Shown: piece after piece, positions 1 through 64,000 of the stretch
How positions within the stretch are numbered: the stretch's first letter is position 1
Layout of the letters: the number at the start of each line of letters is the position of its first letter
NCBI GenBank assembly: GCA_041489155.1
Contig: JBGPQP010000003.1
Span: 23,297 to 87,296, forward strand
Length of the DNA stretch: 64,000 nucleotides
Source: Candidatus Aenigmatarchaeota archaeon
GTDB taxonomy: Archaea; Aenigmatarchaeota; Aenigmatarchaeia; QMZP01; QMZT01
Reading direction: 5' to 3'
Made by a program: the position numbers and the translations under genes
Notes under the pieces: model-generated
What the model was told of the DNA's origin: nothing
Database searches by the model: none
Seen by the model: only the letters and a program-made list of their open reading frames with translations

Positions 1-1082
1 GTCTTCGGGTCGAGCTTCTTGACGAGTTCCATTATCCTGCCTGCCATGTGCGCTGTGTGGCAGTGGAACACCGGCGTGTAACCCTTCGTTATGACCGTCG
101 GGTGCTGCAGAACGATTATCTGCGCGGTGAACTCTTTCGCGACAGTCGGCGGGCTGTTCAGATGGCCGGCGACGTCGCCGCGTTTAACGTCGGTCTTTGA
201 AATGCCTCTTACGTTGAAGCCGACGTTATCGCCAGGCTCTGCTTTCGCAAGCTGCTTGTGGTGCATCTCGACCGATTTCACCTCGCCCTGCACTCCGGAA
301 GGCTCGAAGATCAGCTTGTCTCCCGGCTTAAGTATGCCTGTTTCTACCCTTCCGACCGGGACAGTTCCAACGCCTGTTATCGTGAAGACGTCCTGCACCG
401 GAAGTCTCAGCGGCTTGTGCAGCGGCTTCTCGGGCGGAGTGATCGCGATGTCAAGCGCCTCTACAAGCGTCGGCCCGCTGTACCAGGACATGTTGGTAGA
501 TTTCTTGAAAACATTGTCGCCCAGATAGGCAGAGCATGCCACCATCGGGATCTTGTCCGGCTTGTAACCAAGCGTCTGAAGCAGCTTCGTTACCTCGGTC
601 TTGGTCTTCTCGTACGCGGCCTTCTCGTAGTTCACTGCGTCCATCTTGTTTATCGCGACTACAAGCTGGCCGATGCCAAGGACCTTTGCCAGATACAGGT
701 GCTCTCTCGTCTGCTCCTGGATGCCATCCTTCGCGGATACGACAAGTATCGCTGCGTCGGCCTGGCTCGCTCCTGTGATCATGTTCTTGACGAAGTCCCT
801 GTGGCCGGGGCAGTCGATGACCGTGAAATAGTACTTGTGAGTCTCGAATTCCTTGTGCATGAGGTCAATGGTCAAGCCTCTTTCCCTCTCTTCCTTGAGG
901 TTGTCCATGACGAAGGCGAACTCGAACGTTTCCTTTTTCAGTTCTTTGGCCTTCTCCTTGAGCTTCCTGAGCTCCTGCTCCGGAATCGCTCCTGAATCGA
1001 AAAGCAACCTACCTATAAGTGTAGATTTGCCGTGGTCTACGTGACCAGACGTTATTATGTTGATGTGCGGTTTCTCTGCCAT
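1..1082 (-). CDS. tuf: Translation elongation factor EF-1 alpha (aEF-1A). N-terminal ~360 codons only; the ORF runs off the left edge of the window.
   Basis: Absent from the supplied ORF track because there is no stop inside the window. My reverse-strand translation from the ATG (complement of 1080-1082) reads [27 protein letters not shown]...[20 protein letters not shown]...NKMD...[11 protein letters not shown]. These are the G1, G3 and G4 GTPase motifs of archaeal/eukaryotic EF-1A. The frame stays open to position 1. Confidence 0.9.
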
Positions 1083-1237
1083 GTCATCCCTCCCAAACGT
1101 TTTATTAAGATCATCACGATCTTAACTGCTCATCTGACCTTATGGCCCGATGGGTTTTATACTATTGTATAAAGGATTTATATATAAATATTATTTATAA
1201 AGGTTTCGACGCAAAATATAGCCGATATCGCTCGTTT

Positions 1238-1606
1238 TTAGTCCTTGCCGACGCCTTCCCTGAGCATGCGCTCGCCCTTGCCGCGCTGCATGTAATACAT
1301 GCCCATGCCTATGAAGAGCATGCCCATCCCCACAAGAACGAAGGAAAGCCACGGGAAGCAGTTCTCGTCCACCGTTCCATCACAGTTGTCGTCCAGCGAG
1401 TTGCCGCAAACTTCGCTTTCCATGGGCACGACCGCGCCCTCGCACTCGCCCCAATTTCCTTCCTTGCAGATAGATCTGCCGGGTTCGCATATGCCCACGT
1501 CCGAGCCGCAGAGGCGCCTTTCGCCTTCCCTGCAGTCCTGTGCGCTGGCAGGAAACGCCATAATAATGACCAGAAACAGCGCCAGGGCAATGAAAGCGAA
1601 TCTCAT
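1238..1606 (-). CDS. Cysteine-rich secreted protein with a C-terminal membrane anchor and a MopE-like DDNCDG metal-binding-type motif
   Basis: Track ORF is 1238..1639. I prefer the internal ATG at 1606, which gives MRFAFIALALFLVIIMAFPASA (signal-peptide-like). The protein has many Cys, the motif CGNSLDDNCDGTVDENC, then a hydrophobic stretch WLSFVLVGMGMLFIGMGMYYM and a basic tail. Confidence 0.5.
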   Translation of the reverse strand: MRFAFIALALFLVIIMAFPASAQDCREGERRLCGSDVGICEPGRSICKEGNWGECEGAVVPMESEVCGNSLDDNCDGTVDENCFPWLSFVLVGMGMLFIGMGMYYMQRGKGERMLREGVGKD

Positions 1607-1649
1607 GTTTAGAAATTGGCACAGCGGAATTAAAACCATTTCATCCGGT

Positions 1650-4061
1650 TTATTTCATTATCTCCAGCGCGATCTTGAACTTCTCCGTTTCTGTCGTCTT
1701 CTCTTTAAGCTTCCCTATCTTCGCGCTCTCGATTTTCATGGTCTTCTGGATATCCCTGAGAACGGGCCTGACCGCGTTGGAAGCAATGGTCACGGCCTTA
1801 AGAGGCTGCGGCATAGGCATCGAGTTCGCCGACTTGAACTTCCTTATCGCCGCGATTACATCGATTGCCATGTCCCCCGCCTTCTCGGCCTTCCTGCTCG
1901 CGAGCGAGCTGTCCAATTGCGGCCATGCGGAGATGTGGATGCTCTTTTTGTCCTCGGCTTTAGCGAAATAAAGATGGTAAATCTCCTCGGTGATGTGCGG
2001 CATGATGGGAGCCATGAGCTTCAGGATGGAGAGCAAAACGTAGTAAAGCGTATACTTCGCGGAGTCGACTTCCCACTGCTCATAAGCAGAGGAGTTGTAG
2101 AGCCTGTCTTTCGCGATTTCCAGATAATAATCGCAGAAAGTGTGCCAGAAGAAATTCTCGGTCTCGACCTTCGCTTTCGAATACTCGTATTTCCCGAAGG
2201 CGATGGTCGAAGCCTTTATGATGTTGCTTATCTTCGAAAGAATCCACTTGTCAATTTCAGTGAACTTTTCCGGCTTATCCGGTTTGTAGTCTTTAAGATG
2301 CATAAGCGTGAATTTGGAGGCGTTCCAGAGCTTCGTCACGAACTTGCTGCCGGTGATGAAATCCTTTTCCTGGTACGGAAGATCTTCACCTAGCTTAGAG
2401 CCGGCTGCCCAGAAGCGCAGCGAATCGGCGCCGTATTTTTCGGTGAGCGTCTGCGGCTCGATTACATTGCCTTTGGATTTCGACATCTTCTTGCCGTGCG
2501 GGTCGAGCGCCCAGCCTGATATCATTATGTCCTTCCACGGATTGACGGTGTTGTGCATCTGGGACTTGACGACGGTGTTGAAGAGCCAGAAGGTTATGAT
2601 GTCGTGCGCCTGCGGCCGCAAAGACATCGGATAAAGCTTCGCATAAACCTGGGGGAATAGCGAGGCAGCGATTTGCGGCGTTAACGATGAAGTAGCCCAC
2701 GTGTCGAGCACGTCATGGTCGCCGCGGAAAGCGCGGGAGCCGCACTTGCAAGCGTGCTTGGGCTTGTCAACCATCGGGTCAACGGGCAGGTCGATTTCTT
2801 CGGGCAGCATGACCTCTCCGCATTTCTCGCAGAACCACACGGGTACAGGCACGCCGAAGCTCCTCTGCCTTGAGATGTTCCAGTCCCATTTCAGGCCCTT
2901 TATCCAGTTGTCGTAGCGCGAGCGCATGAAGGCAGGGTACCATTTCATCCGCCTTCCAGCATCAAGGAACTGCCTCTTGAGGTCGAGGTAGCGGATGAAC
3001 CACTGCTCCGTCATCAGGATTTCCATTTCCGCTCCGCATCTCTCGTGGACGTTCACGACATGAGTGATCTTCTCTATCTTCTCTATGCGGTTTTCATGCT
3101 TCATGTCATCGATTATGGCGTTCCTCGCCTCATGCGAGTTCATGCCGGCGTATTTCCCGGCCTTCTCGTTCAGCCTGCCGTCCTTGTTCATTATCTCTAT
3201 CGGAGGGATCCTGTATTTCTCCATCCATTCCACGTCGTCCATGTCACCGAATGTGCAGTGATACACGGCGCCGCTCCCGAACGCCGGGTCGACGTCCGTG
3301 TTTGCCATGATGTCGACCTCGCGGTTGAAGAATGGTATCCTGGCCTTGGCGCCGATGAATTTTTTGTAGCGCTCGTCCTGCGGGTGGACATGCATCATGA
3401 CGCAAGCGGGCAGCAGCTCAGGCCTCGTCGTCGCGATGGTTATCTGCTCGCCTATGCTTGTGTCGAATTTCATGTAGACGAAGCGCGATTCCTGCTGCTT
3501 GTCCTTCATCTCCACCTGCGCTATCGACGTCTGGCATTCGGGACACCAGAGGAACGGCGTGCGCTTTCTGTAAATCCTTCCGGCATTGTAAAGGTCGATG
3601 AAGGATTTCTGCGAGATCTTCTGACAGTGCTCGTTTATGGTCGTGTAGTAGATCGACCAGTCGCAGCTCATGCCTATCCTCTTCCAGTCGTGGATGTACT
3701 TCGGCCTCACGGTCTTGAGCGTCTCGAGGACCAGATTGACGAATTCCTTCCTGCCCATCTCCGTCCCTTTGACGCCTTTTTCCTTCTCGACAAGGCGTAT
3801 GGTCGCAAGGCCGTTGTCGTCCGTGCCGAAGGGATAGAATATCTCGAAGCCGTTCATGCGCTTGAAGCGGATGACGAAGTCCTGCTGTGAGTATGAGAAC
3901 GCGTGTCCCAGGTGCATCTTGCCCGAAACAGTAGGAGGCGGCGTGTCTATCGAGAAAACCGGCTTCTCGCTTTCAGGGTTGAATTTGAAAATCCCTTCCT
4001 TCTCCCAATATGCCTGCCACTTCTCCTCGCTTTCGCGGAAATTGTAGTCTTTGGGGAACAT
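1650..4061 (-). CDS. valS: Valyl-tRNA synthetase
   Basis: 803 aa. Class I signatures are present: PPPTVSGKMHLGHAFSY (HIGH) and KKMSKSKGN (KMSKS). Length and overall layout are ValRS-like. Confidence 0.95.
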   Translation of the reverse strand: MFPKDYNFRESEEKWQAYWEKEGIFKFNPESEKPVFSIDTPPPTVSGKMHLGHAFSYSQQDFVIRFKRMNGFEIFYPFGTDDNGLATIRLVEKEKGVKGTEMGRKEFVNLVLETLKTVRPKYIHDWKRIGMSCDWSIYYTTINEHCQKISQKSFIDLYNAGRIYRKRTPFLWCPECQTSIAQVEMKDKQQESRFVYMKFDTSIGEQITIATTRPELLPACVMMHVHPQDERYKKFIGAKARIPFFNREVDIMANTDVDPAFGSGAVYHCTFGDMDDVEWMEKYRIPPIEIMNKDGRLNEKAGKYAGMNSHEARNAIIDDMKHENRIEKIEKITHVVNVHERCGAEMEILMTEQWFIRYLDLKRQFLDAGRRMKWYPAFMRSRYDNWIKGLKWDWNISRQRSFGVPVPVWFCEKCGEVMLPEEIDLPVDPMVDKPKHACKCGSRAFRGDHDVLDTWATSSLTPQIAASLFPQVYAKLYPMSLRPQAHDIITFWLFNTVVKSQMHNTVNPWKDIMISGWALDPHGKKMSKSKGNVIEPQTLTEKYGADSLRFWAAGSKLGEDLPYQEKDFITGSKFVTKLWNASKFTLMHLKDYKPDKPEKFTEIDKWILSKISNIIKASTIAFGKYEYSKAKVETENFFWHTFCDYYLEIAKDRLYNSSAYEQWEVDSAKYTLYYVLLSILKLMAPIMPHITEEIYHLYFAKAEDKKSIHISAWPQLDSSLASRKAEKAGDMAIDVIAAIRKFKSANSMPMPQPLKAVTIASNAVRPVLRDIQKTMKIESAKIGKLKEKTTETEKFKIALEIMK

Positions 4062-4127
4062 AATCTCGCCTTCTGGTTTTGCCGGTGAATAAAATCTACA
4101 TTATATTTATGATTTAATAAAACAAGC

Positions 4128-4568
4128 CTATTTTAAAAGCGCTTTTTTGCGCGCCTCTTCTGCGACGTGTTTCAGGGGAACGAGTATTATGAGAACTATC
4201 GCCGTCGTCACGAAAGCCGCCAGGTAATAGCCTATGCCCACAGCGAGGCCTATAGCGCCGACAACCCACAGCTCAGCCGCGGTGGTGAGGCCGATCACTC
4301 TCTCTTCCGACTTGAATATGACTCCGCCGCCTATGAAGCCTATGCCCGTCACCACGCCGGCAGCGATGCGCGACGCATCGACGTTGTTGCCGCTGAAGCT
4401 GAATGATATAACGGTGAACAGCGCGGCTCCCATGCAGACCAGCGAGTGCGTCCGCAAACCCGCGGGCCTCTTGTGGACTTCCCTTTCGTATCCCAGCAGC
4501 AGGCCAAGGCCTGCAGAAACGATTAGTTTCAGAACTAGTTCGATTTCCAGCGGAGAAAAGAAGGCCAT
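4128..4568 (-). CDS. MgtC/SapB family membrane protein
   Basis: Track ORF is 4128..4667. I prefer the ATG at 4568 (MAFFSPLEIELVLKL...) because it avoids overlapping the divergent gene at 4621. The protein is a four-to-five TM pattern with GLRTHSLVCMGAALF and GIGFIGGGVIF, typical of MgtC. Confidence 0.7.
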   Translation of the reverse strand: MAFFSPLEIELVLKLIVSAGLGLLLGYEREVHKRPAGLRTHSLVCMGAALFTVISFSFSGNNVDASRIAAGVVTGIGFIGGGVIFKSEERVIGLTTAAELWVVGAIGLAVGIGYYLAAFVTTAIVLIILVPLKHVAEEARKKALLK

Positions 4569-4620
4569 AATAAAATTTTGTCCAAAGTAATTAATAAGCA
4601 TTCCAGGACATACTAATTTT

Positions 4621-5580
4621 ATGAAGCATACCTTTCCGATAACCCTTGCGATAGTTCTTATTTTCATCCTCTCGCAGGTTATTGGCCTTTATGCAGTCAG
4701 CGCCAACACAGTCGTGTCACGAACGTCTGAAGGAGAAATCGTGGTGGAGCACGAGGACACGGCGATAGGCGAGCGGCCCGACATTCAGGGACCGGAGACT
4801 TTCGTCTACGTGCTGGTCGCGATATTGATAGGAACCGGCCTGATCCTTCTGCTGGTGAGGTTCAGGAAATTCCTGGTGTGGAAGGCCATGTTCTTCTTCG
4901 CCGTGTGGATGACATGTTCGATAACCATAGGCGTTTTCATCGATCCCACGGCAGCGTTCGTGATATGCTTTTTCCTCGCCTTTTTCAAGATATGGAGGCC
5001 CAGCATATGGGCCCACAACATAACAGAACCTCTCATATACGCCGGCATCGCGGTCATTCTCGTTCCCCTGATAAACGTACTCTGGGTAACGCTGCTGCTG
5101 CTCGCAATATCGGCGTATGACATCTTCGCCGTGTGGTATTCGAAGCACATGATTTCCCTGGCCGAATTCCAGACCAAGAGCCGCGCCTTCGCGGGCATAA
5201 TGCTTTCCTACAAAACCAAAACGAAGGAAACGATAAGGGATGCCGGAAAGGCGGCAAAGGGTGCAAAAGGAGGCGAGACGAAGGTCATCGAGGTCAGGGA
5301 GGAAACCAGAAACGCGATACTCGGCGGCGGAGACATCGCGTTCCCGCTGATTTTCGCGGGCGTGGTAATGGACGGCATGATAAAGCTGGGCCTTGAAAAA
5401 ACCCTCGCCTTCGCTTACTCCCTCATCATTCCCGCTGTCGTCGCTTTCGCGCTTTTCGGCCTGCTCGCCCTCGCGAAGAAAGACAGGTTTTATCCGGCGA
5501 TGCCGTTTCTGACAGTTGGCTGTCTGATTGGCTATGCGCTTGTGTGGCTTGTTACTGCCATCCCGCCCGTTCTTGTCTAA
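4621..5580 (+). CDS. Presenilin / signal-peptide-peptidase family (A22) intramembrane aspartyl protease homologue
   Basis: 319 aa polytopic membrane protein. It carries the paired catalytic motifs YD (LAISAYDIFAVWY) and GxGD (ILGGGDIAFPLIF), plus a PAL-like motif (YPAMPFL) near the C-terminus. Confidence 0.7.
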   Translation: MKHTFPITLAIVLIFILSQVIGLYAVSANTVVSRTSEGEIVVEHEDTAIGERPDIQGPETFVYVLVAILIGTGLILLLVRFRKFLVWKAMFFFAVWMTCSITIGVFIDPTAAFVICFFLAFFKIWRPSIWAHNITEPLIYAGIAVILVPLINVLWVTLLLLAISAYDIFAVWYSKHMISLAEFQTKSRAFAGIMLSYKTKTKETIRDAGKAAKGAKGGETKVIEVREETRNAILGGGDIAFPLIFAGVVMDGMIKLGLEKTLAFAYSLIIPAVVAFALFGLLALAKKDRFYPAMPFLTVGCLIGYALVWLVTAIPPVLV

Positions 5581-5611
5581 CCTTTAAAAACCAGAAACCC
5601 AAAATCGTTCT

Positions 5612-6805
5612 ATGAAAGCGGATAAAGCGGTCATACTTTGCGCGGGCAGATCGACGAGGACCTATCCCCTGACTCTCGGCAGGCCCAAGCCTCTTCTCAA
5701 GGTCGCGAACAAGACCATACTCGAATGGAACCTCGGCCAGCTGCAGGACCTGGTCAGCGAGGCGGTTCTTGTAACAGGGTACAGGGGAGAGATGATAAGG
5801 GAGCGTATAGGCAAAAGATACGGCAAGCTGAAGATTACGTATGCCGGGCAGACCGAGCCGCTGGGGACGGGCCACGCGCTGCTGCAGGCGGAGAAATGCG
5901 CGGGAGAAAAATTCATAGTGATGATGGGCGACAATTTTTACAGGCGCGAGGACATCGCGAAATGCGCTAAAGATTTAGCGATGCTTGCGATGAAAGCTGA
6001 GAATCCCGATGACTACGGCGTCATCAAAAAAAGCGGGAACGCGCTTTCAGGGATCATCGAAAAGCCGGAGAAGCCCAAATCCGACCTGGTCAACTGCGGG
6101 CTTTACGTGCTGAACAGCGAGATTTTCGGCCTGCTGAAAAAGGCCGGCAGATCCAGAAGGGGCGAAATCGAGCTGACCGACGCCGTCAACGCCTTCGCCA
6201 GGCACAAGTACGTCCGTGTCGTGGAAACGCAGAAGTGCTTCATGATAACCTATCCATGGGACCTGCTCTCGCTTAACGAGTTCCTCCTCTCGCAAACAAA
6301 GAGAAACATAAGGGGGACGAAGGAAGCGAACGTGACGCTGAAAGGCAACGTTTCGGTCGGCAAAGGCACGCTGCTCAGGTCTGGGACGTACATAGAAGGT
6401 CCTGCAGCGATAGGAGAGAACTGCGACATCGGGCCCAACTGCTACATCCGCAGCGGGACATCGATAGGCGACGGATGCAGGATAGGCAATTCAGTCGAGG
6501 TAAAGAACTCGATAGTAATGGACAACACGAGCATCGGCCATCATGCCTACGTCGGCGACTCGGTAATAGACGAAAACGTGAATTTCGGCGCCGGCACCAA
6601 GATCGCGAACCTGAGGCACGACGAAGCGAACGTCAAATCGATGATCAGGGGCGTCCTGCTCGACACAAACAGGAGGAAGTTCGGCAGTGTCATAGGCCGA
6701 GGAGCGCGCGTAGGCATCAATACTTCCATTTATCCGGGCAGGAAGCTCTGGCCCGGCACCACCACGCTTCCGGGAGAAGTCGTCAAGTATGACAAGGAAA
6801 AATAA
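5612..6805 (+). CDS. Bifunctional sugar-1-phosphate nucleotidylyltransferase / left-handed beta-helix acyltransferase (archaeal GlmU-like)
   Basis: N-terminal NTP-transferase motif KAVILCAGRSTRTYPLT. The C-terminal half consists of hexapeptide repeats (IGENCDIGPNCYIRSGTSIGDGCRIGNSVEVKNSIV...). Confidence 0.8.
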   Translation: MKADKAVILCAGRSTRTYPLTLGRPKPLLKVANKTILEWNLGQLQDLVSEAVLVTGYRGEMIRERIGKRYGKLKITYAGQTEPLGTGHALLQAEKCAGEKFIVMMGDNFYRREDIAKCAKDLAMLAMKAENPDDYGVIKKSGNALSGIIEKPEKPKSDLVNCGLYVLNSEIFGLLKKAGRSRRGEIELTDAVNAFARHKYVRVVETQKCFMITYPWDLLSLNEFLLSQTKRNIRGTKEANVTLKGNVSVGKGTLLRSGTYIEGPAAIGENCDIGPNCYIRSGTSIGDGCRIGNSVEVKNSIVMDNTSIGHHAYVGDSVIDENVNFGAGTKIANLRHDEANVKSMIRGVLLDTNRRKFGSVIGRGARVGINTSIYPGRKLWPGTTTLPGEVVKYDKEK

Positions 6806-7334
6806 AGGCAAGGAAAGCAAGAAAGATGACAGCAAAAGGAACACGCTCATTCTGGTCTGCGGCCTGCCCGGGACAGGCAAGTCAACAGTTTCAAAGGCAA
6901 TCGCCGAAAGAACGAAGGCCCTGCTTTTCAACACGGACGTCGTGAGGAAAGAGCTGTTCTCCAGGCCGGCCTATACGCAGGAAGAGAAGGACCTCGTCTA
7001 CAAAATGCTTTTCGAGATGGCTGAAAAATTTCTGAAGCAGTCCAAGAACATCGTCCTCGACGGCACCTTTTACAAAGAGGAGCTGCGCAGCCGAGTGAAG
7101 GAAATCGCGCAGAGAAATAGGAGCGCTTTCGCGATAGTCGAGGTCGTATGCAGCGAAAAAACTGCGAAGCGCCGCCTGGACGAGCGGGCGAAAAGCGAGA
7201 GCCTGAGCGATGCGGATTTCTGTGTCTATCGCAAAATCCGGGAACAATTCGAACCCATCCGCGAGAAGCACTTCGTGGTCGACACGGGCAAGAACGTCGG
7301 AAGACAGATAGCAGGCTTTCTGAAAAATTTTTAA
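6789..7334 (+). CDS. P-loop kinase (AAA_33-like)
   Basis: 181 aa with Walker A VCGLPGTGKSTVSKA. Overlaps the upstream gene by 17 nt, which suggests co-transcription. Confidence 0.6.
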   Translation: MTRKNKGKESKKDDSKRNTLILVCGLPGTGKSTVSKAIAERTKALLFNTDVVRKELFSRPAYTQEEKDLVYKMLFEMAEKFLKQSKNIVLDGTFYKEELRSRVKEIAQRNRSAFAIVEVVCSEKTAKRRLDERAKSESLSDADFCVYRKIREQFEPIREKHFVVDTGKNVGRQIAGFLKNF

Positions 7335-7391
7335 TCGCATATCATCAAACCGCTAGCACAATATTTAAACAGGCCGGCGCAAATATAGAAC

Positions 7392-8222
7392 ATGGGTTTG
7401 GATTTCAACAGGCTTTTCGGAAAATCAGTAAGGTACCCGCTGGCGAAGGACGCGTTCATACTCATGTTCGCCGTGCAGCTGGTTTTCGCGATAGCCGCAT
7501 GGTTCGTCTCTGGCTACTTCCTTGGAGACATGAGCACAGTTTTTTCTGGCGAAGAGATTCCATCGCTGGAGAGCCTGATGCCATTCATGGTTTATTCCAC
7601 GCCCCTGATGATAGTCACTTGGGTTTTCTTGATACTGCTGATGCCTGCCTATCTTGAAAATTCGTTGGCCTATTTCAGCGGCAAGAGGAAGGCGCTTTCC
7701 GGAGACTTGGGAGCAATCAGAAAAAGATTCCTGCCGCTGCTGGCGCTCTTCCTCATACTCGGCCTGATACTCCTAGCCTGCTTCGGCGGCATTTTCCTCG
7801 TGGGCTTTGCCATGCTGACGGGAGCGAACTTCCTGCTTGTGGCCGTGGGCGGCCTGTGGTTCGCGGTCGGCCTTGTCGCGGGCGTTATAATCATGTTCAT
7901 GACCACTGTTTCACCGGTTCTCTCAGGGCTTGAGAAACACGGCGCCCTCGACGCGATAAAGAAGTCATGGAAAATCATAGGCAAGAACAAGCTCAACACA
8001 TTCATACTTTACGTGCTTCTGGGAGCGGTCGTGTTTGCGGTGACGGTTGTAGGCACGATGCCGGAGGCCACTTATACTGTCTTGTCAGGCGATACCAGCA
8101 TGCTCTCCATACCGAGCTTCGTGTTCATGCTGGTCAGGACGGCCATCCAGACATACGTCGCTCTTCTGAGTTATGCAGCCCTGGTCGGTTTCTACACCGG
8201 AATAAAGAAGACCAAGACCTAG
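7392..8222 (+). CDS. Polytopic membrane protein, function unknown
   Basis: 276 aa with about six hydrophobic segments. I recognise no diagnostic motif. Confidence 0.5.
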   Translation: MGLDFNRLFGKSVRYPLAKDAFILMFAVQLVFAIAAWFVSGYFLGDMSTVFSGEEIPSLESLMPFMVYSTPLMIVTWVFLILLMPAYLENSLAYFSGKRKALSGDLGAIRKRFLPLLALFLILGLILLACFGGIFLVGFAMLTGANFLLVAVGGLWFAVGLVAGVIIMFMTTVSPVLSGLEKHGALDAIKKSWKIIGKNKLNTFILYVLLGAVVFAVTVVGTMPEATYTVLSGDTSMLSIPSFVFMLVRTAIQTYVALLSYAALVGFYTGIKKTKT

Positions 8223-8239
8223 GCAAACGTTAAAGCATG

Positions 8240-8392
8240 CTAACGCGCCTGCTGCTTTCTGTGGGCGAAGTTGTCACACGCCCTTTCCTTTGGGTCCCAA
8301 ACAGAGCCGTCGTTGTTGGCGCATTCCACCGCGGGCGGAAGCTGGCGTATCCTGAAGAAAACGCAATCCGAGCATTTCGCGTCGAAGCGCAT
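8240..8392 (-). CDS. Possible small (50 aa) cysteine-containing protein
   Basis: Below the track cut-off. My translation is MRFDAKCSDCVFFRIRQLPPAVECANNDGSVWDPKERACDNFAHRKQQAR, with four Cys including a CxxC. It sits in an otherwise empty 200-nt gap, divergent from gltX. Confidence 0.25.
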   Translation of the reverse strand: MRFDAKCSDCVFFRIRQLPPAVECANNDGSVWDPKERACDNFAHRKQQAR

Positions 8393-8436
8393 GAAATCAC
8401 GATTAATTTTTATTTCCAAGGCTTAAATATTTGTTC

Positions 8437-10101
8437 ATGAAACTAAAAGACATCGTCCTCCAGTACGCACTGCAGAACGCAGTTTTCTACAAGGGCAAGG
8501 CGAACGCTTCGGCGGTTCTTGGTAAGGTGATTTCGCACAGCCCGGAAGCGAGGACCAGGGTGAATGAAGTGCGCATGATGGTGGAGCAGGCAGTAAATGA
8601 GATAAACCACCTTTCCCTTGCTGAACAGGCAAAGAAACTCGAGGATATCGCTCCCGAACTGCTCGAGAAGCAGGAGAAGAAGCAGGAGGGCCTTTCCGGG
8701 CTTGAAGGAGCGGAAGAAGGGAAAGTCACGACAAGGTTCGCGCCTTCGCCGACCGGGCCCCTGTCGATAGGCCAGTTCATGCGCGCGGTTTTTCTCAGCC
8801 ATTATTACGCAAGGAGATACAAAGGCAAATTCATCCTTCGCATAGAGGACACTGACGCGAAGAAGATCGAAGCGAATGCCTACGAATGGCTGAAGGAGGA
8901 TTTGGCAAGAATGGGCATAAAATGGGATTCGCTGGTCCTCCAGTCTGACAGGTTGCATGATTATTACAAGCACGCGAAACACCTCCTTGAAAAGGAAAGG
9001 GCTTACGTGTGCACATGCCCGACCGAGACATTCAAGGAATACAAGCTTTCGAAAGCCGACTGCCCCTGCCGGGTGAATTCAAAAGAGAAAAACTTGGAAC
9101 TGTGGGAGGCGATGCTCGCAGGCGGCATGGAGGACGGCTCGGCTGTATTGAGGCTGAAAAACAGCATGGCTGACCCGAACCCTGTACTGCGCGACCCGCC
9201 TCTTCTGAGGGTCAACAAGACCCCCCACCCCCTGAAGGGGACGAAGTACGCGGTCTGGCCTTTGTACAATTTTTCCTGCGCTGTCGACGACCATGAACTC
9301 GGAGTGACGCATGTCTTCCGCGGCAAGGAGCACGAGCACAACACAGCGGTGCAGAAGATGGTATCTGACATTTTCGGCTGGGGCTTCCCGGATGTCGTTA
9401 ACTTCGGCATGATACGCTTCCCCGGCGGCGCGGTCCACACCAGGGACATCAAGGTGATGATAGCGAATGGCGAGGTCTCGGGCTGGGACGACCCGAAGCT
9501 CCCGACGGTCCGCGCCATGCTGAGGCGCGGCTTCCATCCGGAAGCGATAAAGAACCTCGCCATGCAGTGCGGCCTCAGCAAGAACGACATCGAGCTGAGT
9601 TGGGAAAATCTCGACACGCAGAACAGGAAATTCATTGATCCCATCGCCAATAGGTACATGACCGTGATCGACCCTGTCAAGCTCCTGATAGAAGTTGCGC
9701 CTGATAAACGCGAGGTTTTCGAAGTGCTCCATCCGGATTTCCCGGAGCGCGGCAAGAAGAAAATTCCTGTAGACCCGAAAAATATTTACATCTCCGGGAA
9801 GGACAGTGCGGAGCTTAAAGGCAAGGTCGTCCGCCTGAAAGGCTATTGCAACGTTTCGCTTTCAAGGAAAACGAAGTGCGTGGGAGACGAAATCGTCCGC
9901 GACATGCACAAGATACAATGGGTGAGCGAGCCGCACGTCAAGGTGAAGGTCGTCAACGCTGACGGCGTTTCCGAAGGCATAGGCGAGCCGGAGATGTCGA
10001 ATCTGAAAGTCGGCGAAGTCATACAGATGGAACGCATCGGGTTCGGACGCGTGGACGCGAACGAGAACAAGCAAATAATCATATACTTCGCACACAAGTG
10101 A
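8437..10101 (+). CDS. gltX: Glutamyl-tRNA synthetase, archaeal type, with a non-canonical HIGH motif
   Basis: The track start at 8431 is TTG; the first ATG is at 8437. Archaeal GluRS architecture is present (RFAPSPTGPL..., ILRIEDTD, GWDDPKLPTVRAMLRRG, C-terminal ...ERIGFGRVD...IIYFAHK). The HIGH position reads SIGQ; see findings. Confidence 0.85.
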   Translation: MKLKDIVLQYALQNAVFYKGKANASAVLGKVISHSPEARTRVNEVRMMVEQAVNEINHLSLAEQAKKLEDIAPELLEKQEKKQEGLSGLEGAEEGKVTTRFAPSPTGPLSIGQFMRAVFLSHYYARRYKGKFILRIEDTDAKKIEANAYEWLKEDLARMGIKWDSLVLQSDRLHDYYKHAKHLLEKERAYVCTCPTETFKEYKLSKADCPCRVNSKEKNLELWEAMLAGGMEDGSAVLRLKNSMADPNPVLRDPPLLRVNKTPHPLKGTKYAVWPLYNFSCAVDDHELGVTHVFRGKEHEHNTAVQKMVSDIFGWGFPDVVNFGMIRFPGGAVHTRDIKVMIANGEVSGWDDPKLPTVRAMLRRGFHPEAIKNLAMQCGLSKNDIELSWENLDTQNRKFIDPIANRYMTVIDPVKLLIEVAPDKREVFEVLHPDFPERGKKKIPVDPKNIYISGKDSAELKGKVVRLKGYCNVSLSRKTKCVGDEIVRDMHKIQWVSEPHVKVKVVNADGVSEGIGEPEMSNLKVGEVIQMERIGFGRVDANENKQIIIYFAHK

Positions 10102-10120
10102 GCCTTTTAGAAAAAGGCTC
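10100..10120 (+). terminator. Stem-loop overlapping the gltX stop codon
   Basis: gagcctttt (10100-10108) pairs perfectly with aaaaggctc (10112-10120), giving a 9-bp stem and a 3-nt loop. An AT-rich tract follows. Confidence 0.3.
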
Positions 10121-10317
10121 AATCGAAAAACTAACTTAAAACTTTAGCAGAAAACTATTTCTTGCAAAATAAACACATTAAATTGGAATTTTGTTCCAAA
10201 TAAATTATATTTTAGGTATTTTATACAATTATTTACCTAATTATTTGAATAAAATGTTAAAGATATGAAAATATGCATAAATAGAGAAATCTTTATTGCC
10301 ATCTACAAAAACCGGCA

Positions 10318-11151
10318 TCAGCCGAGCAGGCCCAGAATATCGAACAAGCTCATGCCCTTCGTCTGCAGCGTCACGAATTCCGCATCCTTGACTCCTGCAA
10401 GTTCTTTGGCCTTCTCTTTTGCGTCTTTTATCGTGCCTGTCGAGTCTATCAGACCCAGGTCGACAGCGTCCTTTCCGAGGAATATGTCTCCTGTGGATAT
10501 CTCTTCTACCTGCGCTGGCGTAAGCTTTCTCTTCTCGCTCACGTCGCTGATGAAATATTTGAATATTTCATTGGTTATGTATTCAAGCTTGCCTCTCTCG
10601 CTTTCGGTCAGGTTGCGGAACGGCGAGCCCATGTCCTTCATTGCGCCTGACGTTATCTGCTCATAGGTGATGCCGTACTTCTCGAAGAGCTTCGAGAACT
10701 CGAGATACGATGCGGTCACGCCCACTGATCCCGTAAGCGTGAGCGGGTCGGCCATTATGTGGTCGCAAGAGGAGGCGATCCAGTAAGCGCCGCTCGCCGC
10801 GACGTCGCCCATCCAGCAGAGCGTCGGCTTATTCATGTCGGCAACAGCGAAGGCGATTTCCCTCGACGCGACGACAGAGCCGCCCGGAGAATCGATTTCA
10901 AACATCACTGCCTTTATGCTCGGGTCGTCTTCGGCCTTCTTTATCAGGTAAAACGCTTCCTCCGGCGTGAACGTATCGCTGAGCAGCTGCTGCCCGGAAG
11001 CGATGACGCCCTGCACCCTGATTATGGCAATCTTGTTGCCGAAAGGCAGTTCAGTCGCCATGAAGCCAGCAGCGATAATTATGACAACGATTCCTATGCC
11101 GACACCGATTCCCAGCAGAAACTTCCAGCCTTCCGTCTTGGATTTTTTCAT
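10318..11151 (-). CDS. sppA: Signal peptide peptidase SppA (36K type)
   Basis: 277 aa with an N-terminal TM segment. Contains the ClpP/crotonase-like S49 motif GDVAASGAYWIASSCD and GSVGVTASY. Confidence 0.8.
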   Translation of the reverse strand: MKKSKTEGWKFLLGIGVGIGIVVIIIAAGFMATELPFGNKIAIIRVQGVIASGQQLLSDTFTPEEAFYLIKKAEDDPSIKAVMFEIDSPGGSVVASREIAFAVADMNKPTLCWMGDVAASGAYWIASSCDHIMADPLTLTGSVGVTASYLEFSKLFEKYGITYEQITSGAMKDMGSPFRNLTESERGKLEYITNEIFKYFISDVSEKRKLTPAQVEEISTGDIFLGKDAVDLGLIDSTGTIKDAKEKAKELAGVKDAEFVTLQTKGMSLFDILGLLG

Positions 11152-11199
11152 GATAATCAGATATGTAATCCTTTGCTTAAAAAATGCGGCAATCCTGGC

Positions 11200-12246
11200 T
11201 TAACCCACGTCCACGCCGTTTACAATAATCTTCTGGACTTTCGTGACCTTGCCTATCACGCTGTGCGCGATGTTGTGTTTCTTAAGGACGTCAGCGATAC
11301 GCTCGTAATCCTCCGGCTCCTCGCCTGGCGCGACGATTATGAAGCCGATTCCCATGTTGAACGTCCGGAACATCTCCCTGTCGCTAAGCAGGCCGTAATG
11401 CTGTATAAGTTTGAACACCGGCTTTGTCGGTTTGGGGAGCTTGATGTCAAAGCCCACGCCGGCTTTGCTGCCTATACGTGCGAGTTTCGAGAACGCGCCG
11501 CCCGTGATGTGGGCGAGGCCATGAACCTTGCAGTTCTGCAGGATCTCGAGGACCGGTTTGACGTAAATCCTCGTCGGCTTGAGCAGCTCTTCTCCGACAG
11601 AGCAGTCAAGCTCCTTGACGTATGTGCCTATGTCATGCCTCTGCAGCAGAACTTTCCTTGCGAGCGAGAGGCCGTTCGAATGCACGCCTGAGCTCTCGAG
11701 GCCTATGACTATGTCTCCTGGTATCATCTTTTCGCCGGTTATAATCCTGTCCTTGTAGACCATGCCTAGCGACATCGCGGCCAGGTCGAAGCCCTTTACG
11801 ACGTCCGGCATTATCGCTGTTTCGCCACCGACGACAGCTACGCCAGCTTCTTTCGCCGCTTTCGCGAGGCCTTTTGCTATCTCGCTTATCATTTTCTCAT
11901 CGGTTTTCTCCAGTGCGAGATAATCAACCATGGAAACAGGTTCAGCGCCCATGCAGATGAGGTCGTTCACGTTCATCGCCACGCAGTCGAAGCCGATGGT
12001 GTCGTACTTCCTCATGGCCTGGGCGATAAGCGTTTTCGTCCCGACGCCGTCGACATGTATCGCAAGCGTCTTGCCGCCGCCGATGTCGATGAGCCCTGCA
12101 TAATGCCCTATCTCGCTCAAAACCCTCCCGAACTTGTCCAAGCGCTGTGAAAAGGTCTGCTTGAAAATCTCGGCCATCTCACCGTGCGAGTGCTTGACCT
12201 TCTCTATGTCGACGCCCGCCTTCTCGTAAGTGAACTCGTCAGTCAT
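11200..12246 (-). CDS. purM: Phosphoribosylformylglycinamidine cyclo-ligase (AIR synthetase)
   Basis: 348 aa. PurM-type N-terminus (YEKAGVDIEK...), DGVGTK motif and AIR-synthase C-terminal domain. Confidence 0.92.
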   Translation of the reverse strand: MTDEFTYEKAGVDIEKVKHSHGEMAEIFKQTFSQRLDKFGRVLSEIGHYAGLIDIGGGKTLAIHVDGVGTKTLIAQAMRKYDTIGFDCVAMNVNDLICMGAEPVSMVDYLALEKTDEKMISEIAKGLAKAAKEAGVAVVGGETAIMPDVVKGFDLAAMSLGMVYKDRIITGEKMIPGDIVIGLESSGVHSNGLSLARKVLLQRHDIGTYVKELDCSVGEELLKPTRIYVKPVLEILQNCKVHGLAHITGGAFSKLARIGSKAGVGFDIKLPKPTKPVFKLIQHYGLLSDREMFRTFNMGIGFIIVAPGEEPEDYERIADVLKKHNIAHSVIGKVTKVQKIIVNGVDVG

Positions 12247-12304
12247 ATTGATAATATGAACCTCTCCGTTTTAAAGTTTCGCCGGAATGAGAAAATCAGA
12301 TAAT

Positions 12305-13645
12305 TCATTTCTTGTTCAACGCCTTCAGCACGTCGTCCACCTGCTCCTTCGCGGTGCCGATGTAGTTGCGCGGGTCGAACAGGCGTTCGATTTCCTTCGC
12401 TGTAAAATGCTTCTTCACCTGCGAATTTTTCAGAAGGATGTCCTTGAGCGGCGCGCCTTTAGCGTACGACTCCATCGCCGCCTGACGCATTATCTCGTGT
12501 GCGTCCTGGCGGCCAATCCCTTTTTTGACCAGCGCGATCATTATCTTCTCGCTCATTACCAGTCCCTTGGTTAGATCAAGGTTTTCCTTTATTTTGTCGT
12601 GTTGCAGCTCGAGGCTTAGAAGAATGTCAGTAATCCTTCGCAGCATGAAGTCGAGCAGCATGAAACTTTCGGCGAAGATTATTCTTTCGTTAGCGGAATT
12701 CGAGAGATCGCGCTCGTGCTCGAGCGGGTTGTTGTCGAGCGCCACCATCACATGCGATTTCAAAACGCGTGCGAGCGAGCAGACGTTCTCTGACTTCCAT
12801 GGATTACGCTTGTGCGGCATGGTCGAGCTGCCGACCTGTTTGTTCTCGAAGCTCTCCAGCACCTCGCCGATTTCCGTGCGCTGGAGGTTGCGCACTTCTT
12901 TCGCGATTTTCTCGAGGGTCGAGCCGATGAGCGCGAGGACGAAGACGAGTTCCGCATGTCTGTCGCGCTGAATCACTTGTGTCGAAATCATTACCGGAGT
13001 GAGACCTAAATCTTTCATCACCAGCGCCTGCAACTTGCGCGCGTTCTCGCCAAACGTCGCCTGCGTGCCGACAGCGCCAGTCATCTTGCCGACGAGAATC
13101 CTTTTTTTCGCCTGCTCGAGGCGGTCGATGTCCCTCTGTATCTCGCAGAGCCAGTTCGCGAATTTCAGGCCATACGTCGTGGGAACTGCGTGCTGGCCGT
13201 GCGTCCTGCCGATGCAGACAACGTCCCTGTTTTTCTTGGTGAGCGTCGCTAGCGTATCCTTCAACTTTTTCAGGTTGCTCTCGATTATTTCTATCGCGTC
13301 CCTCAGCTGGAGCGCGAGTGCCGTGTCCTCGATGTCATACGAAGTCGCTCCATAGTGCACGTATTTGCCGGCATCGCCCGCGACTTCCGTGAGCGCCCTG
13401 ACCATCGCCATCAAATCATGATGTATTTCCTCGTCGATTTCGTGCACGCGCTCGACTGTCACGAACTGCGTGTCCGCTTTCTTCGAGATTTCTGCGGCAG
13501 CGGCTTTCGGGATGTTGCCGAGCTGCGCATGCGCTTTCGCCAGCGAAGATTCGACGTCAAGCCATTTCTGTAGCTTCGCTTCTTCCTCGAAAACTTCGCG
13601 CATCTCGTCGGAACAATAACGGTACTCGATAGGATGTATTGCCAT
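12305..13645 (-). CDS. purB: Adenylosuccinate lyase
   Basis: 446 aa. Fumarate-lyase family signature GSSTMPHKRNP and PurB-type termini. Confidence 0.92.
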   Translation of the reverse strand: MAIHPIEYRYCSDEMREVFEEEAKLQKWLDVESSLAKAHAQLGNIPKAAAAEISKKADTQFVTVERVHEIDEEIHHDLMAMVRALTEVAGDAGKYVHYGATSYDIEDTALALQLRDAIEIIESNLKKLKDTLATLTKKNRDVVCIGRTHGQHAVPTTYGLKFANWLCEIQRDIDRLEQAKKRILVGKMTGAVGTQATFGENARKLQALVMKDLGLTPVMISTQVIQRDRHAELVFVLALIGSTLEKIAKEVRNLQRTEIGEVLESFENKQVGSSTMPHKRNPWKSENVCSLARVLKSHVMVALDNNPLEHERDLSNSANERIIFAESFMLLDFMLRRITDILLSLELQHDKIKENLDLTKGLVMSEKIMIALVKKGIGRQDAHEIMRQAAMESYAKGAPLKDILLKNSQVKKHFTAKEIERLFDPRNYIGTAKEQVDDVLKALNKK

Positions 13646-13670
13646 GCCATCACACCTTTATATTCATATA

Positions 13671-14639
13671 TTATTGCAGATAACCTTTCTGCCTGAGATT
13701 CTTCGCGATTCTTTGCAGCACGTTTTCACGCGTAGTCTCGAAGCGGCTTCCGGTTATCTTCTCATATGCTTCGATATACCTTTTCGCCGCTTCAACCATG
13801 ACTTCATTCGTCAGCTTCGGCGGGGTGCCATCGCCCATGTAGCCCTGGTTCGCAAACCACGTCCTTACATATTCCTTGTCGAGCTTCCTCTGCTCCTCGC
13901 CTTTCGCGAAAAGCTCGTCGTACGTGTCGCTGAACCAGAACCTCGAAGAGTCAGGAGTGTGGATTTCGTCCATGAGTACGAGCTTGCCGTCCAGCAGGCC
14001 GAACTCGTATTTCGTATCGACAAGTATCAGGCCGTGCTTGGCGACAAAGCGCGAGCCGAAATCGAAAAGCTTCAGGCTGACCTCGGACAGCTGCTCGAAA
14101 AGTTCCTTCGAAATCAGGCCTTCCTTAACAGCGTCCTCGCCTGAGATTGGCCTGTCGTGCTCGCCTTTTCCCGCCTTCGTCGTAGGAGTGATTATAGGCC
14201 TGTCGAATTTCTGGTCCTTGTGCAGCCCTTCGGGCAAGCGAACTCCGCAGAAATCCCTGACGCCGCGCTGGTAGTTGTACCATGCGGATGTCGTCGTGAC
14301 ACCTGTTATGTAGCCGCGCACGACCATCTCGACCGGGACGGGCTGGCATTCCTTCACGACCATGACGTTCGGATCGGGGATGTCCAGCATGTGATTTTTT
14401 ACAACGCTTTTAGTCTTGTCGAACCAGAATGCAGCAAGCTGGTTCAAAACTTGTCCCTTGAAGGGAATCGTTCCCAGCACCTTGTCAAAAGCAGAAATCC
14501 TGTCAGTCGTTATTATGATTCTCCTGTCGGTGAGGATGTAATTATCCCTCACCTTTCCCTCATACTTCCTGCCCAGATTGAAATTCGTTTTTCCGAGGGC
14601 AAGAGGAATCTGGCTCCTTATGGCCGCCTCATCTATCAT
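13671..14639 (-). CDS. purC: SAICAR synthetase (long form)
   Basis: 322 aa with YEGKVRD..., [11 protein letters not shown] and [12 protein letters not shown] motifs. Confidence 0.9.
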
Positions 14640-15049
14640 TTCTTCCCCTTTTTCTTCGCGGGTTCAGCCCTGAGCCTGAGGATGCGTATCGCGAGTTCCG
14701 CCGCATTCCTGCCGTTGTCTATCCCCACCGTCGCAACAGGCACGCCGCCGGGCATCTGCATCATCGAAAGCAGCGCGTCAAGCCCGTCCAGCTTCACCCC
14801 GACAGGCACGCCGATTACAGGCTTGCTCGTATGCGATGCGATGAAACCGGGCAGCGCGGCCGAAAGGCCGGCAATCGCGATTATTACGTCAGCGTCTGTG
14901 TTTTTCACGAGCCTCTCCGTCCCTTTGGGGTCCCTGTGCGCCGAGGAGACACGGATTTCGAAAGGGATTCTGCTGGTCTTCAGGACGTCTTCAGCGCGCC
15001 TCGCGACTTCCATGTCGCTCTGGCTTCCGCAAACTATCAGAACTTTCAT
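14636..15049 (-). CDS. purE: PurE (N5-CAIR mutase / AIR carboxylase catalytic subunit)
   Basis: 137 aa with GSQSD, SSAHRDP and PVIGVPV motifs. Overlaps purC by 4 nt. No purK is visible in the window. Confidence 0.85.
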
Positions 15050-15116
15050 ATCTAATCTATCGGTAGCTGTTTTATAAAATTTTGGTTTTTATGCGCCTTC
15101 GCCCAAAATAATTAAT

Positions 15117-16523
15117 ATGCGACGCGAGCATGAACATGCGCAGCAGCATAAGATGCATCCTGTGCATCACATTGCCGTCCACGGCGCGCGCGGCACCAGC
15201 GTGTGGAAGAGGCTCGTGTTTGTCATCGTCTGCGTGGCGCTTTCGGTTCTCGTGTCGTCTTATTTCCTCGGCTTTGGCACGCAGCAGCAGATTGTACTTG
15301 CCCTGACATTTTCCGCTCTTGTCATGTGGCTTTCCGAGCTCGTTCCGCTCCATGTCACTGCGTTGCTCATACCGTTCCTGCTCGTGATACTCGGCGGCTT
15401 CAAGCCGGCGGAGGCATTCTCGCCATTTTTCGATTCCATAATCGTTCTCGTGCTCGGCGGTTTCGCCATCGCTTTTGCGCTCAGCAAATACAAAGTCGAC
15501 GAGTATCTGGGCCACAAGCTCGTGCATCGCGGCTCCGGGCCGCGCATGGTTCTACTGAGCCTCATGGCTGTGACGGCGTTCCTTTCCATGTGGATGGCGA
15601 ACTCAGCGGCGGCAGCATTGATGATGCCGATAGGCATCATCATACTCAAAGAAAACAAGATGCTTCCAGGCAAATCGAAATTCGGGAAATCGATGGTTCT
15701 GGGCATAGGCTTTGCCGCGACCATCGGCGGCCTCGGCACGATGGTTGGCAGCACGCCGAACGTGCTCGTCGCGAAGTTCCTTACCCAGGCCGGCTACTCA
15801 TTCGGCTTCATCGACTGGTCATACTACGGCCTGCCGATGATGATAGCGCTTATAATCTCCACTTTCACAATCCTCACCCTTCTGTTCAAGCCCGAGGTAA
15901 AGAAAATAAGCATAAAGGATGTTGAAAAGAAGCTCAACATCAACCAGAAAAAAGTCCTGGCCATATTCCTGATAACGGTCATACTCTGGATCACGAGCGA
16001 GCTGCATAAGATAGACATAGGCACAATCTCGCTCGTTCCCATATTCCTGCTGTACGCTTTCGGTTTGCTGAAGACCGAAGACTTCAAAAAATTGGACTGG
16101 CCGGCGCTGATACTGATAGGCGGAGGCATATCGCTCGGCTATGCCATGCACACTTCGGGTCTTGACGTGACAATGGCCAATGCGCTGAACACCATGATAA
16201 CGGGCCAGCCGGCTATAATGATAGCCATCGTCATAATAACCTTCGGCGTCGCGCTGACGGCTTTCGCCAGCAATACCGCAGCCGCATCGGTAATGGTGCC
16301 GATGATGATACCTCTGGCTGTCGTTACGGGCATCAATCCGAGAACACTCGCCTTCCTTGCAGGCGTCGGAGTTTCGCTGGATTTCATAATGCCCAGCGGC
16401 ACGCCGCCCACGACAATCGCTTATTCCACAAGCTACGTAAAATTGAAGGAGCTTGTGAAAGCCGGACTGCTCGTGTCGGCCGCAGCGATAGCGATATGCA
16501 CGGCTATTGCTGTCGCTATCTGA
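15117..16523 (+). CDS. DASS/SLC13-family anion:sodium symporter
   Basis: 468 aa polytopic protein. Two hairpin-type motifs are present (ANSAAAALMMP and ASNTAAASVMVPM), characteristic of the DASS fold. Confidence 0.7.
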   Translation: MRREHEHAQQHKMHPVHHIAVHGARGTSVWKRLVFVIVCVALSVLVSSYFLGFGTQQQIVLALTFSALVMWLSELVPLHVTALLIPFLLVILGGFKPAEAFSPFFDSIIVLVLGGFAIAFALSKYKVDEYLGHKLVHRGSGPRMVLLSLMAVTAFLSMWMANSAAAALMMPIGIIILKENKMLPGKSKFGKSMVLGIGFAATIGGLGTMVGSTPNVLVAKFLTQAGYSFGFIDWSYYGLPMMIALIISTFTILTLLFKPEVKKISIKDVEKKLNINQKKVLAIFLITVILWITSELHKIDIGTISLVPIFLLYAFGLLKTEDFKKLDWPALILIGGGISLGYAMHTSGLDVTMANALNTMITGQPAIMIAIVIITFGVALTAFASNTAAASVMVPMMIPLAVVTGINPRTLAFLAGVGVSLDFIMPSGTPPTTIAYSTSYVKLKELVKAGLLVSAAAIAICTAIAVAI

Positions 16524-16542
16524 AGCAATTGCGGCATATCAT

Positions 16543-16562
16543 GCTGAAGCCGGAGCTTCAGC
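16543..16562. terminator. Stem-loop in a convergent intergenic region
   Basis: gctgaagc (16543-16550), loop cgga, gcttcagc (16555-16562): a perfect 8-bp stem. It lies between the transporter stop (16523) and the stop of the minus-strand zinc-ribbon gene (16628). Confidence 0.3.
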
Positions 16563-16627
16563 TAAGTTTGTCCGACCCAAATAACCCAAAAAATCGGGCT
16601 AAGTGTCTTGCAATTCCCGTCTTCTAC

Positions 16628-16804
16628 TTAGAATCTCTTCTTCTTGGCGAAGCAATCTCTGCAGAAAACCGGCCTGCCCTCTGTGGGCTTGAACGGGACT
16701 TCACATTCTTTTCCGCACTCAGAACAAACTGCCTTGTGCATCTCTCTTGGTCTGAAGTCTCTTCTTTCCGATCTTTCTCCGAAATGCCTTTCTCTAAATG
16801 ACAT
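16628..16804 (-). CDS. Small CxxC-x17-CxxC zinc-ribbon protein (58 aa)
   Basis: Below the track cut-off. My translation is MSFRERHFGERSERRDFRPREMHKAVCSECGKECEVPFKPTEGRPVFCRDCFAKKKRF. The CSEC...CRDC spacing and the PF.P..GRPV.C..C core match the widespread CxxC-x17-CxxC domain. Confidence 0.6.
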   Translation of the reverse strand: MSFRERHFGERSERRDFRPREMHKAVCSECGKECEVPFKPTEGRPVFCRDCFAKKKRF

Positions 16805-16904
16805 CCTATCTTACTCCTGTTTATATTTAATTCATTATTTTGCCTAGCTGATTTAAATACGTTTATGTCTGAAATATGCGCCTGCCGGTGCAGCTTTATT
16901 AAAG

Positions 16905-17657
16905 TCAGAACTTCTTCTTCGCGTAGTTGACCGCGTTCCTGAAAATCGCCAAGCCGTCGCCTTCCTCGGGCAGATTCGCGGTCCTCGTCCAGTACGGATG
17001 CATGTATTTCGTGACGAATTTCTCTGGGTGCGGCATTAGTCCGAACACGTTGCCTTCCGTGTTGCAGATGCCGGCGATGTCGTTCATCGAGCCGTTCGGG
17101 TTGTCTTTGTATCTAAAGACGACCTGATCATTTTCCTCGAGCTTGCGTATTGTTTCAGGCGGCGCGACGAACTTGCCCTCGCCGTGGTTTACGGGCACGA
17201 ATATTTCGCTTTTCATGCCTTTGGTGAAAACGCACCGCCCCTTGTTTACGTGCTTCAGCGTCACCCACCTGTCTATGAAATAGCCGGAATCATTCACAGC
17301 GAGGGTCACCTCCTGCTTCCCGAAGCCTGCGAACGCGGGCAGAAGGCCCGCCTTGACTATCGCCTGGAAACCGTTGCATATGCCCATGACGAGCTTGCCG
17401 CCCTCTATGAATTTCACCATGTCTCTGCTCAACTTGTATCTTATCATGTTCGCGAGAATCTTCCCTGACGCAACGTCGTCGCCGTGCGCGAAGCCGCCTG
17501 GTATTGCGAGAATCTGGAAGTCCTCCAGAGAGACTCGGCCCTTTATTATTTCATTTATATGCGCGAGCGAGACCTGCGAGCCGACGAGTTCGAAAGCATG
17601 CATCGTCTCCTCGTCGCAGTTCGTCCCGTCCACGCGCAGCACCAAAGTTCTGACCAT
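16905..17657 (-). CDS. purQ: FGAM synthase, glutaminase subunit
   Basis: 250 aa. Triad-type amidotransferase motifs GICNGFQ (nucleophile Cys) and MPHPE. Confidence 0.9.
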   Translation of the reverse strand: MVRTLVLRVDGTNCDEETMHAFELVGSQVSLAHINEIIKGRVSLEDFQILAIPGGFAHGDDVASGKILANMIRYKLSRDMVKFIEGGKLVMGICNGFQAIVKAGLLPAFAGFGKQEVTLAVNDSGYFIDRWVTLKHVNKGRCVFTKGMKSEIFVPVNHGEGKFVAPPETIRKLEENDQVVFRYKDNPNGSMNDIAGICNTEGNVFGLMPHPEKFVTKYMHPYWTRTANLPEEGDGLAIFRNAVNYAKKKF

Positions 17658-17667
17658 TTTTTCACCA

Positions 17668-20022
17668 TCACCAGTCGAAAGTCGATTTCCATGCCCCTTT
17701 CAGGCCGTCGATTTTTTCGTTCACGATTTCTTTCCCGCCGAGGCCGGTGACCATTAATTTCTTGTCGCCCGTCACCTCGCCGATTTTTGCGAATTTGCAG
17801 CCGGACATGATCTTCTCGAAAGCCTTTTCCTCCGCTTTCTCGACTTCAACAATGAAACGTGAATTGCTCTCCGCGAAGAGAAGCTTGTAGTTCTTTTTGA
17901 CGCCGTTTTGAGGGACGCTTCTTAGGTCGATGCTCATGCCCAGATCGCCTGCGAAGCACATCTCCGCGGCAGCGATTGCAAGCCCGCCCTCCGAGCAGTC
18001 GTGGCATGCGCGGACGAGACGCATGTCCATCGCCTTTGTCAGCGAAGCCATCGCTGTCCTTGCAGCCGGCAACTCGACTCCGGGTATCTCGCCGCCTTTC
18101 AGCGCCTTGATCATGTGGTAATGCGAACCGCCCATCTCGTCTTTCGTTTCGCCTATCAGATAAATTGGATTTCCCTCTTCCTTAAGATCCATCGTCACGG
18201 CTTTCCTCACGTCAGGCATTATCCCCACGGCGGTCACGACGAGGGTGTAGGGTATCGAAATGGTCTCCTTCCCGCCTATGCTGTATTCGTTGTAGAGGGA
18301 ATCCTTGCCGGATATGAACGGCGCCTGGAAGCCCATCGATCCGTCGTAGCAAGCCTTCACTGCCTCGACCAGTGCGCCGAGCCTGTCAGCCTTCTCCGGG
18401 TTGCCCCAGGAGAAATTGTCGAGCAGCGCTATTCGCCGCCCGCCGCAGCAGACGTTGTTCCTGATGGCCTCGTCTATCGCGGAGAGCGCCATGTTGTAAG
18501 GGTTGCCAGAGAAGCGCGGATTGTAACCATTCGAAACGACGACTCCGTCCCATTTGCCGTAAACAGGCCTGAGCACGCAAGCGTCTCCAGGCCCGCCAAA
18601 GCCATGCAGCGGCTTTATCGCCATCTTCGCCTGCACCTCGTGGTCATACTGGCGGATGATCCATTCCTTGCTGGCGACGGTCGGCGAGGCGAGTATCTTC
18701 TTCAGGGCATCACCGAAATTTTCCTCGTCCAGGATGTCGGAGTCTTTTCCCGAAACGAATTTTAATTCAGCCTTTCTGGAAACTTTCGGGATTCCATCAT
18801 GCAGAAATTCCATCTCTATTTCAGCGATTTTTTCTCCTTCGAAAGTGAGCGTGAGTTTTTTGTCGCCCGTGAATTCTCCTATAACAGTCGCTTCGGTATT
18901 CTCGTTCCTGAAAATTTCCAGAACTTCGTTAACATTCGCTTCCGGTACAGCAAGCAACATCCTTTCCTGCGCCTCTGAAACCCAGATTTCCCATGGCTCG
19001 AGGCCCTCGTATTTCAGCGGGACTTTTTCAAGCCAGACTTTCACGCCGGTTTTCTTGCCCATTTCTCCCACCGCCGATGAAAGCCCGCCGCCGCCGCAGT
19101 CAGTCACTGCCGAATAAAGCGGCCTGCTGCCCTTGTCCCTCGCCCCTATCAGGCCGTCGAGAACGCGTTTCTCTTCGATTGCGTTGCCTATCTGCACTGC
19201 GCCGCTCGACGTCTTCTCCGACTCTGTGGACAGCTCTAGCGAGGCAAAGGTAACGCCGTGTATGCCGTCGCGGCCTGTTCTTCCTCCGGCAAGCACTATC
19301 TTATCACCCGGTTTGGGATCGTGCACGTACCTGTCCTTTGGCATTATGCCAAGGCAGCCCGCGTATACCAGAGGATTGCCGATGTAGCCTTCATGAAAGC
19401 CGAAGCCGCCATTCGCCGTCGGAATGCCCATCCTGTTGCCGTAGTCGCGGATGCCTGCGACGACGCCTTTCATCAGGCGCTTCGGATGGAGAACGCCCTT
19501 CGGAAGTTTGCTGTGGGGATAGTCGGGCGGGGCGAAAAACAAAACGTCCGTCGAAAGTATCGGCTTCGCCCCCACGCCCATCACATCGCGGAATACGCCG
19601 CCAGACCCGGTTCCTGCGCCGCCGTACGGGTCGAGTGCGCTCGGATGGTTGTGCGTCTCTACCTTGACGGCGATGTTGTGTTCGCCATCGAAGGTCACGA
19701 TGCCCGCGTTGTCCTCGAAAACATGCACGCACCAAGGCAGCGCGAGTTCTTTAGTCGCCCTGATTATGTAGGATTTCAGGAGGCTTTCTATATTCTGCCC
19801 TTTGTATTCGATGCTCCCGCGGAAAGTCTTGTGCACGCAGTGCTCGGACCAGGTCTGCGCGAAGGTTTCGAGCTCCGCGTCGGTGGGGTTGCGTCCGAGT
19901 TTTGTGTAATAGTCCTGTATTTTTTTCATCTCTTCTGCGTTGAGCGCGAGCATGAACTTCCGCGAAATGCCTACAAGTTCCTTTTCATTCTTCCCAAGTA
20001 TTACGATTTCCCCAGCTTTCAT
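17668..20022 (-). CDS. purL: FGAM synthase II (small PurL)
   Basis: 784 aa. Duplicated PurM-like domains with ETHNHPSALDPYGGAGTG and DCGGGGLSSA motifs. Confidence 0.95.
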   Translation of the reverse strand: MKAGEIVILGKNEKELVGISRKFMLALNAEEMKKIQDYYTKLGRNPTDAELETFAQTWSEHCVHKTFRGSIEYKGQNIESLLKSYIIRATKELALPWCVHVFEDNAGIVTFDGEHNIAVKVETHNHPSALDPYGGAGTGSGGVFRDVMGVGAKPILSTDVLFFAPPDYPHSKLPKGVLHPKRLMKGVVAGIRDYGNRMGIPTANGGFGFHEGYIGNPLVYAGCLGIMPKDRYVHDPKPGDKIVLAGGRTGRDGIHGVTFASLELSTESEKTSSGAVQIGNAIEEKRVLDGLIGARDKGSRPLYSAVTDCGGGGLSSAVGEMGKKTGVKVWLEKVPLKYEGLEPWEIWVSEAQERMLLAVPEANVNEVLEIFRNENTEATVIGEFTGDKKLTLTFEGEKIAEIEMEFLHDGIPKVSRKAELKFVSGKDSDILDEENFGDALKKILASPTVASKEWIIRQYDHEVQAKMAIKPLHGFGGPGDACVLRPVYGKWDGVVVSNGYNPRFSGNPYNMALSAIDEAIRNNVCCGGRRIALLDNFSWGNPEKADRLGALVEAVKACYDGSMGFQAPFISGKDSLYNEYSIGGKETISIPYTLVVTAVGIMPDVRKAVTMDLKEEGNPIYLIGETKDEMGGSHYHMIKALKGGEIPGVELPAARTAMASLTKAMDMRLVRACHDCSEGGLAIAAAEMCFAGDLGMSIDLRSVPQNGVKKNYKLLFAESNSRFIVEVEKAEEKAFEKIMSGCKFAKIGEVTGDKKLMVTGLGGKEIVNEKIDGLKGAWKSTFDW

Positions 20023-20023
20023 T

Positions 20024-20509
20024 TCACAGCCTCTTGTAATTGTAAGTCTGTATCAGCCTGTTAGCAAGGCATTTTTCGCATATGTTTTTGATTTCCTTTT
20101 CCGTCAGGCTGCCGCTTATAACGTAAGTAGTTCCGGTCCTGACTTTCGCTCCATTTATGCCCATGACTTCTATCGCCTTCGCCACCGAAAGGCCGACGAC
20201 ATCCATGACGCCCGGCCTGAAAAACACTTCCACAACCCAGACGCCCCGCTTTTTTACGAGATTTTTCAGGTGTTTGCCGTCGAAGGCTGAGAAATTGAAA
20301 TACTGTATTATGCTGTCCGCGAGAAGTTCCCTGCCTGCTTTTTCGATGTCTTCTCTGTTCACATCGCCTTCTATCACGTAAGTCTGCAGCGTTTTTACTT
20401 CGCTGACCTTGGAAATTCCAAGGCCGATGATGTCGGCTTTCGTGTTCTCCCCAAGCGGATCCCTGTAACCGTCCTTGTAGCCCACTCCAGCAACCCACAT
20501 AAGCATCAA
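20024..20509 (-). CDS. purS: PurS, tandem (PurS-PurS) fusion
   Basis: 161 aa, about twice normal PurS length. Each half ends in a PurS-type motif (GRELLADSIIQYFNF and CEKCLANRLIQTYNY). It abuts purL with one nt between the genes. Confidence 0.75.
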   Translation of the reverse strand: MMLMWVAGVGYKDGYRDPLGENTKADIIGLGISKVSEVKTLQTYVIEGDVNREDIEKAGRELLADSIIQYFNFSAFDGKHLKNLVKKRGVWVVEVFFRPGVMDVVGLSVAKAIEVMGINGAKVRTGTTYVISGSLTEKEIKNICEKCLANRLIQTYNYKRL

Positions 20510-20640
20510 TACATTAACTATGCCCGACTGTTATAAAAATCTGAGTTTTCCGCTGCATGTCAGCGGTTTTTTCAGAAAATAGTTCGGGTTCCGTACGATA
20601 AAATTATAAAGCCTTCCGACACCATAATATTCTAATAATT

Positions 20641-21219
20641 ATGTCCGGCTTCATGAAGCACATACTGAGAAGGGAGATGCTTTCCCAGAGAAACAAGCAG
20701 AAAGGAGAGGTGAAACTGGAAAAGGACGCCATGATAAAAGAGAAACTCCTCTCGCTTAACGAATACAAGAAATCAAAGATAATCCTTTTCTATGTGTCTA
20801 TAAGGGGCGAAGTCAAAACCGAAGACATGCTGTCCCAGGCCCTCAGGGAAGGCAAAAGGGTTCTGGTTCCGTTCGTTAACGTGAAGAAAAAACTGATGTT
20901 GATTTCAGAGATACACGACCTTAACGAGCTTTCGCCGGGAGCGTTTGGCATACCTGTCCCCACGCATCCCAAGAAATTCCCCCTTGACAAGATAGACCTT
21001 ATGGTAGTCCCCGGCATAGCCTTTGACAGGAAGGGCAACAGGGTCGGCTACGGGACGGGCTTCTACGACAGATTCCTCAAGAGGCTCAAGAGGAATGTGC
21101 CCGTCATCGCGCTGGCTTACGACTTCCAGATAGTCCCGAAGATAATGCCCGACAAATACGACGTCAGGATCCACAAGATAGTCACCGAGAACGAAGTCAT
21201 CAGCTGCAGGAAAAGGTAA
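20641..21219 (+). CDS. 5-formyltetrahydrofolate cyclo-ligase
   Basis: 192 aa with MVVPGIAFDRKGNRVGYGTGFYDRFL, the family signature. Confidence 0.85.
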   Translation: MSGFMKHILRREMLSQRNKQKGEVKLEKDAMIKEKLLSLNEYKKSKIILFYVSIRGEVKTEDMLSQALREGKRVLVPFVNVKKKLMLISEIHDLNELSPGAFGIPVPTHPKKFPLDKIDLMVVPGIAFDRKGNRVGYGTGFYDRFLKRLKRNVPVIALAYDFQIVPKIMPDKYDVRIHKIVTENEVISCRKR

Positions 21220-21222
21220 CTT

Positions 21223-22527
21223 CTATTTTTTCAGGTCAACGTTTTCATTGAACTCGCGACCCATTCTTGCTTTCTTCCTGAACCATATCTCTCTCGCTTC
21301 CGCGACCGTGAAGAGCGAGCCGGTGACAAGAATCAGATCGTTTTTTCCCGCAAGCTGCATCGCCTTCCTCACAGCGTCCTTCACGTCGTAGATAACGAGA
21401 AAGTCCTTGCCTTGTTTTTTCACTTCCTTCGCAAGTTCGCAGGGATCCGCTCCTCTCCCCAGCACCTTGTGCTTCGTGAGAATGAAAAAGTCTGTCTTTC
21501 TGCCCGTCTCATGAAGCATTTTTGGTATGAGCTTGTCTTCTGACGCGCTGAAGACTGTGTAAAGTTTCCTGTATTTTATCAGGTCGAGCGAGTTCATAAG
21601 ATGTCTCATGGAATCGGAATCCTTCGCCCCGTCGAGCAGGATTTTCTTTCCCCTTCCAACCATTTCGAACCTTCCCGGCCATTTCACTTTTTCAAGACCT
21701 TTCTTTATCGCTTCATTTGGAATCTCTTCTTTCATCGAATTCAAAGCGGTAAGAGCGCAGGCGATATTCTTCAGCTGGTATGTGCCTGCAAGGGGAACGA
21801 AGATTTTCATGCCCCTGAATTTAATCTCGTTGCCGCGCAGAAATGATTTCGCGCCTCTAAGCCTTTTCGCGCGCACGAATTTCGCTTTCCTGTCCTTGCA
21901 TATTTTCCTGAGGACGGCGATGGCGTCGGGATTCTCGGCTCCGGTGACCAGAACTCCTCCTTCGTTCAATATGCCTGCTTTCTCCCTCGTTATTTTTTCC
22001 ACAGTGTCACCGAGTATCCTGATGTGCTCCAAAGAGACGTTAGTTATTATTGAAACCTCCGGCTTGACTGTGTTCGTCGCATCCAGCCTTCCGCCGAGCC
22101 CTACCTCAAGGACGGCGATGTCGATTTTTTTCTCCCTGAAATATTCGAACGCCATCGCTGTCACGAATTCGAAGAAAGTCGGGCATTCAAAATCCCTGCT
22201 CACATCGTCTGCGAAGGGTTTGATTTTTTCAACGAGCCTTATGAAATCGCTTTCCGGAATCATCTGCCTGTTAACCTTGATACGTTCCCTGAAATCGAAA
22301 AGGTGAGGTTTTGTGAAAACGCCCGTCCTGTAACCCGCTTCCTTCAGAACCGAGCCTATCATTACAGTCGTAGAGCCCTTGCCACTCGTCCCGCCGACAA
22401 GGACTGAGCGGAAGCTGTCCTGCGGGTTGCCGAGGAGTTCTAGAAGTTTTTGTATTCGCTCCAGGCCAAGCTTTATGCCGAACCTGTTCAGTTTCTGGAT
22501 GTAGTCGGTCGCCTCTATATAATTCAT
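21223..22527 (-). CDS. folC: Folylpolyglutamate synthase / dihydrofolate synthase
   Basis: 434 aa. Mur-ligase P-loop VGGTSGKGSTTVM and the FolC-type N-terminus (YIQKLNRFGIKLGLERIQKLL). Confidence 0.85.
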   Translation of the reverse strand: MNYIEATDYIQKLNRFGIKLGLERIQKLLELLGNPQDSFRSVLVGGTSGKGSTTVMIGSVLKEAGYRTGVFTKPHLFDFRERIKVNRQMIPESDFIRLVEKIKPFADDVSRDFECPTFFEFVTAMAFEYFREKKIDIAVLEVGLGGRLDATNTVKPEVSIITNVSLEHIRILGDTVEKITREKAGILNEGGVLVTGAENPDAIAVLRKICKDRKAKFVRAKRLRGAKSFLRGNEIKFRGMKIFVPLAGTYQLKNIACALTALNSMKEEIPNEAIKKGLEKVKWPGRFEMVGRGKKILLDGAKDSDSMRHLMNSLDLIKYRKLYTVFSASEDKLIPKMLHETGRKTDFFILTKHKVLGRGADPCELAKEVKKQGKDFLVIYDVKDAVRKAMQLAGKNDLILVTGSLFTVAEAREIWFRKKARMGREFNENVDLKK

Positions 22528-22552
22528 AAAAGAAATAATTGCTCTCCGCTTT

Positions 22553-24115
22553 TTAATGCTTGAACATGCGCCTGCCGGTGAAGATCATCGCAACGCCTGC
22601 GCTGTTGCATGCCTCTATAACTTCCTTATCCTTGACTGAGCCGCCCGGTTGGATTATGAAGCGAAGCCCGTTTTTTGCTGCTTCCTCTATCGAGTCCGGA
22701 AACGGGAAAAACGAATCGCTGGCAAGGACGCATTTCGAAATTTCGCTTTCGCTTAGTTTCATGCTACTCAGGTTTTCTTTCGCCTTTTCCACCGCTATTT
22801 TCAACGAAGTCACGCGGTTAGGCTGGCCCGCGCCCATACCGATTATGTGATACAAGCCGTGCCTGTATTCGCGCGCAATCACGACTGCGTTCGACTTCGT
22901 GTGCTTGCATGCGAGGCAGGCGAAGAGCGCGATATCCTTTTTGGCGTCTGGGAACCCGCTTTTCGTCACGGTCTTGAACTCGCTTTTACCCGCGTAGCCG
23001 ATGTCGCTTTCCTGTTCGAGGACCGCTGCCTTCAGGAACCTGTAATTTTTCCCGCTCTGGGAGAAATCTCCGAGTTCGATGAGCCTCAGGTTCTTTTTTG
23101 CGTCCAGAATCTTGATGGCGTCGGCATCAAATTCCGGCGCGATTATTACCTCGACAAATTTGTCCTTGAGGAATTCTGCCGCATCCTTGTCGACCGGTTT
23201 CGTAACGGCGACCACGCCTCCGAACGCTGATATGGGGTCGCCTTTCCAGGCGTTTTCCAGTGCCTCCCTCGCGTTCTCGCCGGTGGCGTAACCGCACGGG
23301 TTGGTGTGTTTTATTATGGCGGCGCCTGTTCCGTCCATGAGATCTCCTGCAGCGTCGACCGCGCTCTGGGCGTCAAGGTAATTGTTGTAAGACATCTCCT
23401 TGCCCTGGAGCTGTTTGGCGCTGGCTAGCGAGATTCCCTTGCCCGCGAAAATCTTAGCCTTCTGATGCCAGTTCTCTCCGTATCGCAGCGGCCTGCCGCC
23501 CGTGAATTTCAGGCGCAGGACTTCTTCGCTTGCGAATTTCCTCGAAAGGAAGCTCTCTATGTCGCCGTCGTAATCTGCTGTCATGCTGAAAGCTTTCAGT
23601 GAAAGAAGCTCTCTCGTTTTCAGGTCGACGTCCTTCCTTCCGTTCAGCTGCTTCACTATCATTTCATAATCATTAGGATCGGTCACGACCACCACGTCCC
23701 TGTAATTCTTCGCCGACGAGCGAATTAGGGCAGGGCCACCTATGTCGATATTCTCGATGATTTCCTCGAAAGACGCGCCGGCTTCAGCAGTCTTCCTGAA
23801 CTGGTAAAGATTCACAACGACCATGTCTATAGGCGATATGCCATGCGCCTTCGCCTGCTCCATGTGCCTACTGTCATCTCTGCGTGCGAGAATGCCGCCG
23901 TGGACTTTCGGATGCAGCGTCTTTACGCGGCCATCCATCATCTCGGGGAAGCCAGTGTGCTCCTCGATGAGTTTGACTTTGACTCCGTTCTCTTTCAGAA
24001 TTTTCGCAGTGCCGCCGGTCGAAATTATCTCAACGCCGAACTTCTCAAGGGCCTTCGCGAAATCGACTATGCCCGTCTTGTCGGTTACAGAAATCAAGGC
24101 GCGCCTGATTCTCAT
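22553..24115 (-). CDS. purH: Bifunctional AICAR transformylase / IMP cyclohydrolase
   Basis: 520 aa. N-terminal MGS-like IMPCH domain (RALISVTDKTG...STGGTA) followed by the AICARFT domain, ending ...RRMFKH. Confidence 0.95.
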   Translation of the reverse strand: MRIRRALISVTDKTGIVDFAKALEKFGVEIISTGGTAKILKENGVKVKLIEEHTGFPEMMDGRVKTLHPKVHGGILARRDDSRHMEQAKAHGISPIDMVVVNLYQFRKTAEAGASFEEIIENIDIGGPALIRSSAKNYRDVVVVTDPNDYEMIVKQLNGRKDVDLKTRELLSLKAFSMTADYDGDIESFLSRKFASEEVLRLKFTGGRPLRYGENWHQKAKIFAGKGISLASAKQLQGKEMSYNNYLDAQSAVDAAGDLMDGTGAAIIKHTNPCGYATGENAREALENAWKGDPISAFGGVVAVTKPVDKDAAEFLKDKFVEVIIAPEFDADAIKILDAKKNLRLIELGDFSQSGKNYRFLKAAVLEQESDIGYAGKSEFKTVTKSGFPDAKKDIALFACLACKHTKSNAVVIAREYRHGLYHIIGMGAGQPNRVTSLKIAVEKAKENLSSMKLSESEISKCVLASDSFFPFPDSIEEAAKNGLRFIIQPGGSVKDKEVIEACNSAGVAMIFTGRRMFKH

Positions 24116-24726
24116 GTGAGTACCCTCACCTTGTTGCCCTCTACCTTGAGCTTGCCGGAAGAGAAAAGCTTTATTGCTTCAAGAATTACATCCTGCTCTG
24201 CCTTCTGCACTTTCGCTTTCAGCGTTTCGGCTGTCTCGTTTTCGTCGACAGCGACTGGCCTCTGCATTATTATCGGTCCCCTGTCCACGTCCGGCGTGAC
24301 GAAGTGCAGCGTGCAGCCTGTGACCTTCAGGCCCAAGTTGAGCACTTCCTCATGGACGTTTATGTCCCTGCCGCCTGAAAACAAAGGCAGCAGCGACGGG
24401 TGGATATTCATTATTTTGTTATCGTAATGCTTGCAGAACCACGGCGAAAGGACTTTCATGAAGCCTATGAGCAGAATAAGGTCAACGCCTCTCTTGTCGA
24501 GTTCGTGCGCAGCAGCCTTGTCGAACAGCACCTGCTTGCCTCCCTCGTACTCGAGGAATATCGCGTCAATGCCGTGCGATCTCGCCCTTTCAAGAATCGG
24601 CGCGTCCTCCTTGTTCGAGACGACGCAGACAATCTGCGCGTCCAACTGCCTCTTTTCGATCGCGTCTATAATCGCCTGCATGTCCGTTCCTTTTGTCGAA
24701 CCCAGTACGCCAAGTTTTATCGTCAT
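24112..24726 (-). CDS. purN: GAR transformylase (folate-dependent)
   Basis: Track ORF extends to 24747. I prefer the ATG at 24726 (MTIKLGVLGS...), which is preceded by GGTGGGTGG. Has the NIHPSLLP catalytic motif and overlaps purH by 4 nt. Confidence 0.9.
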   Translation of the reverse strand: MTIKLGVLGSTKGTDMQAIIDAIEKRQLDAQIVCVVSNKEDAPILERARSHGIDAIFLEYEGGKQVLFDKAAAHELDKRGVDLILLIGFMKVLSPWFCKHYDNKIMNIHPSLLPLFSGGRDINVHEEVLNLGLKVTGCTLHFVTPDVDRGPIIMQRPVAVDENETAETLKAKVQKAEQDVILEAIKLFSSGKLKVEGNKVRVLT

Positions 24727-24815
24727 CACACACCACCCACCTACCAAATTAGTATGATATATAATCCAAATTGTTTTTGTCTTTTAAAAATTAAATTCTA
24801 TAAAATCCTGAGAAA

Positions 24816-25040
24816 TTATAACTGTACCTTTAGCCCAGCTTGTCTATTGTTCATCTTTTCAATGATAGCTTTAATAGCAGGTTCATATGAGCCCGAGATA
24901 GTGAGTGTGGCTTCTCGTTCGTCAATCCCCATGTATGGCGGACAACAATTCCTTCTTAAGTAATTTGACTTGATCATATCTCTTGCGACGTATAATTGGC
25001 CTATGTACCTTTTTGAGTTGACAGCGAGCTTAAAACTCAT
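24816..25040 (-). CDS. Hypothetical 74-aa protein inside an AT-rich spacer
   Basis: The only ORF in the AT-rich gap between purN and folD. I recognise no motif. Confidence 0.3.
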   Translation of the reverse strand: MSFKLAVNSKRYIGQLYVARDMIKSNYLRRNCCPPYMGIDEREATLTISGSYEPAIKAIIEKMNNRQAGLKVQL

Positions 25041-25082
25041 CTTAACTTAAAGGTAGTTAAATTATTTAAATATTGCGTACAG

Positions 25083-25934
25083 CTATTTCTGGAGCATTCT
25101 CTCCGCAGAAATGACGGTGTTCTCGAGGACCATCGCGACCGTGAGAGGGCCGACGCCGCCGGGTACGGGCGTGATGTAAGAGGCGACGTTCCTAACGCGG
25201 TCGAAATCTACGTCGCCGAGTATCCTGCTGCCCATGCGGTTCGTCCCCACGTCGATGACTACCGCGTCCTTCTTGACCATATCAGCCGTGACGAAATTCG
25301 CCTTACCCACCGCAGCGAAAAGAATGTCCGCATTTTTCGTGTGGCTTTTCAAATCGCTTGTCTTCGAGTGGCACATCGTCGCTGTGGCGTTCCTTTTTAT
25401 GAGCATGAACAGCAACGGCTTGCCCACGATGTTGCTCCTGCCGATGACGACGGCGTTCTTTCCCTCGATGGGAATGCGTTCATGTTCGAGCATCTTCATT
25501 ATACCCTTCGGCGTGCAAGGCTCGAATGTTTCGTCGCCTGCCATGAGCCTGCCGAGGCTGCAGGTGGTCAGGCCGTCAACATCTTTCGTGATTGTTATGG
25601 TATCGAGGATTTTCTGCTCGTCCATCTGCGAGGGCAGCGGAAGCTGCACGAGTATGCCGTGGACATACCTGTCTGCGTTGAGTTTTTCTATGAGCCTTAT
25701 CACGTCCTCCTGCTTCGCATTTCTGCCGAACATGTGGAGTTCGGCTTTCATCCCGGTCTCTTCCGAAGCCTTCATTTTTGCCTTTACGTAAATTTCCGAA
25801 GCGGCGTTGTCGCCGACAAGAAGTATGTCAAGTTTCGGCGTTATGCCTTTCTTTTTCAGAGTATTGATGCGGCTCCTGAGTTGGCCGAGAATTTCAGCTG
25901 AAATCTTCCTGCCATCAAGAATTTTCGCTGCCAT
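25083..25934 (-). CDS. folD: Methylene-THF dehydrogenase / methenyl-THF cyclohydrolase
   Basis: 283 aa. FolD signatures YVKAKMKA, GILVQLPLP and PVPGGVGPLTVAML. Confidence 0.92.
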   Translation of the reverse strand: MAAKILDGRKISAEILGQLRSRINTLKKKGITPKLDILLVGDNAASEIYVKAKMKASEETGMKAELHMFGRNAKQEDVIRLIEKLNADRYVHGILVQLPLPSQMDEQKILDTITITKDVDGLTTCSLGRLMAGDETFEPCTPKGIMKMLEHERIPIEGKNAVVIGRSNIVGKPLLFMLIKRNATATMCHSKTSDLKSHTKNADILFAAVGKANFVTADMVKKDAVVIDVGTNRMGSRILGDVDFDRVRNVASYITPVPGGVGPLTVAMVLENTVISAERMLQK

Positions 25935-27241
25935 TATTTCGACCTTATCGCTTCCATGTGCCTTATGCGTTTCTCGATGAGCGCTCTGGTGCCTATGTCG
26001 GGCCTGTGGAACACGTTCCCCTTCACGGACCTTATTGCTTCTTCTGCAATCCTCTCAGCCTGCCAGAAATCGCTGGAAATGCCGACGAAAGCGATTGCCC
26101 TCGAGCCGCTCATGTAAAGCCCGTCAGGTTTCTGGTCAACTGACGCGAAGTACATCCTGGCGGCAGTCGAAGACGGGACTTCTACCTTCTCCCCCCTGAC
26201 GGGGTTGTCCGGATAGCCTTTCGGTACCACGTATTTGCAGACAGTCGCTTTTTTATCGAACATCGCTCCGGTTTTCGAAAGGTTGTTTATGACGCCGTAA
26301 CACAGGTCTATGAAGTCGCTTGTGAGTATCGGAAGCACGTTCATCGTTTCCGGGTCGCCGAGCCTCGCGTTGTATTCGAGAAGCTTGATGCCGTCTTTCG
26401 TTACCATGAAGCCTCCGTACATGACCCCCCTGTAAAGCGTTCCGGTCTCTTTCAGTATCGCTTTCGCCACCAGTTCGGTTATCCTGTGGGCCTCTTCTAT
26501 CTCGCTTTTAGTGATGAAAGGTAGCAGATGGTCGGAGCAGGAATACGAGCCCATGCCGCCGGTGTTCGGTCCCTCGTCGTTGACGTACGCGCGCTTGTGA
26601 TCTTGGGCAGGCGGGCTGTCGAGCACGAAGCGTCCGTCCGTGAAGCTCTGCAGAGAGAACTCCTCGCCCTCCAGCTTCTCTTCCACTATCACCGAGGCAT
26701 GCTGTTTCAAAACCTCTTCCGCATACCTCAGGGCGTCATTAACGTCCTTCAGGTGTTCGCCGTGCACCATCACTCCCTTGCCACCCGTGAGGCCGTCGGG
26801 TTTCACGACGAATGAATCGAGCGACTGCAAAAACTCTTTAATGCCATCCATGCTGGTGAAGGCCCTGAACTCCGGCAGGCCCGGAACCCTGTGCTTTTCC
26901 ATGAGCAAACGAGCGAAAGATTTCGAGGTCTCGAGTCTCGCCAAGTCCTTCGTCGGGCCGACCGAAGGGATGCCGATCTTCGCCAGCGCGTCCACCACGC
27001 CGTAGTCAAGCGGCGCCTCAGGGCCGACGACGCAGAAATCCGCGGCAACATGCCTTGCGAAACTGGTTATCCTTTCAAGGTCCTTGTAATCGCCCTGCTC
27101 GCATTTCTGCGACAGCGAGCGGATCCCCGGGTTGTTTGATTTCATGTAGGAAAAAAGCTCGTGATGCTGCGGAGAATTGCGTATCGCCTCGGCGATCGAG
27201 TGTTCCCGGGCGCCGTTGCCGACGAGCAGCACTTTAATCAT
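25934..27241 (-). CDS. purD: Phosphoribosylamine-glycine ligase
   Basis: 435 aa. VLLVGNGAREH N-terminus and an ATP-grasp core. The start of folD overlaps the purD stop by 1 nt. Confidence 0.92.
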   Translation of the reverse strand: MIKVLLVGNGAREHSIAEAIRNSPQHHELFSYMKSNNPGIRSLSQKCEQGDYKDLERITSFARHVAADFCVVGPEAPLDYGVVDALAKIGIPSVGPTKDLARLETSKSFARLLMEKHRVPGLPEFRAFTSMDGIKEFLQSLDSFVVKPDGLTGGKGVMVHGEHLKDVNDALRYAEEVLKQHASVIVEEKLEGEEFSLQSFTDGRFVLDSPPAQDHKRAYVNDEGPNTGGMGSYSCSDHLLPFITKSEIEEAHRITELVAKAILKETGTLYRGVMYGGFMVTKDGIKLLEYNARLGDPETMNVLPILTSDFIDLCYGVINNLSKTGAMFDKKATVCKYVVPKGYPDNPVRGEKVEVPSSTAARMYFASVDQKPDGLYMSGSRAIAFVGISSDFWQAERIAEEAIRSVKGNVFHRPDIGTRALIEKRIRHMEAIRSK

Positions 27242-27293
27242 ACCAAGATATTCGATTACTGGTTTTTAAAAATAATGCAGACAGATTGTTAGT

Positions 27294-27947
27294 ATGGAAC
27301 GCGACAGAGGCAACATCGAGCCGAAGAAAATCCAGGAGTTCGCCGACCTACGCGGCAAGGAAGTCCTTGAGATCGGCTGCGGAGACGGGCGCATTTCGCG
27401 GTTTCTCGCGAAGGCCGCGAAAAGGCTGACCGCGATAGACCCTGATGCAAAGGCGATAGAGAAAGCGAAACTCAAAACCGCTGACGCGGATTTCAGGGTC
27501 GGCTCAGGTGAGAGCTTGGAATTCGGGAACGAGGCTTTCGATATCGTCGTCTTCACCCTCTCTCTCCATCACCAGGACGCAGCTAAGGCGGTGGCAGAAG
27601 CGCGCAGGGTTTTGAGGAAAAACGGCCAGTTGCTAATCATCGAGCCTGCACATGACGGCGAGGTTCAGAAACTTTTCAATCTGCTGCGGAGTGAGAGGCA
27701 CGATCTTAAAAACGCGCTCGAAACGATAAGAAAAAGCGCCTTCTTTCCCGAAAGGGAAGAGACGTTTTTCACCACGTGGTCCTTCGCTGACAGGGAGGAA
27801 TTGTACCAGCGCTATTTCGAGCATTACGGCGCGCCGAGGGATGAAAGGATAATCTACGAGATAAACAGCTTCCTCGGCGCGAAGATAAACGAGAAGCCCA
27901 TCATCCTCAGCGACAAGCTGCTGATTTTTTCCCTGCGGAAGAAATGA
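27294..27947 (+). CDS. Class I SAM-dependent methyltransferase
   Basis: 217 aa. Motif I VLEIGCGDGR and a post-I acidic residue. Confidence 0.75.
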   Translation: MERDRGNIEPKKIQEFADLRGKEVLEIGCGDGRISRFLAKAAKRLTAIDPDAKAIEKAKLKTADADFRVGSGESLEFGNEAFDIVVFTLSLHHQDAAKAVAEARRVLRKNGQLLIIEPAHDGEVQKLFNLLRSERHDLKNALETIRKSAFFPEREETFFTTWSFADREELYQRYFEHYGAPRDERIIYEINSFLGAKINEKPIILSDKLLIFSLRKK

Positions 27948-27989
27948 ATCGGTTTTCATTTTATATGCTCATTTTCATAATTTTTCTTT

Positions 27990-28964
27990 ATGATATGCCT
28001 AGGCATAGAATCCACCGCGCACACCTTCGGCATCGGCATCTGCGACGGTAAAGGCAAAGTTCTCGCTAACGAACGCTCGGTTTACAAGCCGAAGGCTGGC
28101 TGGGGCATCATCCCGATGGATGCGGCGAAGCATCACGAGGAAGCTAAACAGCCAGTGCTTCGTGCGGCGCTGGAAAAGGCGAATTTGAGAGCGGAAGACA
28201 TCGACGTAATCGCATATTCGCGCGGGCCCGGACTGCCACCGTGTTTGTACAGAGGTCTGGAACTTGCAAAAGAGCTTTCACAAAAACACAAGCTTCCGGT
28301 TGTGGATGTCAACCACTGCATCGCGCATGTAGAAATCGGAAGACTCACTTCGAAGTTCAAAGACCCGGTCGTCGTTTACGTTTCCGGTGGCAACACGCAG
28401 ATTATCTCCTTCGCTTCCGGCCGCTACCGCGTGTTCGGCGAATGCATGGACATGGGAATCGGAAACGCTCTCGACAAGTTCGGCCGCGCGGTCGGCCTCG
28501 ACTTCCCGCAGGCGCCGAAAATCGAGCAGCTGGCGAAGGGAGGCAAATGGACCGAGCTGCCATACGTCGTCAAGGGAATGGATCTTTCCTTCTCGGGCAT
28601 CGTGACAGAATGCATCAAAAAACATCATAAAGGCGAGAAGCTTGAAGATATCTGCTATTCGATTCAGGAGGTCTTCTTTTCAATGTTGACAGAAGTCACG
28701 GAACGTGCGCTTGCGCATCTCGGCAAGGACCAGGTCCTGCTCACAGGCGGCGTCGCAGCGAACATGCGCCTGCAGGAAATGCTGAACAAAATGTGCGAAG
28801 AGCGAGAAGCGAAGTTCAAAGTGGTGCCGCGCGAATATTCGGGCGACAACGGCGCGATGATTGCATGGAATGGCATTCTTGCCAGCAAGTCTGGGCAGAA
28901 AAAAGAAGCGAAGGACATCGACCCGAGATGGCGCACGGACGACGTTGAAATACCCTGGCTCTAA
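27990..28964 (+). CDS. kae1: tRNA N6-adenosine threonylcarbamoyltransferase Kae1 (not fused to Bud32)
   Basis: 324 aa with ICLGIESTAHTFG, VNHCIAHVE (metal His pair) and SGDNGAMIA. Confidence 0.9.
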   Translation: MICLGIESTAHTFGIGICDGKGKVLANERSVYKPKAGWGIIPMDAAKHHEEAKQPVLRAALEKANLRAEDIDVIAYSRGPGLPPCLYRGLELAKELSQKHKLPVVDVNHCIAHVEIGRLTSKFKDPVVVYVSGGNTQIISFASGRYRVFGECMDMGIGNALDKFGRAVGLDFPQAPKIEQLAKGGKWTELPYVVKGMDLSFSGIVTECIKKHHKGEKLEDICYSIQEVFFSMLTEVTERALAHLGKDQVLLTGGVAANMRLQEMLNKMCEEREAKFKVVPREYSGDNGAMIAWNGILASKSGQKKEAKDIDPRWRTDDVEIPWL

Positions 28965-28971
28965 ACTCCCT

Positions 28972-30384
28972 TCATTTTGCCTTGCGGTTGTTTATGTAGA
29001 AAGCGATGTTTCTCTCGTCACGATCAGCGCTGCAGGAGATGAACTTTTTCTTTACTGGGTATATGCCGTTGAAGCATGCCTTGCATGTGTCGGAGTGTCC
29101 TATTGCCTCGTCGAGCTCCTCTATAGTAGGATAGCAAACGCGGTCGGCATTAAGCTTCTTGGCCACCTTTTCTCCTATCTCTTCCACGGAACCGGTCAGC
29201 CCCTGGGCGGCGAACGTTTTGCCGCTTGGATCTTTCACGCACGGGTGGGAGAGAGGCGGGCAGGATATGACGGTGACGATTTCTTTCGCTCCCGCGTTCC
29301 TGAGCTTGTAAATCATGCCGTCCCTCAGGACGGTTCCCCTCACGATCGAATCATCACCGATAGCGACCTTTTTCCCCTTTATGAATTCCTTGTTCACGAA
29401 GAACTTGACGCGTGCGGCCATTTTCCTTTCCTCCGGGTTCTCGACTTGGAAAGTCCTTTTGGCCCCCGGGTTCTTTATGAAAATTTCTTCGAAAGGTATG
29501 AATGCTTTCTTGATGTCGCAAAGACCCTGATGATATCCGATTGCAACGCCTCTCCCTGAATCCGGCGAAGCCAAGACTAAGTCGACGTCGAGAGGGTACC
29601 TTCTGGCGAGTTTTTTGCCGAGGTCTTTCCTCACGGCGTAGACATTCCTTCCCTCGATAACCGAGGTCGGGTCGGCAAAATACACCCATTCGAACGCGCA
29701 GTGCGCATGCACGTCTTTCTTGAGAACGCGCGTCTCCATGCCGTCTTTGGATATGACTATTATTTCCCCTGGTTCCACGTCCTTTATCAGTTCCGCTTCC
29801 AGCAAGTCCAGCGCCTTGGTTTCGGAGGCTATCACGTATGTCTTGCCCTTTTTGCCTAGGCACAGCGGCTTAATCCCTTTCGGGTCCCTGAAGGCTATCA
29901 GGTAAAACTTCCCGCCTTTTCTGGCGGCTATGACCACGTTGTAAGGGCCCCTGCCCTCGAGCTTTTCCATCACTTTCTCGGCAGCCGAGTAGAAATTTCC
30001 CGTTTCCTTGAGATAATCCAGGAACAATGTCCTCATCACGCTGTCATGCTTTTTCTCGCCGAAGCCCAGCAGCACGCCGTCCATTGCCAGGGAGATGTCG
30101 ACGTTCTGGTCGCCCCACTGCTCTGTGGGCTGCAGGTCCCCGCTCCTTTCATAAAGCGTGTGGCCTATGCCGATGAACGGGCTCATTTTCTCCAGTTGCG
30201 CGAGCTTGTCCTTGAGGAAGTAATAAACAAGGCCCTCTCCAGTGAGCGTGCGGAAGTACTTGCTGTCGTTGACGCTCACACCGCAGCCCTCTTCTCCTCT
30301 GTGCTGCAGGGCTGTGAGGCCGTAAAACAAGTCGCTCATTATGTTCTTGCCGTCGACAGAAAAGATCCCGATTATTCCCGACAT
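28972..30384 (-). CDS. purF: Amidophosphoribosyltransferase homologue with a degenerate glutaminase active site
   Basis: 470 aa collinear with PurF. The PRTase motif VAIGDDSIVRGT and the C-terminal CKACFNGIYP are intact. The N-terminus is MSGIIGIF (Ser where the Cys1 nucleophile is expected); see findings. Confidence 0.85.
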   Translation of the reverse strand: MSGIIGIFSVDGKNIMSDLFYGLTALQHRGEEGCGVSVNDSKYFRTLTGEGLVYYFLKDKLAQLEKMSPFIGIGHTLYERSGDLQPTEQWGDQNVDISLAMDGVLLGFGEKKHDSVMRTLFLDYLKETGNFYSAAEKVMEKLEGRGPYNVVIAARKGGKFYLIAFRDPKGIKPLCLGKKGKTYVIASETKALDLLEAELIKDVEPGEIIVISKDGMETRVLKKDVHAHCAFEWVYFADPTSVIEGRNVYAVRKDLGKKLARRYPLDVDLVLASPDSGRGVAIGYHQGLCDIKKAFIPFEEIFIKNPGAKRTFQVENPEERKMAARVKFFVNKEFIKGKKVAIGDDSIVRGTVLRDGMIYKLRNAGAKEIVTVISCPPLSHPCVKDPSGKTFAAQGLTGSVEEIGEKVAKKLNADRVCYPTIEELDEAIGHSDTCKACFNGIYPVKKKFISCSADRDERNIAFYINNRKAK

Positions 30385-30471
30385 TTTATTATCTTGACAG
30401 CGATATTTTTAAATCTGTGTGTCGGCGCATAGACGGAATTGAGGCTTTGAGACTAGTCGGATAAAAAAGAT

Positions 30472-30654
30472 TTAACAGGGAGTTGGTGCTTCTTTAATTT
30501 CTTGCGCTATCTTGCTGAGACCCTTTCTGGCGACGTGTGGATAGATAATACCGGTTTCAACGTAAGGCTGCCTTGCAAGCACGGCATCAGCCTCCATTTG
30601 AACAAAAAATTTTCTGAGGCCAAATTTACTGTCTATTTCTTCCGGGGTCATCAT
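30472..30654 (-). CDS. Hypothetical 60-aa protein
   Basis: ORF only; no motif recognised. Confidence 0.25.
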   Translation of the reverse strand: MMTPEEIDSKFGLRKFFVQMEADAVLARQPYVETGIIYPHVARKGLSKIAQEIKEAPTPC

Positions 30655-30768
30655 ACCACCTGATAGATTCTTGAAATCTAATATTTAAATACTTGATTAA
30701 TGTAATTTCTTTTTAGTGATTACAAAATAAAACAGTTCGCTTTTATTTTCCTCTGTCATTTTATATCC

Positions 30769-32052
30769 ATGAGAGTCGCGATTTTGTCGGATTTCCACTT
30801 CGGTTTCGGGGATGGCAGCGAACGGGCGAATGACCCGTACGACGCCTTCAAGGAAGCGATAGAGAAAGCGATGGGCTGCGACCTGATAATCTTCGCGGGC
30901 GACATCTTCGATAACCGCAGCCCCGACGCAGAGACCCTGACCAGGGCGATGGAGCTGATGATACCTCCGCTGCTCACGCAGACGGGCGTTAAGCTGATGC
31001 AGGGCATAGGCAAGGATGTTTCGAAGGTTTCTGAAATGGCGCTCATGGGCATCCCCATCGTCGCGATCCACGGGACGCATGAAAGGCGAACGAAAGGCCT
31101 GCTCAATCCGGTCGAAGCGCTGGAGAAGGCGGGCTTCCTGATATATTTGCACTGCAACGGCGTCGTTTTCGATAAGGACGGCACGCGCGTCGCGATACAG
31201 GGCATGTCAGGCGTGCCAGACCAGTACGCGGAAAGCGTATTGTCAAACTGGAATCCCGCGCCGGAGCACGGCTGCTTCAACATCCTCATCCTTCACCAGT
31301 CGATAACAGAGTTTCTCTACGCACCGCACACACTCGACCTGAACAAGCTCCCGAAAGGCTTCGATGTCTATGTCGACGGCCATATCCACGAGGCGAAGGA
31401 AAGCGAATACGCAGGAGGGACGTTCCTGCTTTCCGGTTCGCTTGTCCCGACGCAGATAAGAGAGGAATCGGAGAAGCCGAAGGGCTTCTGGATAATCGAA
31501 ACCTCGCTGCGCGACGAGATAAAGGATTCGCCCGTCCTCCAGAAAGCGAGAAAATACCTCAAGAACGGCTACGCAATCTACTGGATCGAGCTTGGGCACC
31601 AGAGAAAGGTTTACGTGCGCTCATTCGAAAACCCGGACATCGAAACCGTAGAGGCCGAGCTGGGCAAAATCGTGAAAGAAAACCCGCAGAGGAAGCCCAT
31701 CGTAAGAATCGACTTCAAGGGCAGGGTCAGCCCGACGCTCGCGGATGAGATAGAGATGAAATTCGGCGCAAAGGCGATACTTTCGCTGAAAAGGGAAAAA
31801 GAGGAAAAGGCGCTTCCCACCAAGACGCTGGAGGAGCACAAGCTGTCGGTCGAGGAGCTGGGCAGGAAGATACTGATGGAGAATCTTGCGAAAGCAGGTC
31901 TTGAGACCAAGGCTTTCGAATCCCTTTTCGAGCTGCTGTCCGCAGGCAAAAGCGATGAAGCGATGGCGCTGCTCGAAAAAGCGTCGCTCAAAGAGGAAAA
32001 ACCGAAAAACGTCAAACAAACTAGGCTTTTTCTGGCAGGCAAGAGGCAGTAG
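30769..32052 (+). CDS. mre11: Mre11-like DNA repair metallophosphoesterase
   Basis: 427 aa. Calcineurin-fold motifs ILSDFHFG, FAGDIFD, IHGTHERR (T where GNH is usual), ILHQ and VDGHIHE. No rad50 lies downstream. Confidence 0.7.
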   Translation: MRVAILSDFHFGFGDGSERANDPYDAFKEAIEKAMGCDLIIFAGDIFDNRSPDAETLTRAMELMIPPLLTQTGVKLMQGIGKDVSKVSEMALMGIPIVAIHGTHERRTKGLLNPVEALEKAGFLIYLHCNGVVFDKDGTRVAIQGMSGVPDQYAESVLSNWNPAPEHGCFNILILHQSITEFLYAPHTLDLNKLPKGFDVYVDGHIHEAKESEYAGGTFLLSGSLVPTQIREESEKPKGFWIIETSLRDEIKDSPVLQKARKYLKNGYAIYWIELGHQRKVYVRSFENPDIETVEAELGKIVKENPQRKPIVRIDFKGRVSPTLADEIEMKFGAKAILSLKREKEEKALPTKTLEEHKLSVEELGRKILMENLAKAGLETKAFESLFELLSAGKSDEAMALLEKASLKEEKPKNVKQTRLFLAGKRQ

Positions 32053-32085
32053 AACAAATAAGCAATTTATACTATGCGAACCCAA

Positions 32086-32099
32086 CAATATATATAAAG
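32086..32099 (+). promoter_or_regulatory. TATA-box-like element upstream of tbp
   Basis: caatatatataaagg is centred about 25 nt upstream of the tbp ATG (32118). This spacing fits a leaderless or very short-leader archaeal transcript. Confidence 0.4.
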
Positions 32100-32117
32100 G
32101 CTGTATAGGGTGTCATT

Positions 32118-32687
32118 ATGGTCGAGTTTCACATAAAGGTCGAAAATGTAGTCGCCTTTGCTGTTTTAGGCAAGAGAATCGTGCTCAACAAGCTCGTTGA
32201 AAAAATGGGCAACACCGAATACGAGCCCGAACAGTTCCCGGGCCTCGTCTACAGGATAAAGGACCCGAGGGCGGCTGCGCTTATTTTCTCGTCAGGCAAG
32301 ATAGTCTGCACCGGAGCGAAGAGCATAGCTATGGCAAAGGAAGCCATGAGGAAAATCGTGCAGGACATAAAGAAGACAGGCACCGCCATGCCGACGAAGT
32401 TCAACATAAACATAGAGAACATAGTCGCGTCGACTAAAATCGACGTCAAGCCAAGGCTCATGCTCGAGGAAATCGCCATGTCGCTCGAGGAAGTGGAATA
32501 CGAGCCCGAACAGTTCCCCGGCCTTGTTTACAGGATGAAGAGCCCGCGAACCGCTTTCCTGCTTTTCGGCTCGGGCAAGATAATCTGCACGGGCGGCCGC
32601 AGCCTGGAGGACATAAACACTGCACTGAACAACTTCAAGAAGCGGCTGGAAGGGATAGGCCTGAAAATCAAGCCGGCGAAAGACTGA
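32118..32687 (+). CDS. tbp: TATA-box binding protein
   Basis: 189 aa with two direct repeats. Both contain EYEPEQFPGLVYR and G(K)I(V/I)CTG. Confidence 0.95.
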   Translation: MVEFHIKVENVVAFAVLGKRIVLNKLVEKMGNTEYEPEQFPGLVYRIKDPRAAALIFSSGKIVCTGAKSIAMAKEAMRKIVQDIKKTGTAMPTKFNINIENIVASTKIDVKPRLMLEEIAMSLEEVEYEPEQFPGLVYRMKSPRTAFLLFGSGKIICTGGRSLEDINTALNNFKKRLEGIGLKIKPAKD

Positions 32688-32737
32688 TTCTCTGGCAACG
32701 CAAATAACATTTAAGCAGCCGGGACAAATTCTTTAAC

Positions 32738-33649
32738 ATGGATGCTTTTGACAAGATAATCCGCGACATAAGGACCGTTAAAATCCAGGGCGCCGAGAAT
32801 ATCGCCATAAGCGCGGTCAAGGCACTCGAGTACCGCGGCTCAAAAATAAAGACGCATTCGGCGGCGAAGTTCTTTTACGAAATCGAGGCAGCGAAGCGCC
32901 AGCTTTTCGCTTCCAGGCCGACAGAACCGCTTATGAGGAATTCGCTTTTATACATAATCGATTCCCTGAAATCCGACAGCAACAGCGTTCTCGATCTCAA
33001 GAAGTCGCTGCGCAACCTTTCCATCGAGGTTTTGAACCACTTCGAACACGCGAGGCAGAGAATCGCGGAGATAGGGGCGAAGAAAATCGAGAACGGCATG
33101 ATAGTCTTCACCCACTGCCATTCCTCGACCGTGATGCTGATCCTGAAGGCGGCGAAGGCGAAAGGCACGCGCTTCGCGGTTTACAACACGGAAGCTCGCC
33201 CGCTCTTGCAGGGAAGAATCACCGCGAAAGAGCTCGCCAAGATGAAAATCCCCGTCACCCATTTTATCGACTCCGCGGCAAGGATTGCGCTGAAGAAGGC
33301 CGACATCTTCCTTATGGGTTTCGACGCTGTGACGACGACGAGGGTCTACAACAAGATCGGCTCGGAGCTGTTCGCCATAATCGCAGACAAATACGATGTC
33401 CCGATATACGCCTGCGGCGACGCGTGGAAGTTCGACCCGGAGGGCATCGCGGGCTGCGAGGAGAAAATCGAGCTCCGCCCTTCCAAGGAAATATGGCCCT
33501 CAGCGCCGAAGGGCGTCAAAATCGAAAACCCGTGCTTTGAAAAAATAAATCCCGAACTCATCACAGCGATAATCTCGGAGCTAGGCGTCTACACCCACGA
33601 GAACTTCGTCGAGGAAGTGAAGAAGGCGTATCCGTGGCTTTCTGAATAA
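32738..33649 (+). CDS. eIF-2B alpha/beta/delta family protein (aIF-2B subunit or ribose-1,5-bisphosphate isomerase)
   Basis: 303 aa. The IF-2B family layout is present (THCHSSTV..., GFDAVTTTRVYNKIGS). Subfamily cannot be resolved by eye. Confidence 0.75.
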   Translation: MDAFDKIIRDIRTVKIQGAENIAISAVKALEYRGSKIKTHSAAKFFYEIEAAKRQLFASRPTEPLMRNSLLYIIDSLKSDSNSVLDLKKSLRNLSIEVLNHFEHARQRIAEIGAKKIENGMIVFTHCHSSTVMLILKAAKAKGTRFAVYNTEARPLLQGRITAKELAKMKIPVTHFIDSAARIALKKADIFLMGFDAVTTTRVYNKIGSELFAIIADKYDVPIYACGDAWKFDPEGIAGCEEKIELRPSKEIWPSAPKGVKIENPCFEKINPELITAIISELGVYTHENFVEEVKKAYPWLSE

Positions 33650-33752
33650 AAATAATGTCGATATATGCTGGTTTTATGGCAACAAAAAGCTTTAAATATC
33701 ATGAATCCAAGTATTAACTATCAATAAGTAATAAAATATAAATGGTGAGGAT

Positions 33753-34547
33753 ATGCCTGAGGTTTTTCAATACGGTTCTAATCTGAGCAAGGATCGCTTT
33801 ACTAGTAGGATGTTGCAGGGTGAATATAGGCCCGTGAGTGATCTTGGCAGATATGATTTAAATGGGTGCGAAGTCGTATTTGATGTTCCCAGTCAAACCG
33901 TACGCGTAGCTGCTGACATGATACCTTCTCAGCCTTCTTCACGTGCTGTCGGAAGAGTTTGGGGCATAACAAAAAAACAATTTGAAACTCTCAAAGGATT
34001 CGAGGGTCCTCGTTATAGAGAGGAAAGAATACAGATACCCGGAGTTGGCAATGCAATAACGTTTGTTGGCACGGATGATGCCAGAAGAATTTTCAGAGCA
34101 CAACATTCTGGCGAGTTGCCTACAGGAGAGTATCTTCATCACATCATAACCGGACTTAATGATCCTAACGTAAGAGCAGAAATAGAATATATAAGTCAAA
34201 TTATAGGAAAAGGAAGACCAAATCTCTCTGGAAGTAGAAGAGATGTCAGGCAAACCTTTGACAACCCTAGAGAATTTATGACATCTTCAATCGGAATCGA
34301 CAGAAATTTAAGAGACGATTTGGGAGTAGGAGTAGGAGATTTTGTTCGGGTACATTATGATAGAAATTGGCTTAATCTTCAGGTAAGAAAGGCCCCAATA
34401 GAATTAGTCGATTCTACTCTGTCACCCGTAACTCTTTCAAGAAAAGCTAGAGAATTTCTTGGCATGCGACCCGTTTCGCAAAGGGACGCGGAAAGCTTCA
34501 GAACAATATATCCTGGATTATCCATCACCAGATTAGAAAATTTATAG
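33753..34547 (+). CDS. Gamma-glutamylcyclotransferase (AIG2)-like domain fused to a C-terminal AbrB/VatN-like cradle-loop-barrel-type domain
   Basis: 264 aa. The N-terminal VFQYGSNL (the YGSN motif of GGCT) and FEGPRY (a candidate catalytic Glu in an EG context) are collinear with human GGCT FAYGSNL...EQEGV. The C-terminus carries two half-motifs, IDRNLRDDLGVGVGDFVRV and LSRKAREFLGM. Sampled lines of the gene are AT-richer than its neighbours. Confidence 0.5.
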   Translation: MPEVFQYGSNLSKDRFTSRMLQGEYRPVSDLGRYDLNGCEVVFDVPSQTVRVAADMIPSQPSSRAVGRVWGITKKQFETLKGFEGPRYREERIQIPGVGNAITFVGTDDARRIFRAQHSGELPTGEYLHHIITGLNDPNVRAEIEYISQIIGKGRPNLSGSRRDVRQTFDNPREFMTSSIGIDRNLRDDLGVGVGDFVRVHYDRNWLNLQVRKAPIELVDSTLSPVTLSRKAREFLGMRPVSQRDAESFRTIYPGLSITRLENL

Positions 34548-34572
34548 AACTGGTCTCTCAACCAAACTTTTT

Positions 34573-36171
34573 ATGACCTCGTTCAATTCAATAACTATGA
34601 GCTTCGTGAGCCATCCGATGATCAGGCCGAATGCGATAGAGTCGAGACTCTACCAGGAAGCGATAGTCGGCAGGGCGGCAGCGAACGACCTGCTCTGTGT
34701 GTTGCCAACGGGATTGGGCAAGACTCCTATAGCCATCGTTTTAGCCGTTCACCGCCTTGAGAAATTCCCGGGCTCTAAGGTACTGGTCATGGCGCCGACC
34801 AAGCCGCTGACCGAGCAACATCTGCATTCTTTCATGCGGGCGATAAATCTGCCGGATGAGGAGTTCGTCCTGGTCACAGGAAAGACAAAGCCTGGCAGCA
34901 GGCAGGAGCTTTACAGGAACGCCAGAATAATTTTTGCCACGCCGCAGACCATCGAGAACGATCTGGAAGGGGGAAGGATAAACCTGGAGGACTTCTCCCT
35001 CCTGGTCTTCGACGAGGCGCACCATTCGATAGGAGATTACGCTTACCCTTACATAGCTAAGGCGTATGCCGGGCAGGCGAAGAACCGCAGGATCCTCGGC
35101 CTGACAGCATCCCCGGGCGGGACGAAGGCTAAGATAAAGGAGATCATGGACAACCTCGGCATCCGCGAGGTCGAGATACGGACGGAGAAAGATTTCGATG
35201 TGGAGCCGTGGGTGCAGGAGAAGCATGTGGAATGGGTCTACGTCAGGCTGCCGGACGCCTTCGTTGAACTGGGCAAAACGCTCAGAAAAGCCTATATGGA
35301 CAGGCTGGAGAAGCTCAGGAAAATAGGCTTCAACAAGCCCGTCGGCATCATAAGCAAGCGTGACCTTCTGGCGCTGCAACAGAAGCTCATGGCCAGCCCC
35401 TCGCGCGACTACACCAAGTTCTGGGGCGTTTCGCTGGTCTCGCAGGCGATAAAGCTCGAGCACGCGCTCGGCCTGCTTGAGACGCAGGGCATAACATCGC
35501 TCTGGAACTACTTCAGGAAGCTGTCTTCAAGCAAGGCAAAATCGTCACGGAGCGTGCTGAAGGACAAGAACGTGATAAAGGCGATGAAGCTATCCGAAGC
35601 GCTGGAGGCCGAAGGCCGCAAGCATCCGAAGATGGCGAAGCTCAGCGAGCTCGTTAGCTTCCAGCTGCGCGAAAAACCCGCCTCGAAAATCATCCTGTTC
35701 GCGAATTACAGGGAGATGGTCAGGGAGCTAGTCAAGACGCTGTCCAATGTTGAAGGCGCGAGGCCTGGCGAATTCATGGGACAGAAGGAAGGGATGACGC
35801 AGAACGAACAGAAGCAGCGCATACAGGAGTTCAAGGACGGCATCTATAACATACTGGTAACCACATCAATCGGCGAGGAAGGAATTGACATACCGGAGAT
35901 GGAGCTCGCGATTTTCTACGAGCCCGTCCCTAGCGAAATTCGTTCGATTCAGCGGCGCGGACGAGTGGGGCGAACGAAAGTCGGCAGGATAATCATACTC
36001 ATGGCCAAGGGCACGAGGGACGAAGCGTATTACTGGACCGCGCAGAGAAAGGAAAGCATCATGAGGAAAACGCTGTACGAGATGAAGGAGGAATCACGAT
36101 TCCCGGAGGTGCCGACGCGTCAAAGAAGAAAGATTGCCAAGAGAAATCAGAGTAGTTTATCGGATTTCTGA
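34573..36171 (+). CDS. hef: Hef/FANCM-type SF2 helicase (helicase module only, no ERCC4 nuclease domain)
   Basis: 532 aa. Motifs I LPTGLGKT, II FDEAHH, III LTASPG and VI QRRGRVGR. The protein ends ...KRNQSSLSDF. Confidence 0.8.
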   Translation: MTSFNSITMSFVSHPMIRPNAIESRLYQEAIVGRAAANDLLCVLPTGLGKTPIAIVLAVHRLEKFPGSKVLVMAPTKPLTEQHLHSFMRAINLPDEEFVLVTGKTKPGSRQELYRNARIIFATPQTIENDLEGGRINLEDFSLLVFDEAHHSIGDYAYPYIAKAYAGQAKNRRILGLTASPGGTKAKIKEIMDNLGIREVEIRTEKDFDVEPWVQEKHVEWVYVRLPDAFVELGKTLRKAYMDRLEKLRKIGFNKPVGIISKRDLLALQQKLMASPSRDYTKFWGVSLVSQAIKLEHALGLLETQGITSLWNYFRKLSSSKAKSSRSVLKDKNVIKAMKLSEALEAEGRKHPKMAKLSELVSFQLREKPASKIILFANYREMVRELVKTLSNVEGARPGEFMGQKEGMTQNEQKQRIQEFKDGIYNILVTTSIGEEGIDIPEMELAIFYEPVPSEIRSIQRRGRVGRTKVGRIIILMAKGTRDEAYYWTAQRKESIMRKTLYEMKEESRFPEVPTRQRRKIAKRNQSSLSDF

Positions 36172-36183
36172 TCAGGTTAAATG

Positions 36184-37140
36184 TTATATTCGAATGTGGC
36201 GTAATTCACCTCTCGTGTATAGTGTTCTCCGTAAACGAAACAAAGCCCTTTGCCTAAGCTGACTAATTCGTACAGGTGTGACATCATATTTCCAAGCAAG
36301 TTGTCTAGTTTTCCCTAAATCAATGTTATCAGTAAACTTGAAACTCACAACATCGCCATGTTTTCTGCCTTTTTCTACTGTTTTTATTATTCCAAATGAT
36401 TCTAATAGATGTTCTGGAACATCTGAAAGAGGACCATATTTAGATTCAACGTATTTTAAAATTTCAGACCTATCCACGGGTTCAGTAGTTAAATTGTTTC
36501 TATTAAAATCATAATATTTTTCAATTATTGAAAATTCTCTCTCGGGAAGTGAGGATAGAGCTGAGTTCAAAGCCATGCACAACCTTTCTTCAAAATCAAT
36601 CTCAGATGATGTTTTTTTAGATAAAATTAAGTCTTTATACCACCACTGATCTTCTTCTGTGGGTACTGGCCATTTGTCCACCAAGTTTAAAATAATACCA
36701 GCCAGACATTTTCTCATATACAGATCGTAATTCTTATCTTTGCCCGATGTGTGTTTTCTCTGGTTACCTAAAAATTGTATAAACGCTTCCTGAATAATAT
36801 CTTCCCTGTCCTCTTCTGTCGTATCCGACCTTTTTTTGTATTCCACACAATTGTCGAATATTCTCTTCATTATTTCCAAAACCTTACCGGTTTCCATGTT
36901 TTTTTCCAACTTTCCAATTCCATTAGTGTATCCTAAAATTTTCATTTCCTCTCTCGTGGTCAAACCAAGTTCTTTCCTAACATGGGAAGGATTGCTATCG
37001 AAAAAATGTTTATAAACATCACTATGTCCTGCATCGCTTATTTCATAGATATTAGGATTCCTTCGGTTTTTTGTACAAAATCCTAAGTAAAACTCTAAAA
37101 ATTCATCCCTCTTTCCCAAACATATTTCTGTATTTGCCAT
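36184..37140 (-). CDS. Sigma-70-family-like protein (region 2-like plus split region 4-like HTH)
   Basis: 318 aa. EDREDIIQEAFIQFL...NYDLYMRKCLAGIILNLV resembles sigma region 2.1-2.2 (compare RpoE [11 protein letters not shown]...[16 protein letters not shown]). ALSSLPEREFSIIEKYY ... TRQLAWKYDVTPVRISQLRQRALFRLRR resembles region 4.1/4.2. Sampled lines of the gene are AT-rich. Confidence 0.5.
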   Translation of the reverse strand: MANTEICLGKRDEFLEFYLGFCTKNRRNPNIYEISDAGHSDVYKHFFDSNPSHVRKELGLTTREEMKILGYTNGIGKLEKNMETGKVLEIMKRIFDNCVEYKKRSDTTEEDREDIIQEAFIQFLGNQRKHTSGKDKNYDLYMRKCLAGIILNLVDKWPVPTEEDQWWYKDLILSKKTSSEIDFEERLCMALNSALSSLPEREFSIIEKYYDFNRNNLTTEPVDRSEILKYVESKYGPLSDVPEHLLESFGIIKTVEKGRKHGDVVSFKFTDNIDLGKTRQLAWKYDVTPVRISQLRQRALFRLRRTLYTRGELRHIRI

Positions 37141-37177
37141 ATTTCCAATTCAAATTAAATTCTAAGATTTAAATAAG

Positions 37178-37194
37178 CTACTATCTTATAGTAG
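37178..37194. promoter_or_regulatory. Perfect palindrome in the divergent sigma-like/gatD intergenic region
   Basis: ctactat-ctt-atagtag: 7-bp arms and a 3-nt spacer, lying between starts at 37140 (-) and 37253 (+). It could be an operator; no supporting data. Confidence 0.25.
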
Positions 37195-37252
37195 TTAATA
37201 ATTAAAACACCACAAAAAGTTATTTTAAATCATGTAGCATAATAGTCTAATT

Positions 37253-38629
37253 ATGTATTCTCACGAAATACAGCGGCTTCTCGGGCACAAGAACATCGCC
37301 ATTGGCGACAGGGTCCTCGTCCAGAAGGACGGCAAAAAGCACGAGGGCCTGCTCATGCCAAAGCCTTCCCACGGCGACGAGAGAACGGTTCTCATAAAGC
37401 TTGACAGCGGCTACAACGTCGGCTTCGATATAACCGGCCTCGTGATTTCGAAGGCGCATTCGAAAGAGCCGAAAGACGTGAAAGAAGAGGCGAAATACGA
37501 ATTCGGCAGGACGAACAAAGAGCTGCTTGAACTGAAGTTCGATGCGAACAAGCCTAAGGTCGCGCTAATCTCGACCGGCGGCACCATTGCTTCGCGGGTT
37601 GATTACAGGACAGGAGGCGTCTACGCTGTCGAGAATCCCAAGGAGCTCCTGCACAACATACCCGAGCTTTCTCACATAGTTAATCTCGAGATGTTCAGCC
37701 CGATTAAGAAGATGAGCGAGGATCTCGACCCTGAGGACTGGCAGCACATCGCCAGGGAGGTCGCTAAAGAGTTGAACGCCGGAAAAAAGGGTGTGATTGT
37801 AACGCACGGCACGGACACGCTGCATTACACTTCCGCTGCGTTATCATTTTTCCTTCAGAATCTCGGCAAACCCGTCGTCCTTGTAGGCGCGCAGAGGTCG
37901 AGCGACCGGGGCTCGAGCGACGCCGGCCTGAACATCATCTGCGCGGCGCACGTCGCCGTGTCTGACATCGCCGAGGTCGGGACGTGCATGCACGGCAGCA
38001 CGAATGACGCATACTGCCATTTCATCCGCGGGACGAAGGTGCGCAAGATGCACACGACCAGGCGCGACGCCTTCCAGCCGATAAACGAGCCCGCGCTGGC
38101 GAGGGTCTTCGCTGATGGCAGGATCGATATAATCAACAAGAACTTCAGGAAAAGAGATGACAAGAAGAAGGTGGAGGTCGACGCAAAAATCGACCCGAAC
38201 GTCGCGATACTCAAGGTCTATCCCGGCTCGCACTCGAATGTGATCGATTATCACATCAGGAACGGGTGTAAAGGCTTCGTCATCGAGGGGACCGGCATGG
38301 GCCACGTGCCTACTGAAGTCTCGAAAAAGCCTTGGACCCTTGCGATAAAGAAGCACTCGGAAACCATCCCGTTTGTCATAACCTCCCAGACAATTTACGG
38401 CAGGGTAAACCCATACGTCTACACGAACCTGCGCAAGCTGTTCATCGATTCCGGAGCGATTCCTGGCGAGGACATGACCAGCGAAACTGCGTATGTCAAG
38501 CTCATGTGGGTGCTCGGCAAGACAAAGAGTATGGAGAAGATACGCGAGATGATGCTTACGAACTACGTCGGTGAAATCACCAGCCGCACGGAAACCGACG
38601 CCTTTTCTGCAGAGGGATTGAATGAGTGA
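37253..38629 (+). CDS. gatD: Glu-tRNA(Gln) amidotransferase subunit D
   Basis: 458 aa. GatD N-terminal domain followed by an asparaginase domain (LISTGGTIAS, HGTDTL). Confidence 0.92.
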   Translation: MYSHEIQRLLGHKNIAIGDRVLVQKDGKKHEGLLMPKPSHGDERTVLIKLDSGYNVGFDITGLVISKAHSKEPKDVKEEAKYEFGRTNKELLELKFDANKPKVALISTGGTIASRVDYRTGGVYAVENPKELLHNIPELSHIVNLEMFSPIKKMSEDLDPEDWQHIAREVAKELNAGKKGVIVTHGTDTLHYTSAALSFFLQNLGKPVVLVGAQRSSDRGSSDAGLNIICAAHVAVSDIAEVGTCMHGSTNDAYCHFIRGTKVRKMHTTRRDAFQPINEPALARVFADGRIDIINKNFRKRDDKKKVEVDAKIDPNVAILKVYPGSHSNVIDYHIRNGCKGFVIEGTGMGHVPTEVSKKPWTLAIKKHSETIPFVITSQTIYGRVNPYVYTNLRKLFIDSGAIPGEDMTSETAYVKLMWVLGKTKSMEKIREMMLTNYVGEITSRTETDAFSAEGLNE

Positions 38630-39773
38630 GATTTTAACTAAAAAGTTGCACAAAAATTCAGATAGAAAATTTTCGCTTATTTTAGCTAAACCCAAAAATA
38701 AGGCAGACGTTCCTAAAAATTTGTGGGAAAAATCAAAAAGGATAGTGGTTAATCGATTTCGTGAAGAATATGTACCTCTTTATCTCTTAAATTCATATAA
38801 GATTAAGATAGATAAGTTGGTTGTGAACAACACATACGGAAGGCCTATTAAATTTGTTACGGAATTAACAGAGGATTTCGCAAAAATAATAGGTGCTATT
38901 TGTTCGGATGGCCATATAACAACTAAATCAAAAGCTGATTATATCATACAGTTGGTCGATTCCGACAAAACAGCAGTCATAGCTTTTCAGAAATGGATTG
39001 AAAATATATTTGGTAGAAAGTATACTGTCAATAAGGACTATACATCGAACTCGTGGAGAATAGATATAAACAACAAGATCATAGGCCGTTACTTGGTTGA
39101 TGTTATAGGGCTCCCTACCAATAAAAAATCTGATACTGTAAGATCACCAAAAGTTATAATGAGAAGTACTTCAGATATTCAAAAGGCATTTTGCGTTGGA
39201 GCTTTAACTTTCGATGGAGGAATAGACATAAGCGGTAATATAGAATTTTTAACACGTAGCAAACAATTCTATTTGGATATTGTTAGAATCCTGAAAAGAT
39301 TGAATATCGATGCGTACTACAAAAAAACAAGCGATAAAAACGGATTTTGGAGGTTCCATTTGTGCAGATCATCCCCAGAATATAAAAAATGGTTGCAACT
39401 TTTTGAAAAGGGAACAGAGAAATGGGAAAAAATAAAAGAAAACGTAAATGGTTTCAAAAAGATACCAACTTCGGAGAACGAAGTTCTTGAAACATTCAGC
39501 AGAGTATTCCCCTCTAAAAACAGAAGCTTTGTAAACATCTCTGATTTTTTTAATTGCCTAAAGAAAGCTGGAAATTGTAATATAGAGGAACTAACGAAGA
39601 AATTAAATATAGATAAAACCACAACAAATAAATATAGAAAAGTTCTGAAAGATTGCAATATAATACGCGAAGAACACATTGAGGGCAAGAAATATAAAAT
39701 AGAGATATGCTTCAATAAAAATATACACGAATGGAGAATACCAAAAAGGTCTTATAATGGAATTGGATTATAA
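38622..39773 (+). CDS. Free-standing double-motif LAGLIDADG homing-endonuclease-like protein with a C-terminal winged-helix domain
   Basis: 383 aa. Two LAGLIDADG-type motifs, FAKIIGAICSDGHI and FCVGALTFDGGI, both keep the acidic residue before G. The connector GLPTNKKSDTVRSP is typical of the family. The C-terminal NIEELTKKLNIDKTTTNKYRKVLKDCNII looks like an HTH. It overlaps gatD by 8 nt and gatE by 17 nt and is very AT-rich. Confidence 0.6.
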   Translation: MSEILTKKLHKNSDRKFSLILAKPKNKADVPKNLWEKSKRIVVNRFREEYVPLYLLNSYKIKIDKLVVNNTYGRPIKFVTELTEDFAKIIGAICSDGHITTKSKADYIIQLVDSDKTAVIAFQKWIENIFGRKYTVNKDYTSNSWRIDINNKIIGRYLVDVIGLPTNKKSDTVRSPKVIMRSTSDIQKAFCVGALTFDGGIDISGNIEFLTRSKQFYLDIVRILKRLNIDAYYKKTSDKNGFWRFHLCRSSPEYKKWLQLFEKGTEKWEKIKENVNGFKKIPTSENEVLETFSRVFPSKNRSFVNISDFFNCLKKAGNCNIEELTKKLNIDKTTTNKYRKVLKDCNIIREEHIEGKKYKIEICFNKNIHEWRIPKRSYNGIGL

Positions 39774-41643
39774 AAAAATGGGTCTTAAATGTGGCATTGA
39801 GGTGCATAAACAGCTAGACACGGAACGCAAGCTTTTCTGCAACTGCAGGGCGCGCTTTTCCGAGGCGAAGCCGCAGGCAGAGGTTGTGCGGAAACTGCGA
39901 GTGGTCGCCGGCGAGACCGGCGAAATCGATGTGGCGGCGCTGGGTGAAGTTGCTAAAGGAATCGAATTCGTCTACAGGGTTTATCCCGATGAGACCTGCC
40001 TCGTCGAACTGGACGAAGAGCCAATTCATTCTCTTAATTCCGAAGCGCTTGATATTGTCCTCACCATAGGCGGACTTCTGAAGTGCGAGGTGCCAGAGGA
40101 AATCCACGTGATGAGGAAGACTGTTTTGGATGGTTCAAACACTTCCGGCTTCCAGAGGACGGCGATTGTTGGGTTGGACGGAAAAATGAAAACGTCTTTC
40201 GGCGAGGTCGGCATAGAAAACCTGTGCCTCGAGGAGGAGAGCTGCCAGATAATGGGGAGAGAGGGGAACCGCGTGTTTTATGGCCTGGACAGGCTTGGCA
40301 TCCCGCTCGTCGAGATTGGCACTTCGCCCGATATCCGCTCGCCAGAACAAGCGAGAGAAGTCGCTGAGAAACTTGGCATGATAGTGCGCTCGACCGGGAA
40401 GGTGAAGCGAGGCCTCGGCACGATCAGGCAGGACATAAATGTTTCCATCGCGGGCGGCGCGAGAGTCGAGATAAAGGGTGTGCAGGAACTGAGGATGATT
40501 CCCAAGTTCGTCGAGAACGAGGCGCTGAGACAAAAGGCGCTGCTTGAGATAAGGAATGAGCTGAAGAAAAAAGGCTTCAAGCCGGTTAGGCCGAAAGTTG
40601 TTCATGTTTCCCACATATTCAAAGGTTCTGAATCGAAGATAACGAAGGACAAGGCAACGTATGCGATTCTCATTCCAGATTTCGCGGGCTTCATGAAAAG
40701 GCAAATCACGCCCACGAGAACGCTTGGGAATGAGATAGCGAATTACGTGAGAGCGCATTCCGACCTGAAGGGCATAATCCACAGCGACGAGGAACTCGAG
40801 AAATACAAGCTGGGCAAGGAATTTGGGAAACTCAGAACGGCGATGAAAGCGCATCATGGCGACACGCTCATAATCGCGGTCGGCGAGAAGGAAGCAGTTC
40901 AAAGGACCATGGACGTCGTTGCCCGGAGAATAAACCAGCTTACTGAAGGCGTTCCGAAGGAAGTGCGAAAAGCGCTTGAAACGGGTGAGACGGAATACAT
41001 GCGTCCCCTTCCGGGGTCGGCCAGGCTTTACCCGGAGACCGACATACCGCCGATACGCATCACCCGCAAGAAGCTCGCTGAGATTCGAAGAAATCTGCCC
41101 GAGCTGCTCGCTGAAAAGGAGGAGAGGCACAAGAAAGAGATAGTCGAGAAGTTCAGGCTAAGCGAGGAGATAACCAAGCAGCTGGTAAAGGCCGGCAAGA
41201 AAAAGCTTTTCGATGCGCTTGTGCAGACGGGCGCTGACCCGAAGGTGATAGCCACCACGCTGACCTCAACGCTGCCTTATCTGAAGAAGAGCGGCGTCGC
41301 AATCGATAAGCTCGAGGAACGCCATTTCGCCGCGCTTTTCGTGAAATTCAGGGAAGGACATCTGACGAAGGAAGCGCTTCCTGATGTTCTGAAAGAGCTT
41401 GCCGCCCATCCCGGCATCGACATAGAGAACGCAATAAGGAAAACGAAAATTGTCTCGCTCAAGCTGGACGATCTTAAGAAGATAATCCAGAAGACCATTG
41501 AAAAGAACAGCGAACTGGTCGGTGACGAGCGGGGCGAGAAAGTCTTGCTGGGCCTGGTCATGCAGGTGGTCAGGGGCAAGATCGACCCGACCATCGTAAT
41601 GAGTGAGCTTGAGATTGCATTAAGAAAAATCAAACAAAAATAA
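39757..41643 (+). CDS. gatE: Glu-tRNA(Gln) amidotransferase subunit E
   Basis: 628 aa with the MELDYKKMGLKCGIEVHKQL start. GatB/E core plus the GatE-specific insertion and a YqeY-like tail. Confidence 0.92.
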   Translation: MELDYKKMGLKCGIEVHKQLDTERKLFCNCRARFSEAKPQAEVVRKLRVVAGETGEIDVAALGEVAKGIEFVYRVYPDETCLVELDEEPIHSLNSEALDIVLTIGGLLKCEVPEEIHVMRKTVLDGSNTSGFQRTAIVGLDGKMKTSFGEVGIENLCLEEESCQIMGREGNRVFYGLDRLGIPLVEIGTSPDIRSPEQAREVAEKLGMIVRSTGKVKRGLGTIRQDINVSIAGGARVEIKGVQELRMIPKFVENEALRQKALLEIRNELKKKGFKPVRPKVVHVSHIFKGSESKITKDKATYAILIPDFAGFMKRQITPTRTLGNEIANYVRAHSDLKGIIHSDEELEKYKLGKEFGKLRTAMKAHHGDTLIIAVGEKEAVQRTMDVVARRINQLTEGVPKEVRKALETGETEYMRPLPGSARLYPETDIPPIRITRKKLAEIRRNLPELLAEKEERHKKEIVEKFRLSEEITKQLVKAGKKKLFDALVQTGADPKVIATTLTSTLPYLKKSGVAIDKLEERHFAALFVKFREGHLTKEALPDVLKELAAHPGIDIENAIRKTKIVSLKLDDLKKIIQKTIEKNSELVGDERGEKVLLGLVMQVVRGKIDPTIVMSELEIALRKIKQK

Positions 41644-42978
<1,335 letters not shown>

Positions 42979-42997
42979 TCAGACGTCGGGCGGAAAG

Positions 42998-43804
42998 CTA
43001 CAGATAGCATTTCATCTTCTCGCCGCTCACGCCTGCGTAAAGCTCTATGTAAGGCTTCACGGGGCTCGAATTTATCTTCTTGAGCAGAACTTCCTCGACC
43101 TGGAAGAAGCCGACAGGCGAGTCCATCTCCACCGTTATCTTTATCGGCCGTTTCTGGCCTTTTTCAATCGTGACTTTATGGATCGAGGTGGATGAATATT
43201 TGTGTATGTCGCCCATCTTGCCCATGGCGGATTCCTTGATTATCATGGGTATGCGCGCGCGGCCTTTCTCCATGTCGCAGCCGTCCGCGATAAGTATTAT
43301 GCCCGCCTCGAGCGAGTCGATCTTCTGACCGCCCATGTGGCCTAGAATCCCCTCTATCGCCATCGAGCGCACGATAACCTTCTGTTCAACGTCGTCCTTG
43401 TAAACGTGCCCGAGAATCCTGTCAAGAATCGGCACTGCAAAAAGGGAAGCCGCATTCTCGTGCTTTTCGCGGCCGACGCTCATGCCTATGTCGTGCAGGA
43501 ATGACGCCAGCATCACGGCGATCTTGCTGTCCTCGAACGAGCCCGCGCCCTCGCTCTCGAGATTGAGCTTGATGCCTGCCCTGTTCAGCAGGTCGATCAT
43601 GGCCAGCGCGTTAATCACGACTTTCCTCATGTGCACAGGGCCGTGGTCGTTGTAGCCCAGTCTCTTTATGGAAACCGTGTTGGCGTAGTCCTGCAGGCAG
43701 TCGATTTCCCTGTCTTTCAGCATCAGCTCGGCGATTTTCAGCGGCCTGCCTGAAAGCATCTTCAGGATCTTCTCATCCATGACAGTCTCTTTGGGTGATG
43801 TCAT
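42998..43804 (-). CDS. HD-domain phosphohydrolase
   Basis: 268 aa with the H...HD metal motif (HMRKV..., ASFLHDIGMS). Confidence 0.7.
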   Translation of the reverse strand: MTSPKETVMDEKILKMLSGRPLKIAELMLKDREIDCLQDYANTVSIKRLGYNDHGPVHMRKVVINALAMIDLLNRAGIKLNLESEGAGSFEDSKIAVMLASFLHDIGMSVGREKHENAASLFAVPILDRILGHVYKDDVEQKVIVRSMAIEGILGHMGGQKIDSLEAGIILIADGCDMEKGRARIPMIIKESAMGKMGDIHKYSSTSIHKVTIEKGQKRPIKITVEMDSPVGFFQVEEVLLKKINSSPVKPYIELYAGVSGEKMKCYL

Positions 43805-43848
43805 ACTATCTCCTTGTTTTTCACAGAATAAAAATAAACTACAGTTCG

Positions 43849-45321
43849 TCAGCCCTCGGAGCCGCCCCAGTAATTGGGGGCTTCCTCGGTTATTATCACA
43901 TCATGCGGATGCGATTCTTCGACGCCTTCTTTCGTCACGCGGATGAACCTCGCCTTCCTTTTCATCTCGTTTATGCTGGCGCAGCCGCAATAGCCCATCG
44001 AAGAACGCAGGCCGCCGACCATCTGGAAAACCATTTCACCGACGCTCCCCCTGTAGGGCACGACTCCTTCCACGCCCTCCGGGACGAATTTCACGGCCTC
44101 GCTCTGGCCGTACCTGTCCTTTGAGCCGAGCTGCATCGCCTTTACAGAACCCATCCCCCTGTACTTCTTGTACTTCCTTCCGCCCATGTGAACGATTTCG
44201 CCCGGTGCCTCCTCGGTGCCGGCGAAAAGGGAGCCAATCATCACCACGCTCGCGCCGGCGGCAATCGCCTTGGCGATGTCGCCAGAATTCCTTATGCCTC
44301 CGTCGGCTATCACCGAGATTTTGCGTTTTTCCGCTGCATCGGAGCATTCCTGCACCGCGGTTACCTGCGGCACCCCGATGCCGGCGACGATTCTCGTCGT
44401 GCATATCGAGCCCGGCCCGATGCCGACTTTAACAGCGTCAGCGCCTGCCGCTATAAGATCACGGGTGCCTTCCGCTGTAGCCACGTTCCCCGCTATCACG
44501 TCAATGTCATGTGCCCTTTTCAGCTGCCTGACCATTCTTATCACGTTCTCGCTGTGGCCGTGGGCCGTGTCGACCGTCAGGATATCAACGCCGGTCTTTA
44601 TCAACGCCTCGGCCCTCGCCGTGTCGAACGGCCCTATTGCCGCTCCCACGAGAAGACTCCCTTCCCTGTCCTTGGATGCATGCGGGTACTTCTGGGTCTT
44701 CTTAAGGTCAGCGAAGGTTATAAGGCCTTTGAGTCTCCCTTTCTCGTCCACTATCGGAAGCTTTTCCACCTTGTGTTTGTTCATGATTTCCACGGCTTCA
44801 ACCAGGTCGGCCCTTCTTGTGATTATCGGATTCTTCGTCATCATGTTCCTTACCTTCTCGTTCGGGTCGTTTTTGAACCACATGTCCCTGCTGGTGAGAA
44901 TGCCGACGACTTTCCCGTTCTCCACAACTATGAAACTCCCTACGCCCGTTTTCTTGGAAACTTCCCAGACCTTCGCAAGGGTGTCGCCCGGAGCAACTGT
45001 CAGAGGATTGCGAATTATCCAGGACTCGGATTTCTTTACCCTCCCGACTTCCTCCGCCTGCTTCTCGACGGGCATGTTCTTGTGTATTATGCCCATCCCG
45101 CCTTCCTGCGCCAGGGCGATGGCCATCTGAGATTCAGTGACAGTGTCCATCGCAGCGCTCATGATGGGTATGTTGAGAGAAATCCTTTTCGTCAGCCTGG
45201 TCTTGGTGTCAACGTCCTTGGGGATGACGCTTGATCGTCTTGGTACTAGCAGAATGTCATCGAACGTCAACGCTATCTTCCTTCTGAGCCTTTTCATCCG
45301 CGCACCTTTCCTCCAATCCAT
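43849..45321 (-). CDS. guaB: IMP dehydrogenase (with CBS pair)
   Basis: 490 aa. The catalytic loop [14 protein letters not shown] and [10 protein letters not shown] are present. The true start may be the second ATG (45297, MKRLRRK...). Confidence 0.92.
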
Positions 45322-45435
45322 GTACTTCCGTCTGGGTGTTGCTTTGAGAAGATTATTGACTCGTGGTTTTTAAAGTTTTCCCCTCCCGACTGGACAATTG
45401 AAAACGTTTTATCTGTCCTCAGGCAAAAAAATAAT

Positions 45436-46851
45436 ATGATAGGTTTCTTTTTCACGGCCTTGGCTTTCATTATTCTGGTATTTTTTATCGCAAGACCGGT
45501 TTCAATAAATGTCCCAGGCCTTGGCCGGAAGCTGAAGTTAGACTACGCCGCAGGTAGCGTAATTGGCGTTTCCCTTTTGCTGCTGGCAAGCGTCCTTGCG
45601 CCGCATCAGGCCTTCGCCTCGCTCATCGGCCGGCCGGGCTTCAGCCCTTACACGATAATCATCCTTTTCATGGCCGTCGCCTACATAGCGATTTCCCTCG
45701 ACAGCACCGGCTTCTTCGAATACCTGGCGCTCAAGATAGCCAAGCGCTCCGGTGGCGACGGGCGCAAACTGTTCTTCTATTTCTACTTCCTAAGCGGCTT
45801 CATCACGCTTTTCACGTCCAACGATATCGTAATCCTTACGCTCACGCCGATCATCTTCTACTTCGGCAAGCATGCGAAAATCAAAGTCCTGCCGTATCTC
45901 ATCGCCGAGTTTTTTGCGGCAAATATCTGGAGCATGTTCCTTTACGTGGGCAACCCCACGAATATAATCGCGGCTTCAGCGAGCGGCATAGGCCTGATAG
46001 AATACAGCGTATGGATGATACTTCCAACGATAGCAGCCGGTCTCTCCTGCCTGGTACTGCTTTACTTCGTCTTCAGGGAACAGGTAAGCTTCAAATTCAA
46101 AGTCCCTCACGTTAACCCAGACGATTTCCTCAAGGACAGGCGCTGCGCCTTCGTGACCTTCACCGTCTTCTGCCTGACCCTGGTCACCCTCAGCCTTTCG
46201 CCTTTCATCGGTGTTGAGATGTGGGTGGTATCTCTGTTATTCGCCGTTGCGCTGTTCATTTACGACACGGGCAGCGCCTTCAGCGAATACTACAACGAGA
46301 AGATGACCTTCTACCACGTGTTCAAGCGCTATGTGCTGCGCCACAGGACGAAGATATACCAGTTTCGCCTGCACCTCATAGCAGAGAGGATGCCGTGGAA
46401 AATCGTTCCCTTCCTCCTGTGCTCCTTCGTGATGGTCGAGGCGCTTGTCGTGAGCGGCGTTACCGATGCCGCAGCGGCATTCTTTTCTTCGATATCTGCC
46501 AACATATTCATGGCGGTCCTGTCCATGGGCTTCCTTTCCAGCCTAGCGGCGAATCTCGTCAACAACCAGCCGATGACCGTCCTCTTCACGAAAATCACTG
46601 AGAGCAGCCAGTTCGCCATGCCTGCAAGCACAAAGCTTGCCTCTATATTCTCGCTTATAATAGGCAGCAACCTCGGAGCGAATATCACGCTCATCGGCGC
46701 CCTCGCAGGCATAATGTGGTCGAAAATCCTGAAGGACAAGAACCAGACGGTCACCTACCGCGGCTTCGCCGAGCTCGGCTTCCTCGTTATGCCTTTGGTC
46801 ATCCTTGCCGCCTGCGGCGTGCTTGCGCTGGAGTTCTTTTTCTTCGGCTAA
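45436..46851 (+). CDS. ArsB/NhaD-superfamily anion permease
   Basis: 471 aa with about 11-12 TM segments. IIGSNLGANITLIGALAGIMW-type motifs are present; substrate is unknown. Confidence 0.6.
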   Translation: MIGFFFTALAFIILVFFIARPVSINVPGLGRKLKLDYAAGSVIGVSLLLLASVLAPHQAFASLIGRPGFSPYTIIILFMAVAYIAISLDSTGFFEYLALKIAKRSGGDGRKLFFYFYFLSGFITLFTSNDIVILTLTPIIFYFGKHAKIKVLPYLIAEFFAANIWSMFLYVGNPTNIIAASASGIGLIEYSVWMILPTIAAGLSCLVLLYFVFREQVSFKFKVPHVNPDDFLKDRRCAFVTFTVFCLTLVTLSLSPFIGVEMWVVSLLFAVALFIYDTGSAFSEYYNEKMTFYHVFKRYVLRHRTKIYQFRLHLIAERMPWKIVPFLLCSFVMVEALVVSGVTDAAAAFFSSISANIFMAVLSMGFLSSLAANLVNNQPMTVLFTKITESSQFAMPASTKLASIFSLIIGSNLGANITLIGALAGIMWSKILKDKNQTVTYRGFAELGFLVMPLVILAACGVLALEFFFFG

Positions 46852-46957
46852 GCCATTTTGCGGGTTGCATGTTTGATGTCCCTTGGGACAGACCTGCGTC
46901 TGCGAAGGTTCAAAACAAAAAGAAAAAGAAAAGATTGTATCGTTGGCCATCTCTGCT

Positions 46958-47278
46958 TTACTTTGCTTTTGTTATCGTGTAGACTTCCTTGAGAGCCACT
47001 ATCAGCGCTGCACCTGCTACGAAGGCGACGAATGCGGAAAGCATCCCGCCCACCATCGTACCAAGAGTCGTGTGTAATGCTGAACCGACAAGCATAAGCG
47101 CGACAGTCCCCAGAAGGAACTTCTGCACTTCCCCGCCTGTGACGTTAAGGAATCCTACAATGATTCCAAGCACGGCGAGGGCTGGAAGTCCGTAAACTCC
47201 CAGGTCGAAAAACCCTGCAATCACTGAAATTACTATTCCAACGATAAATGCATATCTACCGACTGTTTCCATGTTCAT
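46958..47278 (-). CDS. Small three-TM membrane protein
   Basis: 106 aa, Gly/Ala/Val-rich hydrophobic segments; no motif recognised. Confidence 0.5.
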   Translation of the reverse strand: MNMETVGRYAFIVGIVISVIAGFFDLGVYGLPALAVLGIIVGFLNVTGGEVQKFLLGTVALMLVGSALHTTLGTMVGGMLSAFVAFVAGAALIVALKEVYTITKAK

Positions 47279-47562
47279 ATAAATCTATATTTGGTTGCAC
47301 CTATATAAATCTTTCTCTCTGTAACTGTTAACTGTTATAATATTTGTTGAATATTCAGCTTCTACGGCCGCGAAAGCACGAGTCTAACCTTTATAAAGGT
47401 AAGTCCCATATTAATCAACTAAAAGCGAAAAACGGCGTTAGGGATCATGCGCCTCTTGGCGGTGAATGCTAATTCTGTTTTTTGTCTATTGAAACGTGTA
47501 AACCGCAAGTAGACAACGTTTACTTCAATAAAAGTTTACATGCTTTAGAAGGAGTGATAGAG

Positions 47563-48849
47563 ATGTCATTTGAAAAATTAGGAATAGAGCCGAGGATACT
47601 TGATATTCTCAGGAAGGCGGGTTTTGAAAAACCGATGCCCATACAAAGGGAGTGCATACCTCTCGTAAAACAGGGGAAGGACGTCATAGCCCAGTCGGAA
47701 ACAGGGTCGGGCAAGACGCTCGCTTTCGCGATACCCATAATGGAGAAAATCGAGCAGGGCAAAGGCATACAGGCCCTTGTCGTCACGCCGACTAGGGAAC
47801 TTGCGAACCAGATAACAAAGGAGTTTCTCAAGCTGACGGCGTACAAGATGGCCAACATAACGAGCGTTTACGGAGGTGTGTCCATCGAACCCCAGATAAG
47901 TTCGCTTAGGACGGCGGATGTCGTCGTCGGCACGCCGGGCAGGATACTGGACCATCTAGAGAGAAGGACCATAAATCTCTCAAACGTGAAGTACCTTGTC
48001 ATCGACGAAGCTGACCGCATGCTCGACATGGGCTTCATAGACGACGTGGAGAGGATCGTAAGCTACACGCCGAGAAGCCGCCAGACCATGCTGTTCAGCG
48101 CGACCATACCCGGGCCAGTGTATGGCATAAGCCAGCGCTACATGAAGAATCCAATAGCGATAGAGACTGAAAGGCATGTCAAGCCGGAGTTTCTCCGCCA
48201 GATATATTATGACGTCATGGAGAACGAGAAGTTCTCTGTCCTTGTCCATCTTATACAACAGGAAAAGCCGAAGCTCGCGATGATTTTCTGCGGCAAAAGA
48301 TCGACAGCGGACGCAGTCGCGAGAAACCTGCAGATGCAGGGCATAAACGCGAGGGTGATACACGGCGGGCTCGAGCAGAACAAGCGCGAGCGCATAATAA
48401 GCGACACGCATGCTGGCAGCGTTCAGGTGCTTGTTGCAACGGACGTCGCTTCGCGCGGCCTCGACATAAAGGGAGTGACGCACGTCTTCAACTATGACGT
48501 TCCAGCGAAGAAGGACGATTACATCCACAGAATAGGCAGGACCGCGCGCGCCGGCAAGTCTGGCATCGCGATAACCATCCTTTCAGACTCGGACTACGAC
48601 AACTTCCGCAGGATACTCAGGGACAACATGGGCCTCAACGTCGAGGAAGGCGCAAAAGAAGACTTCAGGCGCATCCCGTTCAATCCGCGCGCAGGCCGCG
48701 AGTACAGAGGCGATGGTTATCATCAGGGAAGCCATTACGGAGGCGGGGGACAACATGGCCATCGTCATGCCCGTGACAGCCACAGAAGCTACGGACATCG
48801 CAGCAGTGAGCATGAGCATCGCAGCAGCTGGAGATCCCGCAGCCGTTAG
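47563..48849 (+). CDS. DEAD-box RNA helicase with a His/Arg/Gly/Ser-rich tail
   Basis: Track ORF starts at 47482. I prefer the ATG at 47563 (MSFEKLGIEPRIL...), preceded by GGAG. Motifs Q, I (SETGSGKT), II (DEAD), III (SAT) and VI (HRIGRTARAG) are present. The tail reads GYHQGSHYGGGGQHGHRHARDSHRSYGHRSSEHEHRSSWRSRSR. Confidence 0.9.
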   Translation: MSFEKLGIEPRILDILRKAGFEKPMPIQRECIPLVKQGKDVIAQSETGSGKTLAFAIPIMEKIEQGKGIQALVVTPTRELANQITKEFLKLTAYKMANITSVYGGVSIEPQISSLRTADVVVGTPGRILDHLERRTINLSNVKYLVIDEADRMLDMGFIDDVERIVSYTPRSRQTMLFSATIPGPVYGISQRYMKNPIAIETERHVKPEFLRQIYYDVMENEKFSVLVHLIQQEKPKLAMIFCGKRSTADAVARNLQMQGINARVIHGGLEQNKRERIISDTHAGSVQVLVATDVASRGLDIKGVTHVFNYDVPAKKDDYIHRIGRTARAGKSGIAITILSDSDYDNFRRILRDNMGLNVEEGAKEDFRRIPFNPRAGREYRGDGYHQGSHYGGGGQHGHRHARDSHRSYGHRSSEHEHRSSWRSRSR

Positions 48850-49598
48850 GTTTTTTTGAAAAAGATTATTCTGGCGGGTTTCCCGCCTTTTTTTATAATC
48901 ACTACGTCGCCTTTCTCTAGCCTGCATGCCTGCTCTTCCTGGCCGTCAGAGCAGACTTCGCCTTCCTTGCTCTTGCAGGTTATCGTAACCTTGCCCTTGG
49001 CCATCGTTATCGCGCCTTTTCTGAGCCTTCCTTGGTAAGGAGCGACTGCCACAACGCCAAACCTGCCCGGCGTGTCGAAAGGCTTCGCGCCAGCCGCCTT
49101 TGCGTAGGCGTAGGAGCCGCTTGGCGTGTAAACTATTATGCCTGAATTCCTTTCCCTCGTTTTCCTCCCGTCTATCGCCAGCTCCGCTTCCATCAGCCTT
49201 CTCACGTATATCGGTGAGACCAGCACCTCGTTTATGGACTGGAAGGGCATCTTCGTGTTGCTTATCACGGTTTCCAGCCTGGTGAACTCGCGGATGAAAT
49301 AGTCCTTCCCTTCCCTGCCGCCGAACAGCTTCCGCGCCTTATTTACGAAATCCCTGCCTGTCGCCGTCGAATAATGCCCGACCGACTTGCCGGGGTTTAT
49401 GCTGAACATGGGGCACTCGAGGAACGACTGGTGCTTCAGCATCGTACCATCGCCGCCGACCATTATGGCGAGGTCGCAGTCCTGCGGCTCGTCGAAGACG
49501 TATGCGATGCCATGCTCCCTGAGAATGGAACAGAGCTTGAGCACTATCTGCTCGCCGTATTCCCTTTTCCACGTTATGTAGACTTTCGAGAATTCCAT
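48846..49598 (-). CDS. nadK: NAD kinase
   Basis: 250 aa with the GGDGTML motif (AIMVGGDGTMLKH). Its stop overlaps the stop of the convergent helicase gene by 4 nt. Confidence 0.85.
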   Translation of the reverse strand: MEFSKVYITWKREYGEQIVLKLCSILREHGIAYVFDEPQDCDLAIMVGGDGTMLKHQSFLECPMFSINPGKSVGHYSTATGRDFVNKARKLFGGREGKDYFIREFTRLETVISNTKMPFQSINEVLVSPIYVRRLMEAELAIDGRKTRERNSGIIVYTPSGSYAYAKAAGAKPFDTPGRFGVVAVAPYQGRLRKGAITMAKGKVTITCKSKEGEVCSDGQEEQACRLEKGDVVIIKKGGKPARIIFFKKT

Positions 49599-49734
49599 GC
49601 TTTCGCCCGTCGTCCGCGCCAGATAAACTAATTTTGTCCGCGGTTCTATATATTCATTTTATAGAGTCCTGCCTTTGCCCCGGCTGCCGGCAAATTACCC
49701 AAAATTAAGTAAAATTAACCACTATTCGATGACA

Positions 49735-49760
49735 AAAATATTTATAAATATATAATATAA
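49735..49760 (+). promoter_or_regulatory. AT-rich TATA-like region upstream of the propeller array
   Basis: aaaatatttataaatatataatataa lies about 50-70 nt upstream of the ATG at 49808. A GAGGTG Shine-Dalgarno-like element sits 7 nt before that ATG. Confidence 0.3.
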
Positions 49761-49807
49761 TTAATTAGTAACGATTCGAAGATTTCAACTACCAGAGGTG
49801 TTTGTGG

Positions 49808-51184
49808 ATGGATTTCGGCTTTGAAGGCTTCGACTCCGGTTTCACCGGTTTTGACGTGGATGTAGAAGAGTTTCAGGTCAGCAAAAAGAAGAAATATGAC
49901 AGGATATGGAAAGTCGGTTTCGGCGGAAGCGTGTGTTCAAAACCCGTCATACTCAATGACGTAATATACTTCGGCTCCCTCGACCACAACGTTTATGCTA
50001 TTGATATCAAAACGGAAAAAGAGGTCTGGAGATTCAAGACCAACGGCATAATATTGGATTCTTCCCCGACGATACACAATGGTGTATTGTTTATAGGATG
50101 TTTTGGCGGAACCATTCATGCAATAAACATTCGGACAGGCAGGGAAGTGTGGAATTACAAGGCAGGAGGAGAGATAAACTGCAGGCCGCTTGTCTGGAAC
50201 GGCGCGGTTTATTTCACGTCGAAGGACGGTTTTCTTTACGCCGTATACGAAACGGGAGGGAAGGAAATCTGGCGCTTCCGGACAGGAGACGAAATGGTTT
50301 CATCTCCCACTGTCCACAAAGGCAAAATATTCATCGGTTCTTATGACGGCAATCTTTATTGCATCAAGGAGGATACAGGCAAGGAGCTGTGGAGATTCAG
50401 AACAGGGGCGGAGATAGAGAACGATGACCAGTTCCTCATACACGAAGACATCATCTACTTCGGAGGCTTTGACAATTTCCTTTATGCGGTTGATATCGAA
50501 ACCGGCAAGGAAATATGGAGGTTCAGGACCGGCAAGTATGGCAACAACAGCGTTCCAGTGATTCATAACGATGTTCTTTACCATGGAAGCAGGGACGGCA
50601 TTTTTTACGCGCTTTCGCTTGAAGGCAAGGAGATATGGAGGTTCAAGGCGGGAGCGGAGATAACGGACAAGGGCCCGCTCGTATACAGGGGCAGGATTCA
50701 CTTCGGGTGTGGCGACGGGAACGTGTATTGCTTGAGCACCGAAGGAGAGGAAATATGGCGTTACAAGACGGACGGAGGCGTGTACACTTCGATAGTCGAG
50801 CATGAAGGGGTCCTATACTTCGGCAGCTGGGACTGCCACCTGTATGCGCTGGACGCGGACACAGGCAGGGAAATTTGGAGGTTCACGACAAGCACGCTAA
50901 CAAAAGCCCCATTACCTCCTGCATACGAATGCTTCGAGATGGAAATCAAAAAGGAAACGCACATAGAAGAGGCCATGGGAGACAGCAGGTACAAGAAGAA
51001 AAGGGAAGAGACATCGTCCCTATCAGATTATCATATTACAAGCGAATACCACACGGAATCGGAGTACAAGCAGAAATCAGAGTACGATACGAACTGGGTC
51101 ATGTTTGAAGATGTCATGGAAGGAGAGGAATTATGTCTTTTGGATTCGAAGGTTTCGCATCCTCGGATTTTGAGACCGAGCTAG
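49808..51184 (+). CDS. PQQ-like 8-bladed beta-propeller protein, paralogue 1
   Basis: The track start at 49802 is TTG; I prefer the ATG at 49808 (MDFGFEGFDSGF...). Eight ~40-aa blades of the type VIYFGS.D..VYAID..TGKEVWRFKT. No signal peptide or TM segment. Confidence 0.8.
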   Translation: MDFGFEGFDSGFTGFDVDVEEFQVSKKKKYDRIWKVGFGGSVCSKPVILNDVIYFGSLDHNVYAIDIKTEKEVWRFKTNGIILDSSPTIHNGVLFIGCFGGTIHAINIRTGREVWNYKAGGEINCRPLVWNGAVYFTSKDGFLYAVYETGGKEIWRFRTGDEMVSSPTVHKGKIFIGSYDGNLYCIKEDTGKELWRFRTGAEIENDDQFLIHEDIIYFGGFDNFLYAVDIETGKEIWRFRTGKYGNNSVPVIHNDVLYHGSRDGIFYALSLEGKEIWRFKAGAEITDKGPLVYRGRIHFGCGDGNVYCLSTEGEEIWRYKTDGGVYTSIVEHEGVLYFGSWDCHLYALDADTGREIWRFTTSTLTKAPLPPAYECFEMEIKKETHIEEAMGDSRYKKKREETSSLSDYHITSEYHTESEYKQKSEYDTNWVMFEDVMEGEELCLLDSKVSHPRILRPS

Positions 51185-52488
51185 AGGATTTCAGCGTGAA
51201 GAGGATCGGCAAGTTCGACAGGATGTGGAAGATTACCGAAGGCGGCAGCATAGCCCATTCCATACTGCACGACGGCATGGTTTACTTCGGTTCTTGTGAC
51301 AGAAATGTTTACGCCGTTGATTGCAAGAGCGGCAAGGAGATATGGAGGTTCAAGACCGGAGGACCTGTAACAGCAATGCCCTTTTTTAAGGAAGGCGTGC
51401 TTTACATAGGCTCGCATGACGGCAAATTCTATGCGCTTGAAGCAAAGAGTGGAAAGGAGATGTGGAGATTCAACGCAGGCAGCGAGATATTTTCCGGTTC
51501 ATTCGTTCATGAGGGCATGATTTTCTTCGGCTGCAGGAGCGGTTATTTTTACGCGCTGAACACCGAAGGCGAAGAGCTCTGGAGGTTCAGGACGGGCAGC
51601 GAAATAGTCTTCAATCCCGTCGCCGCAAATGGAAAGGTTTTCGTGGGCTCGTTCGACAGGAACCTTTATTGCTTGGACTTCGAAAACGGCAAAGAACTCT
51701 GGAGGTTTAAGACAGGAGACATCGTGCACGCTGACATCATGCCGCTGGTTCTGGAAAATATGATTTACTTCGCTTCTTTTGACAGCTATCTGTACGCAGT
51801 CGACGTTACAAGCGGCAAGGAGATATGGAGGTTCAAGACAGGAAAATACGGAAATGCAGGAAGTCCCGTGTGTTACAGAGGAGTCATCTACCACGGTTCC
51901 AGAGACGGAATTCTTTATGTCCTGACTCTTGAAGGCAAAGAAATGTGGAGATTCAAGACGGGAGGCATGCTAGAATCTCCACCTCTAGTCAAGGATGCTT
52001 ATGTTTATCTGACTTCCGAGGACGGGAATGTTTACTGCCTAAATCTCGATGGGAAAGAGCTGTGGAGGTTCAAGGCCGGAGGAGCGATTTACACCTCGCC
52101 TAAATTCTACAAAAACGTTCTTTACATTGGCTCATGGGACTGCCATCTTTATGCGCTGAATCTCAGGGGGGAAGAAATCTGGAGATTCGCAACAAGCTCT
52201 CTCGTTCCAGCACAAATACCGCCGGCCCACGAGGCCTTCAAGATGGAGATATCAAAAACGTTTGAAAGCGATACCATTGAAGAAAAGGACAAATACAAGG
52301 CGAAGAAAGACGAGACAATCTCGCTTTCCGACTATCACGTCAAAAGTGAATATCACACGGAAAGCGAGTACAAGCAGAAGAGTGAATATGAAGCCAACTG
52401 GGTTATATTTGAAGGAGTTCTAGAAGGTGAACAGATATGGACTTCGGATTTGAAGATCTTGACACCGGCTTCTCGGCTTTCGACGTAG
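51133..52488 (+). CDS. PQQ-like 8-bladed beta-propeller protein, paralogue 2
   Basis: Starts MSFGFEGFASSDFETELEDF, with its own GGAGAGG 5 nt upstream. Eight blades. The start lies 52 nt inside paralogue 1, in another frame. Confidence 0.8.
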   Translation: MSFGFEGFASSDFETELEDFSVKRIGKFDRMWKITEGGSIAHSILHDGMVYFGSCDRNVYAVDCKSGKEIWRFKTGGPVTAMPFFKEGVLYIGSHDGKFYALEAKSGKEMWRFNAGSEIFSGSFVHEGMIFFGCRSGYFYALNTEGEELWRFRTGSEIVFNPVAANGKVFVGSFDRNLYCLDFENGKELWRFKTGDIVHADIMPLVLENMIYFASFDSYLYAVDVTSGKEIWRFKTGKYGNAGSPVCYRGVIYHGSRDGILYVLTLEGKEMWRFKTGGMLESPPLVKDAYVYLTSEDGNVYCLNLDGKELWRFKAGGAIYTSPKFYKNVLYIGSWDCHLYALNLRGEEIWRFATSSLVPAQIPPAHEAFKMEISKTFESDTIEEKDKYKAKKDETISLSDYHVKSEYHTESEYKQKSEYEANWVIFEGVLEGEQIWTSDLKILTPASRLST

Positions 52489-53819
52489 ACGTAGAGGAAG
52501 TCGTGGTGAAGAAGACGAAGACTTACGACAGGGTATGGAAGACAACCATGGGCGGGAGCATAGACAACAACCCGCTGATGCATGAAGGGATTATCTACTT
52601 TGGCGCGTGCGACGGCCAAGTCTATGCGGTTGATGCAGGAAGCGGCAAAGTCATCTGGACGTTCAGGACGAGCGACACCATAGTCGGCTCCTCGCCCGCG
52701 CTTTTCGGGAACTCGATAATCATAGGATCGTACGACGGGAACCTCTACAGGATAGATTTGGAAAAAAGGGATGCGGTCTGGGTTTTTAAAACCTCGGGCA
52801 AGATATTCAGCTCGCCGTTTGTATACGGGGAAAACGCCTATTTCGGCTCGATGGACGGTAACGTTTATGCGGTCAACTGCGAGGTCGGCAAGGAGACCTG
52901 GAGATTCAGGACGGGCGGGGAGATAGCGTCATCGCCGCTGGTTGAGAACGGAAAGGTGTACATCACATCTTACGACCATAACATGTATTGCTTGGATGCT
53001 GAAACAGGAAAGGAATTGTGGAGGTTCAGGACAGGGGACGAGATGATAAACAACATACCCTTCATAGTACACAGGGGAGTTCTCTATTTTGGCAGCCTAG
53101 ACAATTATCTTTACGCTGTTGACTGCAACACAGGCAAGGAGCTGTGGAGATTCAAAGCTGGCAAATACGGCATCGGAGGCAGCATGCCAGTCGTCCACAA
53201 AGATGTGCTTTACTTCGGTACAAGGGACGGGGACTTTTTTGCCCTCACTCTTAGAGGTAAGGAGCTCTGGCGCTTCCGCGCGGGCGAGCCGATAATCGGA
53301 CAGCAGCCAAGGATTTACAATGGCATGATAATTTTCGGATGCGAGGACGGCAACATTTATTTCCTTGATATCAAAGGCAAGGAAATAGGAAGATTCAAGA
53401 CAGGCGGAAGACTTTACGGAAAGTTCCTTTTGCATGAAGGCAAGATATACATCGGCAGCTGGGACTGTTATCTTTATTGCATAGATACTGAGAACAGGAA
53501 GGAAGTATGGAGATGCCCGACGTCGACAATGGTGCAGGCCTACATACCGCCGGCACACGCCTCGTTCAGCGTCGAGATAAAGAAGGGCGTGCATATAGAA
53601 GACGCTGTCAGCGAGGACAAATACAGGTCGAAAAAGAAGGAAGAAGTTGTTTCCCTTTCTGATTATCACGTGAAAAGCGAATATCATACGGAAAGCGAGT
53701 ACAAACAAAAATCAGAATACGATACTAACTGGGTTATGTTTGAAGATGTCACGGAAGGAGAGGAATTATGTCTTTTGGATTCGACACTTTTGAATCCGGT
53801 TTCTCGGATTTTGATGTAG
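52437..53819 (+). CDS. PQQ-like 8-bladed beta-propeller protein, paralogue 3
   Basis: Starts MDFGFEDLDTGFSAFDVDVEE, with AAGGTGA 6 nt upstream. Eight blades. Overlaps paralogue 2 by 52 nt. Confidence 0.8.
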   Translation: MDFGFEDLDTGFSAFDVDVEEVVVKKTKTYDRVWKTTMGGSIDNNPLMHEGIIYFGACDGQVYAVDAGSGKVIWTFRTSDTIVGSSPALFGNSIIIGSYDGNLYRIDLEKRDAVWVFKTSGKIFSSPFVYGENAYFGSMDGNVYAVNCEVGKETWRFRTGGEIASSPLVENGKVYITSYDHNMYCLDAETGKELWRFRTGDEMINNIPFIVHRGVLYFGSLDNYLYAVDCNTGKELWRFKAGKYGIGGSMPVVHKDVLYFGTRDGDFFALTLRGKELWRFRAGEPIIGQQPRIYNGMIIFGCEDGNIYFLDIKGKEIGRFKTGGRLYGKFLLHEGKIYIGSWDCYLYCIDTENRKEVWRCPTSTMVQAYIPPAHASFSVEIKKGVHIEDAVSEDKYRSKKKEEVVSLSDYHVKSEYHTESEYKQKSEYDTNWVMFEDVTEGEELCLLDSTLLNPVSRILM

Positions 53820-55132
53820 ACGTTGAAGAAGTGACGATGAGGAAGACCAAGAAGTTCGACCGCGTATTCCGCGTCGGCTTCGGCGGCAGCATAAACCAGA
53901 AGCCGCTTATTTTGGGCGATATCATCGTTTTCGGCTCCATGGACCATTACCTTTATGCGGTTAATCTGGAGACCGGCATGGAAGCATGGAGGATGAAGGC
54001 GAACGGCATCTTCATGGAATCGTCGCCCGTGACAGACGGCGAGACGGTTTTCATTGGCAGTTATGATTATTGCCTTTACGCAGTTGACCCCGAAGACGGC
54101 GGCATCAGATGGAGGTTCAGAACAGGAGGCGAAATCCTAGGCACGCCCGCACTGGACGAAAAGCATGTTTACATAGGTTCAAGGGATGGAAGCTTTTATT
54201 GTCTGGACAAAGAGTCGGGCAAAGAACTTTGGAGGTTCAGGACAGGAGACTGGGTTGTAGCGAGCGCATTTGTCGATAAGGGAAGGGTCTACATAGGCTC
54301 CTTTGATGGCAATTTCTACTGTCTCGACAAGCGCACAGGCAAGGAGATATGGCGCTTCAGGGCCGGTGCGGAGATATACGATGTCTACCCTGGTAATGTA
54401 ATGAATGGCAGAATTTTCGTTCCATGTTTTGACAACAACCTCTACTGCATCAATGCGGACAACGGCAAGGAAATATGGAGGTTCAGGGTCGGCAGATACG
54501 GCACTGCAACTGCGCCAGCCGTCTACAAAAACGTGCTTTACCAGGAATCAAGGGACGGCATCCTTTACGCCCTGACGCTTGATGGCAAGGAGATCTGGAG
54601 ATTCAAGACAGGCGGCCTCATAGGGATGCCTGTCATAAAAGAGGACAGGATCTATGTCGGCTCGGCTGACAAGAATCTTTACTGCGTAGATCTGCATGGA
54701 AAAGAGCTATGGAGATTCAGGACTGACGGAGATGTTTTCTGGTGCCCTGTGATAAAAGGCAACGTGATATACTTCACCTCTTGGGACTGCCACCTTTACG
54801 CCGTAGATTTGGAAACGCGCAAAGAGTTGTGGAGGTTTGCGACTTCCACGTTGTCGCAGGCCGAGTGGCCTCCTGCGTACGAAGGCTGGGAAGCAGAAAT
54901 AAAGAAGGGAATGCACATAGAGGACGCAATAACAGAGGAAAGATACAAGGCCAGGAAAAAGGAGAACGTGGTTTCACTCTCCGATTACCACGTTGCCAGC
55001 GAGTATCATATGGAATCTGAATATAAGCAAAAGTCTGATTACAGCACTAACTGGGCTATGTTCGAGGAAGACCTGATTACAGGGTTCATTCAGGCAGAGA
55101 GTATCAACATTCTGCAGAAATTTATGAAGTAA
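53768..55132 (+). CDS. PQQ-like 8-bladed beta-propeller protein, paralogue 4
   Basis: Starts MSFGFDTFESGFSDFDVDVEE, with GGAGAGG upstream. Eight blades. It is the only copy with a free C-terminus (...NWAMFEEDLITGFIQAESINILQKFMK). Confidence 0.8.
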   Translation: MSFGFDTFESGFSDFDVDVEEVTMRKTKKFDRVFRVGFGGSINQKPLILGDIIVFGSMDHYLYAVNLETGMEAWRMKANGIFMESSPVTDGETVFIGSYDYCLYAVDPEDGGIRWRFRTGGEILGTPALDEKHVYIGSRDGSFYCLDKESGKELWRFRTGDWVVASAFVDKGRVYIGSFDGNFYCLDKRTGKEIWRFRAGAEIYDVYPGNVMNGRIFVPCFDNNLYCINADNGKEIWRFRVGRYGTATAPAVYKNVLYQESRDGILYALTLDGKEIWRFKTGGLIGMPVIKEDRIYVGSADKNLYCVDLHGKELWRFRTDGDVFWCPVIKGNVIYFTSWDCHLYAVDLETRKELWRFATSTLSQAEWPPAYEGWEAEIKKGMHIEDAITEERYKARKKENVVSLSDYHVASEYHMESEYKQKSDYSTNWAMFEEDLITGFIQAESINILQKFMK

Positions 55133-55144
55133 AAAAGCCTGACC

Positions 55145-56224
55145 CTAATCGGCGACATGAGGCAGCAGGTTCGCTTTTTTCGTCAGCCACCATACAATTA
55201 AGGTTGCCACTATCGTACAAATAGCAAGAACCGGAATGTACCAGTAGACGTCGTCAGCAGTGAACTGGAACATGGGATTGCCGGCGATGGTCGCGATGGT
55301 GTTCGGGACCAGCAGCGCGGTGCCTATTATCGCAAGATACGCCGCCAGCAGCGCGAGGCGGTTGTTGAGAATCTGGAGCTGGTTATTGTATATTGATTGC
55401 AGCACTTCGAGGCCGCTGGCAAGGACCTCGCTCAGGTGCTCGGCAAGGCCGATGTGCGAATGCACCTCGCCGACCAGGCCGCTAAGCCGGTCAAGTATTT
55501 TGGAATCATCCGTGAGCAAATCAGGGTCGCCGTAGCGTATCGAGTTCAGCGCATCCACGGTTGACCACATCCCCCCGAGATAGACGATGAGCGCGTGCTT
55601 CATCTGGTGTATCTTGGGACCCAGAATCTGCCGCGGCGTTTTGGGATCCGAAAGTTCCTCGCTCATCTTGTCTCCCAACTCTTCTATCTCCCTCAGGTGG
55701 TCGAAGTTGCGCGAGTTATTTTCATCGATTATGCGAATCAGAAGCATCGTTATCTTGTCGTTCTGCAAAAGACCTTCAGGAAGCTTTCTCAGCAGGGTTT
55801 CAGCGTATCTTCTCACGCGGAAAAACCTTTTGGTTTCAATCGTGTGTATCGTGAAGATTACGTTCTGCTTTATGAAAATCAGGAGAGGATCTATGTCCAC
55901 TTCGAAGCCCTTGACTTTCAACGCGGGAAGCAGAATGCCGACCTCGTTGCCAAAATCCTCGTAGCCGCTTCGGGAGGATTTAATGATTTTCTTGGCAAGC
56001 TGCTCGGTAAAGCCCAGCGATGTTGCGACTTCAACGCTTTCAGTTTCAAAGTCGCTCACAACGTAATCTATCCACGCTACGGTCGCTTCTTTTATCAGCG
56101 GGCAAAAATCCTTTACGTTGTCCGACTCCTTGCACCTCGTCTCGCCGCTTTCGTAAAGCGCTGCGCAGAAGCCGCGGTTTTCAAAAACCGAATCCTTGTT
56201 TTCCCCTTCATTCGCGTTTTCCAT
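55145..56224 (-). CDS. corA: CorA-family divalent cation channel homologue with a non-canonical pore motif
   Basis: 359 aa. A cytoplasmic alpha/beta-plus-coiled-coil region is followed by two C-terminal TM helices. The YGMNF position reads AGNPMF. Confidence 0.7.
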   Translation of the reverse strand: MENANEGENKDSVFENRGFCAALYESGETRCKESDNVKDFCPLIKEATVAWIDYVVSDFETESVEVATSLGFTEQLAKKIIKSSRSGYEDFGNEVGILLPALKVKGFEVDIDPLLIFIKQNVIFTIHTIETKRFFRVRRYAETLLRKLPEGLLQNDKITMLLIRIIDENNSRNFDHLREIEELGDKMSEELSDPKTPRQILGPKIHQMKHALIVYLGGMWSTVDALNSIRYGDPDLLTDDSKILDRLSGLVGEVHSHIGLAEHLSEVLASGLEVLQSIYNNQLQILNNRLALLAAYLAIIGTALLVPNTIATIAGNPMFQFTADDVYWYIPVLAICTIVATLIVWWLTKKANLLPHVAD

Positions 56225-56257
56225 ATTTTACTATCGTTTCGGGAAATATAAATCCCT

Positions 56258-56866
56258 TTAAATGCCCAGAAATCTTTCGGCGATTTTTTTCACATCCTCG
56301 AATACTTCATCCTTAGTCCTGTCGCCGTTTACCACGAAGAAGCGCTCGTCCTTCGCCATTCTGTGATACGCGTCCCTAACCTTGCGCAGCAGCTCGACCT
56401 TCTCGAGCCTGTCGTCCGGTCTCGCCCGCTTCCGCTGCAGCGAAATCTCGGGTGCGATATCGATGAAAATCACGAGGTCCGGCTTCCTCACGTTCTCATG
56501 CAGCTTCCTTATCCATTCCGGCTTAACGCCGAATATCGCCGATTCGTAGGCGATTGTGGAATAATAATATCTGTCCGAGACGACAGTCTTGCCATCCGCC
56601 AGCGCGGGCAGAATCGTTTTCTTCAGATGCTCGAAGCGGTCGGCCGTGTAAAGGAGAGCAATTGTCTCGCCACTTTTCAACTCGAACTTGCCCGCGAGCC
56701 AGTCTTTCACGAGCCTGCCTGCCGGATTATCCGGGCTCGGCTCCTCCGTGTAAAGCACTTGCGCGCCTTTCTTGCGCAGATGCCCGCACAGCAACTGTGC
56801 CTGAGTCGCCTTGCCGGATTTATCGATGCCCTCGAACACGATGAACTTGCCCTGCATAAAGAACAA
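56258..56866 (-). CDS. tmk: Thymidylate kinase
   Basis: 202 aa. P-loop FEGIDKSGKATQ and the DRY motif (VSDRYYYS). Confidence 0.9.
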   Translation of the reverse strand: MFFMQGKFIVFEGIDKSGKATQAQLLCGHLRKKGAQVLYTEEPSPDNPAGRLVKDWLAGKFELKSGETIALLYTADRFEHLKKTILPALADGKTVVSDRYYYSTIAYESAIFGVKPEWIRKLHENVRKPDLVIFIDIAPEISLQRKRARPDDRLEKVELLRKVRDAYHRMAKDERFFVVNGDRTKDEVFEDVKKIAERFLGI

Positions 56867-56885
56867 TAATATTTTTACAATTTAA

Positions 56886-57422
56886 TTAATAAGGCACATT
56901 CTTAAGATTCAGAAGATACGCCACGAAGTTCGCTGACAGATGGATTATCGGCGTCATTACCAGAAGTATAACAATCCATTCCCATTTTAATGCGACCACA
57001 AGGCTAGCGAAGACAAGCATTCCAGCTATGAAGTCGAGTTGGTCCAGCAGCGGCGCCGGCCTGCCGCGTGCGATGCCAAGACGTCTTTTTATCGCTGAGC
57101 CTCCGATGTCGCCGAGCATCGCGCCGAGGCCCATCACGAAGCCGAGCAGCGGTGTCATGGGAACGATATCGAGCAGAACAGGCGACAGGTTCCATGGCAG
57201 AAGCGGAGCGACGAACATCTGGAACATCGCGACGAGCATCGCGACAATCACTCCTAGCGCCAGACCTTCCCACGTTTTGCCTGGTCCAAAAATCTGCTTG
57301 CCCCGCCACGTGCGCCCGCCATCTATCGCTCGTTTTCCTTTTGCAAGCATGCATAATCCGTTCGCTCCGTAGGCAGGCCACATGAGCCAGACGGCTTCGA
57401 CGAACGTGTAGATGTCTATCAT
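56886..57422 (-). CDS. carS: CDP-archaeol synthase
   Basis: 178 aa, five TM segments. WPAYGANG...GKQIFGPGKTWEG and LGDIGGSAIKRRLG match the CarS (DUF46) pattern. Confidence 0.8.
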   Translation of the reverse strand: MIDIYTFVEAVWLMWPAYGANGLCMLAKGKRAIDGGRTWRGKQIFGPGKTWEGLALGVIVAMLVAMFQMFVAPLLPWNLSPVLLDIVPMTPLLGFVMGLGAMLGDIGGSAIKRRLGIARGRPAPLLDQLDFIAGMLVFASLVVALKWEWIVILLVMTPIIHLSANFVAYLLNLKNVPY

Positions 57423-58351
57423 AATGCCAACAACCCAGCGAGTTTATCTATGTTTTCAATAACATATTTTGGCTTAGCTGTCTTTAATTTACCGGCGAGT
57501 TTAGGGTCGGCCAGTGCCTTTTCATCAACAGGCATCGAAACCCCGTCTATCGTCCTCGCGTCAGCCATGTGCAGCGAGCCGAGAGGAACGCGCGCCAGCT
57601 TGCCGGACGGCGTCTGTGAAGGGTCGATGCTCAGAACCTTTGGAAGCTTTTCATGGCCTCCCATTACGTTTATTTTCAGTTCTTTCTTTATCTGTTCTGC
57701 CCATCTGCCGGTGAAGCTCGCGAGTGGGTCGCTCTTTGAGAACATGAAATATTTGTCATAGAATGAGCCAGGCCTCGGTTTGTCGAGCATTATGTAAACA
57801 TGGAAAGAGCTGCCCGTCCAGGAAACGAACGGTTCGGCTTTGCCAATCAACTTTGCCAGGTTCTCGTCTTTCCTGACAATCTCGCAGAAAGCTTTTGTGA
57901 CCTTTTGTGCCGTTTCAAGAAGAACGCCTTCACCTCTGTCCATGTCGAAGAATATGCGGTCTATCGGCTTTCCTGCGCCTTCGCAGTTCGCCGCATAGAA
58001 AAAATCCATGAGCTTGCGCGGAGGGAAGTAGGACCATACCAGTTTCTGCTTTTCAGTAAGCTGATTCTCAACGTCCTTGAGATGATGCTTGCCGCGAACT
58101 TCGAGGAACTCCGGTGTTATAGCCTCCACGAAATCTTCGATGAACAGCTTCGGTTTGTTGGAGCCGCGGTTCAGGAAATATTTTATGTTACCCTGCGGCA
58201 GCCATACTTTCGATGCGAGTTCCTTGCCGTGCAGGAATTTTTTCAGTTTCTCGCCAGCGATTCCATAGAGCAGGAGGACGTCGATATCTCCGTATGGCCT
58301 TACCACGTCCTTAACCTCTTTTGCTAGGCTTGAAAGTGAATTCATGGTCAT
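57419..58351 (-). CDS. Archaeo-eukaryotic primase superfamily polymerase (LigD PolDom-like)
   Basis: 310 aa. AEP motifs I IFFDMDRG (DxD), II SWTGSSFHVYIML (SxH) and III VLSIDPSQ. ATGA overlaps with both neighbouring genes. Confidence 0.6.
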   Translation of the reverse strand: MTMNSLSSLAKEVKDVVRPYGDIDVLLLYGIAGEKLKKFLHGKELASKVWLPQGNIKYFLNRGSNKPKLFIEDFVEAITPEFLEVRGKHHLKDVENQLTEKQKLVWSYFPPRKLMDFFYAANCEGAGKPIDRIFFDMDRGEGVLLETAQKVTKAFCEIVRKDENLAKLIGKAEPFVSWTGSSFHVYIMLDKPRPGSFYDKYFMFSKSDPLASFTGRWAEQIKKELKINVMGGHEKLPKVLSIDPSQTPSGKLARVPLGSLHMADARTIDGVSMPVDEKALADPKLAGKLKTAKPKYVIENIDKLAGLLAL

Positions 58352-58719
58352 AATCTAACCTTGAAAAACAGCCAGTTTTTCGCCCCGGCTTTCTTGAATT
58401 TCAGCAGCACGTATTCGCCGCGCAGCTTCTTGCCGTTCATTCTGACGACGATTTTGTCATCAGTTTTTTCAACAAGGTCATACGTCCCCCTGTCCCAGAT
58501 TTTCACCTTGCCTGCGCCATAGCTGCCTTCTGGTATCGTGCCCTCGAACTTCGCATACGCCAGTTCATGGTCTTCGACCTGAATGGCCAGCCGCTTTACA
58601 TTCGGCTCGAGAGGCGGCTCTTTCGGGACAGCGAAACTCTTCAGAGCGCCGTCCATCTCAAGGCGCAGGTCCCAGTGGAGATGCTTCGCATGATGCTCAT
58701 GCACGACAAATACGGGCAT
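58348..58719 (-). CDS. LigD-type 3'-phosphoesterase (PE) domain protein, stand-alone
   Basis: 123 aa. FVVHEHHAKHLHWDLRLEMDGALKSFAVPKEPP...VEDHELAYAKFEGTIPEGSYGAG is collinear with the LigD PE domain signature (FVVQ.H.A..LHYDFRLE..GVL.SWAVPKGP...VEDHP..Y..FEG.IP...YGAG). Confidence 0.85.
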   Translation of the reverse strand: MPVFVVHEHHAKHLHWDLRLEMDGALKSFAVPKEPPLEPNVKRLAIQVEDHELAYAKFEGTIPEGSYGAGKVKIWDRGTYDLVEKTDDKIVVRMNGKKLRGEYVLLKFKKAGAKNWLFFKVRL

Positions 58720-58762
58720 CTTTAAGTTTTATATAATGAATATAAAATAATCGGTATTATAT
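58720..58762. promoter_or_regulatory. Divergent promoter region (PE operon / tRNA-Ala)
   Basis: TTTATATAA at about 58728-58736 lies roughly 27-35 nt upstream of the tRNA 5' end. Its AT-rich complement (TTATTTTATA, 58741-58750) lies about 22-31 nt upstream of the PE ATG at 58719. Confidence 0.4.
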
Positions 58763-58834
58763 GGGCTCGTAGCTCAGGGGTAGAGCGCTCGGCTCGCATC
58801 CGAGAGGCCTCGGGTTCAAATCCCGACGAGTCCA
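58763..58834 (+). tRNA. tRNA-Ala (anticodon CGC)
   Basis: 72 nt folds as a cloverleaf. Acceptor GGGCTCG/CGAGTCC contains the G3:U70 Ala identity pair. D arm GCTC/GAGC, anticodon stem CTCGG/CCGAG with loop CT-CGC-AT, 5-nt variable loop, T arm TCGGG-TTCAAAT-CCCGA, discriminator A. No encoded CCA and no intron. Confidence 0.92.
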
Positions 58835-58873
58835 TATATTTTAAATAGACGATTCAAAGTTAATGGAAATCAA

Positions 58874-59587
58874 GTGGTTTTTATGACCAAATTCCTTTAC
58901 GTGACCGATGTACATGGCACCGTAGAAATCTATGAAAGGATGTTCGAGCTGGGCAAAGCGAAGGACATCGATTTCCTGGTTTTCGGCGGGGACATAACCT
59001 CAGGCAACGACCCGAACGGCCAGAGATTCTTTCTCGGGTTTTACCTAGTGAAAAGGCTGAAGGAGTTCACGAAGCAGAGGAAGAAGCCGGTTTTCATAAT
59101 GATGGGCAACGACGATTTTTCATCCAATGCCCGCATGCTCAAGAAGGCAGGCAGGCAAAAAATCGCGAACATACTGCACAACAGGTTTTTCAGGGATGAT
59201 GGCATCAATATCGCAGGCTACCCCTTCATAAACCCCACGCCCTTCCTTCTGAAAGACTGGGAAAAGAGCGAGAAGGAGATTGCGAGGGATCTTGAAAAAT
59301 TGTCCGCAAAGCTCGAGCCCGAGAAAACGATTTACGTATTTCACGCGCCGCCTTACGGAACGAAGCTCGACATCCTTTGCAACGGCCAGCACAAAGGCAG
59401 CAAAGCGGTCCTGGGCTTCATAAAGAAGAACCAGCCCGTGCTGACGCTGCACGGCCACATACACGAAGCTCCCGAGGTTTCCGGGACGATGAAAGAGAAG
59501 ATAGGCAGGACGCTCTGCATCAATCCAGGCAACGGGAAAATAATATCAGTCGACCTCGATGGCATGAAATTAAAAGAAATGCAGTGA
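58874..59587 (+). CDS. Calcineurin-like metallophosphoesterase
   Basis: 237 aa with motifs VTDVHG, GGDIT, GNDD and HGHIHE. The first ATG is at 58883; 58874 is GTG. Confidence 0.75.
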   Translation: MVFMTKFLYVTDVHGTVEIYERMFELGKAKDIDFLVFGGDITSGNDPNGQRFFLGFYLVKRLKEFTKQRKKPVFIMMGNDDFSSNARMLKKAGRQKIANILHNRFFRDDGINIAGYPFINPTPFLLKDWEKSEKEIARDLEKLSAKLEPEKTIYVFHAPPYGTKLDILCNGQHKGSKAVLGFIKKNQPVLTLHGHIHEAPEVSGTMKEKIGRTLCINPGNGKIISVDLDGMKLKEMQ

Positions 59588-59645
59588 AAGATAATTTTTT
59601 AAAGCGTTTTTCCAATTTTTAACGGGTTGATTTGTTGTGGTGAAG

Positions 59646-59768
59646 ATGTCTGAGTTGATTGAAAAAAGCATCTGCAGGAAATGCGGCATAGTTTTCAAAC
59701 GCGCCAGCGAATGCCCGAGGTGCGGCAAGAGCGACGGGCTCGATGTTTACTTCGAGGCGAAGGAATAA
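59646..59768 (+). CDS. Possible 40-aa zinc-ribbon protein
   Basis: Below the track cut-off. My translation is MSELIEKSICRKCGIVFKRASECPRCGKSDGLDVYFEAKE, with a CxxC...CxxC pattern. It fills the gap between two + strand genes. Confidence 0.4.
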   Translation: MSELIEKSICRKCGIVFKRASECPRCGKSDGLDVYFEAKE

Positions 59769-59800
59769 GGTTTATTTCTGGGTAGCAATATAATATAATA

Positions 59801-60049
59801 ATGGTATTCCAGACGCTGAACAAATTGAAATGGACTGGCAAGCTTGACAGGGCCGTTATAGTTTTCATACACAGGGGAGCGGAAAACGACAGGAAAACTA
59901 TTCATGGGCATCAGCTCACAAGCATAAAAAAGTCGCATTTCTGTTACAAGGATAGGGGCCGCGAAACCCACATACCGAACCACAGGGTCCTGGAGATACG
60001 CCTGGATGGCGAGATACTATGGAAGAAAAGAACCATTCCAAAAGGATGA
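59801..60049 (+). CDS. UPF0248/DUF504-like small protein
   Basis: 82 aa. LNKLKWTGK...IVFIHRGA...THIPNHRVLEIRLDGEILWKK resembles the conserved archaeal DUF504 pattern. Confidence 0.55.
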   Translation: MVFQTLNKLKWTGKLDRAVIVFIHRGAENDRKTIHGHQLTSIKKSHFCYKDRGRETHIPNHRVLEIRLDGEILWKKRTIPKG

Positions 60050-60516
60050 TAACCTGCTTCAAATTCCCGGAGGAGGGCAGGTCGCTCAGGAAATGGAAGA
60101 AGGTCCGCCACCCGCTGAGGGTCCTCTTCAACTACATGGTAATAACCGCGTGCAAATTCCTTCCCGACATCGAATTCAAGAACCGTCTTTACAGGAGGAC
60201 GGGCATGAAGATAGGTAAGAACGTAAAGATATACGGTTCCAATCTCGACGTATTTTTCCCCGAATTGATAGAAATAGGCGACAACTGCACCATAGGCTCT
60301 TTCACATCCATCCTGACCCACGAATTCGTCAACGGCCATTACACGAAAGGGAGAGTGAAGATAGGCAGCGATGTTCTCGTGGGGACGATGACTCTTGTAC
60401 TCCCGGGCGTTGAGATAGGAAATCGCGCGAAGATTGCCGCATACTCGCTGGTGAACAAAAGCGTGCTGCCCGACGCCTTCGTAGGCGGAGTGCCCATAAG
60501 AGAGATAGCTACATGA
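60046..60516 (+). CDS. Hexapeptide-repeat (LbH) acetyltransferase
   Basis: Track ORF is 60019..60516. The ATG at 60046 gives an ATGA overlap with the upstream stop. Hexapeptide repeats: IGDNCTIGSFTSIL, VKIGSDVLVGTMTLVLPGVEIGNRAKIAAYSLV. Confidence 0.75.
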   Translation: MITCFKFPEEGRSLRKWKKVRHPLRVLFNYMVITACKFLPDIEFKNRLYRRTGMKIGKNVKIYGSNLDVFFPELIEIGDNCTIGSFTSILTHEFVNGHYTKGRVKIGSDVLVGTMTLVLPGVEIGNRAKIAAYSLVNKSVLPDAFVGGVPIREIAT

Positions 60517-61127
60517 GATTCGGGAAATTCTCGGAGCTCTCCGGAAGAATTCTGGGCAACAAAAAAATTCTGCTTTTTCTTGCAATAGCCAATATCGCCG
60601 GCTTTTTTGCAGGCATCTATTTTTACCGGGAGCAGTTGGCGGGCTCGAACCCGCTGCTCTGGATAGTCATAATGGACTCGCCGATCTCCGTCCTCCTTTT
60701 TGCCGTTGTCTGCATGCTCCTTTATTTCAACAAAAAAATACCCGAAGCGCTCAAGCTTTTCGCTTCCGTATACGTGATAAAATACGGCATCTGGACGATG
60801 CTTACGCTCTGGCTCTACCGGAGCAATTACGTCATCCCGGTAGACCAGATTATAGGCGTTGCGGATTTCATTCTTCACTTCGGCATGGTGCTGGAAGGCA
60901 TTGTGCTGATCCCCAAAATCAGGCCGAGAATCCGCGATACTCTGGTCGCGCTCTTGCTTTGCCTCACAAATGATTTCTTCGATTACTTCCTAGGGACAGT
61001 CACGAGAATACCGACGACGTACATAGACTTTCTTATGCTGGAAAGCTTCGCGGTGAGCATCATTTTAACGCTTTCTATTTTTATCTGTCAAAGAACGGCA
61101 GGCTCGAAGGCAAGCTCGAAATTGTAG
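60513..61127 (+). CDS. DUF1405-like membrane protein
   Basis: 204 aa, about 5-6 TM segments, with an MDSP motif after TM2. ATGA overlap with the upstream gene. Confidence 0.5.
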   Translation: MRFGKFSELSGRILGNKKILLFLAIANIAGFFAGIYFYREQLAGSNPLLWIVIMDSPISVLLFAVVCMLLYFNKKIPEALKLFASVYVIKYGIWTMLTLWLYRSNYVIPVDQIIGVADFILHFGMVLEGIVLIPKIRPRIRDTLVALLLCLTNDFFDYFLGTVTRIPTTYIDFLMLESFAVSIILTLSIFICQRTAGSKASSKL

Positions 61128-61939
61128 AGCCGCTGGAGCCTGGGACTGAATTTTAGCAGATCCCTGCTTCCGTCTAGGATGCTTTCCAGAACTTTCCCGC
61201 TTATCGGGATGTAAGAAGTGTGGCTTCCTGACACTAGCCTTCTTGTCTTTATCTGCCTCTCGTTCAAGCCTATTTCAGGAGTTGAAAAATTTACAAGCTG
61301 GAGATTTTTTGCCGCAAAATCCCTTGCCTCTTCCGGAGTAGGCCGTGACAGAAAATTCAGCACCCAATATTGTTTTGGTATTTCGCTATCAGGATTCGCT
61401 TTTGCTGAGAAAAGAACGGCTGTTGCGTCACGCTCAAGCTTCTTCACTTTTGCCACGTCTTCATCCTCCAGGACCTCGTCGCATGTAGCTAACCTAAACA
61501 AGTCTGTCCTGTAATCCGGCATTTCAAGAGTTTTCGCCTTCGCCTTACGCCCGCATGACCTCGGTAGACCCATGCACTTCAGAAGCCTCGCCATGTATGC
61601 CCCGCCTTCTTCTGCCATGGACAGCACCGACCCGTGATTTCCCTTTGTCGGCTTTATCTTTGTTTTCAGACTCAGTTTTTCCATTATGTTCTTTTCTATG
61701 CGCTCAAGCGTTTCTTCATTGCCCGATATGTTAACGTCCTTTCTCGCGACGCAGCCGGAGTAGAATGCGAAATTGGCCAGGACGTTAAGGAAACTGAAAT
61801 TCCCGTCAACATAGAGAGGGAGCAGTCCCCTTTCTTTGAGAAATTTGTAGCATGCAGTGGCATATTTACAATTGGGCCTGTCGTAAGTGCCTTCTATGAC
61901 ATCAAAGGGTGAAACAAGCGAATAATTTCTCAATTTCAT
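61088..61939 (-). CDS. Hypothetical protein with a possible degenerate LAGLIDADG-like segment
   Basis: 283 aa. FLNVLANFAFYSGCV lines up with LAGFFDGDGCV-type motifs but lacks the acidic residues. ARLLKCMGLPRSCGRKA resembles the GLP..KK connector of the gene at 38622. See findings. Confidence 0.45.
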   Translation of the reverse strand: MKLRNYSLVSPFDVIEGTYDRPNCKYATACYKFLKERGLLPLYVDGNFSFLNVLANFAFYSGCVARKDVNISGNEETLERIEKNIMEKLSLKTKIKPTKGNHGSVLSMAEEGGAYMARLLKCMGLPRSCGRKAKAKTLEMPDYRTDLFRLATCDEVLEDEDVAKVKKLERDATAVLFSAKANPDSEIPKQYWVLNFLSRPTPEEARDFAAKNLQLVNFSTPEIGLNERQIKTRRLVSGSHTSYIPISGKVLESILDGSRDLLKFSPRLQRLYNFELAFEPAVL

Positions 61940-61972
61940 TAAAAGACGTTTCGTGCAAGTTTTAAATTCCCA

Positions 61973-63007
61973 TCATTTTCCAGAGCAGGAAACCCTGAAG
62001 TTCTCGCCGTGCTCTCTGACAGCGAATTTCGAGCCCAGGAATTTCTCGCACAGCCAGATGTTGGTCTTGACGTGCTCCGTGAGGTCGGGTATGAGGATTT
62101 CGGATTTGCCGTGGGCGAGCGCCATGAAAGGAATCAGCTGGTCGGCGAGATGAAACCCGACCGTCGAGCCGTAGTCCATTTCTTCCTTAAGCTTGAACGC
62201 AGCCTCCTCGCCGACGACCTCCGCCGGCTTCCTCTCCTCGCCGACATGATCGCCCGAAAGGATGCAGCCCGTCGAGGTTTTCGCCCAGACGACGAAGACG
62301 GAGCCAGGAGATTTCGCTTCAACATAAAGCGGCTTTATCTCGACTCCCTTCTCCTTCCTTATTATCCTGTGGTAGCCTGCTATCTGGCGTTCTGCAACGT
62401 TCCTGTTTTTCAGCGACGAGCTGGCGATGGAAAGGCCGTCTATAGTCTCCACTTTGCCAGGCTCGGTCATTACCAGCGGCAGGATTTTCTTCGCCGGGCT
62501 GATCTCGAACTGCACGTCGCTGCCGCCTTCTGGATAGAAGCCGTGCCTTTTGACTGTGAACTTCGCCTCGATGCCCATCCTTTCAAGGATTGGAAAAAGC
62601 ACGTTCTCAAGATAATAGATGGGTGGCGCCCAGAGACTCGCTGTCGAGCCGCCTTTTATGCTGAGGACGGTTTTGCCGCTGGCCAGAAGCGCGGGGATCA
62701 TTACAGCATAACCCAGGAGGCCGATGGAGCCGGCGGTCTCGATGTTGACATCGAAGCTGCCGTGCTTTATTTTTCCCGGCCTGAATTCGATTTCCTTCGA
62801 GCCGACTTCGTCGCCTTTCAGGCTCGCCGAGCATATCTTTGCGATCGTCCTCACGGCCTCGAGATGCTGGTGGTGCAGGCCGGGGCTCGGCCGTTTCGCG
62901 CGGATGTCTGTTATCTTTATCGGTTTTCCGGTGAGCGCTGAGAAAGCGACCGCAAGCCGAACTATCGTTCCAGAACCGCTGCCGTACTCGCCGGGGATTT
63001 CAAGCAT
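61973..63007 (-). CDS. rtcA: RNA 3'-terminal phosphate cyclase
   Basis: 344 aa with EYGSGSGTIVRLAVAFSALTG and RAKRPSPGLHHQHL (active-site His region). Confidence 0.9.
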   Translation of the reverse strand: MLEIPGEYGSGSGTIVRLAVAFSALTGKPIKITDIRAKRPSPGLHHQHLEAVRTIAKICSASLKGDEVGSKEIEFRPGKIKHGSFDVNIETAGSIGLLGYAVMIPALLASGKTVLSIKGGSTASLWAPPIYYLENVLFPILERMGIEAKFTVKRHGFYPEGGSDVQFEISPAKKILPLVMTEPGKVETIDGLSIASSSLKNRNVAERQIAGYHRIIRKEKGVEIKPLYVEAKSPGSVFVVWAKTSTGCILSGDHVGEERKPAEVVGEEAAFKLKEEMDYGSTVGFHLADQLIPFMALAHGKSEILIPDLTEHVKTNIWLCEKFLGSKFAVREHGENFRVSCSGK

Positions 63008-63055
63008 GATTATAATTTGTCTTGGGAATTAAAAATAGGTTTCATTTTCGGCGTC

Positions 63056-64000
63056 TCATGCAACCTTGAAGGTTTCGCCGTTTTTCGGCGCTTCCGCGTC
63101 GAAGCCCTTCGCCTTCAGCTCCTCGGCGAATTCCGCTGTCTTCTCTCCGTGAACCAGAAGGATTTTCCTCGGGTTGACTTTTTTGTAGAATTCAATCAGA
63201 TGGTCGTGGTCGGTGTGCGCGGAGAAATCAAGGAACTCGATGCGCATCCTTGGCCTGACTTCCAGGTCGCCAGCGACGAACTTGCCCGTGTCGAGAAGCT
63301 TTCTGCCGCCGGTTCCCGGTACTTGGTATCCCGTGAGAATAAGGGTGCAGTCCTCCCTGTCGTACAGGTTGGACAGGTAGCTGACGACAGGCCCGCCGTT
63401 GAGCATCCCTGCCGTGGTGAGAATGGCGCACGGGTTCTGTATTATCCTCTCCCTTTCGCTCGCCCTCGTGACCTTCCTTGCCATGGAAAACGCCTTCTGA
63501 AGTTTCTTGTAATCTCTTATGCTTTTCGGGTGGCGGAGAATCGCCTCCGTCGCTCTTGCGCCCATGCCGTCTATGTAAAGGGGAACGCCCAGGTCATGCA
63601 GGATCATCAGCAGCTCCTGCGTCCTTCCCACGGCGAAAGCGGGAATGATACAAACGCCTCCCGCGTAAACAGTTTCCTGCACCTTTTTTCTGAGCGCGTC
63701 TTCAATCGATTTCCTGTCCGGGTGGTTCATGTACGAGTACGTGGATTCGGATATGAGGACGTCAATGTCCTTGAAGTCCGTGTACGCGCCGTTCATAAGA
63801 TGCGTGCCGAGGAATTTGATGTCGCCCGTGAAAAGCACGCGCTTGCCGCGGCTTTCGAGAAGCGTAGTCGCGCTTCCGGGAATGTGGCCCGCGCTCTGGA
63901 AGCTTACCGAAGAGAGGGTGAAATCGTCTTTTTCGCCCGGCTTGAGGAAAACCGCGTTCTTTTCGAGCTGGCGGATGTCGTCCATCGTGAAATCCAGGTT
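63056..64000 (-). CDS. Beta-CASP family metallo-beta-lactamase RNase (C-terminal ~310 codons). The gene continues beyond the right edge.
   Basis: The SAGHIPGS (MBL motif), ESTY, AFAVGRTQE (beta-CASP motif A region), FSAHTDH and LVHGE motifs are present. The HxHxDH motif must lie upstream outside the window, so the track Met at 63985 is not the real start. Confidence 0.75.
   Translation of the reverse strand, partial: NLDFTMDDIRQLEKNAVFLKPGEKDDFTLSSVSFQSAGHIPGSATTLLESRGKRVLFTGDIKFLGTHLMNGAYTDFKDIDVLISESTYSYMNHPDRKSIEDALRKKVQETVYAGGVCIIPAFAVGRTQELLMILHDLGVPLYIDGMGARATEAILRHPKSIRDYKKLQKAFSMARKVTRASERERIIQNPCAILTTAGMLNGGPVVSYLSNLYDREDCTLILTGYQVPGTGGRKLLDTGKFVAGDLEVRPRMRIEFLDFSAHTDHDHLIEFYKKVNPRKILLVHGEKTAEFAEELKAKGFDAEAPKNGETFKVA

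Follow-up and report, generated by a model that had tools for sequence, protein, structure and literature searches.

The flaA/flaB flagellin genes of Campylobacter and the duplicated tuf genes are examples of concerted evolution, in which gene conversion acts on the conserved ends of tandem paralogs. A different kind of closeness between neighboring genes, co-directional overlap, has been surveyed systematically: no overlap above 60 bp was judged to be real, and the longest real one was that of holD-rimI in Enterobacteria, with 32–56 bp (PMC2478687). Efficient termination-reinitiation is found only at overlaps or gaps of a few nucleotides, from −8 to +6 (Huber et al. 2023, PMC10666635), and long overlaps are usually by-products of stop-codon loss that leave the two genes typically uncoupled (PMC10666635). 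Here we describe an archaeal array of paralogous genes which combines traits of all these systems. Two of its gene junctions are nearly identical in sequence, and we attribute the excess identity to localized ectopic gene conversion, with a probability of about 0.8 on the sequence comparisons given below.

The window, i.e., the whole stretch of 64,000 nucleotides of DNA that was analyzed, belongs to a Candidatus Aenigmatarchaeota MAG (DPANN archaea; 1.13 Mb, 39 contigs, ~90% complete). Positions 49808–55132 are occupied by four tandem genes for PQQ-like 8-bladed propellers, all on the same strand:

49808–51184, plus strand: g1, PQQ-like 8-bladed beta-propeller protein of 458 aa, identified as an open reading frame with Pfam matches PF13570 and PF13360
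51133–52488, plus strand: g2, paralog of 451 aa with the N-terminus MSFGF; body orthologs G003_4 and G017_4
52437–53819, plus strand: g3, paralog of 460 aa; orthologs 68–75% identical in five relatives, clade support 100/100
53768–55132, plus strand: g4, the last paralog, 454 aa; body orthologs G003_2 and G012_7

At each of the three junctions the genes overlap by 52 nt and the downstream gene is in the −1 frame, the final 17 codons of g1 being the head of g2 read out of frame; the C-terminal tail of g4 overlaps no gene. The bodies of g1–g4 share 45–55% of their amino acids, in agreement with an earlier note on this DNA, which had called the proteins about half identical, and 55–62% of their nucleotides. 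In trees, g1 has its own orthologs in related genomes (G001_1, G002_1, G003_1), and so has g3 (G001_2, G017_2, G018_3, G014a_2). Since separate orthologs of all four genes occur in other genera, g1–g4 are, by this phylogenetic evidence, ancient paralogs. A literature search combining Aenigmarchaeota with PQQ or beta-propeller returned no paper on these arrays.

Like flaA/flaB and tuf, these paralogs diverged long ago and have kept near-identity only within one short segment under constraint, this segment is phylogenetically incongruent with the rest of the gene, and the pattern recurs independently in related genomes. Unlike in those systems, the patch extends across a gene boundary, from the end of one gene into the start of its neighbor, at an out-of-frame overlap of 52 nt; it includes translation start signals located inside the upstream coding tail and encodes predicted disordered termini, not a structural core. 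The resemblance to holD-rimI consists of a co-directional overlap of about 50 nt kept among related genomes, which arises when the upstream gene is extended at its 3′ end into the downstream reading frame. In contrast to holD-rimI, almost all junctions of these operons, which contain as many as 11 paralogs, have the overlap, all of the junctions are mutually homologous, and the upstream frame appears to be free of constraint inside the overlap. With coupled archaeal and bacterial gene pairs (PMC10666635) the array shares a single operon on one strand, the −4/−1 phase (52 = 4 + 48), a Shine-Dalgarno element within the upstream gene, and products that, being paralogs, could assemble together. 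However, stop and start codons at all three junctions are separated by a 52-nt overlap, far outside the −8 to about +6 range of reinitiation (PMC10666635).

The signals that would start transcription and translation of the four genes are the following:

49741–49748, plus strand: TATA-box-like TTTATAAA, 60–67 nt 5′ of the g1 start, read from the sequence as a putative promoter
49795–49800, plus strand: Shine-Dalgarno GAGGTG of g1, at −13 to −8, complementary to the 16S rRNA 3′ end and in the register of the junction elements
51121–51125, plus strand: Shine-Dalgarno AGGAG of g2, within copy 1 of a perfect 32-mer; ATG at 51133
52425–52430, plus strand: Shine-Dalgarno AGGTGA of g3, within the tail codons of g2, at the middle, unconverted junction
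53756–53760, plus strand: Shine-Dalgarno AGGAG of g4, within copy 2 of the 32-mer; ATG at 53768

The 16S rRNA of the same genome ends in GGATCACCTCCT, and the elements of all four genes match this end in the same register. As the match is accompanied by a nearly invariant core (G−11, G−8 and A−7 over 38 aligned junctions), the junction element is, on complementarity and conservation, a real Shine-Dalgarno element. The TATA-box-like sequence is likely the single promoter of the four-gene operon: a 'tttataaa' element is found at a comparable distance 5′ of the first gene in most arrays of relatives, where the first gene is usually preceded by both a TATA-like element and a Shine-Dalgarno element. 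Judged by this layout, the arrays are single operons. No structured RNA was recognized at the start signals, as 120-nt folds at the three junctions and at the g1 start do not exceed shuffled controls in stability (junction z-scores +1.0, +1.05 and −1.35), and the sole Rfam match is a chance-level SNORD56 (E = 0.41) at 55086–55127 on the minus strand.

The earlier note had drawn attention to the segments 51062–51149 and 53697–53784, which cover the g1/g2 and g3/g4 junctions (J12 and J34). A recount returned the same figure of 82 identical positions out of 88, and both segments end in one identical block that holds the Shine-Dalgarno element and the ATG:

51118–51149, plus strand: perfect 32-mer, copy 1 (AGGAG at 51121–51125, ATG at 51133)
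53753–53784, plus strand: perfect 32-mer, copy 2 (AGGAG at 53756–53760, ATG at 53768)

The six mismatches lie at segment offsets 8, 11, 20, 29, 38 and 55. Five of them occupy third codon positions of the upstream frame, again as the note had it, and all five are synonymous; the sixth, at offset 55, exchanges ATG for ACG (M/T). The divergence reported downstream proved abrupt, with identity collapsing past +17 of the downstream gene. The middle junction at 52437 does have the same geometry and a different sequence, matching the other two at only 62 and 61 of 88 positions. Within 49700–55200 the 32-mer is the longest exact direct repeat, followed by repeats of 29, 25, 25 and 24 nt that all fall within GKEIWRFK blade motifs, and it occurs exactly twice in the 1.13-Mb assembly.

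Several comparisons place this identity beyond what the paralogs show elsewhere. Sixty-nucleotide windows between paralogs of the genome have a mean identity of 0.568 (sd 0.084) and a maximum of 0.87 over 5870 body windows, against 0.95 reached by the J12/J34 window. Codons for identical residues are themselves identical in 21 of 26 cases within the 88-nt segment, whereas the body gives 97 of 194 (binomial p = 0.0012). The note's statement that the junctions are the best-conserved DNA of the array is correct for the J12/J34 pair and fails family-wide: among 67 family members from 13 genomes, column identity is higher in two blade motifs (0.73 and 0.71) and in the head (0.70) than in the junction windows (0.66 and 0.645), which rank 7th and 9th.

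The note had left two explanations side by side, strong multi-layer constraint and localized gene conversion, and had proposed a sliding-window plot and a comparison with orthologous arrays. Both were carried out, and both point to conversion. Over the gene body, g1 shares 0.69 identity with its orthologs and only 0.62 with g3. Over the last ~150 nt, its identity to g3 rises through 0.72, 0.80 and 0.87 to 0.95, whereas its identity to its own orthologs goes down to about 0.6 (0.58–0.65); g3 holds 0.70–0.74 to its ortholog G017_2 in the same tract. Informative sites at which g1 agrees with g3 or with its own orthologs are split 113:252 along the body, a ratio that turns into 34:7 along the tail (Fisher p = 1e-10). 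The stretch of g1 is thus only 58–65% identical to its own orthologs, and the states it shares with g3 are absent there. The predicted converted tract has two copies:

51000–51149, plus strand: converted tract, copy 1, at the g1/g2 junction, as indicated by sliding-window identity, informative sites, the tail tree and the AU test; it contains g1 tail codons (SLSDYH...NWVMFEDVMEGEEL), the Shine-Dalgarno element, the ATG and g2 as far as its nucleotide 17; only approximate on the 5′ side (about 51000–51040), the tract ends sharply on the 3′ side (51149/51150)
53635–53784, plus strand: converted tract, copy 2, at the g3/g4 junction, tentative donor, as indicated by the same evidence

Trees built from the two parts of the genes disagree accordingly. 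The body tree unites g1 with its orthologs (support 99/98), and placing g1 and g3 in one clade is rejected by the AU test (delta lnL 254, p = 0.0015). The tail tree instead joins g1, g3 and g4 of the same genome (support 92/91), and a placement of g1 with its body orthologs is rejected (delta lnL 34.8, p = 0.005). The tail alignment is short, with 156 columns, and its partition was picked after the sliding-window plot had been seen, so the AU p-values are post hoc and descriptive. Two peptide features follow the same pattern: g2 and g4 both start with MSFGF, while the orthologs of both start with MD(F/I)GF, and SEYHTESEY tails (HTE) are specific to the genome under study among the compared relatives. 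Constraint alone predicts that orthologs share the same bases; the orthologs differ, which argues for a conversion patch of about 150 nt. Of the two alternatives in the note it is thus conversion that the tract favors, being incongruent with the gene bodies and carrying shared states that are absent from orthologs.

The direction and number of the exchanges can be proposed with less confidence. We tentatively regard the g3/g4 junction as the donor, on the weak ground that the g3 tail keeps more identity to its orthologs than the g1 tail does. The source may instead be a third, unsampled junction, since the genome is ~90% complete and neither the g2 orthologs nor those of g4 have the MSFGF head. 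The graded decay of identity on the 5′ side could reflect several events instead of one.

Ordinary constraint acts on the junctions as well. The tail peptide SLSDYHxxSEYxxxSEYKQKS[DE]Yxxx[WF]V[MI]FE is common to all four genes, even to g4, the gene that lacks a downstream partner, and the head peptide MDFGFEGF is conserved. By these alignments, constraint on the tail peptide, the Shine-Dalgarno element and the head peptide exists, and the excess identity is beyond its reach. The dual coding suggested in the note did not withstand comparison: over 38 aligned 52-nt overlaps, column identity at downstream codon positions 1, 2 and 3 is 0.69, 0.73 and 0.44, so that variability is periodic in the downstream frame only. 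It follows that second codon positions of the upstream frame are the freest sites and that the out-of-frame 17-residue extension shows no coding constraint. An overlap constrained in both frames was rejected on this codon-position variability.

Similar patterns are found in the arrays of relatives (14 related genomes were compared together with the genome under study). Adjacent genes overlap by 43–73 nt at 66 of 71 junctions, 38 of which are exactly 52 nt, with a constant frame relation. For 30 of 67 genes the nearest junction is one of the same genome, whereas the nearest body is so for only 3 of 67 (chance expectation 6.2). Codon usage offers no explanation for the similarity of the junctions, as gene bodies are on average equally identical within and between genomes (0.546). 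Junction-centered islands of 85–100% identity between non-orthologous paralogs, with variable edges, were found in G012, G006, G017, G011, G018 and G014. On this evidence, junctions are recombination hot spots, and we infer that they behave so because tail, Shine-Dalgarno element and head make up the longest region in which selection preserves similarity between paralogs.

We therefore propose the following scenario. The 52-nt, −1-frame overlap is an inherited trait of this propeller gene subfamily in Aenigmatarchaeota, each internal gene continuing out of frame across the Shine-Dalgarno linker and the 17 codons with which its neighbor begins, up to a stop; such a read-through tail is under no protein-coding constraint of its own. 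Each gene would start at its own Shine-Dalgarno element and ATG on a polycistronic mRNA, most likely transcribed from one promoter 5′ of g1. At the junctions the paralogs would already be alike through purifying selection on the disordered S-[DE]-Y tail, the fixed-register Shine-Dalgarno element and the MDFGFEGF head, and this shared homology would seed recombination. A patch of ~150 nt, made up of the C-terminal tail codons of the upstream gene, the embedded Shine-Dalgarno element, the ATG and the downstream gene as far as its nucleotide 17, would then have been copied between the g3/g4 and g1/g2 junctions in the organism's own lineage, after its split from sequenced congeners. Gene conversion between tandem paralogs is a textbook mechanism, so the junction identity is explained by it and is not new in kind; what we see is a known process in an unusual, conserved overlapping-operon architecture. 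Exchange tracts centered on gene boundaries would shuttle start signals together with disordered head and tail peptides between old paralogs.

Four other explanations were weighed. It is quite unlikely, in our estimate, that the junction is a selected module beyond an ordinary ribosome-binding site, serving either as a recombination joint for gene cassettes or as a coupling device that needs a long overlap. Such a module would agree with gene order, which varies among genomes, with a three-gene difference between G002 and G003 whose switch point lies in the tail, and with the geometry kept at most junctions in many genera, although one mutation to TAATG would shorten the overlap and two junctions of G011 do have short overlaps, of 4 and 1 nt. 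Nevertheless, a hot spot is expected anyway where paralogs share their longest homologous stretch, the 38 aligned overlaps bear no sign of selection on the overlap tail, and long phase-2 overlaps are usually uncoupled by-products of stop-codon loss (PMC10666635). We speculate, while considering it unlikely, that the overlapping junction could be a selected recombination joint, not a passive hot spot, the overlap being kept for the joint itself or for a coupling other than termination-reinitiation. If so, every crossover or conversion within a junction would regenerate complete genes with their own start signals, and in reduced DPANN genomes whole propeller genes could be gained, lost, reordered and given other tails as cassettes.

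Pure multi-layer purifying selection, in which dual coding, the ribosome-binding site and translational coupling hold the 88 nt identical with no transfer of sequence, appears very unlikely. It would account for the tail peptide being kept in all four genes, for the nearly invariant Shine-Dalgarno core and a column identity around the ATG that exceeds the gene average, and for junction RNA no more structured than shuffled controls, consistent with an accessible ribosome-binding site. It does not account for g1 orthologs that differ so strongly from g1 in the tract, nor for the other sequences carried by the middle junction and the wider family. The junction also ranks only 7th to 9th in conservation family-wide, not first, the most variable sites of the overlap are upstream-frame second codon positions, and synonymous homogenization is seen only within genomes.

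We regard as highly improbable a recent tandem duplication of a two-gene unit (g1-g2 to g3-g4) in which the gene bodies decay faster than the junction. The distance between the two junctions, 2635 nt, is exactly that of one two-gene unit, and g1/g3 is the most similar pair of the array (54.6% amino acid identity), but g2/g4 is the least similar (45%). Moreover, all four genes have distinct orthologs in other genera, orthologs of g1 and g3 adjoin in the relatives G001, G014 and G017, and the tails of g1 orthologs are unlike the g1 tail; body tree and AU test contradict such a duplication. Finally, a programmed −1 ribosomal frameshift fusing neighboring propellers, with the conserved block as its signal, is hardly credible and was discarded for want of a conserved slippery site: the same −1 shift would indeed be needed at every junction to enter the next gene, but a canonical X_XXY_YYZ heptamer is found at none of the three junctions and at 8 of 66 family-wide, the folds given above and the Rfam search provide neither a stable downstream structure nor a match, each downstream gene has its own Shine-Dalgarno element and ATG and a Met-first head like that of first genes of arrays, and the downstream frame is closed by a stop, mostly 2–9 codons ahead of the ATG.

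Gene conversion at the junctions, as the preferred explanation, leaves the ends of the arrays to be described. In most complete arrays the last gene ends in a tail of another kind, which overlaps no gene, and a T-rich stretch comes after it. We considered that such a terminal tail might be the decayed in-frame head of a lost downstream gene and rejected this, as an nhmmer junction profile searched against the terminal tails stops at ~−15 before the ATG position, with nothing aligned beyond it. The homology of terminal tails up to this point fits, without proving, a unit boundary just upstream of the Shine-Dalgarno element. An origin of the junction from blade-motif DNA was also considered, given the likeness between EGEEIW and GKEIWRF; we do not treat it as homology, because the likeness is forced by a purine-rich Shine-Dalgarno element followed by ATGG.

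The overlaps also have a practical consequence for annotation. Lengths of ~52 nt (43–73 nt) come close to the largest co-directional overlaps that have been accepted as real (PMC2478687), and they are repeated in operons of up to 11 genes in many Aenigmatarchaeota genera; long overlaps in these arrays should not be 'corrected' as mispredictions.

The proteins themselves resemble BamB-type PQQ-like 8-bladed propellers. All four exceed the Pfam gathering scores, with 210–241 bits for PF13570 (cut-off 133) and 143–220 bits for PF13360 (cut-off 27.6). An AlphaFold (AF2) model of g1 predicts eight four-stranded blades, with pLDDT above 90 at residues 21–381 and below 50 for the head (1–21) and the tail (382–458). 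Foldseek searches with this model retrieved BamB, YxaL and designed 8-bladed propellers (TMt 0.75–0.91), the best structural matches being the non-enzymatic scaffolds BamB and YxaL. Unlike BamB-type propellers, these proteins possess no signal peptide or lipobox, and their predicted disordered termini consist of an acidic-aromatic head and a tail of ~75 residues that contains S-[DE]-Y repeats. They also differ in their massive expansion, with 23 matches in the 1.13-Mb genome and up to 40 in relatives, so that this signal-less propeller family fills several per cent of genomes of ~1 Mb.

The overlapping arrangement of g1-g4, the four tandem propeller genes of the window, recurs in a second array of the same genome:

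G000 contig C3:2-3062 (locus L006/L003), outside the window: second propeller array, at least three family genes.

Its genes also overlap by 52 nt, with the junction sequence ATGTTTGAAGATGTTATGGAAGGAGAAGAACTATG. Over the 88-nt segments compared, the g1/g2 junction of the window matches this junction at 68 of 88 positions and is closer to it than to the middle (g2/g3) junction of its own array.

Arrays of two congeners, G003 (L031, contig C7) and G002 (L043, contig C8), differ by three whole genes. The G002 ortholog of g1 carries the tail (C-terminal peptide) and junction of the fourth gene of G003, and the two genes share 85% identity at the junction and 56% in the body. This pattern indicates that a crossover inside the tail, causing a deletion or an insertion, separates the two arrays. 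The congener G001 carries an ortholog of g3:

G001:C25:2447-3820 (L030): g3 ortholog, last gene of its array.

This gene bears a terminal-type tail (FEEVLNLNPDLIQDGFLKFTEKA); the exchange of tails is thus independent of the gene bodies. The long overlap can also collapse into the classical coupled form, as shown by array L041 (G011, contig C5), which has overlaps of just 4 and 1 nt at junctions 1/2 and 3/4, both with the frame relation unchanged.

A sister subfamily is represented by another array of the window's genome:

Contig C9:20485-25601 (loci L007, L009, L010): sister-subfamily array, four genes.

Here the genes do not overlap, being separated by spacers of 9-23 nt, and the proteins stop directly past the K-x-E-Y repeats (…KVEYQQKMKY*). 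The extra tail, comprising NWVMFE, the Shine-Dalgarno (SD) element and linker, is therefore confined, together with the overlap, to one propeller subfamily.

Two peptides of g1 were delimited:

Window 49808-49870: g1 head (N-terminal peptide), residues 1-21, conserved MDFGFEGF….
Window 50950-51184: g1 tail, residues 382-458 (~77 residues).

The tail consists of a linker rich in Lys, hexapeptide repeats with the S-[DE]-Y motif, and NWVMFE. The head and the entire tail are predicted to be disordered (pLDDT below 50), and may represent conserved linear motifs for a putative partner.

Comparison of the regions preceding the first genes of L030-L035, L042 and L043 with window 49720-49807 revealed a similar upstream region common to most arrays. 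Most possess a …tttataaa… element ~45-70 nt 5′ of the ATG, followed downstream by (G/A)AGGTG(G/A)TCTTGG-ATG. This arrangement of a predicted archaeal promoter and an SD is well conserved across genera.

A weak Rfam match to SNORD56 (C/D box) at window 55086-55127, minus strand (22.7 bits, E = 0.41), falls under the gathering score and was attributed to chance.

The propeller family accounts for 23 matches in the 1.13-Mb genome of the window and up to 40 in one 1.1-Mb relative; several per cent of coding capacity is spent on signal-less propeller proteins.

Follow-up and report, generated by a model that had tools for sequence, protein, structure and literature searches.

A phased-tyrosine tail marks a lineage-specific family of eight-bladed PQQ-like propellers in Aenigmatarchaeota

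A tandem array of overlapping propeller genes

The window analyzed here, a stretch of 64,000 nucleotides from a Candidatus Aenigmatarchaeota genome, carries four tandem genes at positions 49808-55132 (Table 1). Each gene encodes an acidic-aromatic head peptide and a tail of four S-[DE]-Y-x3 hexapeptides. The most probable start codon of gene 1 is ATG 49808, which is preceded by an SD-like AGAGGTG, and not TTG 49802. The start of gene 2 lies within gene 1, with 52 nt shared in the -1 frame, and this 52-nt overlapping "staircase", together with an FGFEGF head and an ..[FW]V[MI]FE ending, characterizes the subfamily to which the window belongs. Arrays of the family comprise 2 to at least 10 genes, with conserved translational coupling and the identical frame relation at every junction. 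Many family genes are solitary, outside arrays, and still carry the tail, and in a sister subfamily with the same phased tyrosines the genes are not overlapped. Since all junctions share one frame relation, we considered a programmed frameshift joining consecutive propellers. This was rated unlikely, because every junction is provided with an SD and an ATG of its own and no obvious slippery heptamer was found across the three junctions in the window.

Table 1. Coordinates of the four propeller genes and of their terminal elements in the window
Feature	Positions	Strand	Basis or remark
Propeller paralogue 1, 458 aa, first of the array	49808-51184	+	ORF; PF13570 1.1e-63, PF13360 2.5e-44
Propeller paralogue 2, 451 aa	51133-52488	+	ORF, Pfam
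Propeller paralogue 3, 460 aa, modelled by AF2	52437-53819	+	ORF, Pfam
Propeller paralogue 4, 454 aa, last of the array; unrelated C-terminal extension	53768-55132	+	ORF, Pfam
Head, gene 1, MDFGFEGFDSGFTGFDVDVEEF; acidic Phe-rich tip, then start of ordered strand	49808-49873	+	
Head, gene 2, MSFGFEGFASSDFETELEDF	51133-51192	+	First 52 nt double as the end of gene 1 in another frame
Head, gene 3, MDFGFEDLDTGFSAFDVDVEEV	52437-52502	+	Residues 1-4 and 6-16 pLDDT <50; strand from residue 21
Head, gene 4, MSFGFDTFESGFSDFDVDVEEV	53768-53833	+	Sequence
Tail core, gene 1 (SL + 4 x S-[DE]-Y-x3 + WVMFE); encloses 51023-51094	51017-51109	+	Sequence, alignment
Tail core, gene 2	52321-52413	+	Sequence, alignment
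Tail core, gene 3, protein residues 406-436	53652-53744	+	pN/pS 0.15, pS 0.94; pLDDT <50
Tail core, gene 4	54974-55066	+	Sequence, alignment
C-terminal extension, gene 1	51110-51184	+	SD GGAGAGG 51122-51128, gene 2 ATG 51133, stop TAG 51182-51184
C-terminal extension, gene 2	52414-52488	+	SD GAAGGTGA 52423-52430, gene 3 ATG 52437, stop TAG 52486-52488
C-terminal extension, gene 3	53745-53819	+	SD GGAGAGG 53757-53763, gene 4 ATG 53768, stop TAG 53817-53819

With Pfam membership defined as a score above the curated gathering cut-off, all four proteins belong to PF13570 (Beta-prop_ACSF4; 210-241 bits, cut-off 133) and to PF13360 (PQQ_2; 143-220 bits, cut-off 27.6). An AF2 model of the gene 3 protein, built with a 105-sequence alignment, showed eight 4-stranded blades with pLDDT >95 for approximately residues 21-385. 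The top Foldseek matches were Cake8/Bagel8 (TM to target 0.90), tetrathionate hydrolase, BamB and YxaL. The family shares its Pfam match and its eight 4-stranded blades with the PQQ_2 and Beta-prop_ACSF4 propellers. Compared with BamB, YxaL, tetrathionate hydrolase and Cake8/Bagel8, it adds the acidic Phe-rich head and the phased-tyrosine tail, and, unlike its PQQ-like relatives, it is hugely multiplied (19 ORFs in the 1.13-Mb genome of the window), with genes in overlapping arrays.

Identity with BamB was rejected, because the N-terminus (MDFGFEGFD.., charge about -7) contains no hydrophobic stretch, Cys or lipobox, and because the organism is an archaeon without an outer membrane. A PQQ-dependent dehydrogenase (PF01011) was rejected because only stretches of 32-57 residues matched, at positions ~50-106 of 595. 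The window proteins are ~455 aa long, compared with roughly 600 aa for a quinoprotein catalytic propeller, and their N-terminus is acidic and lacks a hydrophobic signal. A link to PQQ or PqqA (E-x3-Y) was set aside because the spacing does not fit.

The head peptide and the C-terminal extension

The four head peptides agreed with those listed by the first-pass annotation. Family-wide, the heads average a net charge of -7.1, with 4 aromatic residues per 20 aa, and the head of gene 1 is conserved although no upstream gene overlaps it. In the gene 3 model all eight blades were formed by contiguous strands within residues 47-361, and two ordered strands, residues 21-26 (EVVVKK) and 377-382 (FSVEIKK), lay outside them; residues 1-4, 6-16, 388-453 and 455-460 had pLDDT <50. 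In this model the C-terminal half of the head ([DE]h[DE]V.V[KR]K) forms an ordered strand, a structural element that probably clasps the ring jointly with the strand after blade 8. The earlier suggestion of velcro elements would suit this part of the head only (approximately residues 21-26, with 377-382); in the AF2 model the hexapeptide tail took part in no predicted closure.

Beyond the gene 2 ATG, the extension of gene 1 is the head of gene 2 read out of frame. In the upstream frame the extensions had a pN/pS of 0.99, with pS depressed to 0.46, and the ~24 residues past ..FE were poorly conserved (1.4 bits per column in the 105-sequence alignment). The residues past ..FE are without peptide function: they correspond to the SD, the start codon and, out of frame, the head codons of the translationally coupled gene that follows. 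The extension neatly illustrates how a seemingly conserved "peptide" can in part consist of a ribosome-binding site and the out-of-frame start of the next gene.

The tail is conserved at the protein level

The tails were read exactly as first annotated (SDYHITSEYHTESEYKQKSEYDTN, SDYHVKSEYHTESEYKQKSEYEAN, SDYHVKSEYHTESEYKQKSEYDTN and SDYHVASEYHMESEYKQKSDYSTN), W(V/A)(M/I)FE came after each of the four, and the AF2 secondary structure and the sequence confirmed their placement after the eighth blade and a Lys-rich linker. Four elements follow blade 8: a short stretch of ordered strand (F.hEIKK), a charged linker in which one Tyr is near-invariant (KYK), the tail core of ~30 residues (S-L-S-D-Y-x3-S-E-Y-x3-S-E-Y-K-Q-K-S-D-Y-D-x2-[FW]-V-[MI]-F-E) and the C-terminal extension, which is limited to the subfamily of the window. 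Residues of the tail core alternate between an uncharged face (Tyr, Ser/Thr, aliphatic) and a charged face, with Tyr at every third position of the uncharged face, ~20 Å apart if the chain is extended.

We compared the post-propeller regions of 120 full-length relatives with shuffled versions of the same regions. Exactly four tyrosines in exact 6-residue phase were present in 114 of the 120 natural regions and in none of the 120 shuffled ones, so the period-6 repeat is beyond chance. The Ser-acid-Tyr pattern with an NW ending, annotated as strict, is exact in the window, but family-wide only the Tyr is invariant: sister subfamilies have other residues in place of the Ser and the acid (..RITYQVSTQY.., ..KVEYQQKMKY), the "N" ahead of the W is not conserved, and the W itself can be F, L or M.

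By-eye inspection had also suggested that both termini are more conserved than the blades. In the 105-sequence alignment this was clearly so for the tail: at 3.3-3.5 bits per column, compared with 2.5 in the blades, it was the best 24-residue segment of the whole protein; the head, with 2.76 bits, exceeded the blades only weakly. Within the blades, conservation was lowest in the channel-side A strands (1.4 bits) and in the D-A loops (2.1 bits). Paralogues that share only ~50% identity in the propeller have a nearly invariant tail. Among the four paralogues of the window, pN was 0.12-0.14 in the tail, 0.20 in the head and 0.35 in the blades, and the pN/pS of the tail was 0.12-0.15, with saturated pS (0.94-1.0), against 0.46 for the blades. 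Serine codons of the tail switch between TCN and AGY. These results demonstrate that the tail is under strong purifying selection at the protein level.

Conservation at the nucleotide level, through gene conversion among the tandem copies or an RNA or translation-coupling element, was considered as an alternative, given that the SD and ATG of the next gene sit directly past the tail and that pS is lowered in the C-terminal extension. It is hardly credible: gene conversion and an RNA element are excluded for the tail because its synonymous sites are saturated and its serine codon families switch, and the same peptide occurs in >100 genes of many genomes, solitary genes included. This explanation accounts solely for the ~24 residues past ..FE and is refuted for the tail core.

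Distribution and genomic neighborhood

A search with a tail profile gave 46 matches among 1.84 billion proteins, which were members or fragments of the family except for repeat artefacts and three singleton chimeras. Tails on other scaffolds were rejected: P0139, P0153, P0157 and P0161 are TPR or other repeat artefacts, and P0136, P0144 and P0146 are singleton metagenome proteins, probably chimeric. One non-propeller match, P0159, a 173-aa sequence repeating "VESEYASTSEY", is unexplained. Among the sampled genomes the tail was limited to one order of Aenigmatarchaeota, and the exact version of the window to one GTDB family. In the GTDB family to which the window belongs, 21 of the 22 sampled genomes carried the tail, in 3-21 copies each; a second GTDB family had it in 10 of 11 genomes, and the order also includes families without the tail. 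In the genome of the window the head core and the phased tail occurred on propeller ORFs only, and the tail was common to nearly all of the 18-19 paralogues.

Searches of head and tail against Pfam (E up to 10) and PDB profiles returned only noise, such as a ubiquitin match, "LSDYNIQKE" (E 0.37), and a region-restricted homologue search with the tail of a sister subfamily gave no match. The family was not found described in the literature on propeller/PQQ proteins of Aenigmarchaeota and DPANN. Taken together, these data identify the tail as the defining module of an undescribed, lineage-specific, signal-less family of 8-bladed PQQ-like propellers of Aenigmatarchaeota.

Recurrent neighbors of the family in 48 loci were DUF498, FEN1, KsgA, a KaiC-like ATPase, a DRG GTPase, QPRTase and PAC2. 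We rejected a conserved neighbor as partner or modifier, since these represent housekeeping synteny only, and therefore the genomic context supports no particular partner.

Possible roles of the head and the tail

Two AF2 runs with alignments, covering two subfamilies, both gave a confident 8-blade propeller in which the head tip and the whole tail had pLDDT <50 (33-44 for the tail). The head tip and the tail are thus predicted to be disordered in the isolated monomer, bearing in mind that low pLDDT is no proof of disorder. A left-handed beta-helix of hexapeptide repeats was rejected, because there are just four repeats, the fixed position is Tyr and not an aliphatic residue, Pfam gave no match at E up to 10 and AF2 predicted no fold.

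The first-pass annotation had proposed that the terminal peptides serve in docking, in modification or in metal binding. Each tail in the window has two His, several Glu and four Tyr, a composition that could suit a metal-binding His/Glu/Tyr peptide. However, tail His is not conserved across the family: the first is His in ~50% of members (otherwise Q or others), the second position is mostly Ser, and the tails of sister subfamilies have no His at all. The family alignment does not support the proposal, and the chance that the tail binds metal in this way seems very slim.

Post-translational modification (phosphorylation of Tyr or Ser, or other Tyr chemistry) could switch the proteins, and five near-invariant tyrosines in an exposed, acidic, predicted-disordered segment would be suitable sites. 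Nonetheless, no kinase, ATP-grasp, radical-SAM or other modifying enzyme was a conserved neighbor in the 48 loci, the Ser and the acidic residue are not kept in sister subfamilies, and known modification-site families gave no match. We consider a modification site improbable. A modified peptide of the RiPP/graspetide type was rejected on the same ground, since no modifying enzyme is among the recurrent neighbors in the 48 loci.

Alternatively, the tail might act in cis by folding back onto the propeller that carries it, where as a plug, belt or pseudo-ligand it would control access to the binding face. Both termini emerge side by side, next to the ordered strands 21-26 and 377-382, and the alternating, amphipathic tail suggests a strand packing one face on a surface. 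On the other hand, the tail had low pLDDT in both AF2 runs, and it is near-invariant while the channel-side residues are the most variable of the propeller; variation in a tail fitted to the channel would be expected to follow that of the channel. A cis-acting tail is therefore doubtful at best. We also rejected an electrostatic attachment of the acidic termini to a basic propeller, because the propeller core is slightly acidic (mean net charge -4.4).

In another alternative, head-to-tail self-assembly, the tail, the head or both of one paralogue would bind the propeller or head of another, giving hetero-oligomers or chains; in one version each of the four tyrosines would insert between successive blades of the neighbor. 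Several observations agree with such contacts. The genes form tightly coupled arrays (2 to at least 10) with every junction in the same frame relation, the acidic head (-7) adjoins the Lys-rich linker ahead of the tail, the repeat number is fixed at four, and the ~20 Å Tyr spacing resembles the spacing of blades on an 8-blade rim (an estimated figure). Against this, many tail-bearing genes are solitary, the sister subfamily with the same phased tyrosines has no gene overlap, and the AF2 predictions, which are of monomers, contain no intramolecular version of such a contact. We regard self-assembly as unlikely. A further form would make the tyrosines an assembly code: the tail would stretch over a sister propeller and insert one Tyr at each blade along half of the ring, the head would cap the contact, and the paralogues would build a defined hetero-oligomeric lattice or chain. 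That form has only a small chance of being right, but if it were true it would be a previously unknown DPANN protein scaffold, which might serve where the cell meets its host.

Docking gave the best fit to the data, namely selection at the protein level, predicted disorder, near-invariance and a single scaffold. We infer from these that the tail and the acidic Phe-rich head tip may together be a multivalent short-linear-motif docking handle common to many paralogues, a reading that we hold to be about as likely right as wrong. Such a handle would dock every paralogue onto one and the same partner, which might be a common macromolecule or a conserved surface of the sister propellers, and the variable channel face of each paralogue would supply its own specificity.

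Relation to known docking systems

F-box/WD40 and DCAF proteins are propeller substrate receptors of cullin-RING ligases with a short constant docking element. They offer a functional analogy only, in having many paralogous propellers with divergent binding faces and a short constant non-propeller element. There is no relationship in sequence or fold, and in the window the place of a helical F-box is taken by a tyrosine repeat that is predicted to be disordered.

The C-terminal tail of bacterial SSB (..DFDDDIPF) and the HbYX tails of proteasome partners are acidic-aromatic terminal docking peptides. The termini studied here are likewise short, acidic, aromatic-containing and, by prediction, disordered, and one sister subfamily ends in ..DSDEE.F; no homology to SSB or HbYX tails was detected. 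In contrast to those peptides, the head of the window family is N-terminal and its tails are internal, with ~28 residues following, so that a free C-terminal HbYX or ..IPF mode cannot apply. An HbYX proteasome-docking tail was rejected for the window because ~37 residues follow the last Tyr, and for sister subfamilies because the Tyr in their ends (..SEYR, ..MKY and ..DYGN) is not preceded by a hydrophobic residue.

Aenigmatarchaeota belong to the DPANN archaea; they are uncultured and genome-reduced, and to our knowledge almost nothing is known of their biology. The archaeon of the window is a tiny symbiont. The propellers are the largest paralogue family in the 1.13-Mb genome of the window. 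Because their 19 ORFs take up ~23 kb, or ~2% of its DNA, the family is presumably central to the way of life of the organism. The 30-residue tail peptide is a cheap and concrete experimental handle with which to fish for a partner, and a partner, once found, would reveal what one of the largest lineage-specific families of Aenigmatarchaeota does.

As a separate observation, a PAC2 gene (proteasome assembly chaperone family) lay at a distance of 2.5 kb from one array, on the far side of a gene named, by eye only, as enolase-like. We treated this proximity as synteny.

The head and the phased tail define the propeller family

The four tandem propeller proteins of the window all score strongly against PF13570 and PF13360, families of PQQ-like propellers, and are 50-55% identical in pairwise comparison. 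The first-pass annotation had described an acidic-aromatic N-terminal head and, after the eighth blade and a Lys-rich linker, a tail of four S-[DE]-Y-x3 hexapeptides; the four tail stretches translate exactly as claimed, and the four heads read as they were written. Head and phased tail are a family signature, not a peculiarity of these four genes. From 5.8 billion proteins a homologue search retrieved more than 4,500 matches, and among the best 120, most of them about 450 aa long, nearly all carry the N-terminus MDFGFEGFE.sDFDvElEDvEVKK and, near the C-terminus, vSLSDYh..SEY...SEYKQKSDYD..[FW]V[MI]FE. Exactly four tyrosines in exact 6-residue phase were present in 114 of 120 full-length members and three in another 4; after shuffling of each post-propeller region, none of the 120 had four. 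The only names on the matches were 'PQQ-binding-like beta-propeller repeat protein [Candidatus Aenigmarchaeota]' and JGI's automatic 'BamB'. Head and tail matched no Pfam family or PDB chain. The propeller core is of the ordinary PQQ-like 8-blade type; the family itself is undescribed in the literature searched.

No other 24-residue window of the protein is as conserved as the tail in an alignment of 105 sequences. The suggestion that the termini are more conserved than the blades (2.5 bits per column) held clearly for the tail (3.3-3.5) and only weakly for the head (2.76); the last ~24 residues carry 1.4. The peptide is real and family-defining. Two cysteines of the gene 3 protein, at positions 185 (..YCLD, blade 4; ~52989-52991) and 344 (..SWDCH.., blade 8; ~53466-53468), are more than 90% conserved among the 105 family members and may have a role in a disulfide, a metal site or catalysis.

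Propeller genes, their landmarks and related loci (window positions, unless a contig, C3 or C9, of the window's own genome G000 is named; the window itself is C3:23297-87296)
Feature	Position	Strand	Basis or remark
Propeller gene 1	49808-51184	+	ORF; PF13570 and PF13360 match
Propeller gene 2	51133-52488	+	ORF; PF13570 and PF13360 match
Propeller gene 3	52437-53819	+	ORF; PF13570 and PF13360 match
Propeller gene 4	53768-55132	+	ORF; PF13570 and PF13360 match
Tail, gene 1	51023-51094	+	translation
Tail, gene 2	52327-52398	+	translation
Tail, gene 3	53658-53729	+	translation
Tail, gene 4	54980-55051	+	translation
Shine-Dalgarno of gene 2, GGAGAGG	51122-51128	+	DNA reading
Shine-Dalgarno of gene 3, GAAGGTGA	52423-52430	+	DNA reading
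Shine-Dalgarno of gene 4, GGAGAGG	53757-53763	+	DNA reading
Overlap, genes 1 and 2	51133-51184		52 nt
Overlap, genes 2 and 3	52437-52488		52 nt
Overlap, genes 3 and 4	53768-53819		52 nt
Second array, four sister-subfamily paralogues	G000:C9:20485-25610	minus	
PAC2-family gene (proteasome assembly chaperone 2)	G000:C3:5637-6440	minus	2.5 kb from array C3:385-3059

The tail core is selected as protein, and the residues beyond it overlap the start of the next gene

Among the four paralogues, pS was saturated in the tail (0.94-1.0), as in the blades (0.76), pN was 0.12-0.14 in the tail vs 0.35 in the blades, and pN/pS was 0.12-0.15 vs 0.46. The DNA alignment showed that serines at the same tail position use TCG, AGC and TCT codons. 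Because pS is saturated, pN is low and the serine codons switch, the tail peptide itself is under strong purifying selection at the protein level. A nucleotide-level explanation of its conservation has almost no probability left: for the tail core, saturated pS and codon switching exclude both gene conversion and RNA-level constraint.

The opposite was found after ..FE, where pN/pS was 0.99 and pS was depressed to 0.46, because this stretch encodes the Shine-Dalgarno site and the head of the next gene. At each window junction the downstream gene lies in the -1 frame. The conserved 'EGE' codons after ..FE are its Shine-Dalgarno site, its ATG follows 4-6 nt beyond, and its head, read in the -1 frame, gives the last ~17 residues of the upstream protein. 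The stop of that protein is a TAG within acidic codons of the head (GAG CTA GAG, or GAC/GAT GTA GAC). At 48 loci in other genomes the overlaps were 43 to 115 nt, with a mode of 52 nt (30 cases) and 46 nt in 8, the larger values reflecting start codons placed too far upstream; the frame relation was identical at all of them. Genes that close an array retain ..[FW]V[MI]FE and diverge beyond it. The functional peptide is clearly split from a coding by-product after ..FE.

Only tyrosines are conserved across all tail types

The window's genome holds 18-19 propeller paralogues in two classes, of which class A is the type found in the window. Class B proteins have a shorter head (..FSFDDFsIELEEFEVRK) and end within the repeats (..SEYSMKSEYVFKSEYRQKSEYR, ..EYQVKVEYQQKMKY), and their genes do not overlap. 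Proteins of the second array likewise end inside tyrosine repeats (..KSEYRQKSEYR, ..EYQQKMKY), with short spacers and no overlap between the genes. A third tail type, ..AYKSRITYQVSTQYSEKGKYQVDSDEE.F, occurs in other genomes. Tails of this third subfamily (..AYKSRITYQVSTQY.EKGKYQ..; P0123, P0170, P0171, P0174, P0178, P0185, P0186, P0115 and P0188) end in an acidic run and, except in P0174 (Leu), a final Phe (..DSDEEGF, ..DDDF), so that the free C-terminus is acidic-aromatic, like docking peptides used elsewhere.

The sole residues that stay invariant or nearly invariant in every type are tyrosines: the four in phase and the one of (K/R)Y(D/E). Conservation of the His, Ser and acidic residues of the window's motif is not universal, and we give metal binding by the tail hardly any credence. 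The tail has two faces whose residues alternate along the chain: an uncharged one (Y, V/I, S, Y, T, S, Y, Q, S, Y, T, F/W, M), every third position of which is Tyr, and a charged one (D, H, K, E, x, E, E, K, K, D, D). Such a sequence pattern is that of an extended amphipathic strand.

The tail is predicted to be unfolded on a propeller with a variable face

AF2 was run on the gene 3 protein with the 105-sequence alignment (mean pLDDT 84.5, pTM 0.78). It gave eight four-stranded blades, the strands within each being contiguous (residues 47-361, pLDDT >95), and two further ordered strands, 21-26 (EVVVKK, C-terminal half of the head) and 377-382 (FSVEIKK), with pLDDT <50 at residues 1-4, 6-16, 388-453 and 455-460. 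For a sister-subfamily paralogue from the same genome, modelled in a second run, the result was similar (residues 1-12 and 380-422 at pLDDT <50). Foldseek neighbours of the core were designed Cake8/Bagel8 propellers, tetrathionate hydrolase, BamB and YxaL. These results suggest that the head combines a structural strand with a floppy, acidic, Phe-rich tip, and predict a hexapeptide tail without fold in the monomer. Conservation within the blades is highest in the B-C loops, C strands and D strands and lowest in the innermost A strands (1.4 bits) and the D-A loops (2.1 bits), and therefore the usual ligand-binding side of the propeller varies between paralogues.

We infer that the tail would be a constant, multivalent docking handle on multiplied propellers with variable binding faces; its partner could be external or the sister propellers themselves. 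Docking of tails to a common partner has, in our estimate, an even chance. Head-to-tail self-assembly appears unlikely, and cis regulation by the tail more improbable still.

The tail is confined to a single scaffold and a single archaeal order

When each of 1.84 billion representative proteins was scored with a class A tail profile, 46 matched: family members and fragments, a few repeat-driven false matches (TPR proteins and others) and three singletons, which are probably assembly chimeras. In these three, the metagenome proteins P0144, P0146 and P0136, what precedes the tail at the N-terminal side is not a propeller (a periplasmic-binding-protein-like region, a signal peptide with a CxxCH motif and a TPR-like piece); real fusions are the less likely reading. 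Three other metagenome proteins (P0137, P0132 and P0138; 170-212 aa) retain only a head, one or two blades and a tail; apparently, blade-to-blade recombination removed most of the propeller and kept both termini.

A tail-pattern scan of 185,579 species genomes found 56 relatives, all in Aenigmatarchaeota or uncultured-archaeon MAGs except a weak 25%-identity match in a Methanobacteriaceae MAG. Of 301 genomes sampled from the phylum, those of the window's own GTDB family nearly all carry the class A tail (21 of 22, with 3-21 matches each); a sister family has it in 1 of 35, and the other families searched gave none. For the general phased-tyrosine tail the counts are 21/22 and 10/11 in two families that share an order, 4/35 in a third family and 1/58 in a fourth.

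Genomic context

The propellers are the largest paralogue set in the 1.13-Mb genome: their 19 ORFs cover ~23 kb, or ~2% of its DNA, and the second-largest set has 10 members. The genes that recur beside the arrays, in conserved synteny, have housekeeping roles (DUF498, FEN1, KsgA, KaiC-like ATPase, DRG GTPase, QPRTase and PAC2), and none of them is a kinase, ATP-grasp or radical-SAM enzyme; that the tail is a modification site seems to us a poor prospect. In six genomes the PAC2 gene recurs close to one orthologous propeller locus, on the far side of an enolase-like gene (named by eye), and we treat its proximity as synteny only.
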